NCBI GenBank assembly: GCA_028711415.1
Contig: JAQTSG010000002.1
Location: 1-51,442 of the forward strand
Reading direction: 5' to 3'
From: Patescibacteria group bacterium
GTDB lineage: Bacteria; Patescibacteriota; Patescibacteriia; Patescibacteriales; JAQTRU01
Length of the DNA stretch: 51,442 bases
Position 1 is the first letter of the stretch. Every line of letters starts with the position of its first letter. The notes beneath the pieces are model-generated. The model made no database searches. It had not been told where the DNA came from and worked only from the letters and a program-made list of their open reading frames with translations. Shown here one piece after another: positions 1 to 51,442 of this stretch. The position numbers were made by a program, and so were the translations under genes.

Positions 1-1083
1 AACGGCGGAGTTGATATCGGTAAGCCCTGTATGACCAATGGCGATTGCAGCGGCGGCGTTCAGTGTCGAGATGACGCTCTGGGCACGACCGGAGATCCTC
101 CGGCCGACCCATTTTTATCAAGCGCAGACGTTATCGCTAATTATAATAGCGCTACCGGTTATATTACTGGGTGGGCGAAAATTTTGGTTTTAGGCGAGGA
201 CGGCTGGATAAATTTCGGAGATTTGGTTGAAGGCGAAACCACCTTTCCCTTAAACTTTCCCTTAAATTTTCCCCTCGTATTTGCCAGCGGCACATTCGGC
301 GTATCCATTGCGTCGAGTACGGGCGAATGGAGCGGTTGGGCCTGGAACGGAAATAATGCCGGCGAACCGGGGATTGGCTGGGTCAGTTTTAATTGTTTAG
401 ATACAGATAGTTGCGCGAGTTCGGATTATAAAGTTATTTCAATTTTAAATGAGGCGCCTACCGCAGTTAATTTATCCGCGCCGAACTGGAGTTATGAGCA
501 GGCCTGCGCTTTGGACGCTAGACGGGCGTTCCTGCGCTGGGAATTTAGCGACCCGGACGCGGGATCTTCCCAGGCCTCTTACCAAATTATTCTTAATGAT
601 AATAATAACCCCAACAGCCCCCTTATTGATACGGGTAAATTAGAGGGAGGGGCAAGCCAATATCCGCTTGGGCCGGATGACCTAGATTACAATGAGACTT
701 ATTATTGGTGGGTAAGAGTCTGGGACAATTTTAATGTCGCTTCAGAACTTATAGCTGGTCCATCGTTTACTACCTATGAGCACGAATTTCCCGAAGTGGC
801 TTTTACCTGGTTTACGGAAAATCCCAGCCGGGACGAGGAAGTAAAATTTACTGATAATTCAACTACTGATGGCGGAACGACTATAGCCAGCTTATTATGG
901 ACAGCTCCCGACGCTTCAATTAATGATCCGGCCACCTCTACGCCAATCATTATTTTCAATTCTTCCGGCAGCCAGTCAGTAACCCTGAAAGTAACTGACA
1001 GTGATGGCTATTATTGTAGTTTAACGGAAACTATAAACGCGAATGTGAATTTGCCGGGCTGGAAAGAAGTGAAACCCCGTTAG
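1..1083 (+). CDS. 5'-truncated secreted/surface protein with C-terminal PKD-like domain
   Basis: Frame 1 is open from base 1 (no stop before the ATG at 31), so the gene probably starts upstream of the window. Motifs: GW..GWVSFNC; YYWWVRVWD beta-sandwich signature; PKD-like VKFTDNS...VTLKVTDSDGYY. The TAG stop (1081-1083) lies inside a CCCCGTTAGAAAT repeat copy. Confidence 0.6.
   Translation, partial: NGGVDIGKPCMTNGDCSGGVQCRDDALGTTGDPPADPFLSSADVIANYNSATGYITGWAKILVLGEDGWINFGDLVEGETTFPLNFPLNFPLVFASGTFGVSIASSTGEWSGWAWNGNNAGEPGIGWVSFNCLDTDSCASSDYKVISILNEAPTAVNLSAPNWSYEQACALDARRAFLRWEFSDPDAGSSQASYQIILNDNNNPNSPLIDTGKLEGGASQYPLGPDDLDYNETYYWWVRVWDNFNVASELIAGPSFTTYEHEFPEVAFTWFTENPSRDEEVKFTDNSTTDGGTTIASLLWTAPDASINDPATSTPIIIFNSSGSQSVTLKVTDSDGYYCSLTETINANVNLPGWKEVKPR
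244..279 (+). repeat. 12-nt in-frame tandem repeat (tttcccttaaac x2 plus one degenerate unit) encoding FPLNFPLNFPLV
   Basis: Direct reading: tttcccttaaac / tttcccttaaat / tttcccctcgta. Confidence 0.8.
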
Positions 1084-1178
1084 AAATGACAAAGTTTTTG
1101 CCTTATCCTTTTCCCGAAGAACCAATTTTATTTGTCATTACTGCCATAAGCGGAGAGGATTTCTAACGGGGTGAAACC
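1069..1178. repeat. Inverted-repeat bracket copy A (CCCCGTTAGAAAT 1075-1087 / ATTTCTAACGGGG 1159-1171) with nested inverted repeat aatgacaaa/tttgtcatt (1085-1093 / 1131-1139)
   Basis: Both 13-mers are perfect reverse complements. Both are flanked by gtgaaacc. Located between the PKD protein stop and the pilin operon. Confidence 0.85.
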
Positions 1179-1227
1179 AGAATAGGCCCATCTTTATAAG
1201 ATAAATGAAAAAATACAGAGAAGTTAT

Positions 1228-1260
1228 AAATTTAGCGTGGTTTCTCGCCACGCTAAATTT
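1228..1260 (+). terminator. Perfect 13-bp stem hairpin (aaatttagcgtgg-tttctcg-ccacgctaaattt), candidate terminator/attenuator ahead of the pilin operon
   Basis: The stem-loop is read directly. No long T-tract follows the stem, so function as an intrinsic terminator is uncertain. Confidence 0.4.
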
Positions 1261-1282
1261 AGAATAAGAGTTTTTAGTATAT

Positions 1283-1936
1283 ATGAAAAAAATAAAAAAT
1301 AAAATTAAGCCATTTCTGAAAGAGAGAAGATTTACCCCAGCAAATATTGCCAAGGGCAATTTGGCGGGGTTTACCCTATTGAATAGTCGTAAAACGAATT
1401 CAACAGGGTTTACTTTAATAGAGTTGTTAGCGAGCATTTCCATTGTGGCTCTGGTTTCCGGAATTTTTTTAGCTAATTATCATTCTGCCGGTAAGCAGTC
1501 CAGATTAAATATGGCGGCGCAAAAGATAGCCAGCGATATCAGGTTAGCGCAAAATTATAGCCTGGGCTCAAAAGAGTATGGGGGTCAGGTGCCAAGCGGC
1601 GGTTGGGGAGTATACTTTAATAAAGCCTCGGCTCCGGAAAGCTACAAAATTTTTGCCGACAACAACGGCAATAAGGAATATGATATCGGCGAAGATGATA
1701 AAGATAGGGGCGGTCAAACCATTAGTTTGCCCGATGGTATCGTTGTTTCAGAGATAGACGCGGGCGTTTCAATAGATTCGGTTAATATTACTTTCCTGCC
1801 TCCTGATCCGACTACCAATATTTGGGACGGGGTTAACAGTTATAATGAGGTACAGATAGAACTTCAAGGAGAAGACGGAAATTCAACAAAAACTATTGTC
1901 GTCAATTTTTTCGGTTTAATCGAAGTCATTGATTAA
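1283..1936 (+). CDS. Type IV pilin / pseudopilin (prepilin-type N-terminal cleavage/methylation domain)
   Basis: G|FTLIELLASISIVALVSGIF class III signal with Glu at +5. The leader from the ATG at 1283 is unusually long (42 aa). An in-frame TTG at 1379 would give a canonical 10-aa leader, MNSRKTNSTG|FTLIEL. Confidence 0.8.
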   Translation: MKKIKNKIKPFLKERRFTPANIAKGNLAGFTLLNSRKTNSTGFTLIELLASISIVALVSGIFLANYHSAGKQSRLNMAAQKIASDIRLAQNYSLGSKEYGGQVPSGGWGVYFNKASAPESYKIFADNNGNKEYDIGEDDKDRGGQTISLPDGIVVSEIDAGVSIDSVNITFLPPDPTTNIWDGVNSYNEVQIELQGEDGNSTKTIVVNFFGLIEVID

Positions 1937-1941
1937 TTTTT

Positions 1942-2448
1942 ATGAAAGCAGATAACCATAAAAAACAAGCGGGTTTTTCCATTCTGGAAATAATGGTGGC
2001 TATTTTTATTATTACTATGGGGCTAATCGGCGTCCTGTCTTTGATTACCCAGAATATCCAGGTGGAATATATAAATAAGAATAACTTAATCGCTTCGCAA
2101 CTGGCCCAGGAGGGGCTTGAGTTAGTAAGAAATATCAGGGATAATAATTGGTTGGCCGGTAATAATTGGGATGATGGTATCACCCCGGGCGCTTATATTG
2201 TAGATTATAACGGTAAGATTGATAGCGTGGCGGGTATAGGGGAAGCGAAACTGCAAAGGAGAAATGATGTCGGCGAAGAAGGTTATTACTGGCACGAGGC
2301 GAGCGATCCAGACTCTCCGTTCAGCCGTTTAATAACCATCACCCAGACTTCCCCTGAATTGTTAAATATTTCCTGTTTAATTCGCTGGGAAGACAGAGGC
2401 GGGGCTTATCAGTACGTGGCTGACACTATTCTATACGACTGGCGGTAG
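1942..2448 (+). CDS. Minor pilin / pseudopilin (prepilin-type N-terminal domain)
   Basis: KKQAG|FSILEIMVAIFIITMGLIGV with Glu at +5. Confidence 0.75.
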   Translation: MKADNHKKQAGFSILEIMVAIFIITMGLIGVLSLITQNIQVEYINKNNLIASQLAQEGLELVRNIRDNNWLAGNNWDDGITPGAYIVDYNGKIDSVAGIGEAKLQRRNDVGEEGYYWHEASDPDSPFSRLITITQTSPELLNISCLIRWEDRGGAYQYVADTILYDWR

Positions 2449-2705
2449 AGCGCATAGCGCAAATTTCAAATAACAAATTTTAAATTTTAATGACGTATGA
2501 TTTGGAGGGGATAATGATATAAATTGTCAATTTGCAATTTTCAATGATGGATATCTTTAAAAATCATTCAGACGATTGATAAGGGAAAATAATTAATTAA
2601 AATTTAGTCATTTAAAATTCAATTAAAATTTAAAACTTAAAATTTAAAATTAAAGCAAAATTACAGTACTGTTATTCCGTAATAAAATATAATTATTATC
2701 TTAGT

Positions 2706-3281
2706 ATGTTAAAAAATATTTTAAAAAACAACAAGGGCGTGACTTTGCTGGAGATGATAGTTTCTGTGGCTATATTTTCCGAGGTTATGCTTTCGACTAT
2801 GGGGATTTTTCAGATAGTGATTGAGGGGCAGCGCAACGCTGTCGCTTCCCAAAATATTCAGGAGAGCATGCGATACGCTTTTGAAACTATGGCTAAAGAA
2901 ATCAGGACTGCGGTAGCGAGTAATTATGATTGCGAGTCCTTGTTCGGTTCGCCGCCGGCAGCGACCAATAAGGTTTTTAATACCACCATCAATAGCGAAG
3001 GTGATATCTTGTATTTTAAAAATAAAGAAGGCGTTTGCGTAGCTTATTATTTAGAAGATGAGACTTTAAAGATTACGAGGGGAGTAAACACCGCTTCCAC
3101 TGTTCCCGCCAAAATTAAAATTACTAATTTAAGTTTTAAAATTTCCGATGATTTAATCGGCGCTTTTCACAGTCAACAACCATTAGTGACCATGAAAATG
3201 GATATTGAAGCGGCGGGAAAGGCAATGCATAAGCAGGCGATGAAAATGCAGACGACCGTTTCCTCCCGATACTATGAGTAA
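2706..3281 (+). CDS. Minor pilin / pseudopilin (PilW/GspJ-like)
   Basis: NNKG|VTLLEMIVSVAIF with Glu at +5, then a hydrophobic helix. Confidence 0.7.
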   Translation: MLKNILKNNKGVTLLEMIVSVAIFSEVMLSTMGIFQIVIEGQRNAVASQNIQESMRYAFETMAKEIRTAVASNYDCESLFGSPPAATNKVFNTTINSEGDILYFKNKEGVCVAYYLEDETLKITRGVNTASTVPAKIKITNLSFKISDDLIGAFHSQQPLVTMKMDIEAAGKAMHKQAMKMQTTVSSRYYE

Positions 3282-3442
3282 TGAATTATTAGATAGTGAG
3301 AATTTTGATTTTATCTGATACCCTGATTCTCGATATCCTTTCCCCGATTGACTAATTACCCGTTTACTTTTAGAATATCAGTTTAAACAGGATATCAGGG
3401 AAAGGATAACAGTTTATCGGAATATTGGTCAAGTAATTTAAA

Positions 3443-3832
3443 ATGAAAAATTATATAAAAAAAATAAATAATAAAAGCGGTACGGCGCTTCTTTTAACTT
3501 TGCTGATTTTAACCAGTATTTTAGTGGTGGCTTTAGGGGCCGCCAGCTTAATTACTGCCGGTATAACTATAGGTCGGACGCAGGCGCAATCAACTAAAGC
3601 TTTTTTCGCCGCCGAAGCCGGAGCGGAACAAGCCCTGTGGGAAGTAAGAAAAAACAGCTATTCTATCCCCGGGGCTGATACTGACGATATTTTTTTAGGG
3701 AGCTTAAGTAACAGCAGCTCTTATGCTGTAGACCTTGCCGTTTCCCTTCCCCAGGTAACCTTTACCTCTACCGGCAGTTTCCGGCAAGTTAAAAGAAGCA
3801 TTGCCGTTGATTTTGAAGTTGATAATCCTTAA
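3443..3832 (+). CDS. PilX/GspK-like minor pilin (no Glu+5)
   Basis: NKSG|TALLLTLLILTSILVVALGAASL. Last gene of the pilin operon, as is typical for PilX/GspK-type proteins. Confidence 0.55.
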   Translation: MKNYIKKINNKSGTALLLTLLILTSILVVALGAASLITAGITIGRTQAQSTKAFFAAEAGAEQALWEVRKNSYSIPGADTDDIFLGSLSNSSSYAVDLAVSLPQVTFTSTGSFRQVKRSIAVDFEVDNP

Positions 3833-3836
3833 TTAT

Positions 3837-4007
3837 TTACCCCGTTAGAAATTTAGATAGAAATAGTTGGAATGTTTGTATTTAAAAGTTTTTAAAATGA
3901 ATTACCGCATGCTGATTTTATAGAGAATTTTGTTGAAAAACTGAAAGATTACCATCTAAAATATTATTTATGGAGAAAAAAGATAACAAAATTTCTAACG
4001 AGGTGGA
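3837..4007. repeat. Inverted-repeat bracket copy B around the ligA start (CCCCGTTAGAAAT 3840-3852 / ATTTCTAACGAGG 3991-4003)
   Basis: The upstream arm starts 5 nt after the stop of the preceding gene. The downstream arm lies in codons 8-12 of ligA. Confidence 0.85.
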
Positions 4008-6174
4008 CAAACAAGAAGCAAAAAAACGAATTGCTAAATTAAGGAAAGAGATTGACCATCATCGCTATCTTTATCATGTTTTGGATAAAATTGAAATCAG
4101 CGACGCGGCTTTAGATAGTCTAAAAAATGAACTCTTTAAATTGGAAATGGCCAATCCTGAATTTATTACGCCCGATTCGCCCACCCAAAGAGTGGGTGGA
4201 AAACCTTTAGACAAATTCATTAAAGTAGTCCACTCTCGGCCGATGATGTCTTTGTTTGACGCTTTTTCTCCGGAAGATATGAAAGACTGGGAGGAAAGGA
4301 TTAAAAAATTAATCCCCCTTATCCCCTTTATCAAGGGGGAGACAATCCCCCTTCGTCCCCCCTCAAAAGGGGGATATGGGGAGTTAGATTATTACTGCGA
4401 ATTAAAACTGGACGGGTTAGCCATGACTTTAAAATATAAAAATGGGATTTTTATAGAGGGAGCGACCAGGGGAGACGGGAAAGTCGGTGAGGATGTAACC
4501 CAGAATTTAAAAACGATTGAAAGCATACCTTTGCGGCTAAGAGAGCCGGAAGAAGGTGAGCTAAAAAAAATTGGTTTAGACGTTAGGCAGATAAAATTAG
4601 TCAGGACTGCTTTAGAAAAGGGAGAAATAGAAGTGCGGGGAGAAGCGGTAATGACCAGACAAGTCTTTAACGAGCTTAATAAAAAATATAAAAAAGAAGG
4701 CAAACCTCAACTGGCTAATCCGCGCAACGGCGCGGCCGGTTCAATCAGGCAACTTGACCCGAAACTGGCGGCCGAGAGAAAATTAAGTTTTTATGTTTAT
4801 GCTTTAGCGACTGATTTTGGCTTAAAAAATCATGAGGAGGAACATAAATTGGCCGAAGTTTTAGGATTTAAAGTATTGAAAGAAAATAAATACTGCCGAG
4901 ATTTATCCGAAGTTTATAAGTTTCATGATTATTGGGAAAAAAACAGAGAAAAAATGCCTTTTGAATGCGACGGAGTAGTTATAGTGGTAAATAATTTAGG
5001 TTTGTGGCCGGTCCTCGGTATTGTCGGCAAGGGGCCGCGTTATATGATGGCCTATAAGTTCGCGGCCTTGGAAGCAACGACGAAGATAAGAGAAGTCGTC
5101 TGGCAGGTAGGCCGGACCGGAATTTTAACTCCGACGGCCGTGCTGGATCCGGCGCCGGTCGGCGGCGTAACTATTACTCACGCTACTTTACATAATATGG
5201 ATGAGATAAAACGTTTGGGCATAAAAGTCGGGGATACGGTTATCATCCAGCGGGCCGGAGACGTAATTCCGAAAGTGGTGAAAGTTTTACCTAATTTGCG
5301 CTCTGGCGAAGAGAAAGAAATTAAGGTGCCGAAAAAATGCCCAATGTGCGAAAGCGAAGTTACCAAAGTGCCGGGAGAAGTCGCTTATCGTTGCTCCGGC
5401 ACAAATTGTTACGCGGTTAATTTACGGCGCCTAGCCCATTGGGTTTCTAAAAATGCCGTTGATATTGATGGCTTGGGTCCGAAAATTATTGAACAGCTGG
5501 TAAAAGAAGGATTAGTAAGGGACGTAAGCGATTTTTATATTTTAACAGTCGGCGATTTAGAGCCCCTGGAAAGGTTTGCCGAGAAATCCGCGGATAATTT
5601 AGTTAAGGCGATTAATGACAGAAAAAAAATAGATTTACCTCGTTTTATTTATGGCTTAGGGATTAGACACGTGGGCGAAGAATCGGCGATATTATTAAGT
5701 AAGAAATTATCACCGCCAAGGCGGGACGGGGAAGTAAAAAGTAATAAGATTTCTGATATAGTAAAGAAATTTAAGATGTTGTCTTTAGAGGAGCTGGAAA
5801 AGTTAGAGGATGTGGGGCCGATTGTGGCTAGAAGTATTTATGACTGGTGGCACGATAAAAAAAATTTGGAGTTGCTGGAAAAGTTAGAAAAAAACGGAGT
5901 GGAAATTGTGTTAAACAAAACACAAGGTGCGAAGCAGATTTTAACAGGTAAAACCTTTGTTTTAACCGGAACTTTAAACAGTTTGACAAGGGATGAGGCA
6001 AAAGCTAAGATAAGGGAGCTGGGTGGAGATGTTTCCTCGTCTGTAAGTAAAAATACTGATTATGTGGTGGCTGGGGCTGAACCGGGAAGCAAATACGATA
6101 AAGCAATAAAGCTTAAAGTTAAGGTGATTGGGGAGGATGAGCTTCTTAGGTTCCTAACGAATCAACGAATTTAA
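3970..6174 (+). CDS. ligA: NAD-dependent DNA ligase
   Basis: HHRYLYHV N-terminal Ia domain; adenylation motif CELKLDGLA; Zn finger CPMCESEV...CSGTNC; HhH region; BRCT GKTFVLTGTL. An alternative in-frame GTG start lies at 4003. Carries two repeat-derived in-frame insertions and a repeat-encoded C-terminal TNQRI. Confidence 0.95.
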   Translation: MEKKDNKISNEVDKQEAKKRIAKLRKEIDHHRYLYHVLDKIEISDAALDSLKNELFKLEMANPEFITPDSPTQRVGGKPLDKFIKVVHSRPMMSLFDAFSPEDMKDWEERIKKLIPLIPFIKGETIPLRPPSKGGYGELDYYCELKLDGLAMTLKYKNGIFIEGATRGDGKVGEDVTQNLKTIESIPLRLREPEEGELKKIGLDVRQIKLVRTALEKGEIEVRGEAVMTRQVFNELNKKYKKEGKPQLANPRNGAAGSIRQLDPKLAAERKLSFYVYALATDFGLKNHEEEHKLAEVLGFKVLKENKYCRDLSEVYKFHDYWEKNREKMPFECDGVVIVVNNLGLWPVLGIVGKGPRYMMAYKFAALEATTKIREVVWQVGRTGILTPTAVLDPAPVGGVTITHATLHNMDEIKRLGIKVGDTVIIQRAGDVIPKVVKVLPNLRSGEEKEIKVPKKCPMCESEVTKVPGEVAYRCSGTNCYAVNLRRLAHWVSKNAVDIDGLGPKIIEQLVKEGLVRDVSDFYILTVGDLEPLERFAEKSADNLVKAINDRKKIDLPRFIYGLGIRHVGEESAILLSKKLSPPRRDGEVKSNKISDIVKKFKMLSLEELEKLEDVGPIVARSIYDWWHDKKNLELLEKLEKNGVEIVLNKTQGAKQILTGKTFVLTGTLNSLTRDEAKAKIRELGGDVSSSVSKNTDYVVAGAEPGSKYDKAIKLKVKVIGEDELLRFLTNQRI
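4312..4381. repeat. GC-rich composite palindromic insertion kept in-frame inside ligA
   Basis: Outer arms atccccctt (4312-4320) / aagggggat (4367-4375). Inner hairpins cccctt-tatc-aagggg (4323-4338) and ccccct-caaa-aggggg (4358-4373). Encodes PLIPFIKGETIPLRPPSKGGYG just upstream of the KxDG motif, where E. coli LigA (from memory) has about 14 fewer residues. Confidence 0.75.
5711..5727. repeat. 17-nt GC-rich palindromic element caccgccaaggcgggac (copy 1, inside ligA)
   Basis: Identical 17-mer at 37137-37153. Contains the hairpin ccgcc-aa-ggcgg. Read here as SPPRRD. Confidence 0.85.
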
Positions 6175-6241
6175 CAACGAATGCAACGAATAAATTTGAG
6201 TATTATAACGAATCAACGGATATCGCACGAATATAACGAAT
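6156..6241 (+). repeat. Array of 8 irregularly spaced AACGAAT-type heptamers (6 perfect, 2 variants)
   Basis: Copies start at 6156, 6164, 6176, 6185, 6207, 6215 (AACGGAT), 6226 (CACGAAT) and 6235. One inverted copy, attcgtt, lies at 6670-6676 on the other side of the GxxExxY gene. Confidence 0.85.
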
Positions 6242-6256
6242 AATAATGTGATATAT

Positions 6257-6649
6257 ATGCAAGGAGGGGAGCATATAATTTATAAAGATTTGAGTTATAA
6301 AATTGTTGGTATTATGTTTGAAATTTATAACGAGTTGGGATATGGTTATCAAGAAAAACATTATGAGAGAGCGGCTGAAAAAATTTTCATTGAACGGAAA
6401 ATAGATTACAAAAAGCAATTACGGCATAATATAATTTTTCACAACGAGAAAATAGGGACTTATTACTTTGATTTTTTAATTGAAGATAAAATTATAGTTG
6501 AGTTGAAGAAAGGAAATTATTTCTCCAGGAAAAATATAATTCAGGTTAAAGAATATTTATCGGCTGTCGGCTTGAAGCTGGCTTTAATAATAAATTTTAC
6601 TCCTTATGGAGTAAAAACTTTAAGGATATTAAATCCAAACAATAAGTAG
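6257..6649 (+). CDS. GxxExxY family protein (PD-(D/E)xK nuclease fold)
   Basis: NELGYGYQEKHY matches GxxExxY. DFLIEDKIIVELKK matches a D..ExK core. The track ORF starts at GTG 6248; the first ATG is at 6257. Confidence 0.75.
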   Translation: MQGGEHIIYKDLSYKIVGIMFEIYNELGYGYQEKHYERAAEKIFIERKIDYKKQLRHNIIFHNEKIGTYYFDFLIEDKIIVELKKGNYFSRKNIIQVKEYLSAVGLKLALIINFTPYGVKTLRILNPNNK

Positions 6650-6702
6650 TCAACAGTTTAATTAGTGTAATTCGTTGTTAAATTTGTTGATTTGCGGATA
6701 AT

Positions 6703-7002
6703 ATGAAGCTATCGAAAGAAGAAATAAAACATATCGCGGATTTGGCCAGACTGGAATTAACGGAAGCGGAATTAAAAAAATATGGCAGCCAACTGTCGGA
6801 GGTTTTAACTTATATTGACCAACTAAAAGAGGTTGATACGATCGACATAGAACCGACGGCTCAAATTACGGGCTTGGAAAATGCCCTGCGTGAAGATGTT
6901 AAAGAAGATTGGGATAAGAGAGAAGTTGAGGAAGCGCTTAGCCAGGCGCCGAATTTGGAAGATGGACAAATTAAAGTAAAGAGAGTGCTTGATAACAATT
7001 AA
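6703..7002 (+). CDS. gatC: Asp/Glu-tRNA amidotransferase subunit C
   Basis: 99 aa. MKLSKEEIKHIADLARLELTEAELKKYGSQL...IDQLKEVDT is typical GatC. Directly upstream of gatA. Confidence 0.9.
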   Translation: MKLSKEEIKHIADLARLELTEAELKKYGSQLSEVLTYIDQLKEVDTIDIEPTAQITGLENALREDVKEDWDKREVEEALSQAPNLEDGQIKVKRVLDNN

Positions 7003-7028
7003 CAGTTAACAATTAACTTTTAACAAAT
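6993..7028 (+). repeat. Tandem heptamer tract TAACANT x5 spanning the gatC stop and the gatC-gatA spacer
   Basis: taacaat t / taacagt t / taacaat t / taacttt / taacaaa, read directly. Confidence 0.7.
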
Positions 7029-7031
7029 TTG

Positions 7032-8483
7032 ATGGAGTTGAACGAATTAACAATTAAAGAAGCGGCAGAAAAGTTGGCTAAGGGTGAAATAACTTCGATT
7101 GAACTGACCAAAGCTTGTTTGGCGCGCATAAAAGAAACTGATAAAAAAATCAAGGCGTGTTTAACGGTTTGCGAAAGAGAGGCTCTGGCCGAGGCTAAGG
7201 AAGCGGATAGGCTGCGAGCTAAAGGTGAGAGAGGTGATTTGTTAGGCATTCCTTATATAGCCAAAGATAATATTTTAACGAAAGGCGTAAAAACGACAGC
7301 GGCTTCCAAAATTTTAGAAAATTACATAGCGCCTTTTGACGCGACGATTATAAAAAAATTAAAAGAAGCCGGCGCGGTGTTATTAGCTAAATCCAATTTA
7401 GACGAATTCGCCCACGGCGCTTCGACGGAAAATTCCGCTTTTGGTCCAACCCACAACCCCTGGGATTTAAGTAGGGTGCCGGGCGGGTCTTCAGGCGGTT
7501 CAGCCGCGGCCGTGGCCGCGGATATGTGTCTTTTTGCCTTAGGGACTGACACGGGTGGTTCAATCAGGTGTCCGGCCAGTTTTTGCGGAGTAGTTGGCTT
7601 AAAGCCGACTTATGGCCGAGCTTCCCGTTTCGGCCTTATCGCTATGACTTCTTCAACTGATGTTCCCGGGCCAATTACTAAAACCGTAGCCGATGCCGCC
7701 ATAGTTTTAGCAACGATTGCCGGCCATGATAAGAATGACGCTACGACCCCAGAAGCGGAAGTGCCGGCTTATGGAAAATCTTTAGGCAAAAGCTTAAAGG
7801 GCTTAAAAATTGGCCGGCCGGAAGAATATTTCGGACAGGGCGTGGAAAAAGGAGTGAGGCAGACGATAGAAAAAGCTATTGCCAAATTAGAAGAACTGGG
7901 AGCCGAGATTGTGCCCATAAGATTACCTCATACTAAATACGGCGTTCCGGTTTATTACATAATTACTCCCTCGGAAGTTAGTTCTAATTTAGCCCGTTTT
8001 GACGGCATCCGTTATGGCTTTTCATCTGAACAAGTAAAAGATTTAAAAGATGTTTATGTAAAGAGCCGGGGGAAAGGTTTTGGGCCGGAAGCCAAGCGCC
8101 GGATAATGCTTGGCACTTACGTTTTATCCGCGGGCTATTATGATGCTTATTATTTGCAAGCGCAAAAGGTGAGGACGAAAATAAAAGAAGAGCTGGATTA
8201 TGAACTGGAAAAATTAGACGCGATTATTACCCCGACCCAGCCCAGCCCAGCTTTTAAAATAGGCGAAAATTCAGATGACCCTTTAAAAATGTATTTAGAA
8301 GATATTTTCCAAGAGGGCGCTTCTTTAGCCGGTTTGCCGGCCATTTCCGTCCCGTGTGGTTTTTCCTCCGGTTTACCCGTTGGTTTGCAGTTGATTGGGA
8401 AAAGGTTTGATGAGGAAATGATTTTTAGGATTGCCAGCGCGTATGAGAAAATGGCTGGTTGGCAAATCAAACCGGAGATTTAA
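7032..8483 (+). CDS. gatA: Asp/Glu-tRNA amidotransferase subunit A
   Basis: Amidase signature GGSSGGSAAAVA; full-length GatA-like. The track start at 7029 is TTG; an ATG follows immediately at 7032. Confidence 0.93.
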   Translation: MELNELTIKEAAEKLAKGEITSIELTKACLARIKETDKKIKACLTVCEREALAEAKEADRLRAKGERGDLLGIPYIAKDNILTKGVKTTAASKILENYIAPFDATIIKKLKEAGAVLLAKSNLDEFAHGASTENSAFGPTHNPWDLSRVPGGSSGGSAAAVAADMCLFALGTDTGGSIRCPASFCGVVGLKPTYGRASRFGLIAMTSSTDVPGPITKTVADAAIVLATIAGHDKNDATTPEAEVPAYGKSLGKSLKGLKIGRPEEYFGQGVEKGVRQTIEKAIAKLEELGAEIVPIRLPHTKYGVPVYYIITPSEVSSNLARFDGIRYGFSSEQVKDLKDVYVKSRGKGFGPEAKRRIMLGTYVLSAGYYDAYYLQAQKVRTKIKEELDYELEKLDAIITPTQPSPAFKIGENSDDPLKMYLEDIFQEGASLAGLPAISVPCGFSSGLPVGLQLIGKRFDEEMIFRIASAYEKMAGWQIKPEI

Positions 8484-8491
8484 TTAAATTT

Positions 8492-8526
8492 TTAAATCTT
8501 AAATCTTAAATCTGCAATCTAAAATC
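8492..8526 (+). repeat. Tandem heptamer tract TTAAATC x3 plus TGCAATC and TAAAATC
   Basis: Read directly. Ends 5 nt before the tRNA-Ser fragment. Confidence 0.75.
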
Positions 8527-8531
8527 AAAAA

Positions 8532-8645
8532 GGAGAGGTCGCCTAGTGGCCGATGGCGCACGCTTGGAAAGCGTGTATACCGCAAGGTATCGAGGGTTCG
8601 TGGGGTCATTCGACCCCACGCCCAGTCGAATGACTGGGCGAATCC
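8532..8645 (+). pseudogene. Truncated tRNA-Ser(GGA) copy: 5' 69 nt identical to the intact gene, then a 40-nt insertion in the T-loop, then aatcc; no 3' T-stem or acceptor strand
   Basis: 8532-8600 is identical base for base to 8915-8983. No CCTCTCC-type 3' acceptor strand follows. Confidence 0.85.
8601..8640 (+). other. Double hairpin block inserted in the T-loop of the truncated tRNA copy
   Basis: tggggtc-attc-gacccca (8601-8618) and gcccagtc-gaat-gactgggc (8620-8639). The apical segments gtcattcgac and gtcgaatgac are reverse complements of each other, so an alternative fold exists. Confidence 0.7.
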
Positions 8646-8650
8646 ACGCT

Positions 8651-8929
8651 ATGTATTATGTTTATATATTATTACAAAATGATGGTAATTTATATAAGGG
8701 TAGCACGGATAATTTGAAACAAAGAATTGAGGAACACAATGCCGGCAAAGTTATTTCCACTAAACATAAAAGACCCTTAAAATTGATCCATTATGAAGGT
8801 TATTTGTTTAAGGAAGATGCCCAAAGAAGGGAAAAGTATTTAAAGACAACCGAGGGCAGGAGGTTTTTGAGACAACAATTAAAAATTTTTTATATAAAGT
8901 ATAATATCAAATCCGGAGAGGTCGCCTAG
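8651..8929 (+). CDS. GIY-YIG nuclease family protein (small YhbQ/YazA-like, COG2827 type)
   Basis: MYYVYILLQNDGNLYKGSTDNLKQRIEEHNAGK...REKYLK. The track ORF start (8546) lies inside the tRNA fragment and is rejected. The stop TAG (8927-8929) lies 15 nt inside the intact tRNA-Ser. Confidence 0.85.
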   Translation: MYYVYILLQNDGNLYKGSTDNLKQRIEEHNAGKVISTKHKRPLKLIHYEGYLFKEDAQRREKYLKTTEGRRFLRQQLKIFYIKYNIKSGEVA

Positions 8930-8999
8930 TGGCCGATGGCGCACGCTTGGAAAGCGTGTATACCGCAAGGTATCGAGGGTTCGAATCCCTCTCTCTCCG
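8915..8999 (+). tRNA. tRNA-Ser (anticodon GGA), class II with long variable arm
   Basis: Manual fold: acceptor GGAGAGG/TCTCTCC (one G-U); 3-bp D stem; anticodon stem CACGC/GCGTG with loop TTGGAAA; variable arm ATACC-GCAA-GGTAT; T arm GAGGG-TTCGAAT-CCCTC; discriminator G. CCA is not encoded. Confidence 0.9.
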
Positions 9000-9022
9000 C
9001 TTTTAAACCACCCCCATTTTTA

Positions 9023-9031
9023 TGTTATAAT
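9023..9031 (+). promoter_or_regulatory. Extended -10 promoter element TGTTATAAT
   Basis: TGnTATAAT consensus read directly, 42 nt upstream of the AbrB-like gene. No clear -35 box. Confidence 0.45.
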
Positions 9032-9059
9032 TTAATTACAGAGTTTGCTCTGTAATTAA
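9032..9059. promoter_or_regulatory. Perfect 12-bp-arm palindrome ttaattacagag-tttg-ctctgtaattaa directly after the -10, candidate operator or 5' UTR hairpin
   Basis: The arms are exact reverse complements. Located between the putative -10 and the ATG at 9073. Confidence 0.5.
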
Positions 9060-9072
9060 TTGTTTTTACCTT

Positions 9073-9264
9073 ATGGCGAGGAAGAAATTAGAAGAAAGAA
9101 ATATAAGAAAATTGGCTAAGGTTGGCGGAAAAAGAACCTATAGCTTAACTTTGTCGATTGAGGCAATAAGGGAATTTGGCTGGAAGGAAGGCCAGAAAGT
9201 GGTTATTGAAGTGGACAAAAAAGGGCAAAGGTTTATAATAAAAGACTGGAAAGATAAATTATAA
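9073..9264 (+). CDS. AbrB/SpoVT/MazE-like small DNA-binding protein
   Basis: 63 aa. YSLTLSIEAIREFGWKEGQKVVIEVD resembles the swapped-hairpin (looped-hinge) beta-barrel motif. The assignment is by pattern only. Confidence 0.5.
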   Translation: MARKKLEERNIRKLAKVGGKRTYSLTLSIEAIREFGWKEGQKVVIEVDKKGQRFIIKDWKDKL

Positions 9265-9280
9265 TAATTAAATAAATGTA

Positions 9281-9421
9281 TTCACCCCGTTAGAAATCTC
9301 GCAAAAAATAAACGGGTAAAAAACATCAGCCAGAAGCTGATCCGCCTTCGGCGGAAAATATTAAAAAATTAGTTAGTATATTATTATGGAGAAAGAAAAC
9401 AAAAAAATTTCTAATGGGGTA
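9281..9421. repeat. Inverted-repeat bracket copy C around the gmd start (CCCCGTTAGAAAT 9285-9297 / ATTTCTAATGGGG 9407-9419), enclosing two small hairpins
   Basis: Internal hairpins atcagc-cagaa-gctgat (9325-9341) and tccgcc-ttc-ggcgga (9341-9355). Confidence 0.85.
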
Positions 9422-10378
9422 AAAAAAGCTTTAATTACGGGCATAACCGGGCAGGACGGCTCATATTTGGCGGAACTGCTGCTGGCTAAGAGTTATCGGG
9501 TTTTTGGTTTGGAAAGAAGATCCTCAACAAAAAATCGGACCAATATAGAGAAGATTGAAAAAAATATAAATTTTATCTCTGGCGACTTAACCGACCAGCA
9601 TTCTCTAACCCGCGCCATCGCTTCAGCTGAGCCGGATGAAGTTTATAATCTGGCGGCGCAAAGTTTTGTTAAGGAATCCTGGGAGCAGCCGGAATATACG
9701 GGCGACGTTACCGGTCTGGGCGCTTTAAGGGTTTTAGAAGCCATCCGGCAGGTCAATCCGAAAATAAAATATTACCAGGCGTCTTCTTCGGAGATGTTCG
9801 GCCGGGTGCAGGAAACGCCGCAGAGTGAAAAGACGCCTTTCTATCCCCGCAGCCCTTATGGCGTAGCTAAATTATATGCCCATTGGATAACGGTTAATTA
9901 CCGTGAGTCTTATAATATTTTTACCTGCAGCGGGATTTTATTTAACCATGAATCAGAACGTCGGGGCTTAGAATTTGTTACCAGGAAAATTACCAACGCC
10001 GCGGCTAAAATAAAATTAGGTTTAGAGAATAAATTATATTTAGGGAATTTAGACGCTAAAAGAGATTGGGGATACGCGCCGGAGTACGCGGAAGCGATGT
10101 GGATGATGCTCCAGCGAGAAGAACCGGAAGATTTTGTTATTGCCACGGGCGAGGCCCACAGCGTGAAAGATTTTGTGGAGGCGGCTTTTGCCGTAGTGGA
10201 TTTAGATTGGAAGAAATACGTAGAGATTGATGATTGTTTTAAACGCCCCGCCGAGGTTTACTCCTTGGTGGGGGACGCCAGCAAAGCTAAAACTAAATTG
10301 GGCTGGCGGCCGAAGGTTAATTTCTCTGAATTGGTAAAAATTATGGTAGAAGCTGATTTAAAAAAATTAAAGAAATAA
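9386..10378 (+). CDS. gmd: GDP-mannose 4,6-dehydratase
   Basis: [19 protein letters not shown] Rossmann N-terminus, SSSEMFG, YGVAKLY (catalytic YxxxK), NHESERRG. Confidence 0.93.
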
Positions 10379-10493
10379 AGATTTTCTTAAAACGGAAAAT
10401 ATCGGAGTTAATTCCGGATAAGTATATGTGATTGCTTATTTTAGCGCGAAAAGTTGACGATAATGATATTTTGTTTTTTTATAATTAGATAAT

Positions 10494-11969
10494 ATGACGA
10501 CGAAGAAAATAGCCTTAATATCATTATATCCAAGCGAGGCAAAAGATATCCCGCCTTTAGCGTCTTTATATCTGGCTACGGCTTTAACCATGAACGGGTT
10601 TGACGCAAAAATAATCCATAAAAATACCGAGGCTATTGGCAGCATTATGTCGGAGGTTGTTGATTATAACCCTGATTTAATAGGGATGTCAGTTTTTACC
10701 GGTTATAATAATAAAAAAAGCGTTGAATTAAGCAAATCTTTGAAGGCCGGGGGATATAAAATTGTTTGGGGCAATGCCCATCCCTCGTTATTGCCCGAGC
10801 AAACCCTAAGAGAACCAAGCGTGGACTTTGTGGTGATGGGCGAGGGGGAGGAAACATTATTAGAGTTAGTAAAGAATCTTGATGCTCCGGGTAAGTATTA
10901 TTCCATTAAAGGATTGGGTTTCAAAGACGAAAAGGATAATATAATAATTAATAAGAAGAGAGAATTTATAAATCCGGACAGTTATTTAATTGATTGGTCG
11001 CTTATAAATATTGAAGATTATCTCCAGCCGTATTTTTCCAATAAATATAAGAGAGTTCTTTTGGTTACAACCTCCAGAGGCTGCCCGTTTAATTGCCAGT
11101 TTTGCTACAATTTGGTTTTTAATAATAGAAGATGGCGGGCGCATAGCGCTAAAAAAATAATCGAAAATTTAAAGCCAATTATTGAAAAATATAAAATTGA
11201 CGCGCTTCGTTTTATAGACGATAATTTTTTTGTTGATAAAGAGCGAGCTTTTGAAATAGTTCGGGAATTAAATGTTCCGTATTTCGCCGAAGCCAGGGTT
11301 GAATATGTTGATGAAGGGTTTGTTAATAATCTAAAAGAAACTAAGTGCCAGGAAATAATGTTTGGTTTTGAATCGGGCTCGGATAGAATTTTAAAAGAAG
11401 TAATTAAGAAAGGCACGACAACTAAAGATACGATTAGGGCGGTTACTTTATTGAAAGATTCAAAAATAATGGTCTCGGGTTCTTTTGTTTTCGGTTTTCC
11501 CGGAGAAACAAAAGAGGAATATAGGGAGACGATGGAATTCATAATTAAGTTATTGAAAATAAACAATAATTTAGCTTTTACTTGTGGCTGGTATCTGCCT
11601 TATCCCGGCGCGGGTCTTTATTATAAGGCGATAGAAGATGGATTTAAACCGCCGGAAAAAATTGAGGATTGGGATAAGTTTGATCGTTGGCTTAGCAATT
11701 ATAAGATGGATTGGATTAAATGGGATTATAACCTGCCCGTTAAATATTCCAGGAGAATCATCCATTTATTAGCTTTAGCGCATAAAAGAAACATTCCCCT
11801 GCTTAAATCAATCTTAAATTGGCGCGTAAAAAACCTTAATTTTTCTTTTCCGATTGACATATATATTTTTTCTAAACTTAGAAACATTTATCTTTTTAGC
11901 GGCGATAAAAATATATTTAATAAAATTATCAGATGGTCGGTTAAACAAGCCATTAAAGTTAAACAATAG
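10494..11969 (+). CDS. B12-binding domain radical SAM protein
   Basis: N-terminal cobalamin-binding-like domain, then TSRGCPFNCQFCYN (CX3CX2C). Confidence 0.8.
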   Translation: MTTKKIALISLYPSEAKDIPPLASLYLATALTMNGFDAKIIHKNTEAIGSIMSEVVDYNPDLIGMSVFTGYNNKKSVELSKSLKAGGYKIVWGNAHPSLLPEQTLREPSVDFVVMGEGEETLLELVKNLDAPGKYYSIKGLGFKDEKDNIIINKKREFINPDSYLIDWSLINIEDYLQPYFSNKYKRVLLVTTSRGCPFNCQFCYNLVFNNRRWRAHSAKKIIENLKPIIEKYKIDALRFIDDNFFVDKERAFEIVRELNVPYFAEARVEYVDEGFVNNLKETKCQEIMFGFESGSDRILKEVIKKGTTTKDTIRAVTLLKDSKIMVSGSFVFGFPGETKEEYRETMEFIIKLLKINNNLAFTCGWYLPYPGAGLYYKAIEDGFKPPEKIEDWDKFDRWLSNYKMDWIKWDYNLPVKYSRRIIHLLALAHKRNIPLLKSILNWRVKNLNFSFPIDIYIFSKLRNIYLFSGDKNIFNKIIRWSVKQAIKVKQ

Positions 11970-11971
11970 AT

Positions 11972-13048
11972 ATGAAATTACTGTTGTTAACGCAAAAAAT
12001 CAATATAAATGACGATGTCCTGGGATTCATGCATAGTTGGACGGAGGAATTTTCTAAGCATTGCGAATTAGTGACGGTTGTTTGCCTGGAAAGAGGAGAA
12101 TATAAACTTCCCAAAAATATAAGAGTCCTGTCTTTGGGCAAAGACGAATTTTTACGTTTAGGCAAGCATTTTGGTTTTATCCGCAAATTAGTGGCTACGC
12201 TTAGATTTTATAACTATATAATCCGGGAAAGAAAAAACTACGATAAGGTTTTTGTCCATATGAATAAGGAGTATGTTCTTTTGGGCGGTTTATTATGGAA
12301 AATATGGGGGAAGAAAATAGGCCTTTGGTACGCTCATGGAGCGACTTCTTTTGGCCTGAAAATAGCGGAAAAGTTATCTGATATTATATTTACTTCCACC
12401 CAAAGCGGTTTTAGAATAAAAAGCGATAAAGTCAAAGTGATTGGCCAGGGAATTGAGGTAAATACCTTTAAGCCGGCAGCGGAGAAAAAACGCCATGATA
12501 TTTTTAAGATTATAACTATCGGCAGAATTTCTCCGGTTAAGGACTATGAGACCTTGATTAAAGCTGTTGAGATTTTAGCCGGAGAGGGAATTAGATTGGA
12601 AGTAAATATTATTGGCGGAGTCGGAATGCCGGAACAGGAAAAATATCTGGAGAATTTAAAAAAAATGATAGCGGAGAAAGGATTGGGAGGGATTATGAAT
12701 TTTATTGGCGCTGTTCCCAATAAAAATATCGTCCGGCATTTGCAATCGGCCGACTTATTCGTCAATATGAGTTATACGGGCAGTCTTGATAAAGCTATCT
12801 TAGAAGCAATGGCTTGCGGTTTACCGGTTCTTACCTGCAATGAAGCTTTAATTGAAGTTTTGGGAGAATACAGAAAGAGTTTAATGTATGATAAGGGAGA
12901 TTATAAAAATTTAGCGGAAATGATTAAATTATTTGCCGAAATGGAAGAAGAGAAAAGGGAGAAAATAGCGAAAGATTTGCGCGATATAGTTGTAAAGAAC
13001 CACAGTCTTGAAGGTTTTATTAAAAAAATAATAGAAAAATTTAATTAA
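11972..13048 (+). CDS. Glycosyltransferase family 4
   Basis: C-terminal GT-B motif GRISPVKDY...EAMACGLPVLT. Confidence 0.8.
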   Translation: MKLLLLTQKININDDVLGFMHSWTEEFSKHCELVTVVCLERGEYKLPKNIRVLSLGKDEFLRLGKHFGFIRKLVATLRFYNYIIRERKNYDKVFVHMNKEYVLLGGLLWKIWGKKIGLWYAHGATSFGLKIAEKLSDIIFTSTQSGFRIKSDKVKVIGQGIEVNTFKPAAEKKRHDIFKIITIGRISPVKDYETLIKAVEILAGEGIRLEVNIIGGVGMPEQEKYLENLKKMIAEKGLGGIMNFIGAVPNKNIVRHLQSADLFVNMSYTGSLDKAILEAMACGLPVLTCNEALIEVLGEYRKSLMYDKGDYKNLAEMIKLFAEMEEEKREKIAKDLRDIVVKNHSLEGFIKKIIEKFN

Positions 13049-13054
13049 AAACAT

Positions 13055-14002
13055 ATGGAAACAAATAATATTTACCTGTCAGTAATCGTGCCCGTTTTTA
13101 ACGAGGCGGGCGCTCTCGCCGATTTATACCGAGAAATTATGGCCGCCGGCAAGCAATTAGGCCGGCCATTTGAGGTTATCTTCGTTAATGACGGCTCAAC
13201 CGACAAGACTTTAGAAAATTTAAAGGAGTTATCGCCGGTTAAAATTATTAATTTCAGGAAAAATTTCGGCCAGACCGCCGCTTTAGACGCCGGTTTTAAA
13301 GCGGCGCGGGGCGAATATGTCGCCGCTTTAGACGGAGATGGACAGAATAATCCCGCGGATATTTTAAAATTATTAGAAAAACTAAAAGGAGATGATTTAG
13401 ATGTGGTATCGGGCTGGCGCAAGCGCCGCCAGGATCCTTTTTTAAAGAAATTCTTTTCAAAATGCGCCGCGCTAACCAGGAGAATTCTTATCAATGACGG
13501 CATCCATGACAGCGGCTGCACTCTTAAGGTTTATAAAAAAGAATGTTTTAACTATGTGGATTTAGTGGGGGAGATGCACCGTTTTATACCGGCCCTACTC
13601 AAAATTAAGGGTTATAAAATCGGCGAATTAGAAGTTGACCACCGCCCCCGCCGGACAGGTAGGACTAAGTATAACTGGAAAAGAGGCATAAAAGGCAATC
13701 TCGACATGATTTCAATCTGGTTCTGGAAAAAATACGCCAGCCGCCCTCTCCACTTATTCGGCAGTTTCGGCTTAGCTTTAATTTTAATTTCCATTGTCGC
13801 CGGTTTTCTGGCTATTTACGGAAAAATTTTTAACGCCCAGGATTTATCAGACACGGCTTTAACGGAATTATCTATGTTCGGGCTTTTAATTGGCATCCAG
13901 TTTTTCGTTTTTGGCCTGTTAGCCGATATGCTGTCTAAAAATTATTTTGCGGCGACGAAGGACAGGGTTTATGACATTAAAGAAGTGATTGAAAACAAAT
14001 AA
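13055..14002 (+). CDS. GT2 polyprenyl-phosphate glycosyltransferase (GtrB/ArnC/DPM1-like) with two C-terminal TM helices
   Basis: LSVIVPVFNE, VNDGSTDKT, DGDGQN, then two hydrophobic C-terminal helices. Confidence 0.8.
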   Translation: METNNIYLSVIVPVFNEAGALADLYREIMAAGKQLGRPFEVIFVNDGSTDKTLENLKELSPVKIINFRKNFGQTAALDAGFKAARGEYVAALDGDGQNNPADILKLLEKLKGDDLDVVSGWRKRRQDPFLKKFFSKCAALTRRILINDGIHDSGCTLKVYKKECFNYVDLVGEMHRFIPALLKIKGYKIGELEVDHRPRRTGRTKYNWKRGIKGNLDMISIWFWKKYASRPLHLFGSFGLALILISIVAGFLAIYGKIFNAQDLSDTALTELSMFGLLIGIQFFVFGLLADMLSKNYFAATKDRVYDIKEVIENK

Positions 14003-14020
14003 TTTTTGACAATATTTTTT

Positions 14021-14809
14021 ATGTCCATTAATCTCAATAATTTATCGGAGGAGAAACTGGAGGAATTAAGATTGCACGACGAAGTGATTGCTAAAAAATA
14101 TGACGGAATCAGGGAACGGAATAAATTTTCCCGTTATTATCAAGATTATTGGTTAAATAAGATTTTAGATAATTTAGAAAAAGAACCGCGAAAAGCGCTT
14201 GATTATTGTTGTGGCACAGCCAGTCTGTATCCTGTTTTAAAAAGCCGTTTTCCTCAAACGGAATATATCGGCATTGATATTTCCCGGGAGATGATAAAGG
14301 TCGGCCGACATAACTATGGGAGCAATAAAAATTTTATTTTGCGTCAGCAGGACGCGGAAAATCTTGATTTAGAAAATGATTTTGAGGCGGTTATCGCCCG
14401 CGGGGCTTTCCATCATTTACCTGACCCGACCCGGGGTGTTGAACAAATATATAAAATTTTAGAGCCCGGCGGGTTATTAATAATTTCCGAGCCGGTAAGC
14501 ACCGTCCTGCATAAGTTAATAAGGAAAATAGTTTATCGGCTAACCAGCCATTTTAGCGCTACTCACAAATCTTTCTATTTCAGCGAACTTAAAAATTTAT
14601 TAAATAATAACGGATTTGAAATTATAAAAGCGGAGAGATTCGGCCTTTTGGCCTTCCCTTTCGGTTTTCCCGATATTTTTCCTTTCGTAAAATATTTCCC
14701 CTTTTTCATTTTAAAACCGCTTGTAAAAATAGATGATTTATTGGCCAAAATTCCTCTAGTAAAAAATTTAAGCTGGTCAATAATTATTACCGCCCGTAAA
14801 ATAAATTAG
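14021..14809 (+). CDS. Class I SAM-dependent methyltransferase
   Basis: LDYCCGTASL motif I and DAENL...FEAVIARGAFHH. The track start at 14006 is TTG; the first ATG is at 14021. Confidence 0.7.
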   Translation: MSINLNNLSEEKLEELRLHDEVIAKKYDGIRERNKFSRYYQDYWLNKILDNLEKEPRKALDYCCGTASLYPVLKSRFPQTEYIGIDISREMIKVGRHNYGSNKNFILRQQDAENLDLENDFEAVIARGAFHHLPDPTRGVEQIYKILEPGGLLIISEPVSTVLHKLIRKIVYRLTSHFSATHKSFYFSELKNLLNNNGFEIIKAERFGLLAFPFGFPDIFPFVKYFPFFILKPLVKIDDLLAKIPLVKNLSWSIIITARKIN

Positions 14810-14900
14810 CTTATCGCCGGTAAATTATTTAGCCGTTTGGCTTTATGGCGGCCCTTTTATTTATCCCGTTATTTGTTATTAAAGTTAAAAAATAACCTAT

Positions 14901-15053
14901 GAACCCCATTAGAAGTTCGGTAGATGTCTTCTGTCAAGGGGAAAGATAAGTGTAATTAGGTACAATTATGAAAAAAAATGATAAAATTTCTAATTTAATT
15001 AAAACTTCTAACCCCGTTAGAAATAGATTTCTAAGCGGGGCTAACGGGGTGAA
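14901..15053. repeat. Inverted-repeat bracket copy D plus a complete palindrome inside the annotated GT4 ORF
   Basis: Degenerate upstream arm CCCCATTAGAAGT (14904-14916); ATTTCTAAT (14986-14994); then CCCCGTTAGAAAT (15012-15024) directly followed by ATTTCTAAGCGGGG-CTAACGGGG (15027-15049). Confidence 0.85.
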
Positions 15054-16188
15054 ATTGATTTATCTGGCTAACGCCAGAATCCCGACCGAAAAAGCCCATG
15101 GCAGACAGATAATGAAAATGAGCGAGGCTTTCGCCGAAACTGGGTCAGAGGTGGAACTTGTCGTCCCTCAAAGATTTTCTAAAATTAAAGAAAATCCTTT
15201 TTTGTTTTACGGGGTAAAGAAAAAATTTAAGATAAAAAAAATATTTTCTCTTGATTTAGTCAATTTGGGCCGAGTAGGCTTCTGGGTTCAGACTATAAGT
15301 TTTTTAATATTGGCTAAAATTTATTTAACTTTTAAGAGTTATGATATTTTGTACACCAGGGAGCAGTTGGCCGGGCTATTTTTTAATAAGTTTGTTTTAG
15401 AATTGCATTCTTTGCCGGAAAATATTTCAAGAATCCATAAAAAAATTTGGCCAAAGGCGAAATATTTGATTGTTCTGACGAATTTTATAAAAGACGGGCT
15501 GGTTAACTTCGGTCTTCCCGCTGATAAAATTTTAATAGCCCCCGACGGAGTGGATTTGAAAGAATTTGATATAAATCTTACCAAGGAAGGAGCCAGGGAA
15601 AAATTCGGTTTGCCGACAGGGAAAATAATTCTGGGCTATACCGGAAGTTTTAAAACCATGGGTATGGATAAGGGTATTTCGGATATATTGAAAGCTTTAA
15701 AAATTATTTTAAATGAAAGGCAGGACATTTTTTTTCTGGCCGTGGGCGGGAGTAAGGAGGATATAAACTATTACAAAGGGATTACTCAAAGTTTAGGCGT
15801 GGCCAACAATATTTTTCTGCTTCCCCGGGTTGGCATTAGGGAGCTGGCAGTTTATCAAAAAGCCTGCGATATTCTGCTGATGCCTTTCCCGTATAAAAAG
15901 CATTACGCTTTTTATATGTCGCCCATAAAGATGTTTGAATATATGGCCAGCCAGCGGCCGATAATCACTTCAGACCTGCCGGCTATCAGAGAAATTTTAA
16001 ACGAAGATAAGGCTTTTTTTGTTAAGCCCGATAATCCGGAGAGTTTAGCTGAAGGTATTAAGGAAGTGTTGCAAAATAGGGCCTTAGCTGATAAAATTTT
16101 AAAGAAAGCTTATCAGGATGTTAAACATTATACCTGGAAAAATAGGGCTATAAATATTATTAATTTTATCCCGCCACTTTACAATTAA
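14968..16188 (+). CDS. Glycosyltransferase family 4
   Basis: KLIYLANARIPTEKAHG N-terminus and FEYMASQRPIITSDLPAIREIL. The first 27 codons are repeat-encoded. An in-frame GTG at 15049 would give a canonical MKLIYLAN start. Confidence 0.8.
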   Translation: MKKNDKISNLIKTSNPVRNRFLSGANGVKLIYLANARIPTEKAHGRQIMKMSEAFAETGSEVELVVPQRFSKIKENPFLFYGVKKKFKIKKIFSLDLVNLGRVGFWVQTISFLILAKIYLTFKSYDILYTREQLAGLFFNKFVLELHSLPENISRIHKKIWPKAKYLIVLTNFIKDGLVNFGLPADKILIAPDGVDLKEFDINLTKEGAREKFGLPTGKIILGYTGSFKTMGMDKGISDILKALKIILNERQDIFFLAVGGSKEDINYYKGITQSLGVANNIFLLPRVGIRELAVYQKACDILLMPFPYKKHYAFYMSPIKMFEYMASQRPIITSDLPAIREILNEDKAFFVKPDNPESLAEGIKEVLQNRALADKILKKAYQDVKHYTWKNRAINIINFIPPLYN

Positions 16189-16232
16189 TGCGGTCGGGAT
16201 CCTCCGCCTTTGTTGGGGTGATAAATAAAATT

Positions 16233-17096
16233 ATGGATAAGATTAAATGCAGTATAATTATCCCGGTTTATAATGAAGAAGGCGCAGTCTTGGGGGTAAT
16301 AGAAGAAGTGAAGGCCGTGGTTGTCGGACTGGGCATAGAATATGAAATAATCGCCGTGAATGATTGTTCAAAAGACGGGAGCGGGAAAATCATAGACCAA
16401 ATAGACGGCATCAAAGTAATCCATCATACCGTGAACAAAGGATATGGCGCGAGTTTAAAGACCGGCATAAAAGAAAGTAAATACGACTGGATTATTATTT
16501 CGGACGCGGATGGCACATATCCGATAAAAGAAATTCCTAACCTGGTTAAGTATATTGACGAGTATGACTTAGTGGTGGGAGCAAGGGTAAAAGAAGGCAG
16601 CGCCATACCCTTTGAAAGAAAATTCGCGAAGAAATTTTTAAACAGCTTTGCCGGTTATCTGGCCGGCAGAAAAATTCCCGACCTGAATTCCGGTTTAAGA
16701 ATTTTTAATAAAAATATTGTCTATAAATATTGGGGATTATTTCCTGAACGTTTTTCTTTCACTTCCACCTTAACCATGATTTCTTTAACCAGGGGTTATG
16801 AAACAAAATTTGTTCCGATTGGTTATGATAAAAGAGAGGGGAAGTCATCCATCAAACCGGCTGATTTTTTTAAATTTTTAAGATTAGTCTTGAAATTGTC
16901 GTTATTTTTCCGGCCGTTAAAAGTATTTTTCCCGATTAGTTTAATGATATTATTATTAGCGGCTTTAATACCGGTATTGTTTTTTGTCGGAGTTACTGAT
17001 TTATTTTTAGACACAACCTTTATCGTATTATGCGCAACAGCTCTGCAGACATTCTTTTTTGGCTTGTTGGCCGAGATTGTTATTTATAATAAATAA
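16233..17096 (+). CDS. GT2 polyprenyl-phosphate glycosyltransferase (GtrB/DPM1-like) with C-terminal TM helices
   Basis: CSIIIPVYNEEG, VNDCSKDGS, SDADGTYP, C-terminal hydrophobic helices. An alternative upstream ATG at 16188 overlaps the previous stop (TAATG). Confidence 0.8.
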   Translation: MDKIKCSIIIPVYNEEGAVLGVIEEVKAVVVGLGIEYEIIAVNDCSKDGSGKIIDQIDGIKVIHHTVNKGYGASLKTGIKESKYDWIIISDADGTYPIKEIPNLVKYIDEYDLVVGARVKEGSAIPFERKFAKKFLNSFAGYLAGRKIPDLNSGLRIFNKNIVYKYWGLFPERFSFTSTLTMISLTRGYETKFVPIGYDKREGKSSIKPADFFKFLRLVLKLSLFFRPLKVFFPISLMILLLAALIPVLFFVGVTDLFLDTTFIVLCATALQTFFFGLLAEIVIYNK

Positions 17097-17102
17097 ATTA
17101 TA

Positions 17103-18164
17103 ATGATTTTAAATATACTAAAATCAGCCATAAAAAATAAACTGGGTATTATTCAGTATCCTTCCTTTATTACTTTTTTAGTAACCTGGCAATGCAACGG
17201 CCGGTGTATTTTCTGCGATGTCTGGAAGAGAAAGCCGGCAATAAACGAAGAATTGTCCGTTGAGGAGATTAAAAAAATATTTAAACAATTTAAAAAAATT
17301 GATGTTTTGCGCCTTAGCGGCGGCGAACCCTTTTTACGCGCTGATTTAGCCGATATAATCAACGGCATTGAGGAAGTTAATCCTCCGGCAATGATCCATA
17401 TTACCACCAATGGAATTTTAACCGATCGAATTATAAAAACAATCAAAGCCGTAAAGCCCTTGCGAAAAATTCATCTTAAAGTGTCAATTGATGATATAGG
17501 AGAAAAACACAATAAAATAAGAAACGTCCCTGATGCCTATGATAATGCCTTTAGAACCGTGAGAGAGCTTGCTGGGCTAAGAAGCAAAACAAACTTTCAT
17601 CTTGGAGTAAATCAGGTTATTGCCGAAGAGAGCCAAATTGACTCCTACCCCGCGCTTGAAAATATTTTTAAAAAATACGGGGTTCCGGTATACCCCGTGA
17701 TTGCCCATAGCGCGAATAGTCTTTATAGCGGAAAGGGCGTAGCTGACCCGAGCAGTTATTTAAAAACCTTCACGCCTTTTTCCAAGCCGGAATTAAAGCG
17801 TTTTTTTAATATGGTGCTTAAAAAAAACAAGGAAAACAAGAATTTAACCGAACGAATAGTGGATAGGTATCGTCTAAAAGGTTTATATAACAGATTGGTT
17901 GAAAATAAGAATAAACCTCAGCCGAAATGCGTCGCCCTGAATAACCACTTGAGGATATTGCCGAACGGCGATATTCCCATCTGTATTTATAACAGTACGG
18001 TTGTGGGTAATTTAAAGGAAAATAAATTTAAAGACATCTGGTTTAATAAGGGGATGGCTCCCAGCAGAAAGTGGGTACGGAATTGTTCGGGGTGCTGGCA
18101 GGGTTGCGAATGCAAAGTAAATGGTATTTATACGGGGGACATCTGGAAAGGGCTGATTTGTTGA
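17103..18164 (+). CDS. Radical SAM protein with Cys-rich C-terminal (SPASM/twitch-like) region
   Basis: WQCNGRCIFCDVW (CX3CX2C). C-terminal cysteines: CVALNN...PICIYN...NCSGCWQGCECK. Confidence 0.75.
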   Translation: MILNILKSAIKNKLGIIQYPSFITFLVTWQCNGRCIFCDVWKRKPAINEELSVEEIKKIFKQFKKIDVLRLSGGEPFLRADLADIINGIEEVNPPAMIHITTNGILTDRIIKTIKAVKPLRKIHLKVSIDDIGEKHNKIRNVPDAYDNAFRTVRELAGLRSKTNFHLGVNQVIAEESQIDSYPALENIFKKYGVPVYPVIAHSANSLYSGKGVADPSSYLKTFTPFSKPELKRFFNMVLKKNKENKNLTERIVDRYRLKGLYNRLVENKNKPQPKCVALNNHLRILPNGDIPICIYNSTVVGNLKENKFKDIWFNKGMAPSRKWVRNCSGCWQGCECKVNGIYTGDIWKGLIC

Positions 18165-18189
18165 TTATAGAATCTTTTAAATATGAAAT

Positions 18190-19146
18190 ATGGAAATTTA
18201 TAATAGGATTCTTAGGAAAATAAAACAAAAGTACGATACCCTAAAAAAGAATCGGCTGGAAATTATCCTTTATCATTCCGTTTCTAGGGAAGAAAATATT
18301 TTTACAAGCTCCGGCCACAACATCAAACCGGATGATTTCAGAAAACAAATCCAATATCTAAAAGAGAATTTTAAGGTTATCCCCTTAAGACAAATCCGCG
18401 AGATCTTTTCCGGGGATAAAATTTTTGACGGCCCGTACGCCTGCGTCTGTTTTGACGACGGGTATTTAAATAATTTAACGGAAGCTTATCCCATTCTTGA
18501 AGAATTAAAAATTCCGGCGACAATTTTTATTTGCCCGTCCGTTTTGGGCAATAAGGGTTTATTATGGAGAGATAAAATAAATTTTTTAATTAGCCGGGGC
18601 CTCGCGGATGATTTTGTCGGGTATCTTAAAAAAAGTAAAAATTCCCATAAATATCGCTTTGCCATGTTAAAGGAAATGACTTTTTATAAATGGTCAAAAA
18701 ATAAATCAGCTATTACCGATATGTCAATCCGGGAAGATTTGGATCAATATTTTACTGAAAAAAATATATCCGAATCGCGGATCGCTAAACAATGCAATCT
18801 TTTTATGGAAAGGCGCGATTTAACCGGTTATGAATATTTGGATTTTGGCAACCATACCTGGTCTCATCCTTTAATGACCCTATTGGATTATGAACAGCAG
18901 AAGAAGGAGATCCTTAAAGCTCATGAGTATCTAAGCGAAGCGGGGATCGTTCCCTTTGCCCTGGCTATGCCTTTTTCCCCGTTTAATGACGATACCATAA
19001 AGATTTGCCGGGATATCGGGTATACCTTCCTGTTAACCGTTGCCAGCAAAAGTAATATTTTAACTTCAGAGAATAAAGATTTTTTTGTTCTTCACCGTTG
19101 GATGGCCGCTCCGGGGTTATTAAAAAAATTAAAAGCCGTTATTTAA
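18190..19146 (+). CDS. Polysaccharide deacetylase (NodB homology domain)
   Basis: VCFDDGY (Asp-Asp motif) and FGNHTWSHP (His-His metal motif). Confidence 0.75.
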   Translation: MEIYNRILRKIKQKYDTLKKNRLEIILYHSVSREENIFTSSGHNIKPDDFRKQIQYLKENFKVIPLRQIREIFSGDKIFDGPYACVCFDDGYLNNLTEAYPILEELKIPATIFICPSVLGNKGLLWRDKINFLISRGLADDFVGYLKKSKNSHKYRFAMLKEMTFYKWSKNKSAITDMSIREDLDQYFTEKNISESRIAKQCNLFMERRDLTGYEYLDFGNHTWSHPLMTLLDYEQQKKEILKAHEYLSEAGIVPFALAMPFSPFNDDTIKICRDIGYTFLLTVASKSNILTSENKDFFVLHRWMAAPGLLKKLKAVI

Positions 19147-19168
19147 TAAAGTTTAAGGCAAATTTACC

Positions 19169-20212
19169 ATGAGGAAAAAATATGACCAAAACATATTAAA
19201 TACAAGGTTTGATAAAGAATCCGGGAGCTGGAAAAAACTTTATGAAACGGATAAATCAAGTCTATTTAAATATAATAATAAAAAATACCGCCAACAGTAC
19301 GCGCTGGAAATGATCGGAGAAGGTTCCGGGTTAATTTTAGATTTAGGCTGTGGGTCGGGCAGTTTTTTTGAACTATTGGGAAAATTGGGCTACCGGGTTG
19401 TTGGTCTTGATTCTTCTTCCGGTATGGTTGAATTAGCCGCCGCTGAAGCGCGGAGATTGAATAATGGCCTGGTTATCCGGGGTAACGCGCTAAAACTTCC
19501 GTTTGCCGATAGCGCATTTAACGCCCTGTTAGCCGTGGGGTTGCTTGAATATTTTCCGGCCGATGAGGATTTTTTGGAAAAAATAAAAAAGATAATGAAG
19601 CCCGGCGCTAAAATAGTTATAACTCTAAGAAATGCCCTGTGTTTTGAAAGAAAACTCTGGAAGTTTTACGGGAAAATTGGCCTAAATAAATTTCAAGCCG
19701 ATTATTACTATCGGGAACATAATCCGATAAAATTTGAATCCCTGCTTAAATCAATGGGATTTCAAAATATTCAAAGGCGTTTTTGCCATTTTTATCCTTT
19801 TCCCTGGCCGATAAGCAAACTGGCCGGACCATTAAACTCTTTTTTCGCCAATAAGATGGAAAAATGGTTTTCCGAAAGTTTTATAAATTTTTTGGGCTCA
19901 ACCTATTTAGTCTCCTTTACCGCTCCCAGCAGCGGGTTAGGGGGGCAAAAGACAGAACCAAAAGATATATCGAATTATTTAAAATGTCCGGTGACGGGAC
20001 AGGCCGTTAAGAAAGCTGATTCTTTCGTTCTTAACAAATTAAATAAAAAAATTTCCAGCGGAGAATTGTATAATCGGGGAGGGAAGAAAATAAAAGAAAA
20101 ACTGGATGAAGCTTATATTACGGCGGATAAAAAAATAATTTATCCCGTTAAAAATAGGGCGCCAATATTTTTAGAAGAAGAGTCTTTTAATTTTTACGCT
20201 GATTTATTATGA
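19169..20212 (+). CDS. Class I SAM-dependent methyltransferase with C-terminal Trm112-like domain
   Basis: LDLGCGSG motif I. C-terminal LKCPVTGQ...IYPVKNRAPIFLEEE resembles Trm112/DUF343. Confidence 0.7.
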   Translation: MRKKYDQNILNTRFDKESGSWKKLYETDKSSLFKYNNKKYRQQYALEMIGEGSGLILDLGCGSGSFFELLGKLGYRVVGLDSSSGMVELAAAEARRLNNGLVIRGNALKLPFADSAFNALLAVGLLEYFPADEDFLEKIKKIMKPGAKIVITLRNALCFERKLWKFYGKIGLNKFQADYYYREHNPIKFESLLKSMGFQNIQRRFCHFYPFPWPISKLAGPLNSFFANKMEKWFSESFINFLGSTYLVSFTAPSSGLGGQKTEPKDISNYLKCPVTGQAVKKADSFVLNKLNKKISSGELYNRGGKKIKEKLDEAYITADKKIIYPVKNRAPIFLEEESFNFYADLL

Positions 20213-21972
20213 GAAATTTTATTTTGCGGGCAAAAAAGATAATAAATACTATTAAATATAACTGGCCGATAATTGTTATTATTGGCTTAGCGTTTATTGT
20301 CCGTTGGCGCGGGATATATTTTGACTATCCTTATGGCGTAAATTATATCTGGGACGAAGTTTTACACATGACTTACCTTATGGAAATAATTGAGAGAAAA
20401 AGCGTGTTCATCCAGGGACCGCCAAACCCGGTACTGCTGCCCTTATTATATTTTCCGATTTTAATTTTAAGAATTTTATATATCGGCCTGCGGGAAGGGA
20501 TTTATGGCGTTGATGAACTAAAGGGTTATATAATCGGGAGCGGCCTGGGCCAAATTTTTATAATTATAAGATGGTACGCGGTATTTTTTGGCACAGCCAC
20601 GGTATATTTAGTATACAGAATTGGCAAGTTAATTTTTAAGAATAAATTCAGTTTCTATTATGCTTCCCTGGTTTATGCTCTTAGCTTAGTGCCCGTGTAT
20701 TTATCTCATTGGGGCAAAGCTCATGTCCCCATGGTTTTCTTCCTTGTTTTTTCCTTATTCTTTATTTTAAAATTTGAACAAGAAAAGAAAATAAAATTTT
20801 TTTATTGGTCAACGGCGATGGCCGCCTGCTCTTTATCCGTGCATTATGTCGGGTTAACGGCTGCTATTTTTCCCTTCCTGGGGTTTATTTTCAATAAATC
20901 TATTATTCTTAGCGAGCCCAATATTGGTACATCCCAAAAACCATTTATTGGAAAATTACTCCGTAATAGAATTTTAATAAAGTCTTTTATCCTCTACGCC
21001 GCCATAGCCTCCTTTTTTTATTTAACCGTTTATAGCAGTATCGTAAGGTTCGTAACGAGCGAAAATTCAACCATGTCGGTGGGCGCGCTGGAGAGATTTT
21101 ATTATATATTCAGAGGTTCTTTTCGCCTTGACCCGGTCTTTACGGTTTTGTCTTTAGCCATAATTATTTTATGTTTTAAGAAATTTTTAAAGCACAGAAT
21201 AATCAGGTATATAATGTACGGTTTATTTTTTAACTATTTATTGATGGCGACTATTTTTGCCTCACCCATAAGAACGCGTTTGTTGCTGGTGTTTATGACC
21301 TTATCCGTTCCTTTAGCCGCCGGTTATTTGGTCGGATATTTAAAGAACAGAAATTTAAAAAATTTTTATATATACCTAATCGCTTTTTTACTGATTCTGC
21401 CTTCCGGTTTCGCCACTTCGCGCTGGTTAAACCTGGTAGAGAATAATACCTCCATAGAAATCGTGGGGTGGTTGCGGGAAAATTTAAAAAAAGATGAAGT
21501 CGCTTACTATTTTAGCGAGAATAAACCTTTAAATGCGCCTCTTTCTTATGAAGCAGCTTTATGGCATAAAGAAAATAATGGCGTGGAAAATTCAAAAAAA
21601 ATTAATTATATCATCGGCCATAAGGATGAATTTAAGGGCAAAGGGATAGACTTAAGGTCGGACTTATACCATAACAGGTTTGAGGATTTAGGCGGGGAAG
21701 AGACTAAGTACGTAATTGTTTTTTATTTCCGCGCCAGTGATGTTTCCGGAAAAACCGTTAGTCTTCCTCGCAAGAAACAAGCCGATGATATCCTGGAGAA
21801 TGTAAGAAAGTATCATCATTTAGAATTGGTTAAAACTTTTTCGCCAACCAATAATAAAGAAATAATGGAGCGGGGCGATACGGACGTTCTGAATAACCCG
21901 CAATACTGGAAATCATTTTTATATCTGGAAAAGAGCGGTCCATTATTTGAAATTTATGAAATAATTAAATAA
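20209..21972 (+). CDS. GT-C fold membrane glycosyltransferase (ArnT/PMT_2-like)
   Basis: About 10 or more predicted TM helices. IWDEVLH in the first extracytoplasmic loop, like the acidic loop motif of GT-C enzymes. ATGA overlap with the upstream gene. Confidence 0.55.
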   Translation: MRNFILRAKKIINTIKYNWPIIVIIGLAFIVRWRGIYFDYPYGVNYIWDEVLHMTYLMEIIERKSVFIQGPPNPVLLPLLYFPILILRILYIGLREGIYGVDELKGYIIGSGLGQIFIIIRWYAVFFGTATVYLVYRIGKLIFKNKFSFYYASLVYALSLVPVYLSHWGKAHVPMVFFLVFSLFFILKFEQEKKIKFFYWSTAMAACSLSVHYVGLTAAIFPFLGFIFNKSIILSEPNIGTSQKPFIGKLLRNRILIKSFILYAAIASFFYLTVYSSIVRFVTSENSTMSVGALERFYYIFRGSFRLDPVFTVLSLAIIILCFKKFLKHRIIRYIMYGLFFNYLLMATIFASPIRTRLLLVFMTLSVPLAAGYLVGYLKNRNLKNFYIYLIAFLLILPSGFATSRWLNLVENNTSIEIVGWLRENLKKDEVAYYFSENKPLNAPLSYEAALWHKENNGVENSKKINYIIGHKDEFKGKGIDLRSDLYHNRFEDLGGEETKYVIVFYFRASDVSGKTVSLPRKKQADDILENVRKYHHLELVKTFSPTNNKEIMERGDTDVLNNPQYWKSFLYLEKSGPLFEIYEIIK

Positions 21973-21983
21973 TTTATAAAAAA

Positions 21984-22205
21984 ATGTTTACAAAAATAAA
22001 AGATTGTTTATTAAAAAATAAAACCAGGAAAAATTTTACCATTTATACAATTGTCGGCGCTTTTATTTCGCTGGTAAATATTATTTTAGTCTGGCTTTTG
22101 ATAGATATTTTTCATATCTCTACTTTAATCAGCACAACCGCGGTCGTGGGCTTATTATTTATAGTAAAATTTATTATGTACCGCAAGACCGGATTTACGG
22201 AATAA
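21984..22205 (+). CDS. GtrA-like small membrane protein, half-size (2 TM)
   Basis: FTIYTIVGAFISLVNIILVWLL ... VKFIMYRKTGF resembles the first repeat of GtrA-family flippase-like proteins, which normally have 4 TM helices and about 120 aa. Confidence 0.45.
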   Translation: MFTKIKDCLLKNKTRKNFTIYTIVGAFISLVNIILVWLLIDIFHISTLISTTAVVGLLFIVKFIMYRKTGFTE

Positions 22206-22259
22206 TTATAAAGGTTCCGTTTAGCCGTAAGACACCGTTTGGCGGTGAAAAATAAAAAA

Positions 22260-24026
22260 ATGTTCATAAGAGAAATTATTAAAAAAGCAAAAATTCACTG
22301 GCTTGGGCTCTTACTGGCCTTTATTGTCGGCCTGCTTGCAGTCTGGCCGACTTTGTATTCTATAAATAAAGTAGGCAGAGAAAATTTTAAGGGAATTTAC
22401 CCGATGTTTAGTAACGATGAAGTTCATTATCTGTCGCAGATTAAGGAAGTGTTGGACGGGCATCCCGAATTAGGCAATACTTTTATCGCGGAGCATAAAG
22501 ACAGGCCGGCGGCCCGGCCGGCGTTTGCCGCCCGAATTTTAGCCGGTGTTTCCGGGATTTTCAACATTTCGGTGCCAAAATTAGGAGCAATTAATGATTT
22601 TTTTCTGCCGGCTGCCGGATTTGTTTTATTGTATTTTCTGTTTTTCCGGGTTACTAAAAATAAAAGGATATCCGTATTTTTTCCCGTTTTTTATTTTATT
22701 ATATTTTTAAGAGAGTTCGGCCGCCCCATTAACCCGCAATTTAGTTTTATTTTTTTTATTTTAGGCCTGCTCGCTTTAACGGCTATAATAGAGAATTTAG
22801 AGATAAAGAAAAAATTTATTTTTTATAATATTTTACTAGGGGTTGTGTTGGGGCTCTTGATAAGACTTTATCCTTATTATTGGACTTCCATTTTTGTTTT
22901 ATACGCGGTTTATTTTTTCTTGTTGATTATAAAAGAAAAGAGATTTTTTTATTATTTGTCAGGCTGGGTTGTCTTTGCCTTAGTCGCGCTTTTTACCAGC
23001 TTAACTTATTTTATTAATATTAATAAGGCCGCTTTAAACCCATTCTTTCCTGAAGTAAGCGCGAGACTTGGCATGGTAAGCACCCATTGGCCGGGATGTT
23101 TTATTAACGTCTCGCTGCTTGTTGTTTCTTTGCTAGCCGTCTATTTGATAAAAGACAAGATAAGGGATTACCGGCGGCTGTTTTTAGCTTATTCTTTGCC
23201 TCTTAGCGGGATAATAGTCAATTGGCAGAATATAATAACCGGTAAATATCTGCAATTTAGCAGCCATTACTATTTAGTCACGATTTTATTTGTTTTACTG
23301 GCCTTAGCGATTATTACAGAGCCGGCTATTAAGTCTTATAAAGAAAGCAAATCTAAGATCGTCTTGCTTTTTTTCTTTTTAGTTTTATCCTTTTTATTTT
23401 ATCGCCACAGCCATGACGCGCTTGCTTCAATTTATGTAAGCGAGGAGAAGATAGAGAAAACGGCGGGAGACCAGGAACTGTCTTCTGTCGCCAGCTGGAT
23501 TAATGCCAACACTTTGCCAGACTCTTCTTTTTTAACTTTCGGGGAGGACTATGGCTGGCTGATTCCGATTTATACGCGGGGCAACCTGTTTACGAACGCC
23601 TACGCCAGTTATTATTTAACTTCAGATGAAGAACTGGAAGACCGGTGGGTAATAAAGAATATTTTTAATAAAAATTTTAACGCGGAATATATATTTAAAG
23701 GATACCGGGGCTTTCTCGGCAATAAATTTCTTGATGAATATCAAAATAAAGAAGTAAGAAGAAAAATTAAAGAATTTTTTACCAGAAAGAAATATGAGGA
23801 AAACGTGTTGCTGCCGAGCGAATATATTGCCAAAGTATTAAATAAATATGATAATTATAAGAATTTGGATTTAGGGGAACTGTTTAGTCTGTATTCGATA
23901 GATTATATTTTACTGGATAAAAATAGTGTTGATAAAGAAATCATTGAAAAATTTGACACGGAAGAGCGTTTTAAATTATTAGAGGAGATAGGCGGAAGCA
24001 AAATATATAAGTTTATTAAATATTAG
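22260..24026 (+). CDS. Large polytopic membrane protein, possible second GT-C glycosyltransferase
   Basis: Many TM helices. FSNDEVHYL acidic motif after TM1. Soluble C-terminal domain. The track start at 22239 is TTG; the first ATG is at 22260. Confidence 0.4.
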   Translation: MFIREIIKKAKIHWLGLLLAFIVGLLAVWPTLYSINKVGRENFKGIYPMFSNDEVHYLSQIKEVLDGHPELGNTFIAEHKDRPAARPAFAARILAGVSGIFNISVPKLGAINDFFLPAAGFVLLYFLFFRVTKNKRISVFFPVFYFIIFLREFGRPINPQFSFIFFILGLLALTAIIENLEIKKKFIFYNILLGVVLGLLIRLYPYYWTSIFVLYAVYFFLLIIKEKRFFYYLSGWVVFALVALFTSLTYFININKAALNPFFPEVSARLGMVSTHWPGCFINVSLLVVSLLAVYLIKDKIRDYRRLFLAYSLPLSGIIVNWQNIITGKYLQFSSHYYLVTILFVLLALAIITEPAIKSYKESKSKIVLLFFFLVLSFLFYRHSHDALASIYVSEEKIEKTAGDQELSSVASWINANTLPDSSFLTFGEDYGWLIPIYTRGNLFTNAYASYYLTSDEELEDRWVIKNIFNKNFNAEYIFKGYRGFLGNKFLDEYQNKEVRRKIKEFFTRKKYEENVLLPSEYIAKVLNKYDNYKNLDLGELFSLYSIDYILLDKNSVDKEIIEKFDTEERFKLLEEIGGSKIYKFIKY

Positions 24027-24048
24027 ATAATCCGGAATTTTTGTAATC

Positions 24049-24077
24049 TTGTCAATTTTATTGGATTGTTGTAAAAT
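24049..24077 (+). promoter_or_regulatory. Candidate sigma70-type promoter TTGTCA-17 nt-TAAAAT
   Basis: Read directly in the 139-nt gap before the beta-helix gene. A TGTCATAAT extended -10 alternative follows immediately. Confidence 0.35.
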
Positions 24078-24165
24078 GTCATAATATTGGCATTCGGGGC
24101 AAACCAGTATTAAGGATATTGAGGGTTGTGGGAGGCTTGCCTTTAGAACATTATTAAATTTTTAT

Positions 24166-25875
24166 ATGAATTTAGTTAAATTTTCTTATCATATTATTAG
24201 AAATAAGAAGCTATTTTTCGGCTTAGCGGCATTATTAGCGATTTTTTTAGTGATTTATTTAAATAGATTATCCGCGCCGACGGAGTTAGTAGAAGATAGC
24301 CTTAAGACCACGCCGGTTTCTATTAATATTTATCTGACGGATGATAACAGCCAAAAATTTCAAAACCAGTATGTTTTAGCTTATTTTGACATTTATCTTC
24401 ATAAGGCGGCTGATTTATATTTAGTTGATGTTGCCCCTGAATTTATAGGAGATATTGCTCTTAATGATTATAAATTATATTATGATTTTAATTTTGATCA
24501 GCAATTAGATTCTAATGATAAACCGGTTGAAAATTATTTAGATGTTATATTATCCGGCGACCAGGAGATCGGTAAGGGCGGGAAGCAGTATGAAAATAAA
24601 CTAAAGCTTGCCAGGTATCGTTTTTATCTAATCAGCCAAAAGCTTAGCAGTACCGATTTTTCCGGAAGTTTGAAATCAATTAAATTTGGCATGGAGGACG
24701 TCGCGACCGGTAAAAAAATTAAGAACAAAGATATTAACGAAAGAATTATCAACAAATCTTCCTTTAAATATTTTGATTTAATTTCTGATATTAATAAATT
24801 TAAAGTTTTAAACCCCTATTTTTTAGTTAACGAAAAAAATAAGGAAATAGTCCTGCCGGCCGGCAACTATAACATAGGCAGGACAATTATTATTCCAAGC
24901 GGCTATACTTTAAAAATTCAGCCCGGCTCGACCCTTATTTTTTCTCCCAAAACTTCATTAGTGAGCTATAGCAATATTATTGCCCAAGGCAACCCATCAG
25001 CCCCGATTAATTTTATGGCTGGCGGTAAAGAGCCATGGGGAGTTCTAGCTGTCTTAAACACTGACAAGCAAAGTATTTTTGATTACTGTAAATTTTCATC
25101 CGGCAAAGATGATTATATTAATGGTGTTTATTTTTCAGGCATGCTTTCAATTTATCATTCAAAAGTTAAGATTAGTGATTCTAGATTTTCAAACGCCAAG
25201 GCCGACGATTCTTTAAATATTAAATATAGTTCAGCCGAGCTCTCTCAAAATACTTTTTCAGATAACGCCGCCGATGGCATTGATTTTGATTTTATTAAAG
25301 AAGGTTTTATTAAACAAAGCGAGTTTTACAATAATGGCAACGATGCCATTGATTTAAGCGGCTCAACCATTTTAATAGAGAATAATTATATAGAAGGTTC
25401 GGGCGACAAAGGCATAAGCGTTGGCGAGAAATCACTAGGTACTTTAATTTATAATAATATTTTAAACGGCTGTAATATTGGCGTTGAAATTAAAGATTTG
25501 TCCGACATAAAGATAATCAATAACGTTATTATTAATAATAAAATTGGCTTAAACGCCTATCAAAAGAAACCCGTTTTTGGCGGCGGTAAAGCCGAAGTCT
25601 ATAATTCAATTCTTTGGCAAAATGAACTTGATATCCAAATGGATGAAAAATCAAAAATTAACATCTATTATAGTAATATTAAAGACGCTAACGGCCAAAA
25701 TAATAATTTTAATTACGAGCCGGTTTTTACTAATCCCGTTCTTAAAGATTATTCAATTGATTTGAAAAAATCAGATAAGCAATTCGCGCAGGGCGGCAAT
25801 AATGAGATTCTGGTGAAAGAGCTAAAAATTGAGTTGCCGCAAGCGCCGGTTGGCTTAAATAATTATCTAAAATAA
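24166..25875 (+). CDS. Membrane-anchored right-handed parallel beta-helix (PbH1) repeat protein
   Basis: N-terminal TM helix. Repeated NxxDGIDF / GNDAIDLSGS / GDKGISVGE / NIGVEIKD units are typical of the pectin-lyase fold. Confidence 0.65.
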   Translation: MNLVKFSYHIIRNKKLFFGLAALLAIFLVIYLNRLSAPTELVEDSLKTTPVSINIYLTDDNSQKFQNQYVLAYFDIYLHKAADLYLVDVAPEFIGDIALNDYKLYYDFNFDQQLDSNDKPVENYLDVILSGDQEIGKGGKQYENKLKLARYRFYLISQKLSSTDFSGSLKSIKFGMEDVATGKKIKNKDINERIINKSSFKYFDLISDINKFKVLNPYFLVNEKNKEIVLPAGNYNIGRTIIIPSGYTLKIQPGSTLIFSPKTSLVSYSNIIAQGNPSAPINFMAGGKEPWGVLAVLNTDKQSIFDYCKFSSGKDDYINGVYFSGMLSIYHSKVKISDSRFSNAKADDSLNIKYSSAELSQNTFSDNAADGIDFDFIKEGFIKQSEFYNNGNDAIDLSGSTILIENNYIEGSGDKGISVGEKSLGTLIYNNILNGCNIGVEIKDLSDIKIINNVIINNKIGLNAYQKKPVFGGGKAEVYNSILWQNELDIQMDEKSKINIYYSNIKDANGQNNNFNYEPVFTNPVLKDYSIDLKKSDKQFAQGGNNEILVKELKIELPQAPVGLNNYLK

Positions 25876-25884
25876 CCAATAACT

Positions 25885-27651
25885 ATGTATAGTTTCCGTT
25901 TTATCAAAAGATTTATTGGGGAAAGGAAGAAAAAAGTCCTGATCGGCTTGGTTCTATGCCTTATTGTTATATTGCCGACCTTTATTTATTTAGAAAAAAA
26001 TAAAAATACCTTAATCCATAATAAATATATCTATAATAAATATATCTGGGCTTTGATGCCTGTTTATCGCTCTTTAAAAAATTTTGTCAATGAAACGCCT
26101 AATATCCTTTATCTGCATAAAATGAAGAGCGACGTTGGTATTCCTGGTTATCAGCTAATAATTGAAAGGGCTGATTTAGAAAGATTAAATAATAATCTGC
26201 CAAGTCCTTTTGTTGACGGAGCGTTCGTCGGCTTTCCTGAACTGACCGATAAGTTTCAGAAGCCCGTGCCGGCTAAGTTTTTTGCCGGAGGCCAAGAATA
26301 CAAAGTTAAGGTAAGCTACCGCGGTGATCATTCAAATCACTGGACTAAAGAAAAGAAATCATGGGAAATAAACTTTGATAAGGATAGTCTATTTAATGGC
26401 CTAAAAGCTATTAAATTGATTATTCCGAAAAGCCGCGAATATTTTGCCGAATATTTAGATGCGTACCGGGCAAAAAAATTTGGTTTAAATCCGGCCGAGA
26501 CAAGTTTTATTAGTTTAAAAGTAAATAACAAAAATTACGGAGTTTATTATCAATTTGAAGATTTGTCGAAAGAGTTTCTGGAAAAGAATGAGTTGCCCGT
26601 AGATGCTAATTTATATGTGACGGATGATGATACTATAAATTTAAATGAGCAGAATTCCGCCTCAAATGATGTTATATTCTGGAAGAAGCAAACGAGCGAT
26701 AAGATTTTTAATTACGATAATTATAGCGAGATAGATTTTTTATTAAGTCTTCAGGATAAAAAGGAATTTTCGGACATTTTACCTAATATTATAAACCTAG
26801 ACAATTTTTATAATTGGCAGGTGCTTTCGATTTTAGCGGGCAGTTCGCATCAGTGCGATAGAGGCAACTGGCGCATTTATTTTAACAATAGCCGCGGCAA
26901 ATTTGAGTTTATTCCCTGGGATGTAAAAATAAGGCCGGCTATCGGCGATAAAATATTTGATAATATTTTAGTCGGTAAAATATTATCCGACCCCAAAAGA
27001 GAATATGAACGCAATCAGGCGCTTTGGAATTATGTCCGGGAGGAAAAAAATTTAGCCGATGATCTTGAAGTTTATGATCAGATTTATGAAAAACTTAAGC
27101 CGGCGTTTTATGCGGATTGGACTAAAACTGATAATAATTATAGATTTGATAAACAAGTTGAGGGCGTCCGTCAAGATTTTATCAATATATTTAATGACGC
27201 GAAACAACTTTTTCTAAATGACCGTTCAGATTTAAACGTTAGCTATCGGCCGTCAAAGCAGATAATCAGTATTGATTTAACCGTTGACAATTTTAGCGGC
27301 TTAATTTTGGAATCAATTGTTTTGCCTTTTAGAAATCTTTCCGATTACGCCGAGTTGTATCACGATTCCAACGGGGATGGGGAGTTAACTGCCGCCGATA
27401 CACTCGTTGCCCGCGCCACTATTTCCAAAAAAGACCAACGATTTCTATTTAATGATTTAAATCAATTTTTCTTTAGTCAAAGAGTTTACCAGGAAGATAC
27501 CAAACAGAGTTCGTTAATTCCCAAAAAACATACCCTGTTCATAAAATTGAATAATTACTCGGATTTTAAATCCGGATCTTTGGACGTCGATAAAGTTGAA
27601 TTTCAGTTTATTAACGCCGTCACTGAAAAAGTGGTTCAAGTCAAAAGATAG
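25885..27651 (+). CDS. CotH family kinase-like protein with dockerin/EF-hand-like segment
   Basis: NNKNYGVYYQFEDLSKEFLEKN and DNFYNWQVLSILAGSSHQCDRGNWRIYFNNSRGKFEFIPWD match CotH hallmarks. DSNGDGELTAADTL is a Ca-binding-like loop. N-terminal TM helix. Confidence 0.75.
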   Translation: MYSFRFIKRFIGERKKKVLIGLVLCLIVILPTFIYLEKNKNTLIHNKYIYNKYIWALMPVYRSLKNFVNETPNILYLHKMKSDVGIPGYQLIIERADLERLNNNLPSPFVDGAFVGFPELTDKFQKPVPAKFFAGGQEYKVKVSYRGDHSNHWTKEKKSWEINFDKDSLFNGLKAIKLIIPKSREYFAEYLDAYRAKKFGLNPAETSFISLKVNNKNYGVYYQFEDLSKEFLEKNELPVDANLYVTDDDTINLNEQNSASNDVIFWKKQTSDKIFNYDNYSEIDFLLSLQDKKEFSDILPNIINLDNFYNWQVLSILAGSSHQCDRGNWRIYFNNSRGKFEFIPWDVKIRPAIGDKIFDNILVGKILSDPKREYERNQALWNYVREEKNLADDLEVYDQIYEKLKPAFYADWTKTDNNYRFDKQVEGVRQDFINIFNDAKQLFLNDRSDLNVSYRPSKQIISIDLTVDNFSGLILESIVLPFRNLSDYAELYHDSNGDGELTAADTLVARATISKKDQRFLFNDLNQFFFSQRVYQEDTKQSSLIPKKHTLFIKLNNYSDFKSGSLDVDKVEFQFINAVTEKVVQVKR

Positions 27652-27687
27652 GCGGTAATTCCGTTTATTAATTGATTATAATAAACT

Positions 27688-28437
27688 ATGCTTAAGCCAA
27701 ACCTTCATTTCCAACGTTTTGAATTTAAATATTATTTACCGAAGAATAAAGCGGATAAAATAATTCCGGCGTTTCTTAGGCATATGAATTGGGACCCCTA
27801 CATTATCGGCCGAGACGAAGATTATTATTACGTCAACAGCTTATATTTTGATTCACCCGATTTTGGTTGCTTTTTTGATAAGGAAAGCGGGGTAGCAGAC
27901 AGAAAAAAATTGCGTTATCGGTTTTATAATGATATAAATGAAGAAAGTCCGGTCTTTCTAGAAATCAAACGAAAGAAAGATGAGTTGGTAATCAAAGACA
28001 GAGTAAGTTTGAATTGTTTTGAATGTCAAAACACCAAATTAGATCAAGTGCTAAAAAAAGCCAAAAAACAGGATTACGAAAACGAATTTTTCAATGAACT
28101 GATATGGTTTAAGTGCCGTAATTCCCTGCAACCCAAGCTTTTTGTCCGCTATAAGAGAAAAGCTCTTATCGGCAAGCTTGATTCAAAATTGCGGGTTACT
28201 TTCGACTACGATATAAAAACCCAGCAATCATCCAGTCTTACGCCCAACCCCCGGAAATTTGTTGATGTTTATAAAGACGGAGTTGTACTTGAATTAAAAT
28301 ACAATAATGTTTTGCCGAATTGGCTTCATAGAATTATTCAGCAGTTTGACCTTAGACGTTTGGCTTATTCAAAATATTGCAATAGTCTGCGGCAGGTTCA
28401 CCCTTATCTGGACGATAATAATTATTCTCCTTATTAA
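27688..28437 (+). CDS. VTC domain (polyphosphate polymerase, CYTH-like) protein
   Basis: FQRFEFKYYLP, SLYFDSPDF, RKKLRYRFY, VFLEIKRKKDELVIKDR are typical VTC tunnel motifs. Confidence 0.75.
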   Translation: MLKPNLHFQRFEFKYYLPKNKADKIIPAFLRHMNWDPYIIGRDEDYYYVNSLYFDSPDFGCFFDKESGVADRKKLRYRFYNDINEESPVFLEIKRKKDELVIKDRVSLNCFECQNTKLDQVLKKAKKQDYENEFFNELIWFKCRNSLQPKLFVRYKRKALIGKLDSKLRVTFDYDIKTQQSSSLTPNPRKFVDVYKDGVVLELKYNNVLPNWLHRIIQQFDLRRLAYSKYCNSLRQVHPYLDDNNYSPY

Positions 28438-28464
28438 ATAAATTAATTAATAAATAAAAAATTT

Positions 28465-29151
28465 ATGTTAGACAATCTTTTCAATGTTTCGGCCGCGTCC
28501 AGCCAACTTACCCTTGGCGCAATAATCATAGACCTTGTTTTGGCCTTTATTTTATCCTTTATCGTTGCCGTCGTGTATAAAAATACCCACAAGGGCTTAT
28601 CGTATTCCCAATCTTTTACCTTCACCCTTATTCTTATCGGGATTCTTGTGAGTGTGGTTATAATGGTTATTGGCAATAGTTTAGCGGTTGCTTTTGGCGC
28701 TTTCGGGACATTTTCCTTAATTCGCTTCCGAACAGCCATTAAGGACACCCGCGATGTGGCCTTCATCTTACTGGTCGTTACTATCGGCCTTTCTGTCGGC
28801 ACCAGGAATTACCTTATAGCTATTTTGGCAACTGTTTTTACTCTGGCGGTTGTTTACGGGCTGAATAAAATCAACTTCGGTTCAATCAGAAAATTTGATT
28901 TTATTTTGAATTTTTCCGTTCTTACCAAAACGTTTTCTAATGACAGAATGCGTGATGTTTTTAAGGAATACCTTAAATACGACAATTTATTAAACGTTAC
29001 TTCGCGTGAAGGCGGTAAGTTTCTTGATTACAGTTTTAATATTAAATTTATTTTGAATTCTGACATGGAGCAATTTCTCGGTAAATTCAATTCTCTTGAA
29101 GGCGTTGAAGACGTTGATTTAATCAGCGCTAAAAATGATATTGAGTATTAA
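28465..29151 (+). CDS. DUF4956 family membrane protein
   Basis: Four TM helices with GAFGTFSLIRFRTAIKDTRDVAF, matching the DUF4956 core. Classical neighbour of VTC and CotH genes. Confidence 0.7.
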   Translation: MLDNLFNVSAASSQLTLGAIIIDLVLAFILSFIVAVVYKNTHKGLSYSQSFTFTLILIGILVSVVIMVIGNSLAVAFGAFGTFSLIRFRTAIKDTRDVAFILLVVTIGLSVGTRNYLIAILATVFTLAVVYGLNKINFGSIRKFDFILNFSVLTKTFSNDRMRDVFKEYLKYDNLLNVTSREGGKFLDYSFNIKFILNSDMEQFLGKFNSLEGVEDVDLISAKNDIEY

Positions 29152-29263
29152 ATATAGCCGGTTCATCAGTCCCTTAAAAGAGGAGAGTGTCATCTTATAT
29201 TTTTAGCGCGTAAAGCGGGCCAAGTCTATGAATAAGTAGTTAGATTTAAGAATAATTGTTTTT

Positions 29264-29288
29264 AAAAATCCCCCGGAAGGGGATTTTT
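29264..29288. terminator. Bidirectional intrinsic terminator aaaaatcccc-cggaa-ggggattttt
   Basis: Perfect 10-bp stem with a GC core, T5 on the + side and A5 on the other. 113 nt after the DUF4956 stop. Confidence 0.7.
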
Positions 29289-29328
29289 AATTGCTAGATG
29301 TTTACCGCAATTTTATAAATAGCTGAAT

Positions 29329-29342
29329 TTGTTATATAACAA
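29329..29342. promoter_or_regulatory. Perfect 14-bp palindrome ttgttatataacaa flanked by GAATTTG direct repeats
   Basis: Read directly, about 90 nt upstream of the HTH gene. Confidence 0.4.
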
Positions 29343-29385
29343 GGAATTTGATTTATTTATTTAATATTAGGTAAATATTAATAAA

Positions 29386-29426
29386 ATTGACACCTATTGA
29401 CACCCATTGACACCCCGCGGTATAAT
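29386..29426 (+). promoter_or_regulatory. Three 10-bp-phased ATTGACACC iterons overlapping a TTGACA-18 nt-TATAAT promoter
   Basis: ATTGACACC at 29386, 29396 and 29406. The -35 TTGACA (29397-29402) pairs with TATAAT (29421-29426). Confidence 0.55.
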
Positions 29427-29432
29427 AATAAT

Positions 29433-29684
29433 ATGAATAACGACGAAATAAAATCAAATGCGGTTTACACTACCCTGGAGGCCCAAGAGCTATTGAAAAT
29501 AAGCAATAGCACTATTAAACGTCTGCTTAAAAAGGGGCTAATAAAAGCCAATAAGGTTGGAGGCCAATATCGTATTTTAGGTAAGGAAATATTGCGTTTA
29601 GTGTCTCCGGAGGTAGAAAAGAAAGCCGTAAAGTCATATCTGGGCCTGAAACAAAAGGTTGTGGATAAAATCAATAGATGGTAA
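29433..29684 (+). CDS. Excisionase-family (HTH_17/MerR-like) DNA-binding protein
   Basis: YTTLEAQELLKISNSTIKRLLKKGLIKANKVGGQYRI matches the excisionase-type helix-turn-helix. The track start at 29397 is a TTG inside the promoter repeats and is rejected. Confidence 0.7.
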   Translation: MNNDEIKSNAVYTTLEAQELLKISNSTIKRLLKKGLIKANKVGGQYRILGKEILRLVSPEVEKKAVKSYLGLKQKVVDKINRW

Positions 29685-29718
29685 TTTTTAGGAGTTAGAT
29701 ATTTAAAAAGATAAACAA

Positions 29719-31506
29719 ATGTTTAATGATAATAGGCTAATAACCATAATAAAATTATCAAGGCGGGCCTTTGGCCAATATAAGAAACAGATTGTCATTT
29801 TAACTGTTCTGGGTTTTTTAATCGGCTTACTGGAGGGAATCGGTATTAACGCCTTAATCCCTCTTTTTTCTTTTATTGTCGGTCAAGAGAATGGCGGAGA
29901 CGACTTTATATCCCAGACAATTGAAAAAATATTTTTATACGCGCATATTGATTTTAATGTAAAATTTTTGCTTATTTTTATTTCTTCATTATTTATTTTT
30001 AAAGCTTTTGTTCTAATATTATTTTCTTATATTATTATTAAGATAACCGCAAGTTATGAAGAGCGGACCAGGAATAATTTATTTGAGGCTACCCTAAAAG
30101 CTGACTGGCCTTATTTACTTGAGCAAAAACTCGGGCACCTTGAGACAATTTTAATGATAAATATATCCCAGGGTTCAAATTTATTGCGCCATATTAGCAA
30201 TACTATTATGGTGCTTACCAGCCTGATTATTTATATTTTAGTGGCTATAAACATTTCCATTTACATCACTTTAATAACCTTGATTTTGGGGTTGTTGTTA
30301 TTCCTCGTGTTTAAACCCCTTATTTACAGGGTAAGGACATTATCTCGCAAAACAGAACGATTAAATAAAGAAATTTCTCATTATGTTAACGAAAATATAG
30401 TCGGGATGAAGACAATAAAAGCTATATTCGTGGGTAACAAGGTGGCCCGAGCCGGCCGGGAATTTTTTCGCCAGTTAAAAGATATGCAGGTTAAACAAAC
30501 TTTATTGAGTAATATCACGGGAGCTTTTATGCAGCCGGTAAGCCTGGTTTTTGTCTGTATAGTCTTCGCTTTATCTTATCGGTCTTCAAATTTTAATTTT
30601 GCCGCTTTAGTAGCGGTAATCTATTTAATTAAACAGATATTTTCCTACTTTGAACAACTACAGACAAAAGCTCTAATTATCAACAGTTCAATCCCATACT
30701 TAAGGAATGTGCTGGATTATGAGGATCAAGCCGGAAGGAATAAAGAAAAAAGCCTCGGCTCAAGCCATTTTAAATTTAACAGTCTTTTGGAATTTAGGGG
30801 GGTAAATTTCTCCTATAATCCCGGTAAAAAAATTCTTGTTGATTTAAATTTTAATATTAAAAAAGGAGAATTGGCCGGATTAATCGGTCCTTCGGGAGTT
30901 GGGAAAACAACCACCACGGATTTAATTCTCCGTTTATTCGCGCCCACCAGTGGAGAAATTTTACTTGACGGAAAAAATATCAAAGAAATCAATCTTGAAG
31001 AATGGAGAAAAAATATAGGTTATGTTTCCCAGGATATATTTTTAATAAATGATACGATTGCCAATAATATCAGATTTTATGACGGTTCAATTACTGACGA
31101 GGATATAGCCGAGGCGGCTAAAAAGGCCAATATTTATGATTTTATCCAGAGTTATCCGAATAAATTTTCTACCATAATCGGCGAAAGAGGGGTTCTGCTT
31201 TCTGCCGGGCAGCGGCAAAGGATTGCTATTGCCAGAGTTTTAGCCCGCCAGCCCAGAGTTTTACTGCTTGATGAAGCTACCAGCGCCCTAGATAATGAAT
31301 CAGAAGCGAAGATTCAGGAAGTAATTAAAAATCTGAAAGGGAAGATAACTGTTTTGGTTATTGCCCACAGATTATCAACCGTTATTAATTCTGATAAATT
31401 AATTGTTTTGGATAAAGGAAAAATTGTTGAGCAGGGCAGGCCGCAGGAATTGTTAAAGGATAAAAATTCTTATTTTTTCAAAGTATATAATATTATAGAA
31501 AAATAA
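29719..31506 (+). CDS. ABC exporter, fused permease/ATPase (MsbA/PglK-like, candidate lipid-linked glycan flippase)
   Basis: Six-TM N-domain; Walker A GPSGVGKTT; signature LSAGQRQR; Walker B LLLDEATSALD. Confidence 0.85.
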   Translation: MFNDNRLITIIKLSRRAFGQYKKQIVILTVLGFLIGLLEGIGINALIPLFSFIVGQENGGDDFISQTIEKIFLYAHIDFNVKFLLIFISSLFIFKAFVLILFSYIIIKITASYEERTRNNLFEATLKADWPYLLEQKLGHLETILMINISQGSNLLRHISNTIMVLTSLIIYILVAINISIYITLITLILGLLLFLVFKPLIYRVRTLSRKTERLNKEISHYVNENIVGMKTIKAIFVGNKVARAGREFFRQLKDMQVKQTLLSNITGAFMQPVSLVFVCIVFALSYRSSNFNFAALVAVIYLIKQIFSYFEQLQTKALIINSSIPYLRNVLDYEDQAGRNKEKSLGSSHFKFNSLLEFRGVNFSYNPGKKILVDLNFNIKKGELAGLIGPSGVGKTTTTDLILRLFAPTSGEILLDGKNIKEINLEEWRKNIGYVSQDIFLINDTIANNIRFYDGSITDEDIAEAAKKANIYDFIQSYPNKFSTIIGERGVLLSAGQRQRIAIARVLARQPRVLLLDEATSALDNESEAKIQEVIKNLKGKITVLVIAHRLSTVINSDKLIVLDKGKIVEQGRPQELLKDKNSYFFKVYNIIEK

Positions 31507-31596
31507 ATATCAATATCCGCCCGTTTCCGCCAAGTTGTTTGGGACATAACTACTAACTAATAAATTTAAATCAATATATTAGCCTTTAATAGGCAG

Positions 31597-32607
31597 ATGA
31601 ATGAAAATATGATAAATTTAGACAACAAAACTATCTTAATAACAGGAGGAACGGGTTCTTTCGGAAGAAATTTCGTTAAGTATTTATTGGAAAATTTTTT
31701 AGTAAAAAAAGTTATTGTTTTTAGTCGTGATGAATTAAAACAATCGCAGATGCAGGCGGAAATTAAAGATGAAAGATTAAGATTTTTTCTCGGCGATGTC
31801 CGGGATCTGCAAAGATTGCAGAGGGCTTTTAACGGAGTTGATATAGTTATTCACGCTGCCGCTTTAAAGCAGGTGCCGACTCTGGAATATAACCCTTTTG
31901 AAGCGGTTAAGACTAATATTTTAGGCAGCCAAAACGTAGTCGATGCCGCTATTGATCAGGGTGTGGAAAAAGTAATTTTAATATCAACCGATAAGGCCGC
32001 GCAGCCGGTAAGTTTATACGGCTCCACTAAACTTTGCGCCGAAAAGCTCTTTATCAGCGGGAACGCCTATGCCGGCGGAAAAATTAAATTAGCTTGTGTG
32101 AGATATGGCAACGTTATCGGCAGCCGAGGCAGTATAGTTGAAACTTTGCTTGAGAAGAAGGCCGATAAGGTTTACATTACCGATAAAAGAATGACCCGTT
32201 TCTGGCTGTCCGTAGAAGAGAGCTTCCAATTAGTTTTATTCGCCCTGGATAATATGGTCGGCGGAGAAATTTTTATACCTAAAGTTCCCAGTATGAAGTT
32301 AGTTGATTTGTTTGAGGCCATTGCTCCCGGGATAGAGGAAGAAATTATCGGCATTCGACCGGGAGAAAAATTGCATGAAGTTTTACTTACCAAAGAAGAA
32401 GCTAAGCACGCCTTAGAGCTAGATAAATATTTTGTTATTTTACCGGAGTACGATGAGTTATTTGCTAAAGAAAAATCTAAAAAATTTAATAAGTATCTGG
32501 AAATTGGTAAAAAATTAACTGGAGATTTTTATTTTGGCAGCGAAAATAATGATAGATGGTTTACTAAAGAGGAATTTATTGCCATAACTAAAAAATTAAA
32601 TGTATGA
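31597..32607 (+). CDS. pseB: UDP-N-acetylglucosamine 4,6-dehydratase (inverting), PseB/FlaA1-like
   Basis: ILITGGTGSFG, VFSRDELKQ, FFLGDVRD, IHAAALKQVP..EYNPFEAVKTNI, STDKAAQPVSLYGSTKLCAEK. Confidence 0.85.
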   Translation: MNENMINLDNKTILITGGTGSFGRNFVKYLLENFLVKKVIVFSRDELKQSQMQAEIKDERLRFFLGDVRDLQRLQRAFNGVDIVIHAAALKQVPTLEYNPFEAVKTNILGSQNVVDAAIDQGVEKVILISTDKAAQPVSLYGSTKLCAEKLFISGNAYAGGKIKLACVRYGNVIGSRGSIVETLLEKKADKVYITDKRMTRFWLSVEESFQLVLFALDNMVGGEIFIPKVPSMKLVDLFEAIAPGIEEEIIGIRPGEKLHEVLLTKEEAKHALELDKYFVILPEYDELFAKEKSKKFNKYLEIGKKLTGDFYFGSENNDRWFTKEEFIAITKKLNV

Positions 32608-33722
32608 TACCCTACGGACACCAAAAAATAGATCAAAATGATATCAGGGAAGTAATAAAAGTCTTAAAATCCGATTGGCTTACGCAGGGGCCGAAAGTCT
32701 TAGAATTTGAGAAAGCTTTAGCTAAATATTGCGGAGCTAAATACGCGGTCGCTACCAGCAGTGGGACGGCAGCTTTACACCTAGCTTATTTAGCGGCTGG
32801 CCTTAAAAGGGGCGATGAAGTTATTACCACCCCCAACACCTTTGCCGCGACGAGCAATATGCTGCTGGCTGTCGGGGCGAAGCCGGTTTTTTGCGATATT
32901 AGATTAGATACCAATAATATTGATGAGAATAAAATTGAAGGATTGGTAGCTAAGAGAACCAGGGCCATTGTTCCCGTTCATTTCGCCGGTCAACCTTGCG
33001 AGATAGAGAAAATTAGTAAAATAGCCAAGAAATATAAGCTGGCAGTTATTGAAGACGCTTGCCATGCGCTTGGCGCTAAATATAAAAACAGTAAAATTGG
33101 CAATTGTAAATTTTCCGATATGGCCGTATTCAGTTTCCATCCGGTTAAATCAATTACGACGGGCGAGGGCGGCGCGGTTTTGACTAATAATGAAGAATAT
33201 TATAAGAAATTGATTTCTTTGCGCAGCCACGGTATCCATAAGGATGAAAAAGGCAAAAATGTTATGACTGAATTGGGTTATAATTACAGAATAACTGATA
33301 TTGCCGCCGCCTTGGGCATAAGCCAATTAAAAAAACTGGATGGATTTATTAAAGCCAGGCGTTTGGTTGCCGAATGGTATAAGAAAGAATTAAAAGATAT
33401 TAAAGAAATTATTTTGCCAGTTGAACTTCTCCATAATTATTCTGGTTGGCATATTTATGTGATTAGAGTAAAAGATAAAAAAGGGAGGGATGGGTTAATG
33501 GAATATTTAAAAGCCAATGGGGTCGGAGTTAATTTTCATTACCCGGCCGTTTACTCGCAGCCTTATTACCAAAAAAATGGCTACAGAAATATAGTTTTAA
33601 GAAAAACAGAGGAATATCAAAATTCTTGTATCACCTTGCCTTGCCATACTCAACTGACAAGAGCTGATATAAAATATGTTGCAAAGGTAATTAAGAAATT
33701 TTTTTCCGGACATGTTTATTAA
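32604..33722 (+). CDS. pseC: DegT/DnrJ/EryC1 aminotransferase, PseC-like
   Basis: IPYGHQKIDQNDIREVIKVLKSDWLTQGPKV and FSFHPVKSITTGEGG (PLP lysine). ATGA overlap with pseB. Confidence 0.8.
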   Translation: MIPYGHQKIDQNDIREVIKVLKSDWLTQGPKVLEFEKALAKYCGAKYAVATSSGTAALHLAYLAAGLKRGDEVITTPNTFAATSNMLLAVGAKPVFCDIRLDTNNIDENKIEGLVAKRTRAIVPVHFAGQPCEIEKISKIAKKYKLAVIEDACHALGAKYKNSKIGNCKFSDMAVFSFHPVKSITTGEGGAVLTNNEEYYKKLISLRSHGIHKDEKGKNVMTELGYNYRITDIAAALGISQLKKLDGFIKARRLVAEWYKKELKDIKEIILPVELLHNYSGWHIYVIRVKDKKGRDGLMEYLKANGVGVNFHYPAVYSQPYYQKNGYRNIVLRKTEEYQNSCITLPCHTQLTRADIKYVAKVIKKFFSGHVY

Positions 33723-33779
33723 TAATTTCCGGCTTACTATCTCCGGGAGTAAATAAAATATTAAGGTAAACGTTATCGT

Positions 33780-34832
33780 ATGATTATAAAAGAAATAGAA
33801 AAACCTAAACTAAGAAATTTAATCGGTTTGTCTGTTAAACATCATAGTGATGAAGATAAGATATCAAAAGAGAGTTTACTGAATAATATTAGATTTATTG
33901 GCTCGGGCAAGGGAGCGATAGCGCTTATTCTTGGGTATCTTACAGACAAAAAAATTATTGAAAATAAACTTAACGAAGTTATTGTCCCTGATTGGCTGGG
34001 ATATTGGGTTTATAATCAAATTCAACCGTTTGCCTTTCCGACTAAAGAATTTTCAGACAGAGCGAAGGTGATTATGGTTTATCATCAATATGGTTTTCCG
34101 CAGAATATGGATATAATTTTAGAATACGCGCGAGAGAAGAAACTAATTGTAATAGAAGACTGCGCTCATGTGATAGAAAGTTATTACAAGGGGAAAAAAC
34201 TCGGCACTTTCGGTGATTTTTCTTTTAATAGCTTCGGTAAATGGCTGCCTTGTTTTATTTTAGGCGGAGTGGAATCAAAATTTGATGATTTTAATACTTA
34301 TGTTGATAAAGCGTTATTAAACGTTCCTCTCGGCCTTACCCTATTAAAAGATTCGGCTAAGTTTTTGCATGAGAGAAGTAAATTTTCCAGATTTTATAGC
34401 TTTGAAAAATACGCTCGACTTTTTATAACCATGTCTTATGCTTTATATGGAAAGGCCCTAAAACCCAGCCGTTTAGCCATACGCCTTTTTCTTTCCAATA
34501 TAGAGCGCGAGGTTAATATACGTCAAAAACGTTATAGTTATTTTCTAAAGAGCGTTGAAAATTTAGGGATATGCGACCATCTAGAGCCAGATGGAATTAC
34601 TCCATATATAATTCCTCTTTATTGCCAGGAAAACAAAAGGTTAAGAATAGTAAAAAAGTTGAGAGATCGGGGGGTAGAGGCGAATCTATATAATTTTGAT
34701 ATTAAAAGAAACCTTTTATCTCCGCAGTTTGTGCCGTGCGTTTGCCTTCCTTGCCATGCCGGAATTTCCGATGAAACTTTCAGCGATATGACGGATATAA
34801 TTATTAAGGAAAATACTAAAAATAATATTTAA
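33780..34832 (+). CDS. Divergent DegT-like PLP-fold protein
   Basis: GSGKGAIALILGY, VIEDCAHVIES, FSFNSFGKWLP..GG align loosely to DegT motifs. Low similarity. Confidence 0.4.
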   Translation: MIIKEIEKPKLRNLIGLSVKHHSDEDKISKESLLNNIRFIGSGKGAIALILGYLTDKKIIENKLNEVIVPDWLGYWVYNQIQPFAFPTKEFSDRAKVIMVYHQYGFPQNMDIILEYAREKKLIVIEDCAHVIESYYKGKKLGTFGDFSFNSFGKWLPCFILGGVESKFDDFNTYVDKALLNVPLGLTLLKDSAKFLHERSKFSRFYSFEKYARLFITMSYALYGKALKPSRLAIRLFLSNIEREVNIRQKRYSYFLKSVENLGICDHLEPDGITPYIIPLYCQENKRLRIVKKLRDRGVEANLYNFDIKRNLLSPQFVPCVCLPCHAGISDETFSDMTDIIIKENTKNNI

Positions 34833-34838
34833 TAAAAT

Positions 34839-35924
34839 ATGGGTTTTAAAATCATTAAATTAACCGAAGACAAAAATCAAGACTGGGATAAATTTTGTTT
34901 AGAGAGCAGGGATGCCTGGTTTTGGCAGACGAGCGGCTGGCTTGAATATATCTTAAATTATCAGCCGTCTCTGGCTACGGAAAATTTTAGCTTTTTTGTC
35001 CTTCGCGGCGATAAAATCAGGGCGATAGTACCCTTAACGCGCGAGACGGTAAGAACGGATAAGGGGAAGGTTTATGAATTTTCTTTCGGTGGCCGGGGTA
35101 TTCCGGCGCCGGCCCTTGATAATTCTTTAAACCGGTCCGACAGGGAATTGGTTTACAAGTTAATTTTTTCCGAAGTAGATCGTTTGGCCGTTGCCAACGG
35201 AGTTAAACGCGCCGTTTTCAGGCAAGTGCCGATTTCTGACAGTTTTTTAAATAATAAATTCTCCTTTAATTATTTTTTGAAATATGGTTTCATCGACGCA
35301 TCTTTAAATACTTGCCTGATTAATCTGGGGAAAACTGAAGATGAATTATTGCATGATTTAAGGCGAAATCATCTGCGTAGCATTAAAAAAGCCAATAATC
35401 TTAAAATTGTAATTTATAATGAGAAAAATATTACGGAAGAAATTTTTTTGGCTTACAAGAAAATGCATTATTTAGCCGCCGGCAAACAAACCCGGCCTGA
35501 TAAAACCTTTAATCTTATGTATGAATGGGCAAGGGCTGGATTGGGTTTTTTGGCGGTTGCTGAAATTTCTGGCCGGCCAGTCGGTTTTGAATATTATTCA
35601 GTATATAAAGATAACGTTTATGGGTTTTCCGCCGCCAATGACCCGGAAGTTGAGAAAGACTTGCCTATCCGCCATGCTTTGGAATGGGAGGCAATCTTAT
35701 GGATGAAACATCAGGGGTTCCATTTTTATGAAATTGGTCAGCAGCAATACGGTCCTTTGCTTTATGATTTTCCCGATCAGAAAAAATTAAATATTTCTCA
35801 TTTTAAAAAGGGTTTTGGCGGCTTTACCGCGCCTCTGTTTATTGGCGAAAAATATTATGATAAGCAATACTTTTTAAAAATGTATCAGGAGAGAATAAAT
35901 AAATACGCGGATTTGATAAAGTAA
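34839..35924 (+). CDS. FemAB-family / GNAT-fold acyl(aminoacyl)transferase-like protein
   Basis: About 360 aa, two-lobed. FWQTSGWLEY and LRRNHLRSIKKA resemble FemAB-type proteins. Pattern-level call only. Confidence 0.45.
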   Translation: MGFKIIKLTEDKNQDWDKFCLESRDAWFWQTSGWLEYILNYQPSLATENFSFFVLRGDKIRAIVPLTRETVRTDKGKVYEFSFGGRGIPAPALDNSLNRSDRELVYKLIFSEVDRLAVANGVKRAVFRQVPISDSFLNNKFSFNYFLKYGFIDASLNTCLINLGKTEDELLHDLRRNHLRSIKKANNLKIVIYNEKNITEEIFLAYKKMHYLAAGKQTRPDKTFNLMYEWARAGLGFLAVAEISGRPVGFEYYSVYKDNVYGFSAANDPEVEKDLPIRHALEWEAILWMKHQGFHFYEIGQQQYGPLLYDFPDQKKLNISHFKKGFGGFTAPLFIGEKYYDKQYFLKMYQERINKYADLIK

Positions 35925-35930
35925 AATTAT

Positions 35931-36050
35931 TCACCCGGTTAGAGATTCGGTTAGCTATAAAGAATAACAAAATTTTTAGCCGGAAAATATTTTTAAAAAG
36001 ATAAAACATTATTATGGAGAAAAAAGAAAAAAAAATTTCTAACGGAGTGA
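35931..36050. repeat. Inverted-repeat bracket copy E (CCCGGTTAGAGAT 35934-35946 / ATTTCTAACGGAG 36035-36047)
   Basis: The upstream arm starts 7 nt after the preceding stop. The downstream arm lies in codons 8-12 of the oxidoreductase. Confidence 0.8.
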
Positions 36051-36994
36051 ATAAAAATAGCAAAATTTTAATAATCGGATTTGGTTCTATCGGCCAGCGG
36101 CATCGCAAGAATTTACAAAGATTAGGTTTTAGAAACGTGTATGTTTATGATATTGATAAAGAAAGAATTAAGAATTATGAATTAAGAATTAAGAATATAG
36201 ATGTAGATAATTTAAAACAGTTTAATATTATTTTTGTTTGCAATCCGAACAATCTGCATATAAAGACCGCTCTCTTGGCGGCCAAAGCCGGGTGCCACCT
36301 TTTTATTGAAAAGCCCTTATCAAATCAGATGAAGGACGTAAATATTTTACAGAGAATTTGCCAGCGTAAAAGATTAATTAATATGGTGGCCTGCAATATG
36401 CGCTTTCATCCCGGCCCGCGATTTATTAAAAACTACTTAGATAAAAATAAGTTAGGCAAAGTTTATGGCATTCAACTGCAAGCCGGTTATTACTTGCCGT
36501 ATTGGCGGCCGGAACAAGATTACCGAAAGGGCTATGCCGCCAAAGCCAAAACCGGCGGAGGCATTATTTTGGATGGCGGAATTCATAATTTTGATTTACT
36601 TTTCTGGCTAAACAATTTTTCTTCAGTAAATAAAGCCGAATTAATCTATGACAAGATAAGCGATTTGCAAATAGAGACTGAAGATAGTTTTATCGCCTCT
36701 TTTAAATTTAAAAATAAAGTATTGGGGTCGGTTATCGGCGACTATTTGCAGAGGTCATATTCCTGGACCAGCAAAATAGTCGGCGCCAAAGGCAATCTTG
36801 AATGGGACTTTAAGGAAAATATTGTTTGGCTGATTAATGAAAAAGGGAAAAAAATACTGAAACAATTTAAAAATTATGATTCAAATGAAATGTATTTGGA
36901 TGAATTCAGATATTTTATGAAGCAGGTTGAGAGAAAGCAAAAAACCTTCAATGACATAGCCAGAGCGGCCGAAATTTTAAAAAATTTAAGATAA
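36014..36994 (+). CDS. Gfo/Idh/MocA family oxidoreductase
   Basis: KILIIGFGSIGQRH Rossmann motif and EKPL motif (FIEKPLS). An alternative in-frame GTG start lies at 36047. Confidence 0.8.
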   Translation: MEKKEKKISNGVNKNSKILIIGFGSIGQRHRKNLQRLGFRNVYVYDIDKERIKNYELRIKNIDVDNLKQFNIIFVCNPNNLHIKTALLAAKAGCHLFIEKPLSNQMKDVNILQRICQRKRLINMVACNMRFHPGPRFIKNYLDKNKLGKVYGIQLQAGYYLPYWRPEQDYRKGYAAKAKTGGGIILDGGIHNFDLLFWLNNFSSVNKAELIYDKISDLQIETEDSFIASFKFKNKVLGSVIGDYLQRSYSWTSKIVGAKGNLEWDFKENIVWLINEKGKKILKQFKNYDSNEMYLDEFRYFMKQVERKQKTFNDIARAAEILKNLR

Positions 36995-36998
36995 ATTT

Positions 36999-37790
36999 AT
37001 GGCGGTAAAAAATTTATGTATTATTCAGGCAAGATATGGTTCAAACAGGTTGCCGGGCAAGGTCCTTCTGCCCCTGGGCGGGAAAACTGTCATTGAGCAG
37101 GTTATATCGCGGGTAGGGCAAGCCAAAAAGATTGACCACCGCCAAGGCGGGACAGGCAAAATTATTTTAGCCACCACGACCAAGGAAGAAGATGACGCCC
37201 TGGAAAAAATATGCCCAAAAGCGGGAGTTGATTGTTTCCGCGGCAGCGAAGATGATGTCTTGGACAGGTATTACCAGGCGGCTAAAAAATTTAAAGCCGA
37301 AAATATTATCAGAATAACCGGCGATTGCCCGCTTATTGATCCGGAGATAATAGACAAAGTAGTTGATTTATATGAAAAGAGCGGCGTTGATTACGCCACT
37401 AACGTTATCCCGCCAACTTTTCCTGATGGTCTGGACACGGAAATTTTTTCTTTTGCCGCTTTGGAAAAAGCTTGGCGGGAAACCAACCTTGCCTCGCAAA
37501 GGGAGCATGTTACCATCTATCTTTGGCAGAATCCGGAAATTTTTAAGCAGATTCATCTGAAAAACGATATTAATTTATCAAAACGTCGCTGGGTTTTGGA
37601 CAATCCGGAAGATTATGAATTTATGAAACTGGTTTATTCTAAATTATATCCGGCGAAACCGAATTTTAATCTGGCTGATTTATTGAAGTTTTTCGCGGAC
37701 AATCCGGAAATTGAAAAGATAAATAATATGATTAAGAGAAATGAAGGGCTGAAAAAATCCTTGGAAGAAGATAAAATTATTAAAAAATAA
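36999..37790 (+). CDS. Cytidylyltransferase, SpsF/NeuA (CTP_transf_3) family, candidate CMP-nonulosonate synthase
   Basis: CIIQARYGSNRLPGKVLLPLGGKTVIEQVISRV, FRGSEDDVLDRY, RITGDCPLIDP. Confidence 0.8.
   Translation: MAVKNLCIIQARYGSNRLPGKVLLPLGGKTVIEQVISRVGQAKKIDHRQGGTGKIILATTTKEEDDALEKICPKAGVDCFRGSEDDVLDRYYQAAKKFKAENIIRITGDCPLIDPEIIDKVVDLYEKSGVDYATNVIPPTFPDGLDTEIFSFAALEKAWRETNLASQREHVTIYLWQNPEIFKQIHLKNDINLSKRRWVLDNPEDYEFMKLVYSKLYPAKPNFNLADLLKFFADNPEIEKINNMIKRNEGLKKSLEEDKIIKK
37137..37153. repeat. 17-nt GC-rich palindromic element caccgccaaggcgggac (copy 2, inside the cytidylyltransferase)
   Basis: Identical to 5711-5727 but read in a different frame (HRQGGT). Sits where SpsF-like proteins, as I recall them, go directly from the KxxD segment to the (I/V)VATT strand. 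Confidence 0.85.
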
Positions 37791-37804
37791 TTTAAGAAAA
37801 TAAT

Positions 37805-39094
37805 ATGAAATTTGATAAATCCAGGGCATTATTAAAACAAGCGAAAAAATTAATCCCCAACGCCAGCCAGACTTTAAGCAAGGGCTATAAGATGTTTCTT
37901 GAGGGCGATTTTCCTTTATTCGTTTCGCGGGCTAAAGGATGTTATATCTGGGACGTGGACGGCAATAAGTATATAGATTATACCTGCGCTTTGGCGCCGA
38001 TTGTAATCGGCTATAGCCACGATGAAATTAACCGGGCCATTACCAGGCAGCTTAAAGATGGCATCACCTTTTCCCTGCCCCATAAAATTGAAGTGGAGCT
38101 GGCGAGAAAATTAGTTGAAATTATCCCTTGCGCCGAGATGGTCCGTTTTGCCAAAAACGGCATGGATGTAACTTCGGCCGCGGTGCGCATCGCCCGGGCT
38201 TATACGGGCAAGGATATAATTTTAAGAGGCGGTTATCATGGCGGTCAGGATTGGTATTTAGCCAGCCAGCCGCCGCAGGACTGGGGCGTGCCCAAAGTAT
38301 TGAAAAAATATATTGAGGTTTTTAAATATAACGATATCGCCGATTTAAAAGCAAAAATCGTAAAGCATAAAAATAAAATTGCCGCCGTTATCATGGAGCC
38401 GGTGCCTATGGAAGATCCCAAAAAGGGTTATCTTGAAGCGGTGAGAAGAATTACCCGCCAAAACGGCATCCTGCTTATCTTTGACGAGATTGTTACCGGC
38501 TTCAGGATGGCGCCAGGCGGGGCGCAGGAATATTATAAGGTCGTGCCGGATTTGGCCTGCTTCGGCAAAGCCATGGCTAATGGCATGCCTATCTCCTGCG
38601 TTGTCGGTAAAAAAGAGATAATGGCTAAAACCGAAGGCGTTTTTCTTTCAACAACTTTTGGCGGAGAAACCCTATCTATGGCTTCGGCCATAGCCACGAT
38701 TGATTTTATTAAAAAGCATGATGTTTTAAAGCATAACTGGCGTGTGGGGAAAATGCTGTATGACGGCTTAAATAAGCTGATTGATAAATATAAAATTAAC
38801 GCCCATCTGATCGGCCAAGTCTTTAAGTTTAAGATTATTTTTAATGATTCAACGGGGCGCGAGTCAAACGTAAAAAAATTATTTTTTTTGCAGCAGGCGG
38901 CGTTTAGAGGCGTCTTCTATGGCACCTCGACCGAATGCAATTACAGCCACCAGCCAAAAGATATCGCCCTTACTCTGAAAGCGTCGGAAGAAGTTTTTAA
39001 GATAATGAGGGCTAATGGCGACGATGAAATAAAAATAAAGAAATTAATCAAAGGCAAAATTCCGGTTAATAAATTTTACAGGGACCAGCGATGA
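37805..39094 (+). CDS. Class III aminotransferase (glutamate-1-semialdehyde aminomutase-like)
   Basis: DVDGNKYIDY, AEMVRFAKNGMDVTSAAVRIARAYTG, FDEIVTGFR, FGKAMANG (PLP lysine). Confidence 0.8.
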   Translation: MKFDKSRALLKQAKKLIPNASQTLSKGYKMFLEGDFPLFVSRAKGCYIWDVDGNKYIDYTCALAPIVIGYSHDEINRAITRQLKDGITFSLPHKIEVELARKLVEIIPCAEMVRFAKNGMDVTSAAVRIARAYTGKDIILRGGYHGGQDWYLASQPPQDWGVPKVLKKYIEVFKYNDIADLKAKIVKHKNKIAAVIMEPVPMEDPKKGYLEAVRRITRQNGILLIFDEIVTGFRMAPGGAQEYYKVVPDLACFGKAMANGMPISCVVGKKEIMAKTEGVFLSTTFGGETLSMASAIATIDFIKKHDVLKHNWRVGKMLYDGLNKLIDKYKINAHLIGQVFKFKIIFNDSTGRESNVKKLFFLQQAAFRGVFYGTSTECNYSHQPKDIALTLKASEEVFKIMRANGDDEIKIKKLIKGKIPVNKFYRDQR

Positions 39095-39786
39095 AAGTTT
39101 CAATTTTTCAGCCAACTTATCTGTCTTGGCTCGGTTTCTATAAAGCCATTGCTTGGGCTGATAAGTTTATATTTTTAGATGATGTGCAATTTGAAAATCA
39201 TTCCTGGCAGAGCCGGAACCGGATAAAATCGGCCGCGGGCGAATTAGTATTAACCGTGCCGATCATTAGGAATTTTCCGCAAAACATCAATCAGGTAAAG
39301 ATAAATTATTCCCGCGATTGGACAAAAGACCATTTAAAATCTATCCGGATGAATTACAGCCGGGCGAATTTTTTCAAGGAGTTTTTTCCATTATTAGAGT
39401 CTTTTTATGAAACTAAACCAGCAGGCTTGTTGGAGCTGAATGTGGAAATTGTAAAGGGGATATGTAAATTTTTAGACATAAAAACCGATTTCTACTTTTC
39501 TTCTGATTTGGGCGCAGGCGATTTACAAAAAAATAAAAAAATTGTAGCGATATTAAAAAAGATGGAAGCTAGCCAATATTTGTATGCCGAAGGAGCTTGG
39601 GGATATATGGAAAAAGAAATAGATCTTTACCGGAATAATAAAATTCAGTTAACTCCGTTAAAATTTATTCATCCCGTTTACAACCAGCTGCATGGAGAAT
39701 TTATTCCTTATCTCTCGGTTATAGATTTAATTTTTAACCGCGGCCAAGCCGGGGCCTCGGCGATAATAAAAAATATTAAATTATAA
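39091..39786 (+). CDS. WbqC family protein
   Basis: MKVSIFQPTYLSWLGFYKAIAWADKFIFLDDVQFENHSWQSRNRIKS..LTVPI is characteristic. ATGA overlap with the upstream gene. Confidence 0.75.
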   Translation: MKVSIFQPTYLSWLGFYKAIAWADKFIFLDDVQFENHSWQSRNRIKSAAGELVLTVPIIRNFPQNINQVKINYSRDWTKDHLKSIRMNYSRANFFKEFFPLLESFYETKPAGLLELNVEIVKGICKFLDIKTDFYFSSDLGAGDLQKNKKIVAILKKMEASQYLYAEGAWGYMEKEIDLYRNNKIQLTPLKFIHPVYNQLHGEFIPYLSVIDLIFNRGQAGASAIIKNIKL

Positions 39787-39796
39787 AGATAAAGCC

Positions 39797-40966
39797 ATGC
39801 CATCAACAAAATCTAAAAATAAAAGGGTAAAAGAAATAAAAGAGGACATAGTCAAAGATTATAATTATCTGAATTTTCTTTATAACGCCACTCATCCGAA
39901 AGCTTACTGCTCAAGCCCGCCGCATCAGGTTTATATTGAAGCGACTAATGTTTGCAATCTTCGCTGTTCGCATTGCCCGCAAAGCACGATGAGAAGGAGG
40001 CCCCAGTATATGGATATCGGGCTGTTTGAGAAAATAATTAAAGAATTGTCTCCGTCTAAACCATTTATTGACTTATATCTTCAGGGCGAATCGTTGCTCC
40101 ATCCTAAAATAGTTGAAATGGTAAAAATATCGCGGGATTATGGATTATTGCCGAGAATAACCACGAACGCCACCTTATTAAAAAAAGAGTTGTCAAAAAA
40201 ATTAATAGCCGCCGGTTTGAATAAAATTGAATTTTCAATGAGCGGAGCGACAAAAAAAACGTATGAGGATATTCATCGAGGGGCGATTTTTGAAAAAACC
40301 TTAAATAATGTTTTGGACTTTTTAGAATTAAACGCCGAAGCCGGTTTTCCTGTCCATACCCGGTCTGTTTTTGTTGAAGAAGTTAAAACGAAAAGCGATA
40401 AAGAAAGATATTATAAATTATTCTCTAAATTGCCGCTGGACGATGTGTATGTAAGCCCGTTAATAAATATGTTCGGCTGGAATAAGGAAATTGATTTAAA
40501 TCCTTTTAAAAAATTGCCTAAAGAAAGGTGGCCGATATGCAAATGCCCATGGCGGCAATTTGGCATTAATGCCGATGGCACGGTAAGGGCTTGCATTTTT
40601 GACTATGACTCCCGCTATTTAATCGGAGACGCCAACAAAGAAAATATAAGGGATATCTGGAACAGTAAAAAGATGCAAAAGTTTCGTCAAACGGTTGTTG
40701 ACAGGCGATATGAGGATTTTGACAAGCCGGGCCTGCCGCTTTGCACCGAATGCAGCCAGATTTGGCCGACGGGCAATAAATCCAGCGATTCAACCCAGTT
40801 TCCCCAGGATTTTATCAAAGAAATGGAAGCTTTTTTTGGCAAAAAGCAGCCGACGCTTAAAGCGAAATATTCGGATTATGAAACCAAAAACAAAAAAGCC
40901 GGGTATTTAAAAAAGCATCGGGATGAATGGATGGCGGAAGCCAGGGGAGAGAAAGAAATTTCTTAA
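39797..40966 (+). CDS. Radical SAM / SPASM domain protein
   Basis: EATNVCNLRCSHCPQ (CX3CX2C). C-terminal CKCPWRQFGINADGTVRACIFDY...LCTECSQ auxiliary cluster motifs. Confidence 0.8.
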   Translation: MPSTKSKNKRVKEIKEDIVKDYNYLNFLYNATHPKAYCSSPPHQVYIEATNVCNLRCSHCPQSTMRRRPQYMDIGLFEKIIKELSPSKPFIDLYLQGESLLHPKIVEMVKISRDYGLLPRITTNATLLKKELSKKLIAAGLNKIEFSMSGATKKTYEDIHRGAIFEKTLNNVLDFLELNAEAGFPVHTRSVFVEEVKTKSDKERYYKLFSKLPLDDVYVSPLINMFGWNKEIDLNPFKKLPKERWPICKCPWRQFGINADGTVRACIFDYDSRYLIGDANKENIRDIWNSKKMQKFRQTVVDRRYEDFDKPGLPLCTECSQIWPTGNKSSDSTQFPQDFIKEMEAFFGKKQPTLKAKYSDYETKNKKAGYLKKHRDEWMAEARGEKEIS

Positions 40967-40978
40967 TTTGATAAACTT

Positions 40979-42103
40979 ATGGAAAATATTATAATTAAAA
41001 CGCCTAAAGGAGAAAGAATCATTGGCCCGGGGAAGCCGGTGTTTATTATCGCAGAAGCGGGCTCTAACCACGACGGGAAATTAGAACAGGCAAAAAAATT
41101 AATTGAGATCGCGGCGGACTCCGGCGCGGATGCCGTTAAATTTCAGTTATTCCGGGCGGCTAAAATTTATCCGCCCAAGATAGGTAAAATTCCTACGATT
41201 CAGGGAAAATTGGATTTATATGAATTCCTTAAGCAGGCCGAACTGCCTTTTAAATGGCTGCCGGTTTTAAAAAAATATTCGGAAAGCCGGGGGTTGGTCT
41301 TTATTGTTTCACCTTTTGACGAAAGGGCGGTTGATGAGTTAGCCAAAGTTGACCTGGCTGTTTATAAAATCGCTTCGCCGGAATTAAATCATCTCCCTTT
41401 GTTGAGATATATTGCCCGAAAAGGAAAGCCGGTGATTATGTCAACAGGATTAAGCAAAATGAGCGAGGTGGAAGAGGCGATTGAAACGGTGAGAAACGAA
41501 GGCAATGAAAAAATTTTACTTTTGCATTGCGTGACCGGCTATCCGGCCCTGCCCGAAGAATACAATTTAAGGGTTATGGAAACTTTGCGAAAGGCGTTTG
41601 GAGTGCCGGTGGGTTTGTCCGACCATTCTCTTAAACCGGCTTTGGTTCCAAAAATTGCCGCAGCCGCGGGAGCGAGCGCGGTAGAAAAGCATTTTACTAT
41701 CAATAAAAAGCTTCCCGGAGCGGACCATTCATTTTCCCTGGAACCTGAAGAATTAAAATTTATGGTTAAAGAAATAAGAGAAGCGGAGAAATGGAATCAA
41801 GCCCGGCGGCAGCGATTTTTACAGGGAAAAGGTTTTTATCAAAAAATCCTGGGCAGCGGGCAGAAAATAATTGCTCCTTCAGAGAAGGAACTTTATCCCG
41901 GAGATAAAAGAAGTATTTTTGTCATTAAAAATATTAAAAGGGGCGAAAAATTAACCAGAAAGAATACGGATATTTTAAGGGCGGAAAGATATATTATCCC
42001 CGGCATTTATCCCAAGTACTACGGCCTGGTTTTAGGGAAGAGAGTTGTTAAACCGATAAAAAAGTACACGGGATTGCAGTGGGAATATTTATTAAAGAAA
42101 TAA
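40979..42103 (+). CDS. Nonulosonic acid synthase (NeuB/PseI/LegI family) with C-terminal SAF domain
   Basis: PVFIIAEAGSNHDGKLEQAKKLIEIAADSGADAVKFQ, HCVTGYPA, GLSDHS, SAF-like IFVIKNIKRGEKLT. Confidence 0.85.
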   Translation: MENIIIKTPKGERIIGPGKPVFIIAEAGSNHDGKLEQAKKLIEIAADSGADAVKFQLFRAAKIYPPKIGKIPTIQGKLDLYEFLKQAELPFKWLPVLKKYSESRGLVFIVSPFDERAVDELAKVDLAVYKIASPELNHLPLLRYIARKGKPVIMSTGLSKMSEVEEAIETVRNEGNEKILLLHCVTGYPALPEEYNLRVMETLRKAFGVPVGLSDHSLKPALVPKIAAAAGASAVEKHFTINKKLPGADHSFSLEPEELKFMVKEIREAEKWNQARRQRFLQGKGFYQKILGSGQKIIAPSEKELYPGDKRSIFVIKNIKRGEKLTRKNTDILRAERYIIPGIYPKYYGLVLGKRVVKPIKKYTGLQWEYLLKK

Positions 42104-42104
42104 T

Positions 42105-42770
42105 ATGAAATTAGTTTTATTCGCGGTAACCGGTTTTGGCAACGAAGTACTCGACGCTTTATTGGCGGAGAATTGCGAGGTAGCTTATCTTTTTACGCGT
42201 CCGGGCCGAGAGCCGTCGCCCTATTACCCGGGAACGGAAAATTTAATTACCTATGCCGAAAAAAGCGGGGTGCCAATCCACGATGATTTTGACTGGATTG
42301 AAATTGAAAAGAAGATAAAAATGGCGTCGCCCGAGTTATTGCTCGTGGCCACTTATCCAAAAATTATCCCGTCTGAGATTATTAAGGCCGTGCCGCTGGC
42401 GGTTAACATTCATCCGTCTCTCTTGCCGAAGTACCGCGGCGCGACACCGATTGATTGGGTATTATACAACAAAGAAAAAGAGACCGGAGTAACCGCTCAT
42501 TTGCTTGCCGAGAAAGCCGATAGAGGCGGGATTTTAATTCAAAAAAAGATTAAAATTGCCGTTGACGACAGTAAGGCGACCCTGACTAGAAAATTAATAG
42601 ATTTATATGTTTTGGCGGTTAGGGAATTAATTAAGCGGATAAAAGCTAAAAGTTTAAAACCGGAATTGCAAAACGAAAAGGAAGCAACATATTTTCCGCG
42701 TTTTGATAAATTAAGCGAGGAGGAAAAAATAAAATTAAAATTGCAAAATGATGATAAAATACGGGATTAA
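42105..42770 (+). CDS. Formyltransferase (Fmt/PurN-like catalytic domain)
   Basis: VNIHPSLLPKYRGATPIDWVL...GVTAH...DRGGIL contains the N/H/D catalytic pattern. Confidence 0.75.
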   Translation: MKLVLFAVTGFGNEVLDALLAENCEVAYLFTRPGREPSPYYPGTENLITYAEKSGVPIHDDFDWIEIEKKIKMASPELLLVATYPKIIPSEIIKAVPLAVNIHPSLLPKYRGATPIDWVLYNKEKETGVTAHLLAEKADRGGILIQKKIKIAVDDSKATLTRKLIDLYVLAVRELIKRIKAKSLKPELQNEKEATYFPRFDKLSEEEKIKLKLQNDDKIRD

Positions 42771-43506
42771 AATTTGGTCAATCAACGAACATTATTTTAC
42801 GGAAGCGGTGAGCTTATATGAAAAGGGCAAGATTGATTTTATTGAACTTTATTTAGTGCCGGATAAAATACCCGAGTCAGTTAAAAAGTTTAAAAACGTT
42901 GAAATGCAAATTCACGCGCCGCATTCTTTTCACGGATTTAATATTTTTACAGTGAATCAAGCGGACGTTAATTTTTTTAAAGAACAAGTGGTAAAAACCG
43001 CCGATTTGTTAAACGCCAAAAATATTATCGTGCATGCGGGAGTGGGCGAGGACAAATTAATTTTTAAGAAAAATATTAAATTGATTGCGGACGATAGACT
43101 GTTAATAGAAAATAAGCCGAAAATTGGCTTAAATAATGAATTGTGCTTTGGCTATTCTTTGGATCAGCTTGTCTTTATAAAAGACGAATGCGGGCTTAAA
43201 ATCTGCTTTGATTTTGACCATGCGATCAAGAGCGCGGCTTCCGAGAAGATAAATTACAAAGATTTTTTAAGTAATTTATTGAGTATTTTAAAACCCGCTT
43301 ATTTTCATTTGTCCGGCGGTTTTTATGATAATGAGCAAGATGAACATTTAAACTTAGATGAAGGTAATATTGACTGGAGCTGGATTAAGAAGGAATTAGA
43401 AAAGTTAAGCGAAAATAAGGAGATTAGATTAGTTTTTGAGACGCCGAAAGTCGGAAATGATTTAAAAAATGACTTGAGAAATATAGAATATTTTAAGAAT
43501 TTATAA
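42748..43506 (+). CDS. TIM-barrel protein, xylose isomerase-like / AP endonuclease 2 fold (putative sugar isomerase/epimerase)
   Basis: FIELY, IHAPH, IIVHAG, IENKP pattern. 23-nt overlap with the upstream gene if the ATG at 42748 is used. Confidence 0.4.
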   Translation: MMIKYGIKIWSINEHYFTEAVSLYEKGKIDFIELYLVPDKIPESVKKFKNVEMQIHAPHSFHGFNIFTVNQADVNFFKEQVVKTADLLNAKNIIVHAGVGEDKLIFKKNIKLIADDRLLIENKPKIGLNNELCFGYSLDQLVFIKDECGLKICFDFDHAIKSAASEKINYKDFLSNLLSILKPAYFHLSGGFYDNEQDEHLNLDEGNIDWSWIKKELEKLSENKEIRLVFETPKVGNDLKNDLRNIEYFKNL

Positions 43507-43538
43507 ATGCGATAAAAGCAATTTAACATAAGAAGTTT

Positions 43539-45005
43539 ATGAAAGTATTATTTATAAATCCGAATAATTATCTCGCTATCGGGATTACAAATGGAATCGC
43601 AATTCTGTCTACAATTTTAAAACAGAAAGGGCACGAAGTAGGTTTGTTTGATTTTACCTTTATAAAGCCGAAAGAATATATTGCTCCCACGGCAGTTAAC
43701 AAAAGATATTCGCCCACTCCTTACACTTTAGACGATTTAGTCGCGAACGATCCCGTCCAGTCAATCGCGGAAGCGTTTAAAGAAAAGTTACGAGAATTTA
43801 AACCGGATTTAATCGCTGTTTCCGTGATGACGCAGCATTTTGATAAAATAACCGATCTTTTCAGGGAAGTAAAACCTCCTTGCAAAGTTATTGTCGGCGG
43901 CGTCCATGCCACCATATGCCCCGAGGATGTGTTTGCCAACGATTTTGTGGATTTTGTTTGCGTAGGAGAGGGAAGCGGATTACTCCCCGAACTCTGCGAT
44001 TGCCTGGAAAAAGGACTTGACTATTCAAAGATTAAAAATTTGGGTTTTAGAAAAGATGGAGAAATACATATAAACGAGCTTAGGCCCTTTGCCAACCTTG
44101 ACGAGATTCCAAACCTTGACTGGAAGTTGTTTGATGAGCGTCATTTATTCCGTCCTTTTATGGGTAAAGTCTATAAAGGCAGCTTTTATGTTATGTCTCG
44201 CGGATGTCCTGACCGATGCACTTATTGCGTTAATTGGTCTCTTCGCGAAGTCCAAACAAAATGCGGGCAATATTTTCGTTATCAATCTCCGTCAACTACA
44301 GCCAGGCAATTATCATTTTTGAAAAAAGAATGTGGAACTACTTGGTTTAAATTCGGCGATGATTCGCTTATGCTTTTAAGCGAGAGTTATTTAGAAGAAT
44401 TAGCGGAACATTTAAAACCGTTAGATATACATTTCGGATGTTCGATAAGGCCGGAAACAGTAACTAAAAGGAAAATTGAGATACTGAAATCAATGGGATG
44501 TGTGGCGGCTACTATCGGTATTGAATCCGGAAACGAGGAGATCAGGAAAAATGTTTTAAATAGGCGGATGACCAACGAACAAATCGAAAACGCGATTTTT
44601 TTACTGAAAGAAGGCGGTCTTAGGGTCTCAACTTTTAATATGATTGGCCTGCCGGGAGAAAGAAGAGAAAATGTTTTTGAGACAATAGAATTAAATAAAA
44701 AAGTAAAAGCCGATGAAACCAACGCCTATATTATCTATCCTCATCCCCACACAGAGATAAGCAGAAAATATAATATTAAATTCAGGGGTCCTGACGGGAG
44801 AGTCGTGCCATATTCCAAGGCCTCTTCTTTCGCCCTTTCCCAGATGCCGCCCGAAGAAGTGGAGGGACTTTTACGAGCTTTTAATCTTTATTTTAAATTG
44901 CCCAAAGAGATGTGGCCGATCGTGAAACTCGTAGAAAAAAAAGGCGAAACCCCCGAGCAATTAAGCGTAGCTTTATATGATTATATTTATTCTATTAATA
45001 AATAA
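43539..45005 (+). CDS. B12-binding domain radical SAM protein
   Basis: N-terminal cobalamin-binding-like domain, then MSRGCPDRCTYCVNW (CX3CX2C). Confidence 0.8.
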   Translation: MKVLFINPNNYLAIGITNGIAILSTILKQKGHEVGLFDFTFIKPKEYIAPTAVNKRYSPTPYTLDDLVANDPVQSIAEAFKEKLREFKPDLIAVSVMTQHFDKITDLFREVKPPCKVIVGGVHATICPEDVFANDFVDFVCVGEGSGLLPELCDCLEKGLDYSKIKNLGFRKDGEIHINELRPFANLDEIPNLDWKLFDERHLFRPFMGKVYKGSFYVMSRGCPDRCTYCVNWSLREVQTKCGQYFRYQSPSTTARQLSFLKKECGTTWFKFGDDSLMLLSESYLEELAEHLKPLDIHFGCSIRPETVTKRKIEILKSMGCVAATIGIESGNEEIRKNVLNRRMTNEQIENAIFLLKEGGLRVSTFNMIGLPGERRENVFETIELNKKVKADETNAYIIYPHPHTEISRKYNIKFRGPDGRVVPYSKASSFALSQMPPEEVEGLLRAFNLYFKLPKEMWPIVKLVEKKGETPEQLSVALYDYIYSINK

Positions 45006-45021
45006 CTAAGTAATATAAAAA

Positions 45022-46545
45022 ATGGAAAATACAAAAACGTTAAAAGGGAAGAAAATTTTAATTTTTCAGCAGCGAAGCTGGGGGACGAATATCGGGCATT
45101 TTTTGGCGAAAAAATTACAGCAAGAAGGATGTAAATTGGCCGCGCTCACCTTTAAAAGAACTACTCACGCATTCATGATAAATCAAAAAGAAGTTAAGTA
45201 TGATTTAGTTATTAACAATGACGAAATTATGGGCCGGCCGAAGGACTATTTGGCGGGCGACAGTTATTCGCTTAAGGAAATATGTGAAGCGTTAGGCGTA
45301 GACACAATCTGGCCCATAGTTATGACTTTGAGAAATCACGTAAAGTGCTATAAAGATAAATATTATTACGGCTTTAAGCAAAACGTCCCGGATGAAGAAA
45401 TTATAGATTTTGTTATGGCGGTATACAAGTATATCAAGGTATTTTTTGATGAATTTAATCCTGATATAATTATCGCGCCCAATCACGTTTCTTTGCCCCA
45501 TATAATGTTTAATTTGTTTGCCAGAAAGAGAGGAGTAAGGATGTTCGCCGTTACTAGCTCTAAGGTTCAGGGTTATAATATTTTTACCTACGATTATTAT
45601 GAAAGCGAAGGGGCCTTTCATGACCGCGTAGACGCGCTTAACGCTTCTCGGGCAAAAACCGAGAATCTGGAAAGAGCGAAAGAATATATCAGGGAATTCA
45701 GGGACACTTTTAAACAGCCGGATTCTATTAAGAATTTATTGGAGAAGAAACCGTTAATAAAAAGAATAAGGCACGAACTTTCGCCATATCGTAAAATATA
45801 TGATTGGTATACCAAAAAGCAGATAAACTTTTTAGAAAGCACCGGAATCACCATAGATTATAGGCCGCCATCAATAATCCTTCGGGACCATTATTGCGAA
45901 AAAAAATATAAGAAGTTTATGGATAATTTTGATTATTATCCGTTTGAGAAGATAAAAAAATTCGTTTATTTCCCTTTGCAATTCCAGCCGGAAGCTTCGA
46001 TTGATGTTTTGTCTCCGTATTTTAGCAATCAGATTGAAACCGCCCGCCAGATTGCCATGTCTTTGCCTGATGATTATGTTTTAGTAGCGAAAGAGCATCC
46101 AGCCATGGTCGGCAAAAGGCCGCCTTCCTATATTGAAAAAATAGCCAGAACTCCCAACGTTAAATTTATTGATTATAGAATTTCTTCAGAAGAAGTTTTA
46201 AAAAGAACTGATTTGGTGGTAGCTCCTATAGGTACGGCTTTTACCGAAGCGGCATTTTTAGGCAAACCAGTAATACAGCTGGGTAATTTAGGCACAACCT
46301 TAAAATTACCCAATGTCTTTAAGCATACTGATATGACAAAGTTGTGCCAAAAGATCAAAGAAGTTTTAAAAGTTAATTTAAAAACGGAAGAATACGAAAG
46401 AAAATTAGAAAATTTTGTAGCCGCCGCTTATGATACCGGCTTTAATTTTCGCTATGAAGTTGTTTGGCGTTATGGCAAAGGAGATAATATGGAAAATTTT
46501 TGGCAGATTTACAAAGAGGAAATAGAAAAGACATTAATTCATTAA
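45022..46545 (+). CDS. Capsule polysaccharide biosynthesis protein (KpsS/KpsC-like, Capsule_synth family)
   Basis: VYFPLQFQPEASIDVLSPYFSNQIETARQIAMSLPDDYVLVAKEHPAM resembles the Capsule_synth core. Pattern-level call. Confidence 0.5.
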   Translation: MENTKTLKGKKILIFQQRSWGTNIGHFLAKKLQQEGCKLAALTFKRTTHAFMINQKEVKYDLVINNDEIMGRPKDYLAGDSYSLKEICEALGVDTIWPIVMTLRNHVKCYKDKYYYGFKQNVPDEEIIDFVMAVYKYIKVFFDEFNPDIIIAPNHVSLPHIMFNLFARKRGVRMFAVTSSKVQGYNIFTYDYYESEGAFHDRVDALNASRAKTENLERAKEYIREFRDTFKQPDSIKNLLEKKPLIKRIRHELSPYRKIYDWYTKKQINFLESTGITIDYRPPSIILRDHYCEKKYKKFMDNFDYYPFEKIKKFVYFPLQFQPEASIDVLSPYFSNQIETARQIAMSLPDDYVLVAKEHPAMVGKRPPSYIEKIARTPNVKFIDYRISSEEVLKRTDLVVAPIGTAFTEAAFLGKPVIQLGNLGTTLKLPNVFKHTDMTKLCQKIKEVLKVNLKTEEYERKLENFVAAAYDTGFNFRYEVVWRYGKGDNMENFWQIYKEEIEKTLIH

Positions 46546-46555
46546 GATAAATATT

Positions 46556-47338
46556 ATGACTTTTTTACCAGAAAAAAGAGCCCTGGAAATATTAGGGGGC
46601 GAACAGCGGGAAGATAATAGCCAGGAAGCAAAAATCGTTAAATTTATGACGGAAGGAGCTGGCTATTGGAACGTGCCTGATAAAGAAAAATGGAAGGGCG
46701 TGTTTAATCATATCATGTTAGAATATAATGCCGGAATTCATATTGCTAAAAGGCTTAAAAGAATAGGGGAAGAAAAAAATATTGATGAATTGAAAAATAT
46801 TGATGGGCGCGAAGCGGCCACCGCGGCCTTGTTGAGCGATATTGGCAAAAGAAGAGCGGAAGAAGCGATTGCGAAAGGTGAAACCAAAGAAGACACTCAC
46901 GGGCAAATAGGCAAAGACATGCTGGAGAAAGCCGGTTTTTCTGAAACCATATCAAGGATCGCAAGTTCTCACGATTTTCCCACTTCCAAAGATCAATTGC
47001 CTACCATTTATGATAAAATTGCTTTATTTGCCGATGCTATTGCCGGCCAAAAATATATGCTGCCGTCTGAAAGACTTCACGATATTGAACAAAGATGGAT
47101 TACGCAAAGAAAAGAACAAGGTAAAAATCCTTTAATCAATGAAGATAAATTTGAACAATATAGGCAAGTCGTGCAGGAAGTAGCAGACGAGATCTTTGGA
47201 CTTTTAGGCGAAGATCCGGAAGAATTTATTAGAAATATTCCTCACAGCCGAGAAGAAAGATATTTACGGGCTTTATTTGATAAGAATTTAGAAAACAGGG
47301 GAATACAGTTTGCGGATAATTTGTACAAAGAAAAATAA
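46556..47338 (+). CDS. HD-domain-like protein with degenerate HD dyad
   Basis: AALLSDIGK appears where HD phosphohydrolases have LLHDIGK. Other His residues (NHIM, THGQ, SSHD) are present. Confidence 0.35.
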   Translation: MTFLPEKRALEILGGEQREDNSQEAKIVKFMTEGAGYWNVPDKEKWKGVFNHIMLEYNAGIHIAKRLKRIGEEKNIDELKNIDGREAATAALLSDIGKRRAEEAIAKGETKEDTHGQIGKDMLEKAGFSETISRIASSHDFPTSKDQLPTIYDKIALFADAIAGQKYMLPSERLHDIEQRWITQRKEQGKNPLINEDKFEQYRQVVQEVADEIFGLLGEDPEEFIRNIPHSREERYLRALFDKNLENRGIQFADNLYKEK

Positions 47339-47376
47339 TAAATAATAATATATTAATTTAACATTAATTTAAACTT

Positions 47377-47808
47377 ATGAAGAAAAATCAACCAAAAATT
47401 GTTTATTCCTACTATGTTTTAGACATTATCCACAAGGGCCATTTATTAATGATGAAAAATGCTAAAGCCATGGCCGGCAAAGACGGAAAATTAATAGTTG
47501 GTATTTTAACTGATGAGGCAACTATGGAAAAAAAACCAAAGCCAATTATGCCTTTTGAAGAAAGAATAGAATTAGCCGAAGCCATAAGATATGCCGATGT
47601 CGTGGCGCCGCAGGAAACTTATTCTCCTTTGCCGAATATTAAAAAGATTAAGCCGGATATTTTAATAGAGAGCGCTAGCCATGAGGAAAAAGCGATTGAA
47701 GAATGTCGCCGGTATATGGAAAGCATTGGCGGTAAAGTCGTGGTTTTACCGTATTTCCCAAAGATTTCATCAACAAATATTAAACAAAAAATAAAAAATT
47801 CTAAATAA
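47377..47808 (+). CDS. Cytidylyltransferase, TagD-like (HxGH nucleotidyltransferase)
   Basis: IHKGH motif, LIVGILTDE, ERIELAEAIRYADVV, C-terminal ISSTNIKQKI. Parallels glycerol-3-phosphate cytidylyltransferase. Confidence 0.7.
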   Translation: MKKNQPKIVYSYYVLDIIHKGHLLMMKNAKAMAGKDGKLIVGILTDEATMEKKPKPIMPFEERIELAEAIRYADVVAPQETYSPLPNIKKIKPDILIESASHEEKAIEECRRYMESIGGKVVVLPYFPKISSTNIKQKIKNSK

Positions 47809-47825
47809 ATGTTAATTAAAAAAAT

Positions 47826-48743
47826 ATGAAGAAATTATTTTTAGTTGGGTTTTTATTAAGTTTGGTGGTTGTGTTTGCCGGCTGCCAAACCAAAACAGAC
47901 AATCAAACTGCCAGCCAGGGGGAGAAGGGAATTAAAGTTTTAAAAATGGGGCTTATTCCAGCCGATGATGCGGAAGAAATGCTAAGAAATTATGAGCCAA
48001 TTAAAGAGTATTTATCCGAAGAGTTAGGCATACCGGTTGAGATACAGGTTACCTCGGACTATACGGCGGCCATTGAAGCGATGCGGGCAAAACATATTGA
48101 TCTGGCCTGGTTTGGTCCGTTTTCGTATATCATCGCGGCTAACATTGCCAACGCTGAAGCCATTGTTAACGGCGTTACAGAAAGTACGGGCAGCGCAACT
48201 TATAAATCAATCATAGTAGTTAAGGCAAACAGCGGCATTGAGACATTAGAAGATTTAAAGGGAAAGTCATTCGCTTTTGTAGATCCGGCTTCAACTTCCG
48301 GAAATCTTATTCCCAGAAAGATACTTATTGAAAACGGGATTGATCCTGATAAGGATTTTAGCGCCAGTTTTTTTGCCGGGACGCATAACTCGGTTGAGTA
48401 CGCAGTTGCCAATGGCAAAGTAGATGCCGGCGCCGATAGCGATAATTCATATAATCGCATGGTGGAGGCCGGAGAAATTGATTCGGAAGTCAATAAAATA
48501 CTTTATACATCAGAGCCGATACCCGGCTCTCCCATAGTTGTCAGGGGGGATTTGCCGGTTGAATTGAAGGATAAAATAAAACAAGCTTTAATTAACATGG
48601 ATAAACAGACAATTCACAAGGTTAATGGATGGGGTGATATTAGCAGCTATCGGGCAGTGAGCGATAGCGATTATAATGTAATTCGCGATACCGCCAAAGT
48701 ATTAGGGATGGACATTAGCAACGCCGAGGCGGCATCTAAATAA
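47826..48743 (+). CDS. phnD: Phosphonate/phosphite ABC transporter substrate-binding lipoprotein
   Basis: Lipobox VFAGC. LKMGLIPADDAEE...IDLAWFGPFSY...FVDPASTSG is typical PhnD. Confidence 0.8.
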   Translation: MKKLFLVGFLLSLVVVFAGCQTKTDNQTASQGEKGIKVLKMGLIPADDAEEMLRNYEPIKEYLSEELGIPVEIQVTSDYTAAIEAMRAKHIDLAWFGPFSYIIAANIANAEAIVNGVTESTGSATYKSIIVVKANSGIETLEDLKGKSFAFVDPASTSGNLIPRKILIENGIDPDKDFSASFFAGTHNSVEYAVANGKVDAGADSDNSYNRMVEAGEIDSEVNKILYTSEPIPGSPIVVRGDLPVELKDKIKQALINMDKQTIHKVNGWGDISSYRAVSDSDYNVIRDTAKVLGMDISNAEAASK

Positions 48744-48749
48744 TTTGCC

Positions 48750-49523
48750 ATGATAAAAATAGAAAATTTAAGTCATACTTATAGAGATCGCGAAAAAGAA
48801 GCGATCAAAAATATTAATCTCCATGTTCAAAAGGGGGAGAGTTTGGTTATTATTGGCTCAAGCGGTTCCGGGAAGTCGACTTTGCTTAAAGCAATTAACA
48901 GAACAATTGAACCAACCGCCGGAAAAATATTCATTGCCGGCGAAGATATTTTAAGCAGTCCGAATAAAAAAGTTAGGCAGATTAGAGGCAGTATCGGTAT
49001 GATTTTCCAAAATTTTAATTTAATTGAAAGAGAGACCGTTTTAAAAAATGTTCTTGACGGCCGGTCCAGGTATAATAATAATTTAAATATAATATTAGGC
49101 AGGTTTTCCCAAGATGACTATCGGGTAGCCAGAGAAAGTCTTCAGATGGTTGGCTTAGCCGCCCATGAACAAGATAGAGTCGCTAATTTAAGCGGTGGAG
49201 AAAAACAAAGAGTGGCTATGGCCAGAGCTTTATCGCAGAAACCGGAAGTTATTTTAGCCGATGAGCCAGTTTCCAGTTTGGATCCTAAATTGATGAAGGA
49301 AATTATGGATTTATTAAAAAATATCTGCGATGAAAAAAATATTACTTTAATTTCTAGCTTGCATTTCCTTGATTTTGCCAGGCAATACAGTTCAAGAATA
49401 ATTGGAATGAGAGAGGGGGAAATTATTTTTGACGGCAGCGAATCAGATTTAACCGACCACGATATTGTAAATATATACGGTAAGACCAGAGACTGGTATC
49501 TTTATGGCAAATTAGGTTTTTAA
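48750..49523 (+). CDS. phnC: Phosphonate ABC transporter ATP-binding protein
   Basis: Walker A GSSGSGKST, signature LSGGEKQRVAMARAL, Walker B ILADEP. Confidence 0.85.
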   Translation: MIKIENLSHTYRDREKEAIKNINLHVQKGESLVIIGSSGSGKSTLLKAINRTIEPTAGKIFIAGEDILSSPNKKVRQIRGSIGMIFQNFNLIERETVLKNVLDGRSRYNNNLNIILGRFSQDDYRVARESLQMVGLAAHEQDRVANLSGGEKQRVAMARALSQKPEVILADEPVSSLDPKLMKEIMDLLKNICDEKNITLISSLHFLDFARQYSSRIIGMREGEIIFDGSESDLTDHDIVNIYGKTRDWYLYGKLGF

Positions 49524-49527
49524 TTAT

Positions 49528-50337
49528 ATGAAGATGTTAAACTTAAAAAAAATAAATATACTGATAAGAAAATATAAGAATTTTTTAGTCGGTATATTAA
49601 TAATTGCCGTTTATTATTGGGCGATTAAAGGAACCGATGTAAGCTTAATAAATTTTACCAAAGGAATTCCCTTTATGGCGGACTTTATAGGGAGAATGTT
49701 TCCTCCGGATATAAGTAATTTGGGAAGATTTTTAGCTAAAGCTCTTGAAACCCTGCAAATGGCAATAGCCGGTTCAACCATAGGAGCTTTAATCGCTTTG
49801 CCCTTATCTTTTTTAGGAGCCAGGAATGTCATGCCTAATAAATTAGTTTACCATTCTATTAGGACAATTTTCGATATATGTAGAGGTATAAATGAGATAG
49901 TCTGGGGTCTGATATTTGTTTCTATGGTCGGTTTAGGCCCGTTTCCCGGGGTTTTGGCCCTGGCCGTGCATGTTACCGGCGCCTTAGGCAGATATTTTTC
50001 TGAAGCGATAGAAACCGCGGATTCGGAAATAATCAAGGCGATTATTTCAACCGGCGCCAGCAGGGTCCAGGTGATTGTCAGGGGGATTTTCCCGCAAGTC
50101 AAGCCGCTGTTTATCAATTACTCCTTGTATTATTTAGAAAATAACTTCAGAGCCGCTACCGTGTTGGGCTTAGTCGGCGCCGGCGGGATTGGTATGGAAT
50201 TATTAACCAGCATGAGACTTTTTAGGAGCGAGGAAGTTTTAACTATTTTAATTATTATGGTTCTTATGGTTACGGCTATTGATAGATTCAGCGCCCATAT
50301 CAGAAAAAAAATAACTAGAGTGGAAATATTAAATTAA
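49528..50337 (+). CDS. phnE: Phosphonate ABC transporter permease
   Basis: Six-TM permease with an EAA-like loop (EAIETADSEIIKAIISTGASRVQVI). Gene order phnD-C-E. Confidence 0.8.
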   Translation: MKMLNLKKINILIRKYKNFLVGILIIAVYYWAIKGTDVSLINFTKGIPFMADFIGRMFPPDISNLGRFLAKALETLQMAIAGSTIGALIALPLSFLGARNVMPNKLVYHSIRTIFDICRGINEIVWGLIFVSMVGLGPFPGVLALAVHVTGALGRYFSEAIETADSEIIKAIISTGASRVQVIVRGIFPQVKPLFINYSLYYLENNFRAATVLGLVGAGGIGMELLTSMRLFRSEEVLTILIIMVLMVTAIDRFSAHIRKKITRVEILN

Positions 50338-50354
50338 ACTATAATTGAAATAAT

Positions 50355-51053
50355 ATGAAAGTTATAATTTTATCAGCCGGCAGATCGCCAAGGTTATTGC
50401 CTTTAACAAAAGATATGCCCCAATCAATGCTTAAAGTCGGGCAAAAAACTATTCTAGGGAGGCATATTGAAATTCTACAAAAGGCGGGTTTTAACGTTTC
50501 TGATATTATTGTCGTTACCGGCTACCTGTCAGAAAAATTAGATAAATTTTGCGCAAAGTTCGGGGTTAAAACTCTGTTTAATCCCTTTTATGATGTTTCC
50601 GGCATAGCCCTTAGTTGCTGGGCGGCTAAGGAAGAGTTAAAAAACGGTTTCATTTTTATGTATTCGGACATTTTTTTTGACCAGGGGGCAATCGATGGGT
50701 TATTAAGAATAAAAGAAGATATATGTTTAGCCATCAAAAAAAATGGCCTTAGGGAAGAGGCGGAAAAGGTAGCGGAAAGTCAAGGATTAATTAAAGAAAT
50801 CAGCAAAACCATCAGCAATCAAGGAAACGGAGAATTTATCGGTATGGCAAAATTTTCAGAAATCGGCGCTAAAAAATTTATTGATAAATTAGAACAGGTA
50901 GCTAAAATTGATATCAATTCTCCTTTTATAAGCGTGATTTCCGCTCTCTTAGAAGAAGGTGAAAAAATAGCGGCTTATGATATTCAAAGCGCAAAATTTA
51001 TTGATATAGATTTTCCGGAGGATTTAAAAAGAGCCGAGCAGTTATTTCTTTAA
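50355..51053 (+). CDS. LicC/MobA-like sugar- or phospho-alcohol nucleotidyltransferase
   Basis: MKVIILSAGRSPRLLPLTKDMPQSMLKVGQKTIL N-terminal NTP-transferase motif. About 230 aa, like LicC-type cytidylyltransferases. Confidence 0.65.
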   Translation: MKVIILSAGRSPRLLPLTKDMPQSMLKVGQKTILGRHIEILQKAGFNVSDIIVVTGYLSEKLDKFCAKFGVKTLFNPFYDVSGIALSCWAAKEELKNGFIFMYSDIFFDQGAIDGLLRIKEDICLAIKKNGLREEAEKVAESQGLIKEISKTISNQGNGEFIGMAKFSEIGAKKFIDKLEQVAKIDINSPFISVISALLEEGEKIAAYDIQSAKFIDIDFPEDLKRAEQLFL

Positions 51054-51061
51054 AAATATTT

Positions 51062-51442
51062 ATGCTTAAATTTACAGAAAAAATTTCTAATTTAATCCAT
51101 AAATCTCTAAGAAACCCTAAAAAATTTCTTCTGCTTATGGTTGAATTTAAAAAAATTATTATTTTAAATATGGCCATCAAAAAAGCGCGCCGTGACAAGA
51201 GGGTGGTTGTATTGGTTGAATTAAGGTCAACCAATGAATTTTTTTTCTTAAAACCAGTTTTAGAAATTTTACATAAAAATAAGGCACTAATGATTTTTAT
51301 GTCGCATGGCCGGTTTACGGAGCAAAGCCGGCTTTATTATTCTTTACGCAATCTAATTAAGTCTGCCTTTAGCCGTCAGACTCCCGCTCTGGTTAGTCTA
51401 TTTTGGAAAAATAGTTTTAATTATTTGGATTTTTATATCAAT
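51062..51442 (+). CDS. 3'-truncated ORF of unknown function (runs off the window), not in the ORF track
   Basis: Manual translation from the ATG at 51062 gives 127 codons with no stop (MLKFTEKISNLIHKSLRNPKKF...VVVLVELRSTNEFFFLKPVLEIL...). The N-terminus carries a degenerate copy of the ATTTCTAAT leader. The antisense ORF 50998-51234 is rejected. Confidence 0.5.
   Translation, partial: MLKFTEKISNLIHKSLRNPKKFLLLMVEFKKIIILNMAIKKARRDKRVVVLVELRSTNEFFFLKPVLEILHKNKALMIFMSHGRFTEQSRLYYSLRNLIKSAFSRQTPALVSLFWKNSFNYLDFYIN

Follow-up and report, generated by a model that had tools for sequence, protein, structure and literature searches.

The locus analyzed here is a 51,442-nucleotide stretch (the window) of a Patescibacteria group bacterium genome in which short inverted repeats recur beside genes that Pfam assigns to a type IV pilin-like protein, an NAD-dependent DNA ligase (ligA), a GDP-mannose dehydratase (gmd), a family-4 glycosyltransferase (GT4) and an oxidoreductase (Gfo/Idh/MocA), and the genes flanking the repeat units are all part of a long single-strand run of surface-polysaccharide genes. 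The window is similar to contigs of Patescibacteria (candidate phyla radiation). The 13-mer CCCCGTTAGAAAT matches 12 times on the two strands of the window with up to two mismatches, as compared to 2.43 matches expected, and this number was reached in 0 of 100 shuffles; its 11-nt core ACCCCGTTAGA matches 11 times with at most one mismatch where 0.52 are expected. The total for the window is five arm pairs and one nested mini-copy (Table 1), and the arms are mostly bordered by 4-nt direct repeats, e.g., the TGAA found on either side of the GT4 unit. A seventh arm-like 13-mer, at 20143-20155, is partnerless and may be a chance match or a relic.

The arm copies had been described in an initial annotation, whose coordinates and sequences were all correct on re-checking except for the partner of the GT4 left arm (14904-14916): this had been given as ATTTCTAAT at 14986-14994 and is in fact a split arm, ACTTCTAA followed at a distance by CGGGG. 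Our ORF check also agreed with its placing of the right arms some 20 nt into the ORFs as called, and of a stop codon within the left arm of copy 1. At the Rfam gathering threshold a tRNA-Ser was the sole match in the window, the arms matching no RNA family.

Table 1. Inverted-repeat units of the window and their parts (TSD, target-site duplication).
Feature	Position	Strand	Remarks
Unit, copy 1	1075-1171	+	arms 1075-1087/1159-1171
Left TSD TGAAA, copy 1	1070-1074	+	pentamer again at 1172-1176
Left inverted-repeat end CCCCGTTAGAAAT, copy 1	1075-1087	+	TAG 1081-1083 now terminates ORF 31-1083
Interior, copy 1	1088-1158	+	71 nt
Right inverted-repeat end ATTTCTAACGGGG, copy 1	1159-1171	+	
Right TSD TGAAA, then displaced native gene end CCAGAATAG	1172-1183	+	alignment with relatives
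Unit, ligA	3840-4003	+	arms 3840-3852/3991-4003
Left arm, ligA copy	3840-3852	+	8 nt past stop of ORF 3443-3832
Interior, ligA copy	3853-3990	+	promoter-like TTGAAA-18-TAAAAT at 3933-3962; in-frame ATG at 3970
Right arm ATTTCTAACGAGG, ligA copy	3991-4003	+	reads I-S-N-E-V
Unit, gmd	9285-9419	+	arms 9285-9297/9407-9419
Left arm, gmd copy	9285-9297	+	
Interior, gmd copy	9298-9406	+	shared right-hand module; ATG at 9386
Right arm ATTTCTAATGGGG, gmd copy	9407-9419	+	
Unit, GT4	14904-15049	+	right arm split
Left TSD TGAA, GT4 copy	14900-14903	+	inside former GT4 start codon (cctATGAA)
Left arm CCCCATTAGAAGT, outer GT4 copy	14904-14916	+	
First part of split right arm ACTTCTAA, outer GT4 copy	15004-15011	+	15008-15011 is the left CTAA duplication
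Nested 29-nt mini-copy CCCCGTTAGAAATAGATTTCTAAGCGGGG	15012-15040	+	CTAA at both sides; hairpin fold predicted
Right CTAA duplication; CGGGG; right TSD TGAA	15041-15044; 15045-15049; 15050-15053	+	
Arm-like 13-mer, partnerless (seventh)	20143-20155	+	sequence match, 2 mismatches
Unit, oxidoreductase	35934-36047	+	arms 35934-35946/36035-36047
Left arm CCCGGTTAGAGAT, oxidoreductase copy	35934-35946	+	
Interior, oxidoreductase copy	35947-36034	+	shared module; ATG at 36014
Right arm ATTTCTAACGGAG, oxidoreductase copy	36035-36047	+	

The site of copy 1 can be read against relatives that lack the element. At this point two relatives retrieved via LigA, L243 and L250, show ...GTGAAG/GTAAAT... once and no element, and their orthologues of ORF 31-1083 end in EVKPQ-stop and EVNPR-stop, respectively. 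In the window the element lies right after GTGAAA, TGAAA is duplicated, and the native tail, which aligns with the relatives' native gene ends CCCCAATAA and CCCAGATAA, has been pushed to the right side of the element. Excision of copy 1 in silico gives GAA GTG AAA CCA GAA TAG. The predicted RNA fold of this copy pairs its two arms (z = -4.1).

The GT4 copy carries a second record of insertion, as the mini-copy with its own CTAA duplication interrupts the right arm of the outer copy, i.e., one copy is nested in another, and the composite of the two is also present in L250 and in L091, another Patescibacteria genome. Excising 14904-15053, with one TSD copy kept, yields ATGAAATTGATTTAT, which translates as MKLIYLANARI, a normal GT4 start; the present gene reads through two arms. 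An insertion in ATGAAA would have ATGAA to its left and GGGG-TGAA to its right, such that the ATG would become an in-frame GTG, and the GT4 copy is an exact case of this conversion.

At ligA, a GTG (4003-4005) occupies the position of the ATG start of relatives. In some 50 LigA relatives, with identities of 43-86%, the protein start is invariably M-[DNT]-K-x-E... and aligns to codon 12 of the window gene; nucleotide homology with the relatives begins at window position 4004 (residue 12), one base past the right arm; no arms were found upstream of ligA in any of those relatives. Deleting 3840-4003, with no duplicated copy to account for, gives ATGGACAAA (MDKQEAKKRIA), and the equivalent deletion of 35934-36047 gives ATGAATAAA (MNKNSKILIIG) at the oxidoreductase gene. 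The stretch 9253-10488, comprising both element and gmd, is missing from the syntenic contigs L242 and L243, and an exact-protein look-up of the window Gmd returned no record. A TSD is missing in these three copies, whose left flank is TTYA and whose right flank is TRAA or TGGA.

The same three copies have in common a right-hand module, TTATTATGGAGAAAAAAGAnAAnAAAATTTCTAACGGGG, that reaches a length of about 75 nt at gmd and at the oxidoreductase gene and carries an ATG in the frame that translates the right arm as ISNGV; related modules were found in other Patescibacteria (L091, L062, L076, L087 and L250). As called at present, the ligA, gmd and oxidoreductase ORFs begin with a leader of 12 residues, MEKKxKKISNGV, and Pfam domains start at residues 14-17 of the extended ORFs (GDP_Man_Dehyd at residue 16 of Gmd, GFO_IDH_MocA at residue 17 of the oxidoreductase). 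We note that the window genes are without a Shine-Dalgarno sequence and that their A/T-rich start context is the same as that of the element-internal ATG, which makes the latter a plausible start and possibly the one actually used. The promoter-like TTGAAA-18-TAAAAT of the ligA copy ends 7 nt before the ATG and was the only consensus match in our promoter scans, but because the frequency of such matches was not above background, a promoter inside the ligA element remains putative.

The initial annotation had proposed looking for the arm pairs in sister genomes, and the arms do occur outside this genome. A query of one-genome-per-species contigs with the 14-mer TTYACCCCGTTAGAAAT gave at least 119 loci with matches, and among the matches listed, 168 of 184 exact arms were paired with a reverse complement lying no more than 300 nt away on the side expected, as against 5 of 184 paired on the wrong side. 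Viral contigs gave 121 exact arm matches among those listed, and since almost all of these were unpaired (the two paired ones lying in a single contig), the viral set was used as a chance control. All but one of the loci listed come from uncultivated bacteria, the exception being a solo arm in Ureaplasma ceti that is probably due to chance. By record titles, the hosts among the loci listed belong to about ten phyla and include Thermodesulfobacteriota/Deltaproteobacteria, Planctomycetota, Omnitrophota and many Patescibacteria lineages, together with Nitrospirae, Gammaproteobacteria, KSB1, Stahlbacteria, Elusimicrobia, Clostridia and Bdellovibrionales. On a finer scale the occurrence is patchy: within 328 kb around ligA in 55 relatives, paired arms were present only in the closest relative, L250.

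What is constant among these units is their ends. The outer 10 arm positions are at least 95% invariant over 256 arms, while the distance between arms ranges from about 0 to 220 nt (0-9 nt in minimal copies) and the interiors are mutually unrelated, their GC content correlating with that of the host (rho = 0.54; host GC 32-59%). Units are 24-247 nt long with no transposase ORF within. In the deltaproteobacterial copies, related 14-mers alternate in orientation to form BIME-like mosaics.

Identical 4-nt flanks were found in 67 of 128 units, whereas 5000 shuffles averaged 21.7 and never exceeded 36, and inverted 4-nt flanks were rarer than expected (6 vs 25.2). The frequent duplications are TAAA, TGAA, TTTA and TTCA, a restriction that is partly due to the search pattern; non-seed units carry varied duplications such as CTTA, TAGA, CTAA, CCAG and CAAA. 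No direct repeat borders some 15 of the 96 units (flanks TTYA...TRAA), among them the copies at ligA, gmd and the oxidoreductase gene, which weighs against insertion.

A further property of the arms is that each can be translated in one frame, as AAC CCC GTT AGA AAT (N-P-V-R-N) on the left and ATT TCT AAC GGG GTR (I-S-N-G-V) on the right, with stop codons in both remaining frames of either arm. Long ORFs downstream of the right arm use the ISNGV frame in 37 cases and the other frames in 21 and 14, and unit length plus 4 is divisible by 3 in 46 of 93 units (p = 7e-4). Among the loci listed, roughly 15-20 units are stop-free in-frame inserts within long ORFs. NPVRN...ISNGV inserts occur in this way in IF-2, FolD, Asd, ProB, GlyRS and a HypE-like protein, as well as in an indolepyruvate oxidoreductase subunit and a UvrD/AddA-like helicase; in alignments with solved structures, the insert segments of FolD and Asd face gaps. 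Some copies directly follow a start codon (MNPVRN...ISNGV...), and the shortest contribute only 8-12 codons. Candidate element-gene junction peptides are ...EKINPVRNSSISNGVKIILK (IF-2) and ...DVNPVRNWFLRGSSDISNGVKK (Asd). Nothing matched in a Pfam scan of the element-encoded peptides. The TRA of the left flank serves as the stop of the upstream gene in some units, although this is no rule.

We think it likely that a small, non-autonomous, MITE-like mobile palindromic insert has these arms as its terminal inverted repeats. Like a MITE, the element has terminal inverted repeats, a TSD, small size without a transposase ORF, and dispersed copies with filled and empty sites. The initial annotation had taken the variable spacer to exclude a MITE, but the target duplication, the empty site, the nesting, the patchy occurrence and the in-frame inserts in conserved proteins, established here along with the inverted ends, point to insertion. 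The consensus arm is ACCCCGTTAGAAAT. In the model we favor, ends of 13-14 bp enclose an interior that may have any length between 0 and about 220 nt, and insertion would usually duplicate 4 bp, mostly TRAA (TTYA on the other strand) and occasionally other tetramers or 5 bp. TGAA is part of the common start ATGAAA, and TAAA or TGAA are also met after stop codons; as the target tetramers lie at gene starts and stops, many surviving copies would be found exactly at gene edges, and as each arm is open in one frame, copies would be tolerated in genes. A copy might thus persist as an in-frame, translated insert within a gene, by supplying a new stop to the upstream gene, or, at a start codon, through a right-hand duplication that turns the ATG into an in-frame GTG. 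That the inverted arms bracket a start codon would then reflect several copies having landed on the start codon itself and now supplying a replacement start.

We speculate, more tentatively, that this is a family spread through at least ten phyla of anoxic or subsurface settings, defined only by the invariant core of roughly 11 nt at each end, translatable in either orientation and thereby able to settle in the coding sequence of essential genes and to remake gene starts, moved by a highly promiscuous transposase and able to act as a portable start cassette in genomes lacking Shine-Dalgarno sequences, such as this one; it would be the pan-bacterial equivalent of the Rickettsia palindromic elements, although we regard this wider picture as possible rather than probable.

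The arms could alternatively form a dedicated RNA stem, pairing in a polycistronic transcript around the 5' UTR and start codon and acting through RNase III processing, masking or stabilization. RNA folding, which the initial annotation had proposed, does pair the two arms of four window copies out of five at minimum energy (z from -2.3 to -5.4), and RNase III is known to cut the inverted ends of MITEs such as Correia (PMC10969869); in the oxidoreductase copy, however, the left arm pairs with internal sequence and not with the right arm. Compensatory changes, which the same annotation had singled out as informative, give a divided answer. Arm positions 11-13 co-vary, with 8 symmetric variant triplets as compared to 0.7 expected, and double changes are symmetric in 21 cases and asymmetric in 9; base-pairing of the arms may thus matter in part, and the covariation fits either sub-families with matched ends or some hairpin role. 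Set against these 21 symmetric double changes are 127 one-sided, pair-breaking ones, and the outer ten positions are kept as sequence, not as pairing only, in hosts of widely differing GC content (32-59%). A spacing of 0-220 nt, the many copies in coding regions or past stops and not around starts, the TSDs and empty site, and relatives that keep the same genes without the element likewise speak against a stem as the purpose of the repeat, which we consider improbable. A hairpin effect on processing or translation, by analogy with Correia, is possible as a by-product and not as the element's reason. What stands of the initial reading is accordingly a dispersed cis element, independent of the function of its neighbor genes, with arms predicted to pair; a dedicated 5'-UTR regulator is at odds with the TSDs, the empty site, the nesting and the coding-region copies.

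Movement as single-stranded hairpin DNA by a RAYT (HUH, Y1) enzyme, as for REP/REPIN elements, in place of cut-and-paste by a DDE transposase would suit a unit that forms a hairpin over its entire length, the co-varying inner arm positions and the deltaproteobacterial BIME-like mosaics, and no DDE transposase was found in the loci or the window. We nevertheless find it unlikely, as the variable duplicated tetramers (CTTA, TAGA, CCAG and others) fit a staggered cut and not a fixed guide-recognized site, REPs are by definition extragenic and lineage-specific where this element has copies within genes, and no small Y1 transposase ORF lies between the arms at any locus. Much less probable still is an inverton, in which a site-specific recombinase would flip the segment between the arms and so switch downstream surface-structure genes. 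Short segments bounded by inverted repeats do lie upstream of pilin-neighboring, glycosyltransferase and sugar-modifying genes, a promoter-like match is present in the ligA copy, and inversion has been reported for Correia elements (PMC10969869), but the 51-kb window is without a recombinase gene, the promoter matches are at background level, the minimal copies leave only 0-9 nt to be flipped, TSDs would be unexpected, and the genes served include ligA and, elsewhere, the interiors of IF-2, FolD and GlyRS. The conserved 11-nt core in inverted pairs might also suggest paired operators, with a DNA-binding regulator looping the DNA between them. An unconstrained spacing of 0-220 nt, copies in coding sequence, arms missing in relatives with the same genes and the signatures of insertion make this reading extremely improbable.

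Returning to a mobile insert as the preferred reading, we looked for an enzyme that could move it. Pfam revealed no transposase or recombinase gene in the 51-kb window, some 1.3 Mb of loci yielded neither an autonomous partner nor a transposase between the arms or next to them, and no arm pairs 300-4000 nt apart occur in these loci. Distant arm pairs in two loci (L068 and L111), considered as an autonomous parent, enclose ordinary genes. ORFs beside solo arms are housekeeping genes with no recurrent family among them, and clustering of ORFs of at least 220 aa from the 119 loci listed returned only large families, i.e., ABC ATPases, epimerases and pseudopilins.

The element could be assigned to no described family, as the initial annotation had already concluded: Rfam and Pfam gave no such family, literature text searches for the arm sequence, ISNGV and NPVRN returned no relevant description, and a keyword literature search for MITEs in these phyla gave nothing useful. 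If the interpretation above is correct, gene starts here and in similar genomes are being called inside a transposon end, and the peptides that the element contributes to proteins such as LigA, Gmd, IF-2, FolD and Asd risk being mistaken for lineage-specific motifs. Selfish DNA within protein-coding genes, a phenomenon of Rickettsia, would be extended to many uncultivated phyla, and ACCCCGTTAGA in inverted pairs would offer a sequence tag with which to trace horizontal transfer among co-occurring phyla. Which enzyme recognizes the ends, and how a gene is expressed once its start codon has been split, are two questions that these observations raise.

Among known systems, the attC sites of integrons are imperfect palindromes of 60-140 nt at gene boundaries with core sites GTTRRRY and RYYYAAC, and the arm holds GTTAGA/TCTAAC. 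The order is reversed in every unit (GTTAGAA...TTCTAAC as compared to RYYYAAC...GTTRRRY), the last core position does not fit, copies lie within genes and the window is without an integrase, so that attC is rejected. A tyrosine-recombinase core site, with 13-nt arms and a short spacer, is ruled out by the spacing of about 0-220 nt. Short palindromes, mosaics of alternating orientation and hairpin potential recall REP, BIME and REPIN sequences; these are extragenic, lineage-specific, lack a TSD and accompany RAYT, whereas the present element has TSDs and intragenic copies with no RAYT gene seen and no arm-flanked small ORF, and it was not placed with them.

The piggyBac end CCCTAGAAAGATA looks like CCCCGTTAGAAAT, a short resemblance that may be due to chance. 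The element's CCC(C) ends and 4-bp A/T-rich duplication are also reminiscent of piggyBac/IS1380, although its preferred target is TRAA and not TTAA, and no transposase of this or any other family was found beside the arms in the loci covered. The piggyBac superfamily has CCC ends and a 4-bp A/T-rich TSD (TTAA, with variants TAAA, CTAA and TCAA), and IS1380 transposases are its prokaryotic relatives (PMC10813416). By this analogy a piggyBac/IS1380-like enzyme might move the element, which we offer only as a lead.

MITEs, and the Correia elements (CREE) of Neisseria in particular, are closer in general form, being short, without a transposase ORF, bounded by inverted repeats and a TSD, dispersed, often upstream of genes, co-transcribed and with ends that can form hairpins; Correia elements can donate expression signals, and the inverted ends of MITEs are cut by RNase III (PMC10969869). 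Correia elements differ in that their ends measure 26 bp, their duplication is TA, their length is fixed at about 100-155 bp with a homologous interior, and their occurrence is confined to Neisseria, as compared to 13-14 bp ends, a 4-bp TSD, unrelated interiors of 0-220 nt and hosts in about ten phyla here. With ends that differ in both sequence and length, and a TSD of 4 bp instead of TA, the element does not belong to Correia. Its interiors are much more diverse than those of classical MITE families, which nesting, seen in the window and in the deltaproteobacterial mosaics, may partly explain and long-term selection on the ends alone may explain further. The presence of the same ends in some ten phyla would likewise be unusual for a MITE.

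The likeness in behavior is to the Rickettsia palindromic elements (RPEs), palindromic mobile repeats that lie in frame within unrelated housekeeping genes and are read as peptide (PMC10969869), as the present element does in IF-2, FolD, Asd, ProB and GlyRS. RPEs are about 100-150 bp long, have conserved interiors and are limited to Rickettsia, while here the arms alone are conserved and the hosts span phyla. The element is best filed as a new family within a known kind, one that stands out by its occurrence across phyla and by ends that are compatible with coding.

We note that, judging from the loci compared, insertions recur in the DNA upstream of ligA, a hot spot for them in relatives as well. 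There the syntenic contig L242 (positions 750-920) holds another inverted-repeat element, ctctacagactgtcc ... ggacagtctggaag, unlike that of the window, and in a second relative (L286, 830-1000) the start of ligA is duplicated and followed by a GC-rich palindromic insert. The interval between ligA and gatC is about 50 nt in L243, a relative found through LigA, and about 200 nt in L242, so the PD-(D/E)XK nuclease ORF of the window is an indel.

Small ORFs of the window, with their positions and surroundings
Feature	Position	Family	Surroundings
PD-(D/E)XK nuclease ORF	6248-6649	PF13366	In the ligA-gatC interval, stretch 6175-6697
GIY-YIG nuclease ORF	8546-8929		Flanked on both sides by tRNA-Ser sequence copies (8532-9000)
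Small HTH_17 (excisionase/MerR-like) ORF	29397-29684		Alone in the polysaccharide region, with a DUF4956 gene on one side and an ABC transporter gene on the other

The GIY-YIG ORF looks like a selfish nuclease gene that inserted at a tRNA, part of which was duplicated. Window 8532-8600 and 8915-9000 both match the single tRNA of relatives (e.g., L251 4149-4234, about 98%); the tRNA call covers 8915-9000 only, leaving the copy at 8532-8600 uncalled. Rearrangement within the polysaccharide cluster appears to have left its own trace: the stretch 3' of gmd at 10425-10480, which is similar to the codons that open a glycosyltransferase gene in L243 (11412-11480) and also to those that open the window ORF at 11972, looks like a gene-start remnant.

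An arm-like 13-mer, TCCCGTTAAAAAT, lies at 20143-20155, close to the end of the ORF at 19169-20212 and with no convincing partner, and may be a decayed copy of the element. Element interiors at eight deltaproteobacterial loci (L001, L016, L035, L043, L069, L075, L103 and L107) contain mosaics in which related 14-mers (GCCCCGCTGGAATT, ACCCCGCCGGAATT) alternate in orientation. This pattern suggests that the ends belong to a broader set of related ones and that nesting has happened repeatedly. Among the matches listed, the sole viral-collection contig with paired arms is L234 from IMG/VR, which carries two paired-arm units (3244-3340 and 3961-4000) and may come from an element-bearing organism, either as a prophage or as host DNA wrongly classed as viral.

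Across all called gene starts in the window, a Shine-Dalgarno sequence is absent from almost all genes and the sequence 5' of the start is A/T-rich (...aaataat ATG), and together these features suggest that initiation in this organism would be Shine-Dalgarno-independent or leaderless.

Follow-up and report, generated by a model that had tools for sequence, protein, structure and literature searches.

The window, the whole 51,442-nt stretch of DNA analysed here, carries a single tRNA gene, tRNA-Ser(GGA), which lies downstream of gatA (Table 1). It is the sole tRNA called by ARAGORN in the window. A second, upstream copy is truncated and gave no tRNA call by either ARAGORN or Rfam RF00005 in the window scan; it ends in GGTTCG, the first half of the T-loop. 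A repeat search found one two-copy family, 69 nt long with 100% identity and 383 nt from start to start, and blastn of the tRNA against the whole window returned these two copies only. Chance would not be expected to produce an exact 69-nt repeat within 51 kb. The searches bear out the first-pass annotation, which had described identical repeats of tRNA-Ser(GGA) positions 1-69 broken in the T-loop, with a whole tRNA downstream and an incomplete one upstream. The unit from 8532 to 8914 holds one small GIY-YIG nuclease gene as its sole ORF, also the sole GIY-YIG copy in the window, and the earlier observation that no integrase lies between the repeats thus holds. The description of a unit carrying only this gene was right in that there is no other ORF; what it lacked is a covarying double hairpin and a split T-arm that travel with the ORF. 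The TTAAATC repeat in front of the truncated copy may belong to the tRNA gene itself, as native upstream sequence or part of the promoter region, and its membership in the cassette is putative. A promoter scan at the locus gave matches no more numerous than in shuffled sequence. The terminator-like hairpin likely ends a predicted transcription unit made up of the truncated copy, the ORF and the tRNA.

Table 1. Features of the tRNA-Ser(GGA) locus, in window coordinates
Feature	Position	Strand	Description	Basis
TTAAATC x5 tandem repeat	8492-8526	+	between gatA stop codon and truncated tRNA copy	TRF
Left direct repeat	8532-8600	+	truncated tRNA-Ser(GGA) copy, tRNA positions 1-69; 69/69 identical to 8915-8983	repeat search; blastn
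Double hairpin, 40 nt	8601-8640	.	inserted at the T-loop breakpoint TTCG^AATCC	
Hairpin 1 (hp1)	8601-8618		TGGGGTC-ATTC-GACCCCA, then CG at 8619-8620	
Hairpin 2 (hp2)	8621-8638		CCCAGTC-GAAT-GACTGGG, then CG at 8639-8640	
AATCC	8641-8645	+	T-loop and T-stem 3' strand resume after the hairpins; remaining tRNA 3' part missing	
GIY-YIG nuclease gene	8651-8929	+	92 aa, single-domain, UPF0213/YhbQ type	Pfam PF01541
Intact tRNA-Ser(GGA)	8915-9000	+	first 69 nt are the right direct repeat	ARAGORN; Rfam RF00005, 52.8 bits at 8915-8999
Terminator-like hairpin, then T-run	9032-9059	+	3' of the intact tRNA	consensus scan only

The reading frame of the nuclease gene is open from 8546, and the conserved start is the ATG at 8651. 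It closes with a TAG at 8927-8929, inside the intact tRNA, and the last 15 nt of the ORF overlap the tRNA gene. The GIY-YIG domain (PF01541) spans residues 1-70 and scores 61.5 bits (E = 9.9e-17), where the cut-off is 22.6. Both top PDB matches are UPF0213 proteins, 1YWL (EF2693; 2.5e-8) and 1ZG2 (BH0048; 1.5e-6), and an NCBIfam search with the window protein matched 0 families. With 92 residues, the GIY-YIG domain alone and these nearest structures, the protein fits the UPF0213/YhbQ (COG2827) single-domain subgroup, in agreement with the earlier call of a small YhbQ-type gene whose stop codon lies in the tRNA. 1YWL and 1ZG2 have the same size and one-domain build; they differ in having no known mobile context, and identity to them is low. 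All 35 aligned sequences have the residues Y3, Y5, Y15, R25, H29, E49 and E61, among which are the putative Tyr motifs, catalytic Arg and metal-binding Glu of the superfamily. The single-domain clade also holds the structure-specific nuclease Slx1. Across the family the ORFs encode 85-92 aa and run in the same direction as the tRNA. Their dN/dS values are 0.04-0.21 (0.05 between the window and locus L222), reflecting purifying selection on the ORF, and a host-useful function could be an alternative cause of selection so strong and long-term. Because a 92-aa single domain leaves out a DNA-binding domain, the predicted target specificity is without explanation from the protein itself. In predicted GIY-YIG proteins, odd N- or C-terminal extensions turned out to be translated tRNA sequence.

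Hairpin pairs were located with a regular expression for the core motif, a relaxed pair finder being too noisy. In the window the motif occurs only at 8601-8640. It is kept at the break in about 55 places among 80 related loci, and hairpins are confined to the cassettes, with almost none elsewhere in the ±3 kb flanks of these loci. The hairpin region folds with a z-score of -5.5 and has no Rfam match in the window scan. In the stems 98.9% of cells are paired and compensatory changes occur at 12 of the 14 pairs; 110 double changes were observed against 28 in shuffles, with 0 of 500 shuffles reaching the observed value. The hairpin pair is thus structure-constrained. Only about 5 of 630 stem cells are G-U, and this near-absence of G-U together with strong covariation points to hairpins of DNA, not RNA. 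The pair is also pseudo-twofold symmetric, most metagenome matches falling on both strands at the same coordinates. An alternative long hairpin, in which the top of hp1 pairs with the top of hp2, was rejected since covariation was absent. A tRNA intron or group I intron was likewise ruled out: Rfam finds the intact tRNA only, the interrupted copy is without the acceptor 3' strand, and G-U pairs are nearly absent.

An empty site, which the first-pass annotation had suggested looking for, was found among the relatives with the closest gatA (78-88% amino acid identity). In seven loci (L081, L083, L085-L089) gatA is followed after 6-41 nt by one intact tRNA-Ser(GGA), with nothing between and no cassette. 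In another, L084, a different GIY-YIG cassette occupies the same tRNA with a break in the D-loop. By this comparison the window cassette is a lineage-specific insertion, with presence/absence polymorphism at the same locus. The first-pass annotation had set its reading against an arrangement shared by all relatives, with diverged repeats and a protein inactive on the tRNA gene; the relatives do not give that picture.

A scan of species-representative genomes found at least 581 loci, and 80 of these were fetched for analysis; the family is present in the ultra-small CPR bacteria and also outside them. A tRNA on the same strand abuts the ORF in 63 of the 80, with 19 anticodons represented, so tRNA-fragment repeats beside other such nuclease genes, the second thing that the earlier annotation had proposed to look for, are present at many tRNAs. 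The 5' part of the tRNA is repeated in 48 loci, as in the window, the 3' part in 13 and both in 2. The 13 have a mirror layout of intact tRNA, ORF, hairpins and tRNA 3' fragment. The proposal of a T-loop insertion that brings its own 5' copy is sustained as to insertion, given the seven empty loci, and describes one of two layouts, since the mirror class duplicates the 3' part. In several loci the fragment is foreign (see below). At all repeat-bearing loci the break lies directly after CG, in the T-loop or the anticodon loop, and the hairpin pair sits there; most of the 5'-part loci (class A) retain the same 5-7 nt after the pair. Extra single hairpins of 21-23 nt occur at several positions of truncated copies. 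Leaving the hairpins aside, truncated copies typically match the adjoining tRNA at 94-100% identity. They begin 0-12 nt 5' of tRNA position +1, and this end of homology within about 12 nt upstream of the tRNA means that the repeat is not a large segmental duplication. Direct repeats span 36-82 nt; the homology in the mirror class is only about 20 nt. There are tandem arrays at L003, L007 and L065, and along the ORF tree the associated tRNA type changes repeatedly. All family sequences come from metagenome assemblies, and the layout recurs in more than 60 independent ones. Identical proteins at differing insertion sites were also sought (P0099 and P0031); every place proved to be the same locus in different samples, and the element ends are therefore not definable from fresh paralogous insertions.

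Could such a locus be immobile, a local partial tRNA duplication that harbours a domesticated housekeeping YhbQ-type nuclease, with the hairpins as RNA processing, stability or terminator signals of its mRNA? The ORF is always on the strand of the tRNA and probably co-transcribed with it, the terminator-like hairpin follows the tRNA, and the protein is under strong purifying selection. In 6 of the 13 mirror loci the ATG lies 0-4 nt past the tRNA 3' end, where tRNA 3' processing could free a leaderless mRNA. The polymorphism among close relatives speaks the other way, and the empty sites largely refute this reading. The same cassette type at 19 anticodons, tRNA switching in the ORF tree, the tandem arrays, foreign fragments and common ORF-less remnants also go against it, as does the scarcity of G-U pairs against RNA structure in the stems. 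We regard an immobile origin as quite improbable.

A partial tRNA direct repeat with a T-loop breakpoint is the classical att-site signature, and cassettes and integrase-driven tRNA islands have in common the tRNA target, the crossover in the T-loop or anticodon loop and a regenerated gene. The cassettes differ in being 0.38 kb long, in having no integrase and in mostly duplicating the 5' part, upstream of the intact tRNA. That the locus is a remnant of an integrase-mediated tRNA-targeting island or prophage is barely credible: the whole unit is 383 nt with no integrase or recombinase gene beside its one ORF, the orientation is the reverse of integrase products, and the same small ORF recurs in 63 of 80 loci. 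A search of viral contigs for the hairpin pattern gave only two matches, and thus no evidence for phage carriage of the cassettes.

The composition of the truncated fragments gives a view of what moves. The segment comprising the T-arm and hairpins (CGAGGGTTCG, hairpins, GAATCC) is identical at 53 of 54 nt between the window and L222, whereas the ORFs of the two are saturated at synonymous sites and the tRNAs differ, Ser-GGA versus Ser-GCT. Foreign-allele fragments are found in L222, L212, L036/L054 and L002, with differences at positions that are base-paired in the tRNA, and the carried foreign fragments are of the same isoacceptor. A fragment foreign to the resident tRNA in several loci suggests that the mobile unit consists of fragment, hairpins and ORF. 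One contig, L223, has the order ORF, 5' part of the resident tRNA, element-type T-stem and hairpin, the junction expected of a tandem array or a circle. Roughly half the fragments are non-cognate to the neighbouring tRNA, indicating a locus history more complex than a single insertion.

These data bear on whether ordinary homologous, Campbell-type recombination of an excised circle or incoming DNA, either bearing the tRNA fragment, with the resident tRNA gene would be enough for spread, with the nuclease not needed for integration and serving maintenance, by killing or cutting cassette-free alleles, or some other role. The direct repeats of 36-82 nt would permit excision and re-integration, L223 holds a recombinant junction, and the foreign fragments come from the same isoacceptor. 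The homology ends within 12 nt of tRNA position +1, and CPR bacteria take up foreign DNA. This explanation leaves much unaccounted for: the constant loop-CG break with hairpins exactly there, the mirror class with its short homology, the strict conservation of the nuclease and the switches between tRNA types. Spread by host recombination only is, in our judgement, unlikely.

Many hairpin pairs lack the gene. Among true pairs in metagenomes an ORF lies within 150 nt in only 29 of about 100, a ratio of ORF-less to ORF-bearing of about 3:1. Of the ORF-less pairs 43 abut an intact tRNA, some with spacers that are remnants of the ORF 3' end, and several are clearly internal deletions of ORF-bearing copies. 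A few pairs sit in non-tRNA sequence. The excess would follow if what really moves were the double hairpin, much as in REPIN/RAYT or the PATEs of IS200/IS605. The GIY-YIG protein would then be its structure-specific nuclease for folded hairpins and extruded cloverleaf loops, cutting the T-loop on one strand and the acceptor-stem base on the other; the tRNA repeat would be a long fill-in target-site duplication and the ORF-less copies non-autonomous elements mobilised in trans. The DNA-like covariation of the stems, the pseudo-twofold symmetry, the extra single hairpins, the pairs outside tRNA sequence, repeat boundaries within 12 nt of the tRNA gene ends and the clade membership shared with Slx1 are all in line with such a transposon. 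Strand transfer, however, is not known for GIY-YIG enzymes, the hairpins are not dispersed in the window or the flanks, foreign non-cognate fragments are unexpected from target-site duplication, and clear internal deletions account for several of the ORF-less copies. We consider a hairpin-centred element doubtful.

From the observed architecture and insertion polymorphism, the recurrence of the layout at many tRNAs, the covarying hairpins and the purifying selection that acts on the ORF, we favour, on balance, a different reading: the 383 nt from 8532 to 8914 would be a small, selfish, nuclease-encoding cassette that uses a carried tRNA fragment to integrate at tRNA-Ser(GGA) and rebuilds the gene in doing so. 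The mobile unit would consist of a 0-12 nt leader, tRNA positions 1-69 with the T-arm split by the 40-nt double DNA hairpin, and the GIY-YIG gene. Since the loop breakpoint CG^AA is constant, the empty allele is probably cleaved at or near the insertion point, and the nuclease may both cut the tRNA gene and drive insertion. It would break or nick the DNA where a loop of the tRNA gene exposes CG^AA, in most cases at TTCG^AA of the T-loop; where a tRNA has CG^AA or CG^GA in its anticodon loop, this could serve as the site instead. The break would then be mended by recombination, for which the partner could be an occupied copy, a tandem copy or an excised circle and the homology arm the carried fragment. 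Homologous recombination by itself does not account for how a cassette would gain the fragment of a new tRNA type. The product would be the arrangement seen at the locus, truncated copy, hairpins, ORF and complete tRNA, so that the cell would keep its essential tRNA throughout; the cassette may be transcribed from the promoter of the tRNA. In the truncated copy the T-loop is disrupted by the hairpins; the adjoining tRNA keeps its T-loop unaltered, so a simple T-loop-cutting homing enzyme would re-cut its own locus. The hairpin pair might be an element that the system needs, marking and inactivating the loop of the disabled copy; it could act in recognition, stop a polymerase, or guard against re-cutting or repeat-mediated deletion. 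The mirror form occurs beside this one, and internal deletion gives rise to the abundant ORF-less copies.

A broader version of this reading is possible and is put forward tentatively. The cassettes may represent a new class of DNA mobile element, in which a single-domain Slx1/YhbQ-type GIY-YIG nuclease reads folded DNA, namely its own double hairpin and the extruded loops of the tRNA cloverleaf. Units of fragment, hairpins and ORF would be moved by it from one tRNA gene to another across many specificities, as would ORF-less minis in trans, and every transfer would leave part of the tRNA duplicated, with the loop CG at one boundary and the end of the gene at the other. Such a process would amount to structure-guided transposition or homing with no transposase, integrase or reverse transcriptase.

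Several known systems resemble parts of the cassette. SegB is also encoded by a GIY-YIG gene adjoining tRNA genes; this phage protein is much larger and has a DNA-binding region. Phages T4 and T6 encode it, as a free-standing homing endonuclease, within their tRNA gene cluster (PMC13096335, citing Brok-Volchanskaya 2008). It offers a precedent for the favoured reading in that it cuts tRNA-gene DNA and spreads by break repair, and in T6 it drives tandem duplication of tRNA-Tyr and segB by way of microhomology that the 5' end of the tRNA has with the 3' end of segB (PMC13096335). The SegB system, unlike the cassette, is without a double hairpin or a standing truncated tRNA repeat and does not regenerate a single-copy cellular tRNA.

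REP/REPIN-RAYT elements and IS200/IS605 derivatives have inverted hairpin doublets, structure-constrained stems, a small nuclease gene flanked by hairpins and an excess of ORF-less copies. The cassettes have these four features in common with them; they differ in using a GIY-YIG enzyme and being confined to tRNA-gene cassettes, in contrast to an HUH/Y1 transposase and genome-wide dispersal. A parallel for the carried fragment is atp6-ORF360 of Allomyces, reportedly described by Paquin, Laforest and Lang in 1994 as a free-standing fungal mitochondrial GIY-YIG element with a copy of the end of its target gene. In both systems the nuclease gene travels with a part-copy of the invaded gene, which stays functional, and the displaced native part is left as a remnant repeat. 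The atp6-ORF360 element, by contrast, invades an organelle protein-coding gene, duplicates the 3' end, has a larger ORF and is without a hairpin pair at the junction. Short, GC-rich, apparently mobile paired hairpins are also found in fungal mitochondria: Allomyces mtDNA has double-hairpin elements, and in Neurospora GC-rich palindromes flank tRNA genes (as cited in PMC2800124). They differ in being organellar, with no nuclease shown to be linked and no fixed loop position in a duplicated tRNA fragment. In the same host group, non-intron insertions in CPR rRNA genes hold small GIY-YIG ORFs at the tops or bases of stem-loops; they are sparse and were placed 'outside the context of homing' (PMC11270868). 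They resemble the cassettes as small GIY-YIG ORFs in structured-RNA genes with no intron features, and differ in lying in rRNA genes, with tRNA, repeats and hairpins unmentioned in that paper (PMC11270868). In a literature search that covered subscription journals thinly, no account turned up of bacterial GIY-YIG cassettes that have tRNA-fragment repeats or hairpins, so an earlier description may exist.

If the favoured reading is true, these cassettes, at about 0.4 kb, would be among the smallest autonomous mobile elements known and would be widespread in CPR/Patescibacteria and several other phyla. The tRNA genes would be safe harbours that the cassettes rebuild while using them. The system would offer a tractable pairing of a 92-aa nuclease, a 40-nt DNA hairpin pair and a universal T-loop target motif, and might be used to ask how a domain-minimal GIY-YIG enzyme gains specificity, possibly via DNA structure. 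It would account for truncated tRNA 'genes' and tRNA pseudogene calls, and may account for assembly breaks at CPR tRNA genes and for the odd extensions of GIY-YIG proteins. It also points to a possible route for the exchange of tRNA alleles between lineages.

The cassette at the tRNA-Ser(GGA) gene downstream of gatA consists of two identical tRNA segments enclosing a small nuclease gene and a pair of hairpins. A repeat search returned the segments as 69 nt long and identical, with no third copy elsewhere in the 51-kb window. The upstream copy terminates mid T-loop and gave no tRNA call, and the downstream copy belongs to a tRNA recognized by both ARAGORN and Rfam. The predicted protein is a Pfam GIY-YIG member (E = 1e-16) whose nearest solved structures are the single-domain UPF0213 proteins 1YWL and 1ZG2, and its stop codon sits in the D-arm of the intact tRNA. 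The first-pass annotation had read all three features, the bounding repeats, the single whole tRNA and the stop codon inside it, and they were borne out. It had also described the 383-bp unit as carrying only the GIY-YIG ORF. The ORF is present, but immediately 3' of the truncated copy there is also a 40-nt insert, two 18-nt hairpins with a CG after each, and then AATCC. The hairpin region is much more stably folded than shuffled sequence (z = -5.5) and its core motif, GTCATNCGAC, has a single site in the window.

Features of the window locus and of comparison loci (L-numbers; coordinates of the respective contig)
Feature	Coordinates	Strand	Details
GxxExxY / PD-(D/E)XK_3 gene	6248-6649		small nuclease fold; between ligA and gatC
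TTAAATC x5 tandem repeat	8492-8526		immediately 5' of truncated copy
Truncated tRNA copy	8532-8600		ends at GGTTCG
Hairpin 1	8601-8618		TGGGGTC-ATTC-GACCCCA; 18 nt, CG after
Hairpin 2	8621-8638		CCCAGTC-GAAT-GACTGGG; 18 nt, CG after
Resumed tRNA sequence	8641-8645		AATCC (5 nt), directly after the insert; ATG 5 nt further
GIY-YIG ORF	8651 (conserved ATG) to TAG 8927-8929	+	92 aa; frame open from 8546
tRNA-Ser(GGA), intact	8915-9000	+	sole tRNA in window (ARAGORN); Rfam 52.8 bits; repeat at 8915-8983
AbrB/MazE-like ORF	9073-9264		63 aa; PF04014 E = 0.0013 (below cut-off); just past tRNA terminator
L083, ORF-less remnant	4550-4625		
L084, distant GIY-YIG cassette	4501-4928		gene product 101 aa
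L169, hairpin pair in tRNA-Ser(GGA)	~925-1075		1.5-kb contig
L222, ORF then intact tRNA	529-616		sister sample to L223
L223, recombinant-type junction	830-915		MEGAHIT contig end, k = 141
L225, nested tRNA-Gln cassette	990-1560		

The genes upstream are, in order, ligA, the GxxExxY PD-(D/E)XK gene, gatC and gatA. Downstream, the AbrB/MazE-like ORF (a weak Pfam match), for which no partner toxin gene is evident, is followed by a GDP-mannose-dehydratase-like gene, so called from its similarity to a neighbour in L081. Relatives of the nuclease and of gatA both come from Patescibacteria (CPR) assemblies. Since a terminator-like hairpin follows the intact tRNA and no convincing internal promoter was found, the truncated copy, ORF and tRNA probably form one transcript driven from upstream. 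The TTAAATC heptad repeat may serve CPR bacteria as a promoter or upstream element; in L059, L081/L085, L093 and L162, comparable AT-rich heptads lie ahead of tRNAs or contain hairpin pairs.

The site is polymorphic for the insertion. Contigs of the closest gatA relatives (78-88% protein identity) served as the comparison set. In L081, L083 and L085-L089, one intact tRNA-Ser(GGA) lies 6-41 nt after gatA, and the interval contains no nuclease gene. L083 retains the ligA, PD-(D/E)XK, gatC, gatA synteny, and its tRNA differs from that of the window mainly in the variable arm. The empty site sought in relatives, a single tRNA-Ser without a GIY-YIG gene, is thus present, and insertion is supported over an ancient arrangement fixed in all relatives; a non-mobile model fits less well. 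By these comparisons, the window's cassette is a lineage-specific gain. Several cassette-free relatives carry ORF-less remnants, a variant hairpin with a tRNA 3' fragment, downstream of the tRNA-Ser (about 100-290 nt after it in L085, L086 and L087); one 3' fragment is cognate and one is from another Ser tRNA. L084 has a more distant GIY-YIG gene at the same gatA/tRNA-Ser site. There the tRNA 5' remainder is only 14 nt (GGAGAGGTCGCCTA), followed by different GC-rich hairpins and then resumed D-loop sequence. Here a different cassette subtype inserted independently, with its break in the D-loop. Empty sites, old remnants and the L084 cassette together indicate that this tRNA-Ser(GGA) has taken insertions repeatedly, in independent events.

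The neighbourhood contains another small nuclease-like gene that is present in some genomes and missing from others: the GxxExxY gene has the same position in L083 and is absent from L084, L087 and L089, where ligA is directly followed by gatC.

L222, the nearest ORF relative (79% amino acid identity), has the same layout at tRNA-Ser(GCT). The stretch CGAGGGTTCG plus hairpins plus GAATCC is 53/54 identical to the window despite saturated synonymous sites in the ORFs (pS 0.73); the extremely conserved hairpins and split T-arm therefore travel with the ORF, the other flanking tRNA sequence being target-specific. A dN/dS of 0.05 shows purifying selection on a protein that retains the GIY-YIG residues. 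The L222 fragment departs from its resident tRNA at acceptor positions 4 and 5 and T-stem position 64 and nowhere else; the L212 fragment has 12 differences, mostly at paired stem positions; the fragments of L036 and L054 each resemble the other locus's resident tRNA; and L002 has a foreign 3' fragment. These foreign fragments resemble parts of other functional alleles that were brought in, and not local copies that have decayed. In L223 the ORF is followed by a resident-type tRNA 5' part, an element-type T-stem (GAGGG) and a hairpin. This junction is recombinant, of the kind that a tandem dimer or an excised circle would give.

Nuclease relatives number at least 898 among 90%-identity clusters. 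Eighty loci, of at least 581 in species-representative genomes, were fetched and scanned for tRNAs and repeats. The window's layout (class A: truncated 5' copy, ORF, same-strand intact tRNA whose start lies between -45 and +40 nt relative to the stop) was found in 48, and its mirror (class B: intact tRNA with its end 0-54 nt upstream of the ATG, at 0-4 nt in six loci, then ORF and tRNA 3' fragment) in 13. Two loci have both layouts, six have a tRNA within 400 nt, and 11 have none, five of them at contig ends and six forming a distant clade without tRNA or hairpins. Hence the tRNA-fragment repeats that the first-pass annotation proposed to look for at other GIY-YIG genes of this type do occur, at 63 of the 80 loci. 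The occupied tRNAs represent 19 anticodons, with serine tRNAs accounting for 36/63.

The class A order is truncated copy, hairpin pair, 5-7 nt of resumed tRNA, variable spacer and ATG; in class B the ORF 3' end is followed by GGGTTCG, the hairpin pair, and AATCC with the acceptor 3' strand. Across these many tRNAs the architecture recurs with a constant breakpoint, always after CG in the surveyed loci. It usually lies in the T-loop (GGTTCG^AATCC), and in tRNA-Ser(CGA), Arg(TCG), Arg(CCG) and Arg(GCG) in the anticodon loop (e.g. CTCG^AAAACC). Without their hairpins, truncated copies typically share 94-100% identity with the tRNA beside them, with homology extending no more than 0-12 nt upstream of tRNA position +1. 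Tandem arrays occur in L003, L007 and L065. At the N- or C-terminus, several predicted homologues are extended by translated tRNA sequence, in some cases with one peptide repeated at both ends. In a rough ORF tree some clades are tied to one tRNA type, and switches between tRNA types and between classes A and B are many.

In class B loci L002, L008, L009, L019, L069 and L070 the ATG lies ~0-1 nt past the tRNA 3' end, so tRNA 3' processing could release a leaderless mRNA beginning at AUG; the hairpin pair is then placed at the mRNA 3' end. The distant clade (L058, L060, L061, L071, L073, L078) comprises small GIY-YIG proteins from Planctomycetota and other assemblies; L058, L060 and L061 share an upstream motif, CCCTGTTAGAGTT. 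In the nested L225 locus, a truncated tRNA-Gln copy with hairpins and ORF is followed by a second, hairpin-interrupted Gln fragment, a different intact tRNA-Gln, and a 3' fragment matching the interrupted one.

The hairpin pair at the break is constrained in structure. When 45 distinct pairs were aligned and base pairs counted, 98.9% of cells were paired and 12 of the 14 stem base pairs showed compensatory changes; double changes numbered 110 against 28 in shuffles, and the observed number was reached in 0/500 shuffles. The loops are invariant (C-ATNC-G and C-GRAT-G). One-sided changes are rare and G-U cells number only about 5 of 630, which, unlike an RNA helix, fits DNA hairpins or palindromes propagated as such. 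An alternative single long hairpin was rejected, as it showed no covariation. The 80 loci plus the window contain 162 such hairpins, 95 of them no more than 100 nt 5' of the ATG and 38 at +200 to +600, and almost none outside cassettes. Many truncated copies (L001, L015, L016, L017, L020, L023, L026, L030, L046, L055, L072 and L074, 100-250 nt 5' of the ORF) also contain additional single hairpins in the D-loop, stems or variable arm, in both orientations and 21-23 nt long (18 nt of palindrome and a ~4-nt tail such as TAAA); the intact tRNA never does. The rest of these copies is still ~98-100% identical to the intact tRNA.

An unbiased motif scan of metagenome contigs gave at least 120 stretches, about 17 of those listed being chance matches without stems. 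Most match on both strands at the same coordinates, the pair being pseudo-twofold symmetric. Among the matches listed, a GIY-YIG ORF lies within 150 nt of only 29 pairs, and 43 pairs that lack an ORF adjoin an intact tRNA, of nearly any specificity, 31 downstream (tRNA, short spacer, GGTT[hairpins]AATCC and 3' repeat) and 12 upstream; roughly one fragment in two is a perfect cognate of its adjacent tRNA. In L092, L144 and L148 the spacer is what is left of the ORF 3' end, so at least some of these derivatives are internal deletions. In L169 the pair interrupts the T-loop of an otherwise complete tRNA. A few pairs lie outside tRNA genes, in AT-rich GAAATCC-like heptad repeats (L093, L119, L136, L162), and viral contigs gave only two matches.

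In the proposed mechanism, the nuclease would break or nick tRNA-gene loops at CG^AA, and recombination with a copy that is occupied, tandem or circular would repair the break, the carried tRNA fragment acting as homology arm. The product would be truncated copy, hairpins, ORF and intact tRNA. The hairpins may be a recognition signal, stop the polymerase, or guard against re-cutting and repeat-mediated deletion. Of the nuclease-driven, homing-like insertion that regenerates its tRNA, as first suggested, the insertion stands on the empty sites and the nuclease is the presumed driver. The mechanism has its weak points: the window protein has no DNA-binding domain, the T-loop of the adjacent intact tRNA is unprotected, and the first acquisition of a new tRNA's fragment is not accounted for. 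The main rival builds on the hairpin pair and takes it to be a structure-recognised transposon making long target-site duplications. A Campbell-only model fits less well.

Free-standing GIY-YIG elements of fungal mitochondria carry a copy of the invaded gene's end. The nearest functional analogue is the free-standing GIY-YIG enzyme SegB of T4/T6, which cleaves the DNA of tRNA genes and, by way of microhomology between the tRNA 5' end and the segB 3' end, drives tandem duplication of tRNA+segB (PMC13096335). In structure, analogues are found in the double-hairpin elements of mitochondria and in GC palindromes that flank tRNA genes there (PMC2800124). A study of CPR rRNA genes describes GIY-YIG ORFs within non-intron insertions and makes no mention of tRNA, repeats or hairpins (PMC11270868). 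Membership in REPIN/RAYT, IS200/IS605, integrase islands or introns was rejected on the defining features of those families, and an integrase-remnant model fits less well. In the literature, incompletely covered, no description of this cassette system was found, and a prior one may exist. The family would be a variant of the free-standing GIY-YIG homing element; that it is a mechanistically new class is less probable but a real possibility. The window locus is one instance of this large, apparently undescribed family.

Follow-up and report, generated by a model that had tools for sequence, protein, structure and literature searches.

A mobile inverted repeat at gene starts of a Patescibacteria group bacterium may supply unrelated proteins with a start codon and N-terminal leader

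The stretch of DNA analysed here (the window: 51,442 nucleotides, contig JAQTSG010000002.1 of assembly GCA_028711415.1, a Patescibacteria group bacterium) contains three genes, ligA (3970), gmd (9386) and a Gfo/Idh/MocA oxidoreductase gene (36014), which open with almost the same nucleotides, ATGGAGAAA..AAAATTTCTAAYGRRGT. Pairwise comparison of their 42-nt starts gives 36/42 identical positions for ligA and the oxidoreductase gene, 35/42 for gmd and the oxidoreductase gene, and 33/42 for ligA and gmd, against a mean of 15.4 +/- 3.4 and a maximum of 27 among 703 other gene-start pairs of the same window, so the near-identity reported in the initial annotation stands well outside the background. 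Two details given there are likewise borne out: ATTATT(T) lies directly 5' of the start at 3/3 genes, and codon 12 is an in-frame GTG in ligA (4003-4005) and the oxidoreductase gene (36047-36049), and GTA in gmd (9419-9421). The products are, by Pfam, three unrelated enzymes, with conserved domains starting at residues 15-17 (Gmd and the oxidoreductase) or at residue 18 (the Ia domain of LigA), and the synonymous positions of the leader are conserved at the nucleotide level.

The 12-residue leader is the right end of a small transposable repeat (MITE). The sequence ATTTCTAACGGGG, which encodes Ile-Ser-Asn-Gly-Val and may be followed by TGAA, belongs to an inverted repeat as its right arm; the left arm, CCCCGTTAGAAAT, is the reverse complement and is found 70-140 nt upstream, 7-16 nt past the stop codon of the preceding gene. 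There are 10 matches to the arm (as a 17-mer) in the window where 0.27 would be expected, and the pair of 13-nt terminal inverted repeats (TIRs) is present in five window elements, all read on the forward strand. An arm-like match at 20139-20155 is coding sequence (..IIYPVKNRAPIF..) and not an element.

Three of the elements carry the leader, and none of these is bounded by a target-site duplication (TSD). The gmd copy (9281..9423) has the left flank TTCA (9281-9284) and the right flank TAAA; its left TIR (9285-9297), to which the start coordinate 9281 of the initial annotation corresponds, is followed by two small hairpins at about 9325-9356, the ATG (9386-9388), the right TIR ATTTCTAATGGGG (9407-9419) and the GTA (9419-9421). 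In the ligA copy (3836..4007, flanked by TTTA at 3836-3839 and by TGGA on the right) the left TIR (3840-3852) begins 7 nt past the upstream stop codon (3830-3832), and the ATG (3970-3972), the right TIR ATTTCTAACGAGG (3991-4003) and the GTG (4003-4005) follow. The oxidoreductase copy (35930..36051, flanked by TTCA at 35930-35933 and by TGAA on the right) is built alike, with the left TIR CCCGGTTAGAGAT (35934-35946) 9 nt past the upstream stop codon (35922-35924), the ATG at 36014-36016, the right TIR ATTTCTAACGGAG at 36035-36047 and the GTG at 36047-36049.

The remaining copies retain direct repeats. A complete copy lacking the leader (1070..1176) shows a 5-nt direct repeat that can be read directly, TGAAA at 1070-1074 and 1172-1176, enclosing the TIRs CCCCGTTAGAAAT (1075-1087) and ATTTCTAACGGGG (1159-1171). 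It has replaced the last codons of the ORF 31..1083, which now ends at a TAG in the left TIR; the empty site would be GTG AAA CCA GAA TAG. The copy ahead of a glycosyltransferase gene (14899..15053) is flanked by TGAA at 14900-14903 and 15050-15053, the old ATG (14899-14901) being still visible, and comprises a left TIR CCCCATTAGAAGT (14904-14916), an internal ATG at 14968 and a right TIR split into ACTTCTAA (15004-15011) and CGGGG (15045-15049), with the GTG at 15049-15051. The split is caused by a nested compact copy of 29 nt (15008..15044) consisting of CCCCGTTAGAAAT (15012-15024), the loop AG and ATTTCTAAGCGGGG (15027-15040) between CTAA duplications at 15008-15011 and 15041-15044; the insertion (15012-15044) adds 33 nt, keeping the frame and introducing no stop. 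Five gene-proximal copies had been proposed initially. Those at ligA, gmd and the oxidoreductase gene stand, and that at 14968 is genuine but of a different build: it carries an ATG of its own, the nested copy breaks up its right arm, and over the first 42 nt it matches at 17-19/42 positions. The proposed fifth (51062..51103) is background: its 23-27/42 identical positions lie within the range of other gene starts, it has only AAAATTTCTAATTTAAT in common, solely with the 14968 leader, and neither GGGG nor a partner arm is present there, so that its membership of the family is not supported.

The repeat is a mobile, multicopy element. Among species-representative genomes, more than 119 loci contain the 17-mer exactly; they come from many classes of Patescibacteria and from Omnitrophota, Planctomycetota, Desulfobacterota/Thermodesulfobacteriota, Nitrospirota, Stahlbacteria and uncultured Gammaproteobacteria, and in public genomes 110/120 exact right arms have a partner left arm at most 300 nt away. 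The arms may be as little as 3 nt apart, which leaves a bare hairpin, or as much as about 250 nt, and the elements measure 29-280 bp, with no transposase gene inside. They are dense: related contigs have about 4.8 arms per 10 kb, and one 13.5-kb locus (L281) holds eight elements. Interiors are lineage-specific: those of Patescibacteria are AT-rich, and deltaproteobacterial MAGs carry a well-conserved element of about 121 bp with a TTTA duplication. One IMG/VR contig (L435) contains true elements, and the other phage matches, found with a 14-mer, are unpaired and look like chance, so we rejected a phage vehicle.

A flank-unbiased scan, in which only the two 13-nt arms were specified, returned 116 elements, in 65 of which the arms are directly adjoined by a perfect direct repeat of 4 nt. 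Permutation of the flanks gives 12.0 +/- 3.1 such repeats (maximum 23), and shifting the flanks by 1-6 nt leaves 0-4, although the copies are related by descent and these counts are not of independent events. The duplicated tetramers are diverse (TAAA, TGAA, CTCA, TCAA, TCCA, CCCA, TTAA, CACG and others) and therefore represent duplicated target rather than element sequence. Across the family the TSD is of 4-5 nt, mostly T[A/G]AA, and within the window it is seen at 1070-1176 (TGAAA), 14899-15053 (TGAA) and the nested 15008-15044 (CTAA). The family thus combines TIRs, TSDs, small size, many copies and filled versus empty orthologous sites, all of which are expected of a MITE. In the three leader-bearing window copies, which have no TSD, the flank pairs TTCA/TAAA, TTTA/TGGA and TTCA/TGAA instead extend the inverted repeat, as is the case in about 12% of the unbiased set. 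One possibility is that a left TGAA became TTCA by quasi-palindrome template switching; another is that the left duplication was lost together with the native spacer.

We also considered whether the inverted repeat might be a regulatory device, either an invertible promoter or start segment, acting as a phase-variation switch that flips between the arms, or, at the operon junctions of a surface-polysaccharide locus, an RNA hairpin serving as a gate on translation or as a target of RNase III cleavage. In favour of this, both the intergenic region and the start codon lie between the arms, with a large cluster of glycosylation genes following; strong hairpins are predicted (z about -5); and Correia elements have been reported both to contain promoters and to undergo inversion (PMC10969869). 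However, the same arms stand before genes for which phase variation is unlikely, namely ligA and those for ribosomal proteins, aminoacyl-tRNA synthetases and ATP synthase; the TSDs and empty sites show transposition; mismatched arm positions within the window are not mutually compensated; and there is neither an adjacent recombinase gene nor an Rfam match. We accordingly regard a regulatory device as quite improbable. Several further readings were tried and set aside. Rfam matches in the window and in eight element-bearing loci are to tRNAs only and the associated genes are too diverse for a structured RNA or riboswitch; the core-like GTTAGAA/TTCTAAC stands in the opposite order to R''/R' of an integron attC site; spacing of 3-250 nt and the presence of TSDs do not suit an operator pair or a parS/CIRCE-like palindrome; and the compact hairpins are not followed by the T-run of an intrinsic terminator.

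Comparison with orthologous loci places the element relative to the ancestral starts. The closest Gmd orthologue (L120, 87% identical) has no repeat and reads ..ATATT ATG AAA AAA GCC TTA ATC.. opposite ..GGG GTA AAA AAA GCT TTA ATT.. in the window, so that codon 12 of gmd, a GTG in the arm consensus, occupies the position of the ancestral ATG. Among 80 Gmd orthologue loci, 78 begin 1-5 residues before ALITG and have no leader, and the remaining two lack the anchoring motif; an exact-protein look-up of the leader-bearing Gmd returned no record. The leader is equally absent from 120/120 of the closest LigA proteins (63-82% identical), all of which start M-[DN]-K-x-[EQ]-[AI]-K-K-R-I. Relatives sharing the order pilin / PilX-like / ligA / gatC / gatA (L316, L318 and L319) read ...TTTATGGATAAAC where the window has GAGG-TGGACAAAC, that is ..TTT ATG GAT AAA C.. 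opposite ..GAGG TG GAC AAA C.., and the GTG of the arm aligns exactly with the orthologous ligA ATG, although this is not a clean filled-versus-empty comparison since the entire 169-nt intergenic region differs from that of the relatives. Set against the closest relatives, the right arm ends exactly at what was, by alignment, the former native ATG of both gmd and ligA.

The comparison of orthologues suggested in the initial annotation, made here for gmd and ligA, therefore finds the closest orthologues to be without repeat or leader. This also bears on whether the leader might be ordinary conserved protein sequence, an N-terminal signal or tag inherited with each gene. Nothing except the shared peptide favours such descent, which the orthologue comparisons refute and to which we attach practically no credence: the leader is missing from the 120 closest LigA proteins and from 78/80 Gmd loci, its synonymous positions are conserved, and a reverse-complement copy of its end lies upstream. 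The initial view that the similarity of the three genes lies in a nucleotide element, and not in protein homology, is supported by these alignments.

The association with start codons can be explained simply. Where the duplicated target is TGAA, an A precedes it in 19/19 copies, giving ATGAA, and 18/19 of these copies are at a gene start. As 16/49 window genes start with ATGAA, such targets are common. Insertion into A|TGAA would split the start codon of the host gene, leaving its A to the left of the element, where it is often visible as ATGAA-CCCC, and the terminal G of the arm together with the duplicated TG would give GTG-AA, a start codon rebuilt in phase. Across phyla, in copies that have no upstream ATG, the GTG of the arm opens canonical N-termini, for example those of the ribosomal proteins L1 (MKHGKKYRAAAEK) and L36 (MKVRASAKKMCKKCK) and of HrcA, AtpD and LigA. 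The simplest reading of these sequences is that the association reflects insertion into A|TGAA with the start recreated in phase, whether by targeting or by survivorship.

This geometry removes one argument made initially for a translated leader, in which five in-frame copies were given a chance probability of about (1/3)^5. With a TRAA flank the right arm is open in a single frame (that of Ile-Ser-Asn-Gly-Val), since the other two contain stops, a TAA inside the arm and a TGA or TAA at the junction with the TGAA/TAAA flank. The statistic is invalid because with such a flank only in-frame copies are noticeable, and because the 33-nt phase from ATG to GTG was inherited from a single master copy and does not represent five independent events.

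Whether the repeat's own ATG is used has to be judged on other evidence. In the Patescibacterial 'MEK' subfamily ATG GAG AAA and further A-rich codons lie 33 nt (11 codons) upstream of the GTG and in the same frame, and element-internal ATGs are found at 3970, 9386, 14968 and 36014. Ribosomes starting at this ATG would produce a protein with an 11-residue N-terminal extension. For gmd, the claim that it has no other plausible start holds, in that the repeat's ATG is the only canonical start before the Rossmann strand KKALITG, with no further ATG, GTG or TTG and only the rare alternative ATT at codon 8. Elsewhere, about 12 unrelated genes have GTA, GTT, GCA, GCG or GGC at the GTG position and have only the repeat's ATG available, among them genes for GT2, Adk, DegV, an HMA ATPase, a cysteine-desulfurase-like (IscS-like) protein, AroQ, L19, TrxB and LeuRS. 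Of the ATGs up to 45 nt upstream of gene-linked arms, 61 are in frame versus 17 and 18 in the other two frames, at distances of 2-9 whole codons. A metagenome scan for MEK[KE]xxKISNGV, a count that the initial annotation had proposed, found it at 40 loci, heading some 20 (at least 20) unrelated proteins, including Dus, a Wzx flippase, Adk, AtpA, TrxB, a prepilin, an epimerase, a reverse transcriptase, RluD and an HMA ATPase. One leader precedes a prepilin leader, which is itself cleaved off.

The alternative is that ATG and leader are untranslated, the GTG being the true start of ligA and the oxidoreductase gene, with gmd either starting at a non-canonical codon (GTA or ATT) or recently inactivated; the long ORFs would then be gene-calling extensions permitted by the single open frame of the arm. 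Consistent with this, the GTG exactly matches the orthologous ATG position in ligA, many copies elsewhere lack an upstream ATG and must use GTG, and some in-frame arms lie just upstream of a native ATG (L047, L074, L109 and L202). Against it, gmd is intact and full length, is 87% identical to its orthologue in L120 and matches the whole Pfam GDP_Man_Dehyd model; the roughly 12 housekeeping genes elsewhere have independently lost the GTG and kept the repeat's in-frame ATG; in-frame ATGs are enriched three to four times, with length variation in whole codons; and the nested 33-nt insertion at 15012-15044 leaves the frame open. An untranslated leader is for these reasons unlikely, if less so than a regulatory role of the repeat, and we infer that the leader is translated from the repeat's ATG.

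The sequence context is compatible with initiation at this ATG. No plausibly placed Shine-Dalgarno motif was found at the approximately 49 gene starts of the window, the lone nominal hit (8546) overlapping a tRNA gene, and the repeat's ATG has the same AT-rich, Shine-Dalgarno-free context as the ordinary starts. Complementarity to 16S rRNA, a reading that was set aside, would probably extend over the 8-mer GGGGTGAA only. The arms of the gmd copy are predicted to pair at -38.4 kcal/mol (z = -5), with the ATG and seven codons unpaired. In a transcript containing both arms, pairing would bury the GTG or GTA in the stem and leave the ATG in an open loop, which may explain a preference for the loop-borne ATG; once that ATG is in use the GTG would be free to decay, as it has in gmd, where it is now GTA. 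A promoter-like TTGAAA-18-TAAAAT (10/12) ends 7 nt before the ligA ATG; chance alone would produce about one match of this quality. If used, it would give a leaderless mRNA; no such match was found in the gmd and oxidoreductase copies. The N-terminal tag is probably a tolerated by-product without a function of its own.

The best overall explanation, which we consider probable, is that a two-armed MITE rebuilds the GTG and adds an in-frame ATG on which gmd now depends. The portable 5' cassette envisaged initially is therefore right in that the unit is mobile and supplies the gmd start, but it is really a two-armed MITE that spans the intergenic region.

Elements with some of these properties are known. 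The Neisseria REP2 and Borrelia IR-A/B repeats are described as carrying a promoter, ribosome-binding site and ATG upstream of genes (PMC3184786), and REP2 can in addition be read through as an open frame in fusion with small ORFs (Delihas 2011, PMC3184786). The likeness to N. meningitidis REP2 and the Borrelia plasmid repeats IR-A/IR-B, so far as that account goes, is that of a repeat-borne 5' expression cassette directly upstream of genes; the present repeat too lies immediately upstream of genes with a start codon inside. As presented there, however, REP2 and IR-A/IR-B are not characterised as transposons with TIRs and TSDs, they rely on a ribosome-binding site where the present genome has none, no splitting and rebuilding of a host start codon is described, and they are genus-restricted while the present TIR occurs in many phyla. 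The Rickettsia RPEs are palindromic repeats of 100-150 bp, in frame in unrelated and often essential genes and apparently translated, according to the summary of Ogata 2000 in PMC10969869. They resemble the present family as in-frame palindromic repeats in a small reduced genome, but lie inside coding sequences, encode a conserved peptide of 30-50 residues and provide no start codon, and they do not share its clear TIR/TSD structure or cross-phylum spread. For the pneumococcal BOX/RUP and Bordetella BRE elements, which extend annotated gene ends 5' or 3' or fuse in frame (Croucher 2011 and Hot 2011, cited in PMC3184786), the citing account gives sporadic fusions and describes no systematic targeting of start codons, regeneration or built-in ATG. 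The Neisseria Correia element (CREE/NEMIS) is a 100-155-bp MITE with TIRs that lies upstream of genes, carries promoters, is co-transcribed and forms a hairpin (PMC10969869). It is like the present family in being a small, TIR-bearing, hairpin-forming MITE found preferentially just upstream of genes. Correia elements have a TA duplication, TIRs of about 26 bp and an IHF site, and are not known to supply start codons or peptide leaders as a defining trait; the present TSD is instead of 4-5 nt and T-N-N-A type, and the TIR is unrelated.

The source of the mobilising activity was also sought. About 300 loci revealed neither a transposase nor an autonomous copy, the collection scans covering arm pairs up to 600 bp apart. 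Arm pairs 300-5000 nt apart enclose housekeeping genes and no transposase, unpaired arms adjoin UvrC, FtsK and similar genes and no transposase, and when 870 ORFs (at least 250 aa) from the roughly 300 loci were clustered all against all, only housekeeping families emerged. Members of the IS1380/piggyBac group have CC(C) ends, short TIRs (13 nt in piggyBac) and a duplication of 4-5 nt (IS1380) or TTAA (piggyBac). The CCCC ends, 13-nt TIR and 4-5-nt T-N-N-A TSD of the present family recall this group in end bases and TSD length, and its TIR presumably has no obvious match to the ends of ISEcp1 or piggyBac; as a lead, IS1380/piggyBac is a possible parent.

Literature searches by sequence and by topic found no description of the repeat and no paper with the arm sequence, and the family appears to be undescribed. 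The kind of element is already known, in that repeat-borne starts, in-frame repeats and promoter MITEs have precedents in REP2, RPE and Correia. What appears to be new is the family itself, its start-codon-splitting and start-regenerating geometry, a terminal repeat shared across phyla, and a built-in, in-frame ATG in Shine-Dalgarno-free genomes with genes that now depend on it.

If initiation does take place at the repeat's ATG, many candidate-phyla-radiation proteins begin with a peptide from a transposon end, and some depend on it; those affected would include DNA ligase, adenylate kinase, ATP synthase, thioredoxin reductase and aminoacyl-tRNA synthetases. This bears on the annotation of gene starts in thousands of metagenome-assembled genomes and on the choice of start codon in genomes without Shine-Dalgarno sequences. 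It also bears on how a selfish element may persist at high density in a streamlined genome of about 1 Mb, by inserting where it rebuilds what it breaks. The exact 13-nt TIR common to distant phyla points to a widely shared transposase. More tentatively, a single TIR family (CCCCGTTAGAAAT), held identical in Patescibacteria, Omnitrophota, Planctomycetota, Desulfobacterota, Nitrospirota and others by a horizontally shared or host-conserved transposase, could in the Patescibacterial lineage have become a start-codon-homing 5' module that splits ATG-AA, regenerates GTG and contributes an ATG independent of Shine-Dalgarno sequences (possibly leaderless and self-promoted) together with an insulating hairpin, through which hosts may rewire expression; we regard this proposal as speculative and clearly less likely than not. 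Should it prove true, a considerable share of the genes of these ultra-small genomes, with essential genes among them, would be expressed and N-terminally tagged from mobile DNA.

The older copy of the repeat beside a glycosyltransferase gene (14899-15053) is interrupted within its right arm by a compact nested copy of 29 nt (15008-15044), which carries its own CTAA duplication; this nesting is direct evidence that one site has been hit by transposition repeatedly. Another copy (1070-1176) has replaced the last codons of a gene for an Ig/PKD-domain protein (ORF 31..1083), so that the protein, formerly terminating in ..EVKPE, now ends ..EVKPR at a stop codon provided by the left arm of the element. 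The region downstream of gmd (9386-51000) is nearly all a single run of same-strand genes, encoding glycosyltransferases, methyltransferases, sugar-nucleotide enzymes and large membrane proteins. This run is a surface-glycan locus, and three repeat copies lie at its internal operon boundaries.

Outside the window, a well conserved MITE of about 121 bp is present in many deltaproteobacterial/Desulfobacterota MAGs (L203, L213, L223, L227, L237, L244, L250 and L257, among others; an example copy lies at 3921-4015 of L223). Its 13-nt ends are identical to those of the window repeat, its interior is GC-rich (aatgccccgctgctctgcagcgggg...) and its duplication is TTTA/TAAA; in most copies the TAAA is preceded by G. 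Two metagenome contigs, L281 (13.5 kb) and L300 (9.7 kb), have 16 arms each, i.e. about eight elements apiece, a very high repeat density for a streamlined genome. Among IMG/VR contigs, genuine copies with both arms were found on L435 (IMGVR_UViG_3300038429_000794) alone, where they lie at 3245-3324 and about 3960-3990, one being compact and one having a 54-nt interior. The exact 17-mer formed by the right arm and its TGAA-type flank also occurs in the public locus L086 (about 821-837), inside a long ORF (..QIFVISNGVNTRYYANN..), a stretch we take to be a type I restriction-enzyme R-subunit motif. This match is due to chance, and exact matches cannot all be counted as elements.

Several further features of the window were recorded. 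In the pilin-like gene at 1283-1500 the N-terminal region is unusually long and contains two motifs resembling prepilin signals, ..NLAGFTLLNS.. and ..STGFTLIELL..; its Pfam N_methyl match begins only at residue 39. Upstream of a pilin-like gene at 2706 there is an AT-rich intergenic cluster (2461-2651) of overlapping inverted repeats, AAATTTTAAATTTTAA / TTAAAATTTAAAATT, with arms about 130-150 nt apart, and a short direct repeat, TTGACACCCATTGACACCCCG (29397-29420), lies on the listed TTG start of ORF 29397..29684. An 85 nt tRNA with a long variable arm is located at 8915-8999, between gatA and an AbrB-like ORF (9073..9264), and is overlapped by ORFs 8546..8929 and 8929..9055, which are probably not genes.

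A plausibly placed Shine-Dalgarno motif was seen at none of the approximately 49 gene starts in the window, all of which were checked (e.g. 10494, 11972, 17103 and 37805), the single nominal match, at 8546, overlapping the tRNA gene. The start codons have AT-rich surroundings of the type ..ataat ATG, and 16 of the 49 begin ATGAA. Judged from these start regions, translation in this organism, which its nearest relatives (JBAZOD01 and JAQTRU01) mark as a Patescibacterium, is apparently initiated without Shine-Dalgarno pairing.
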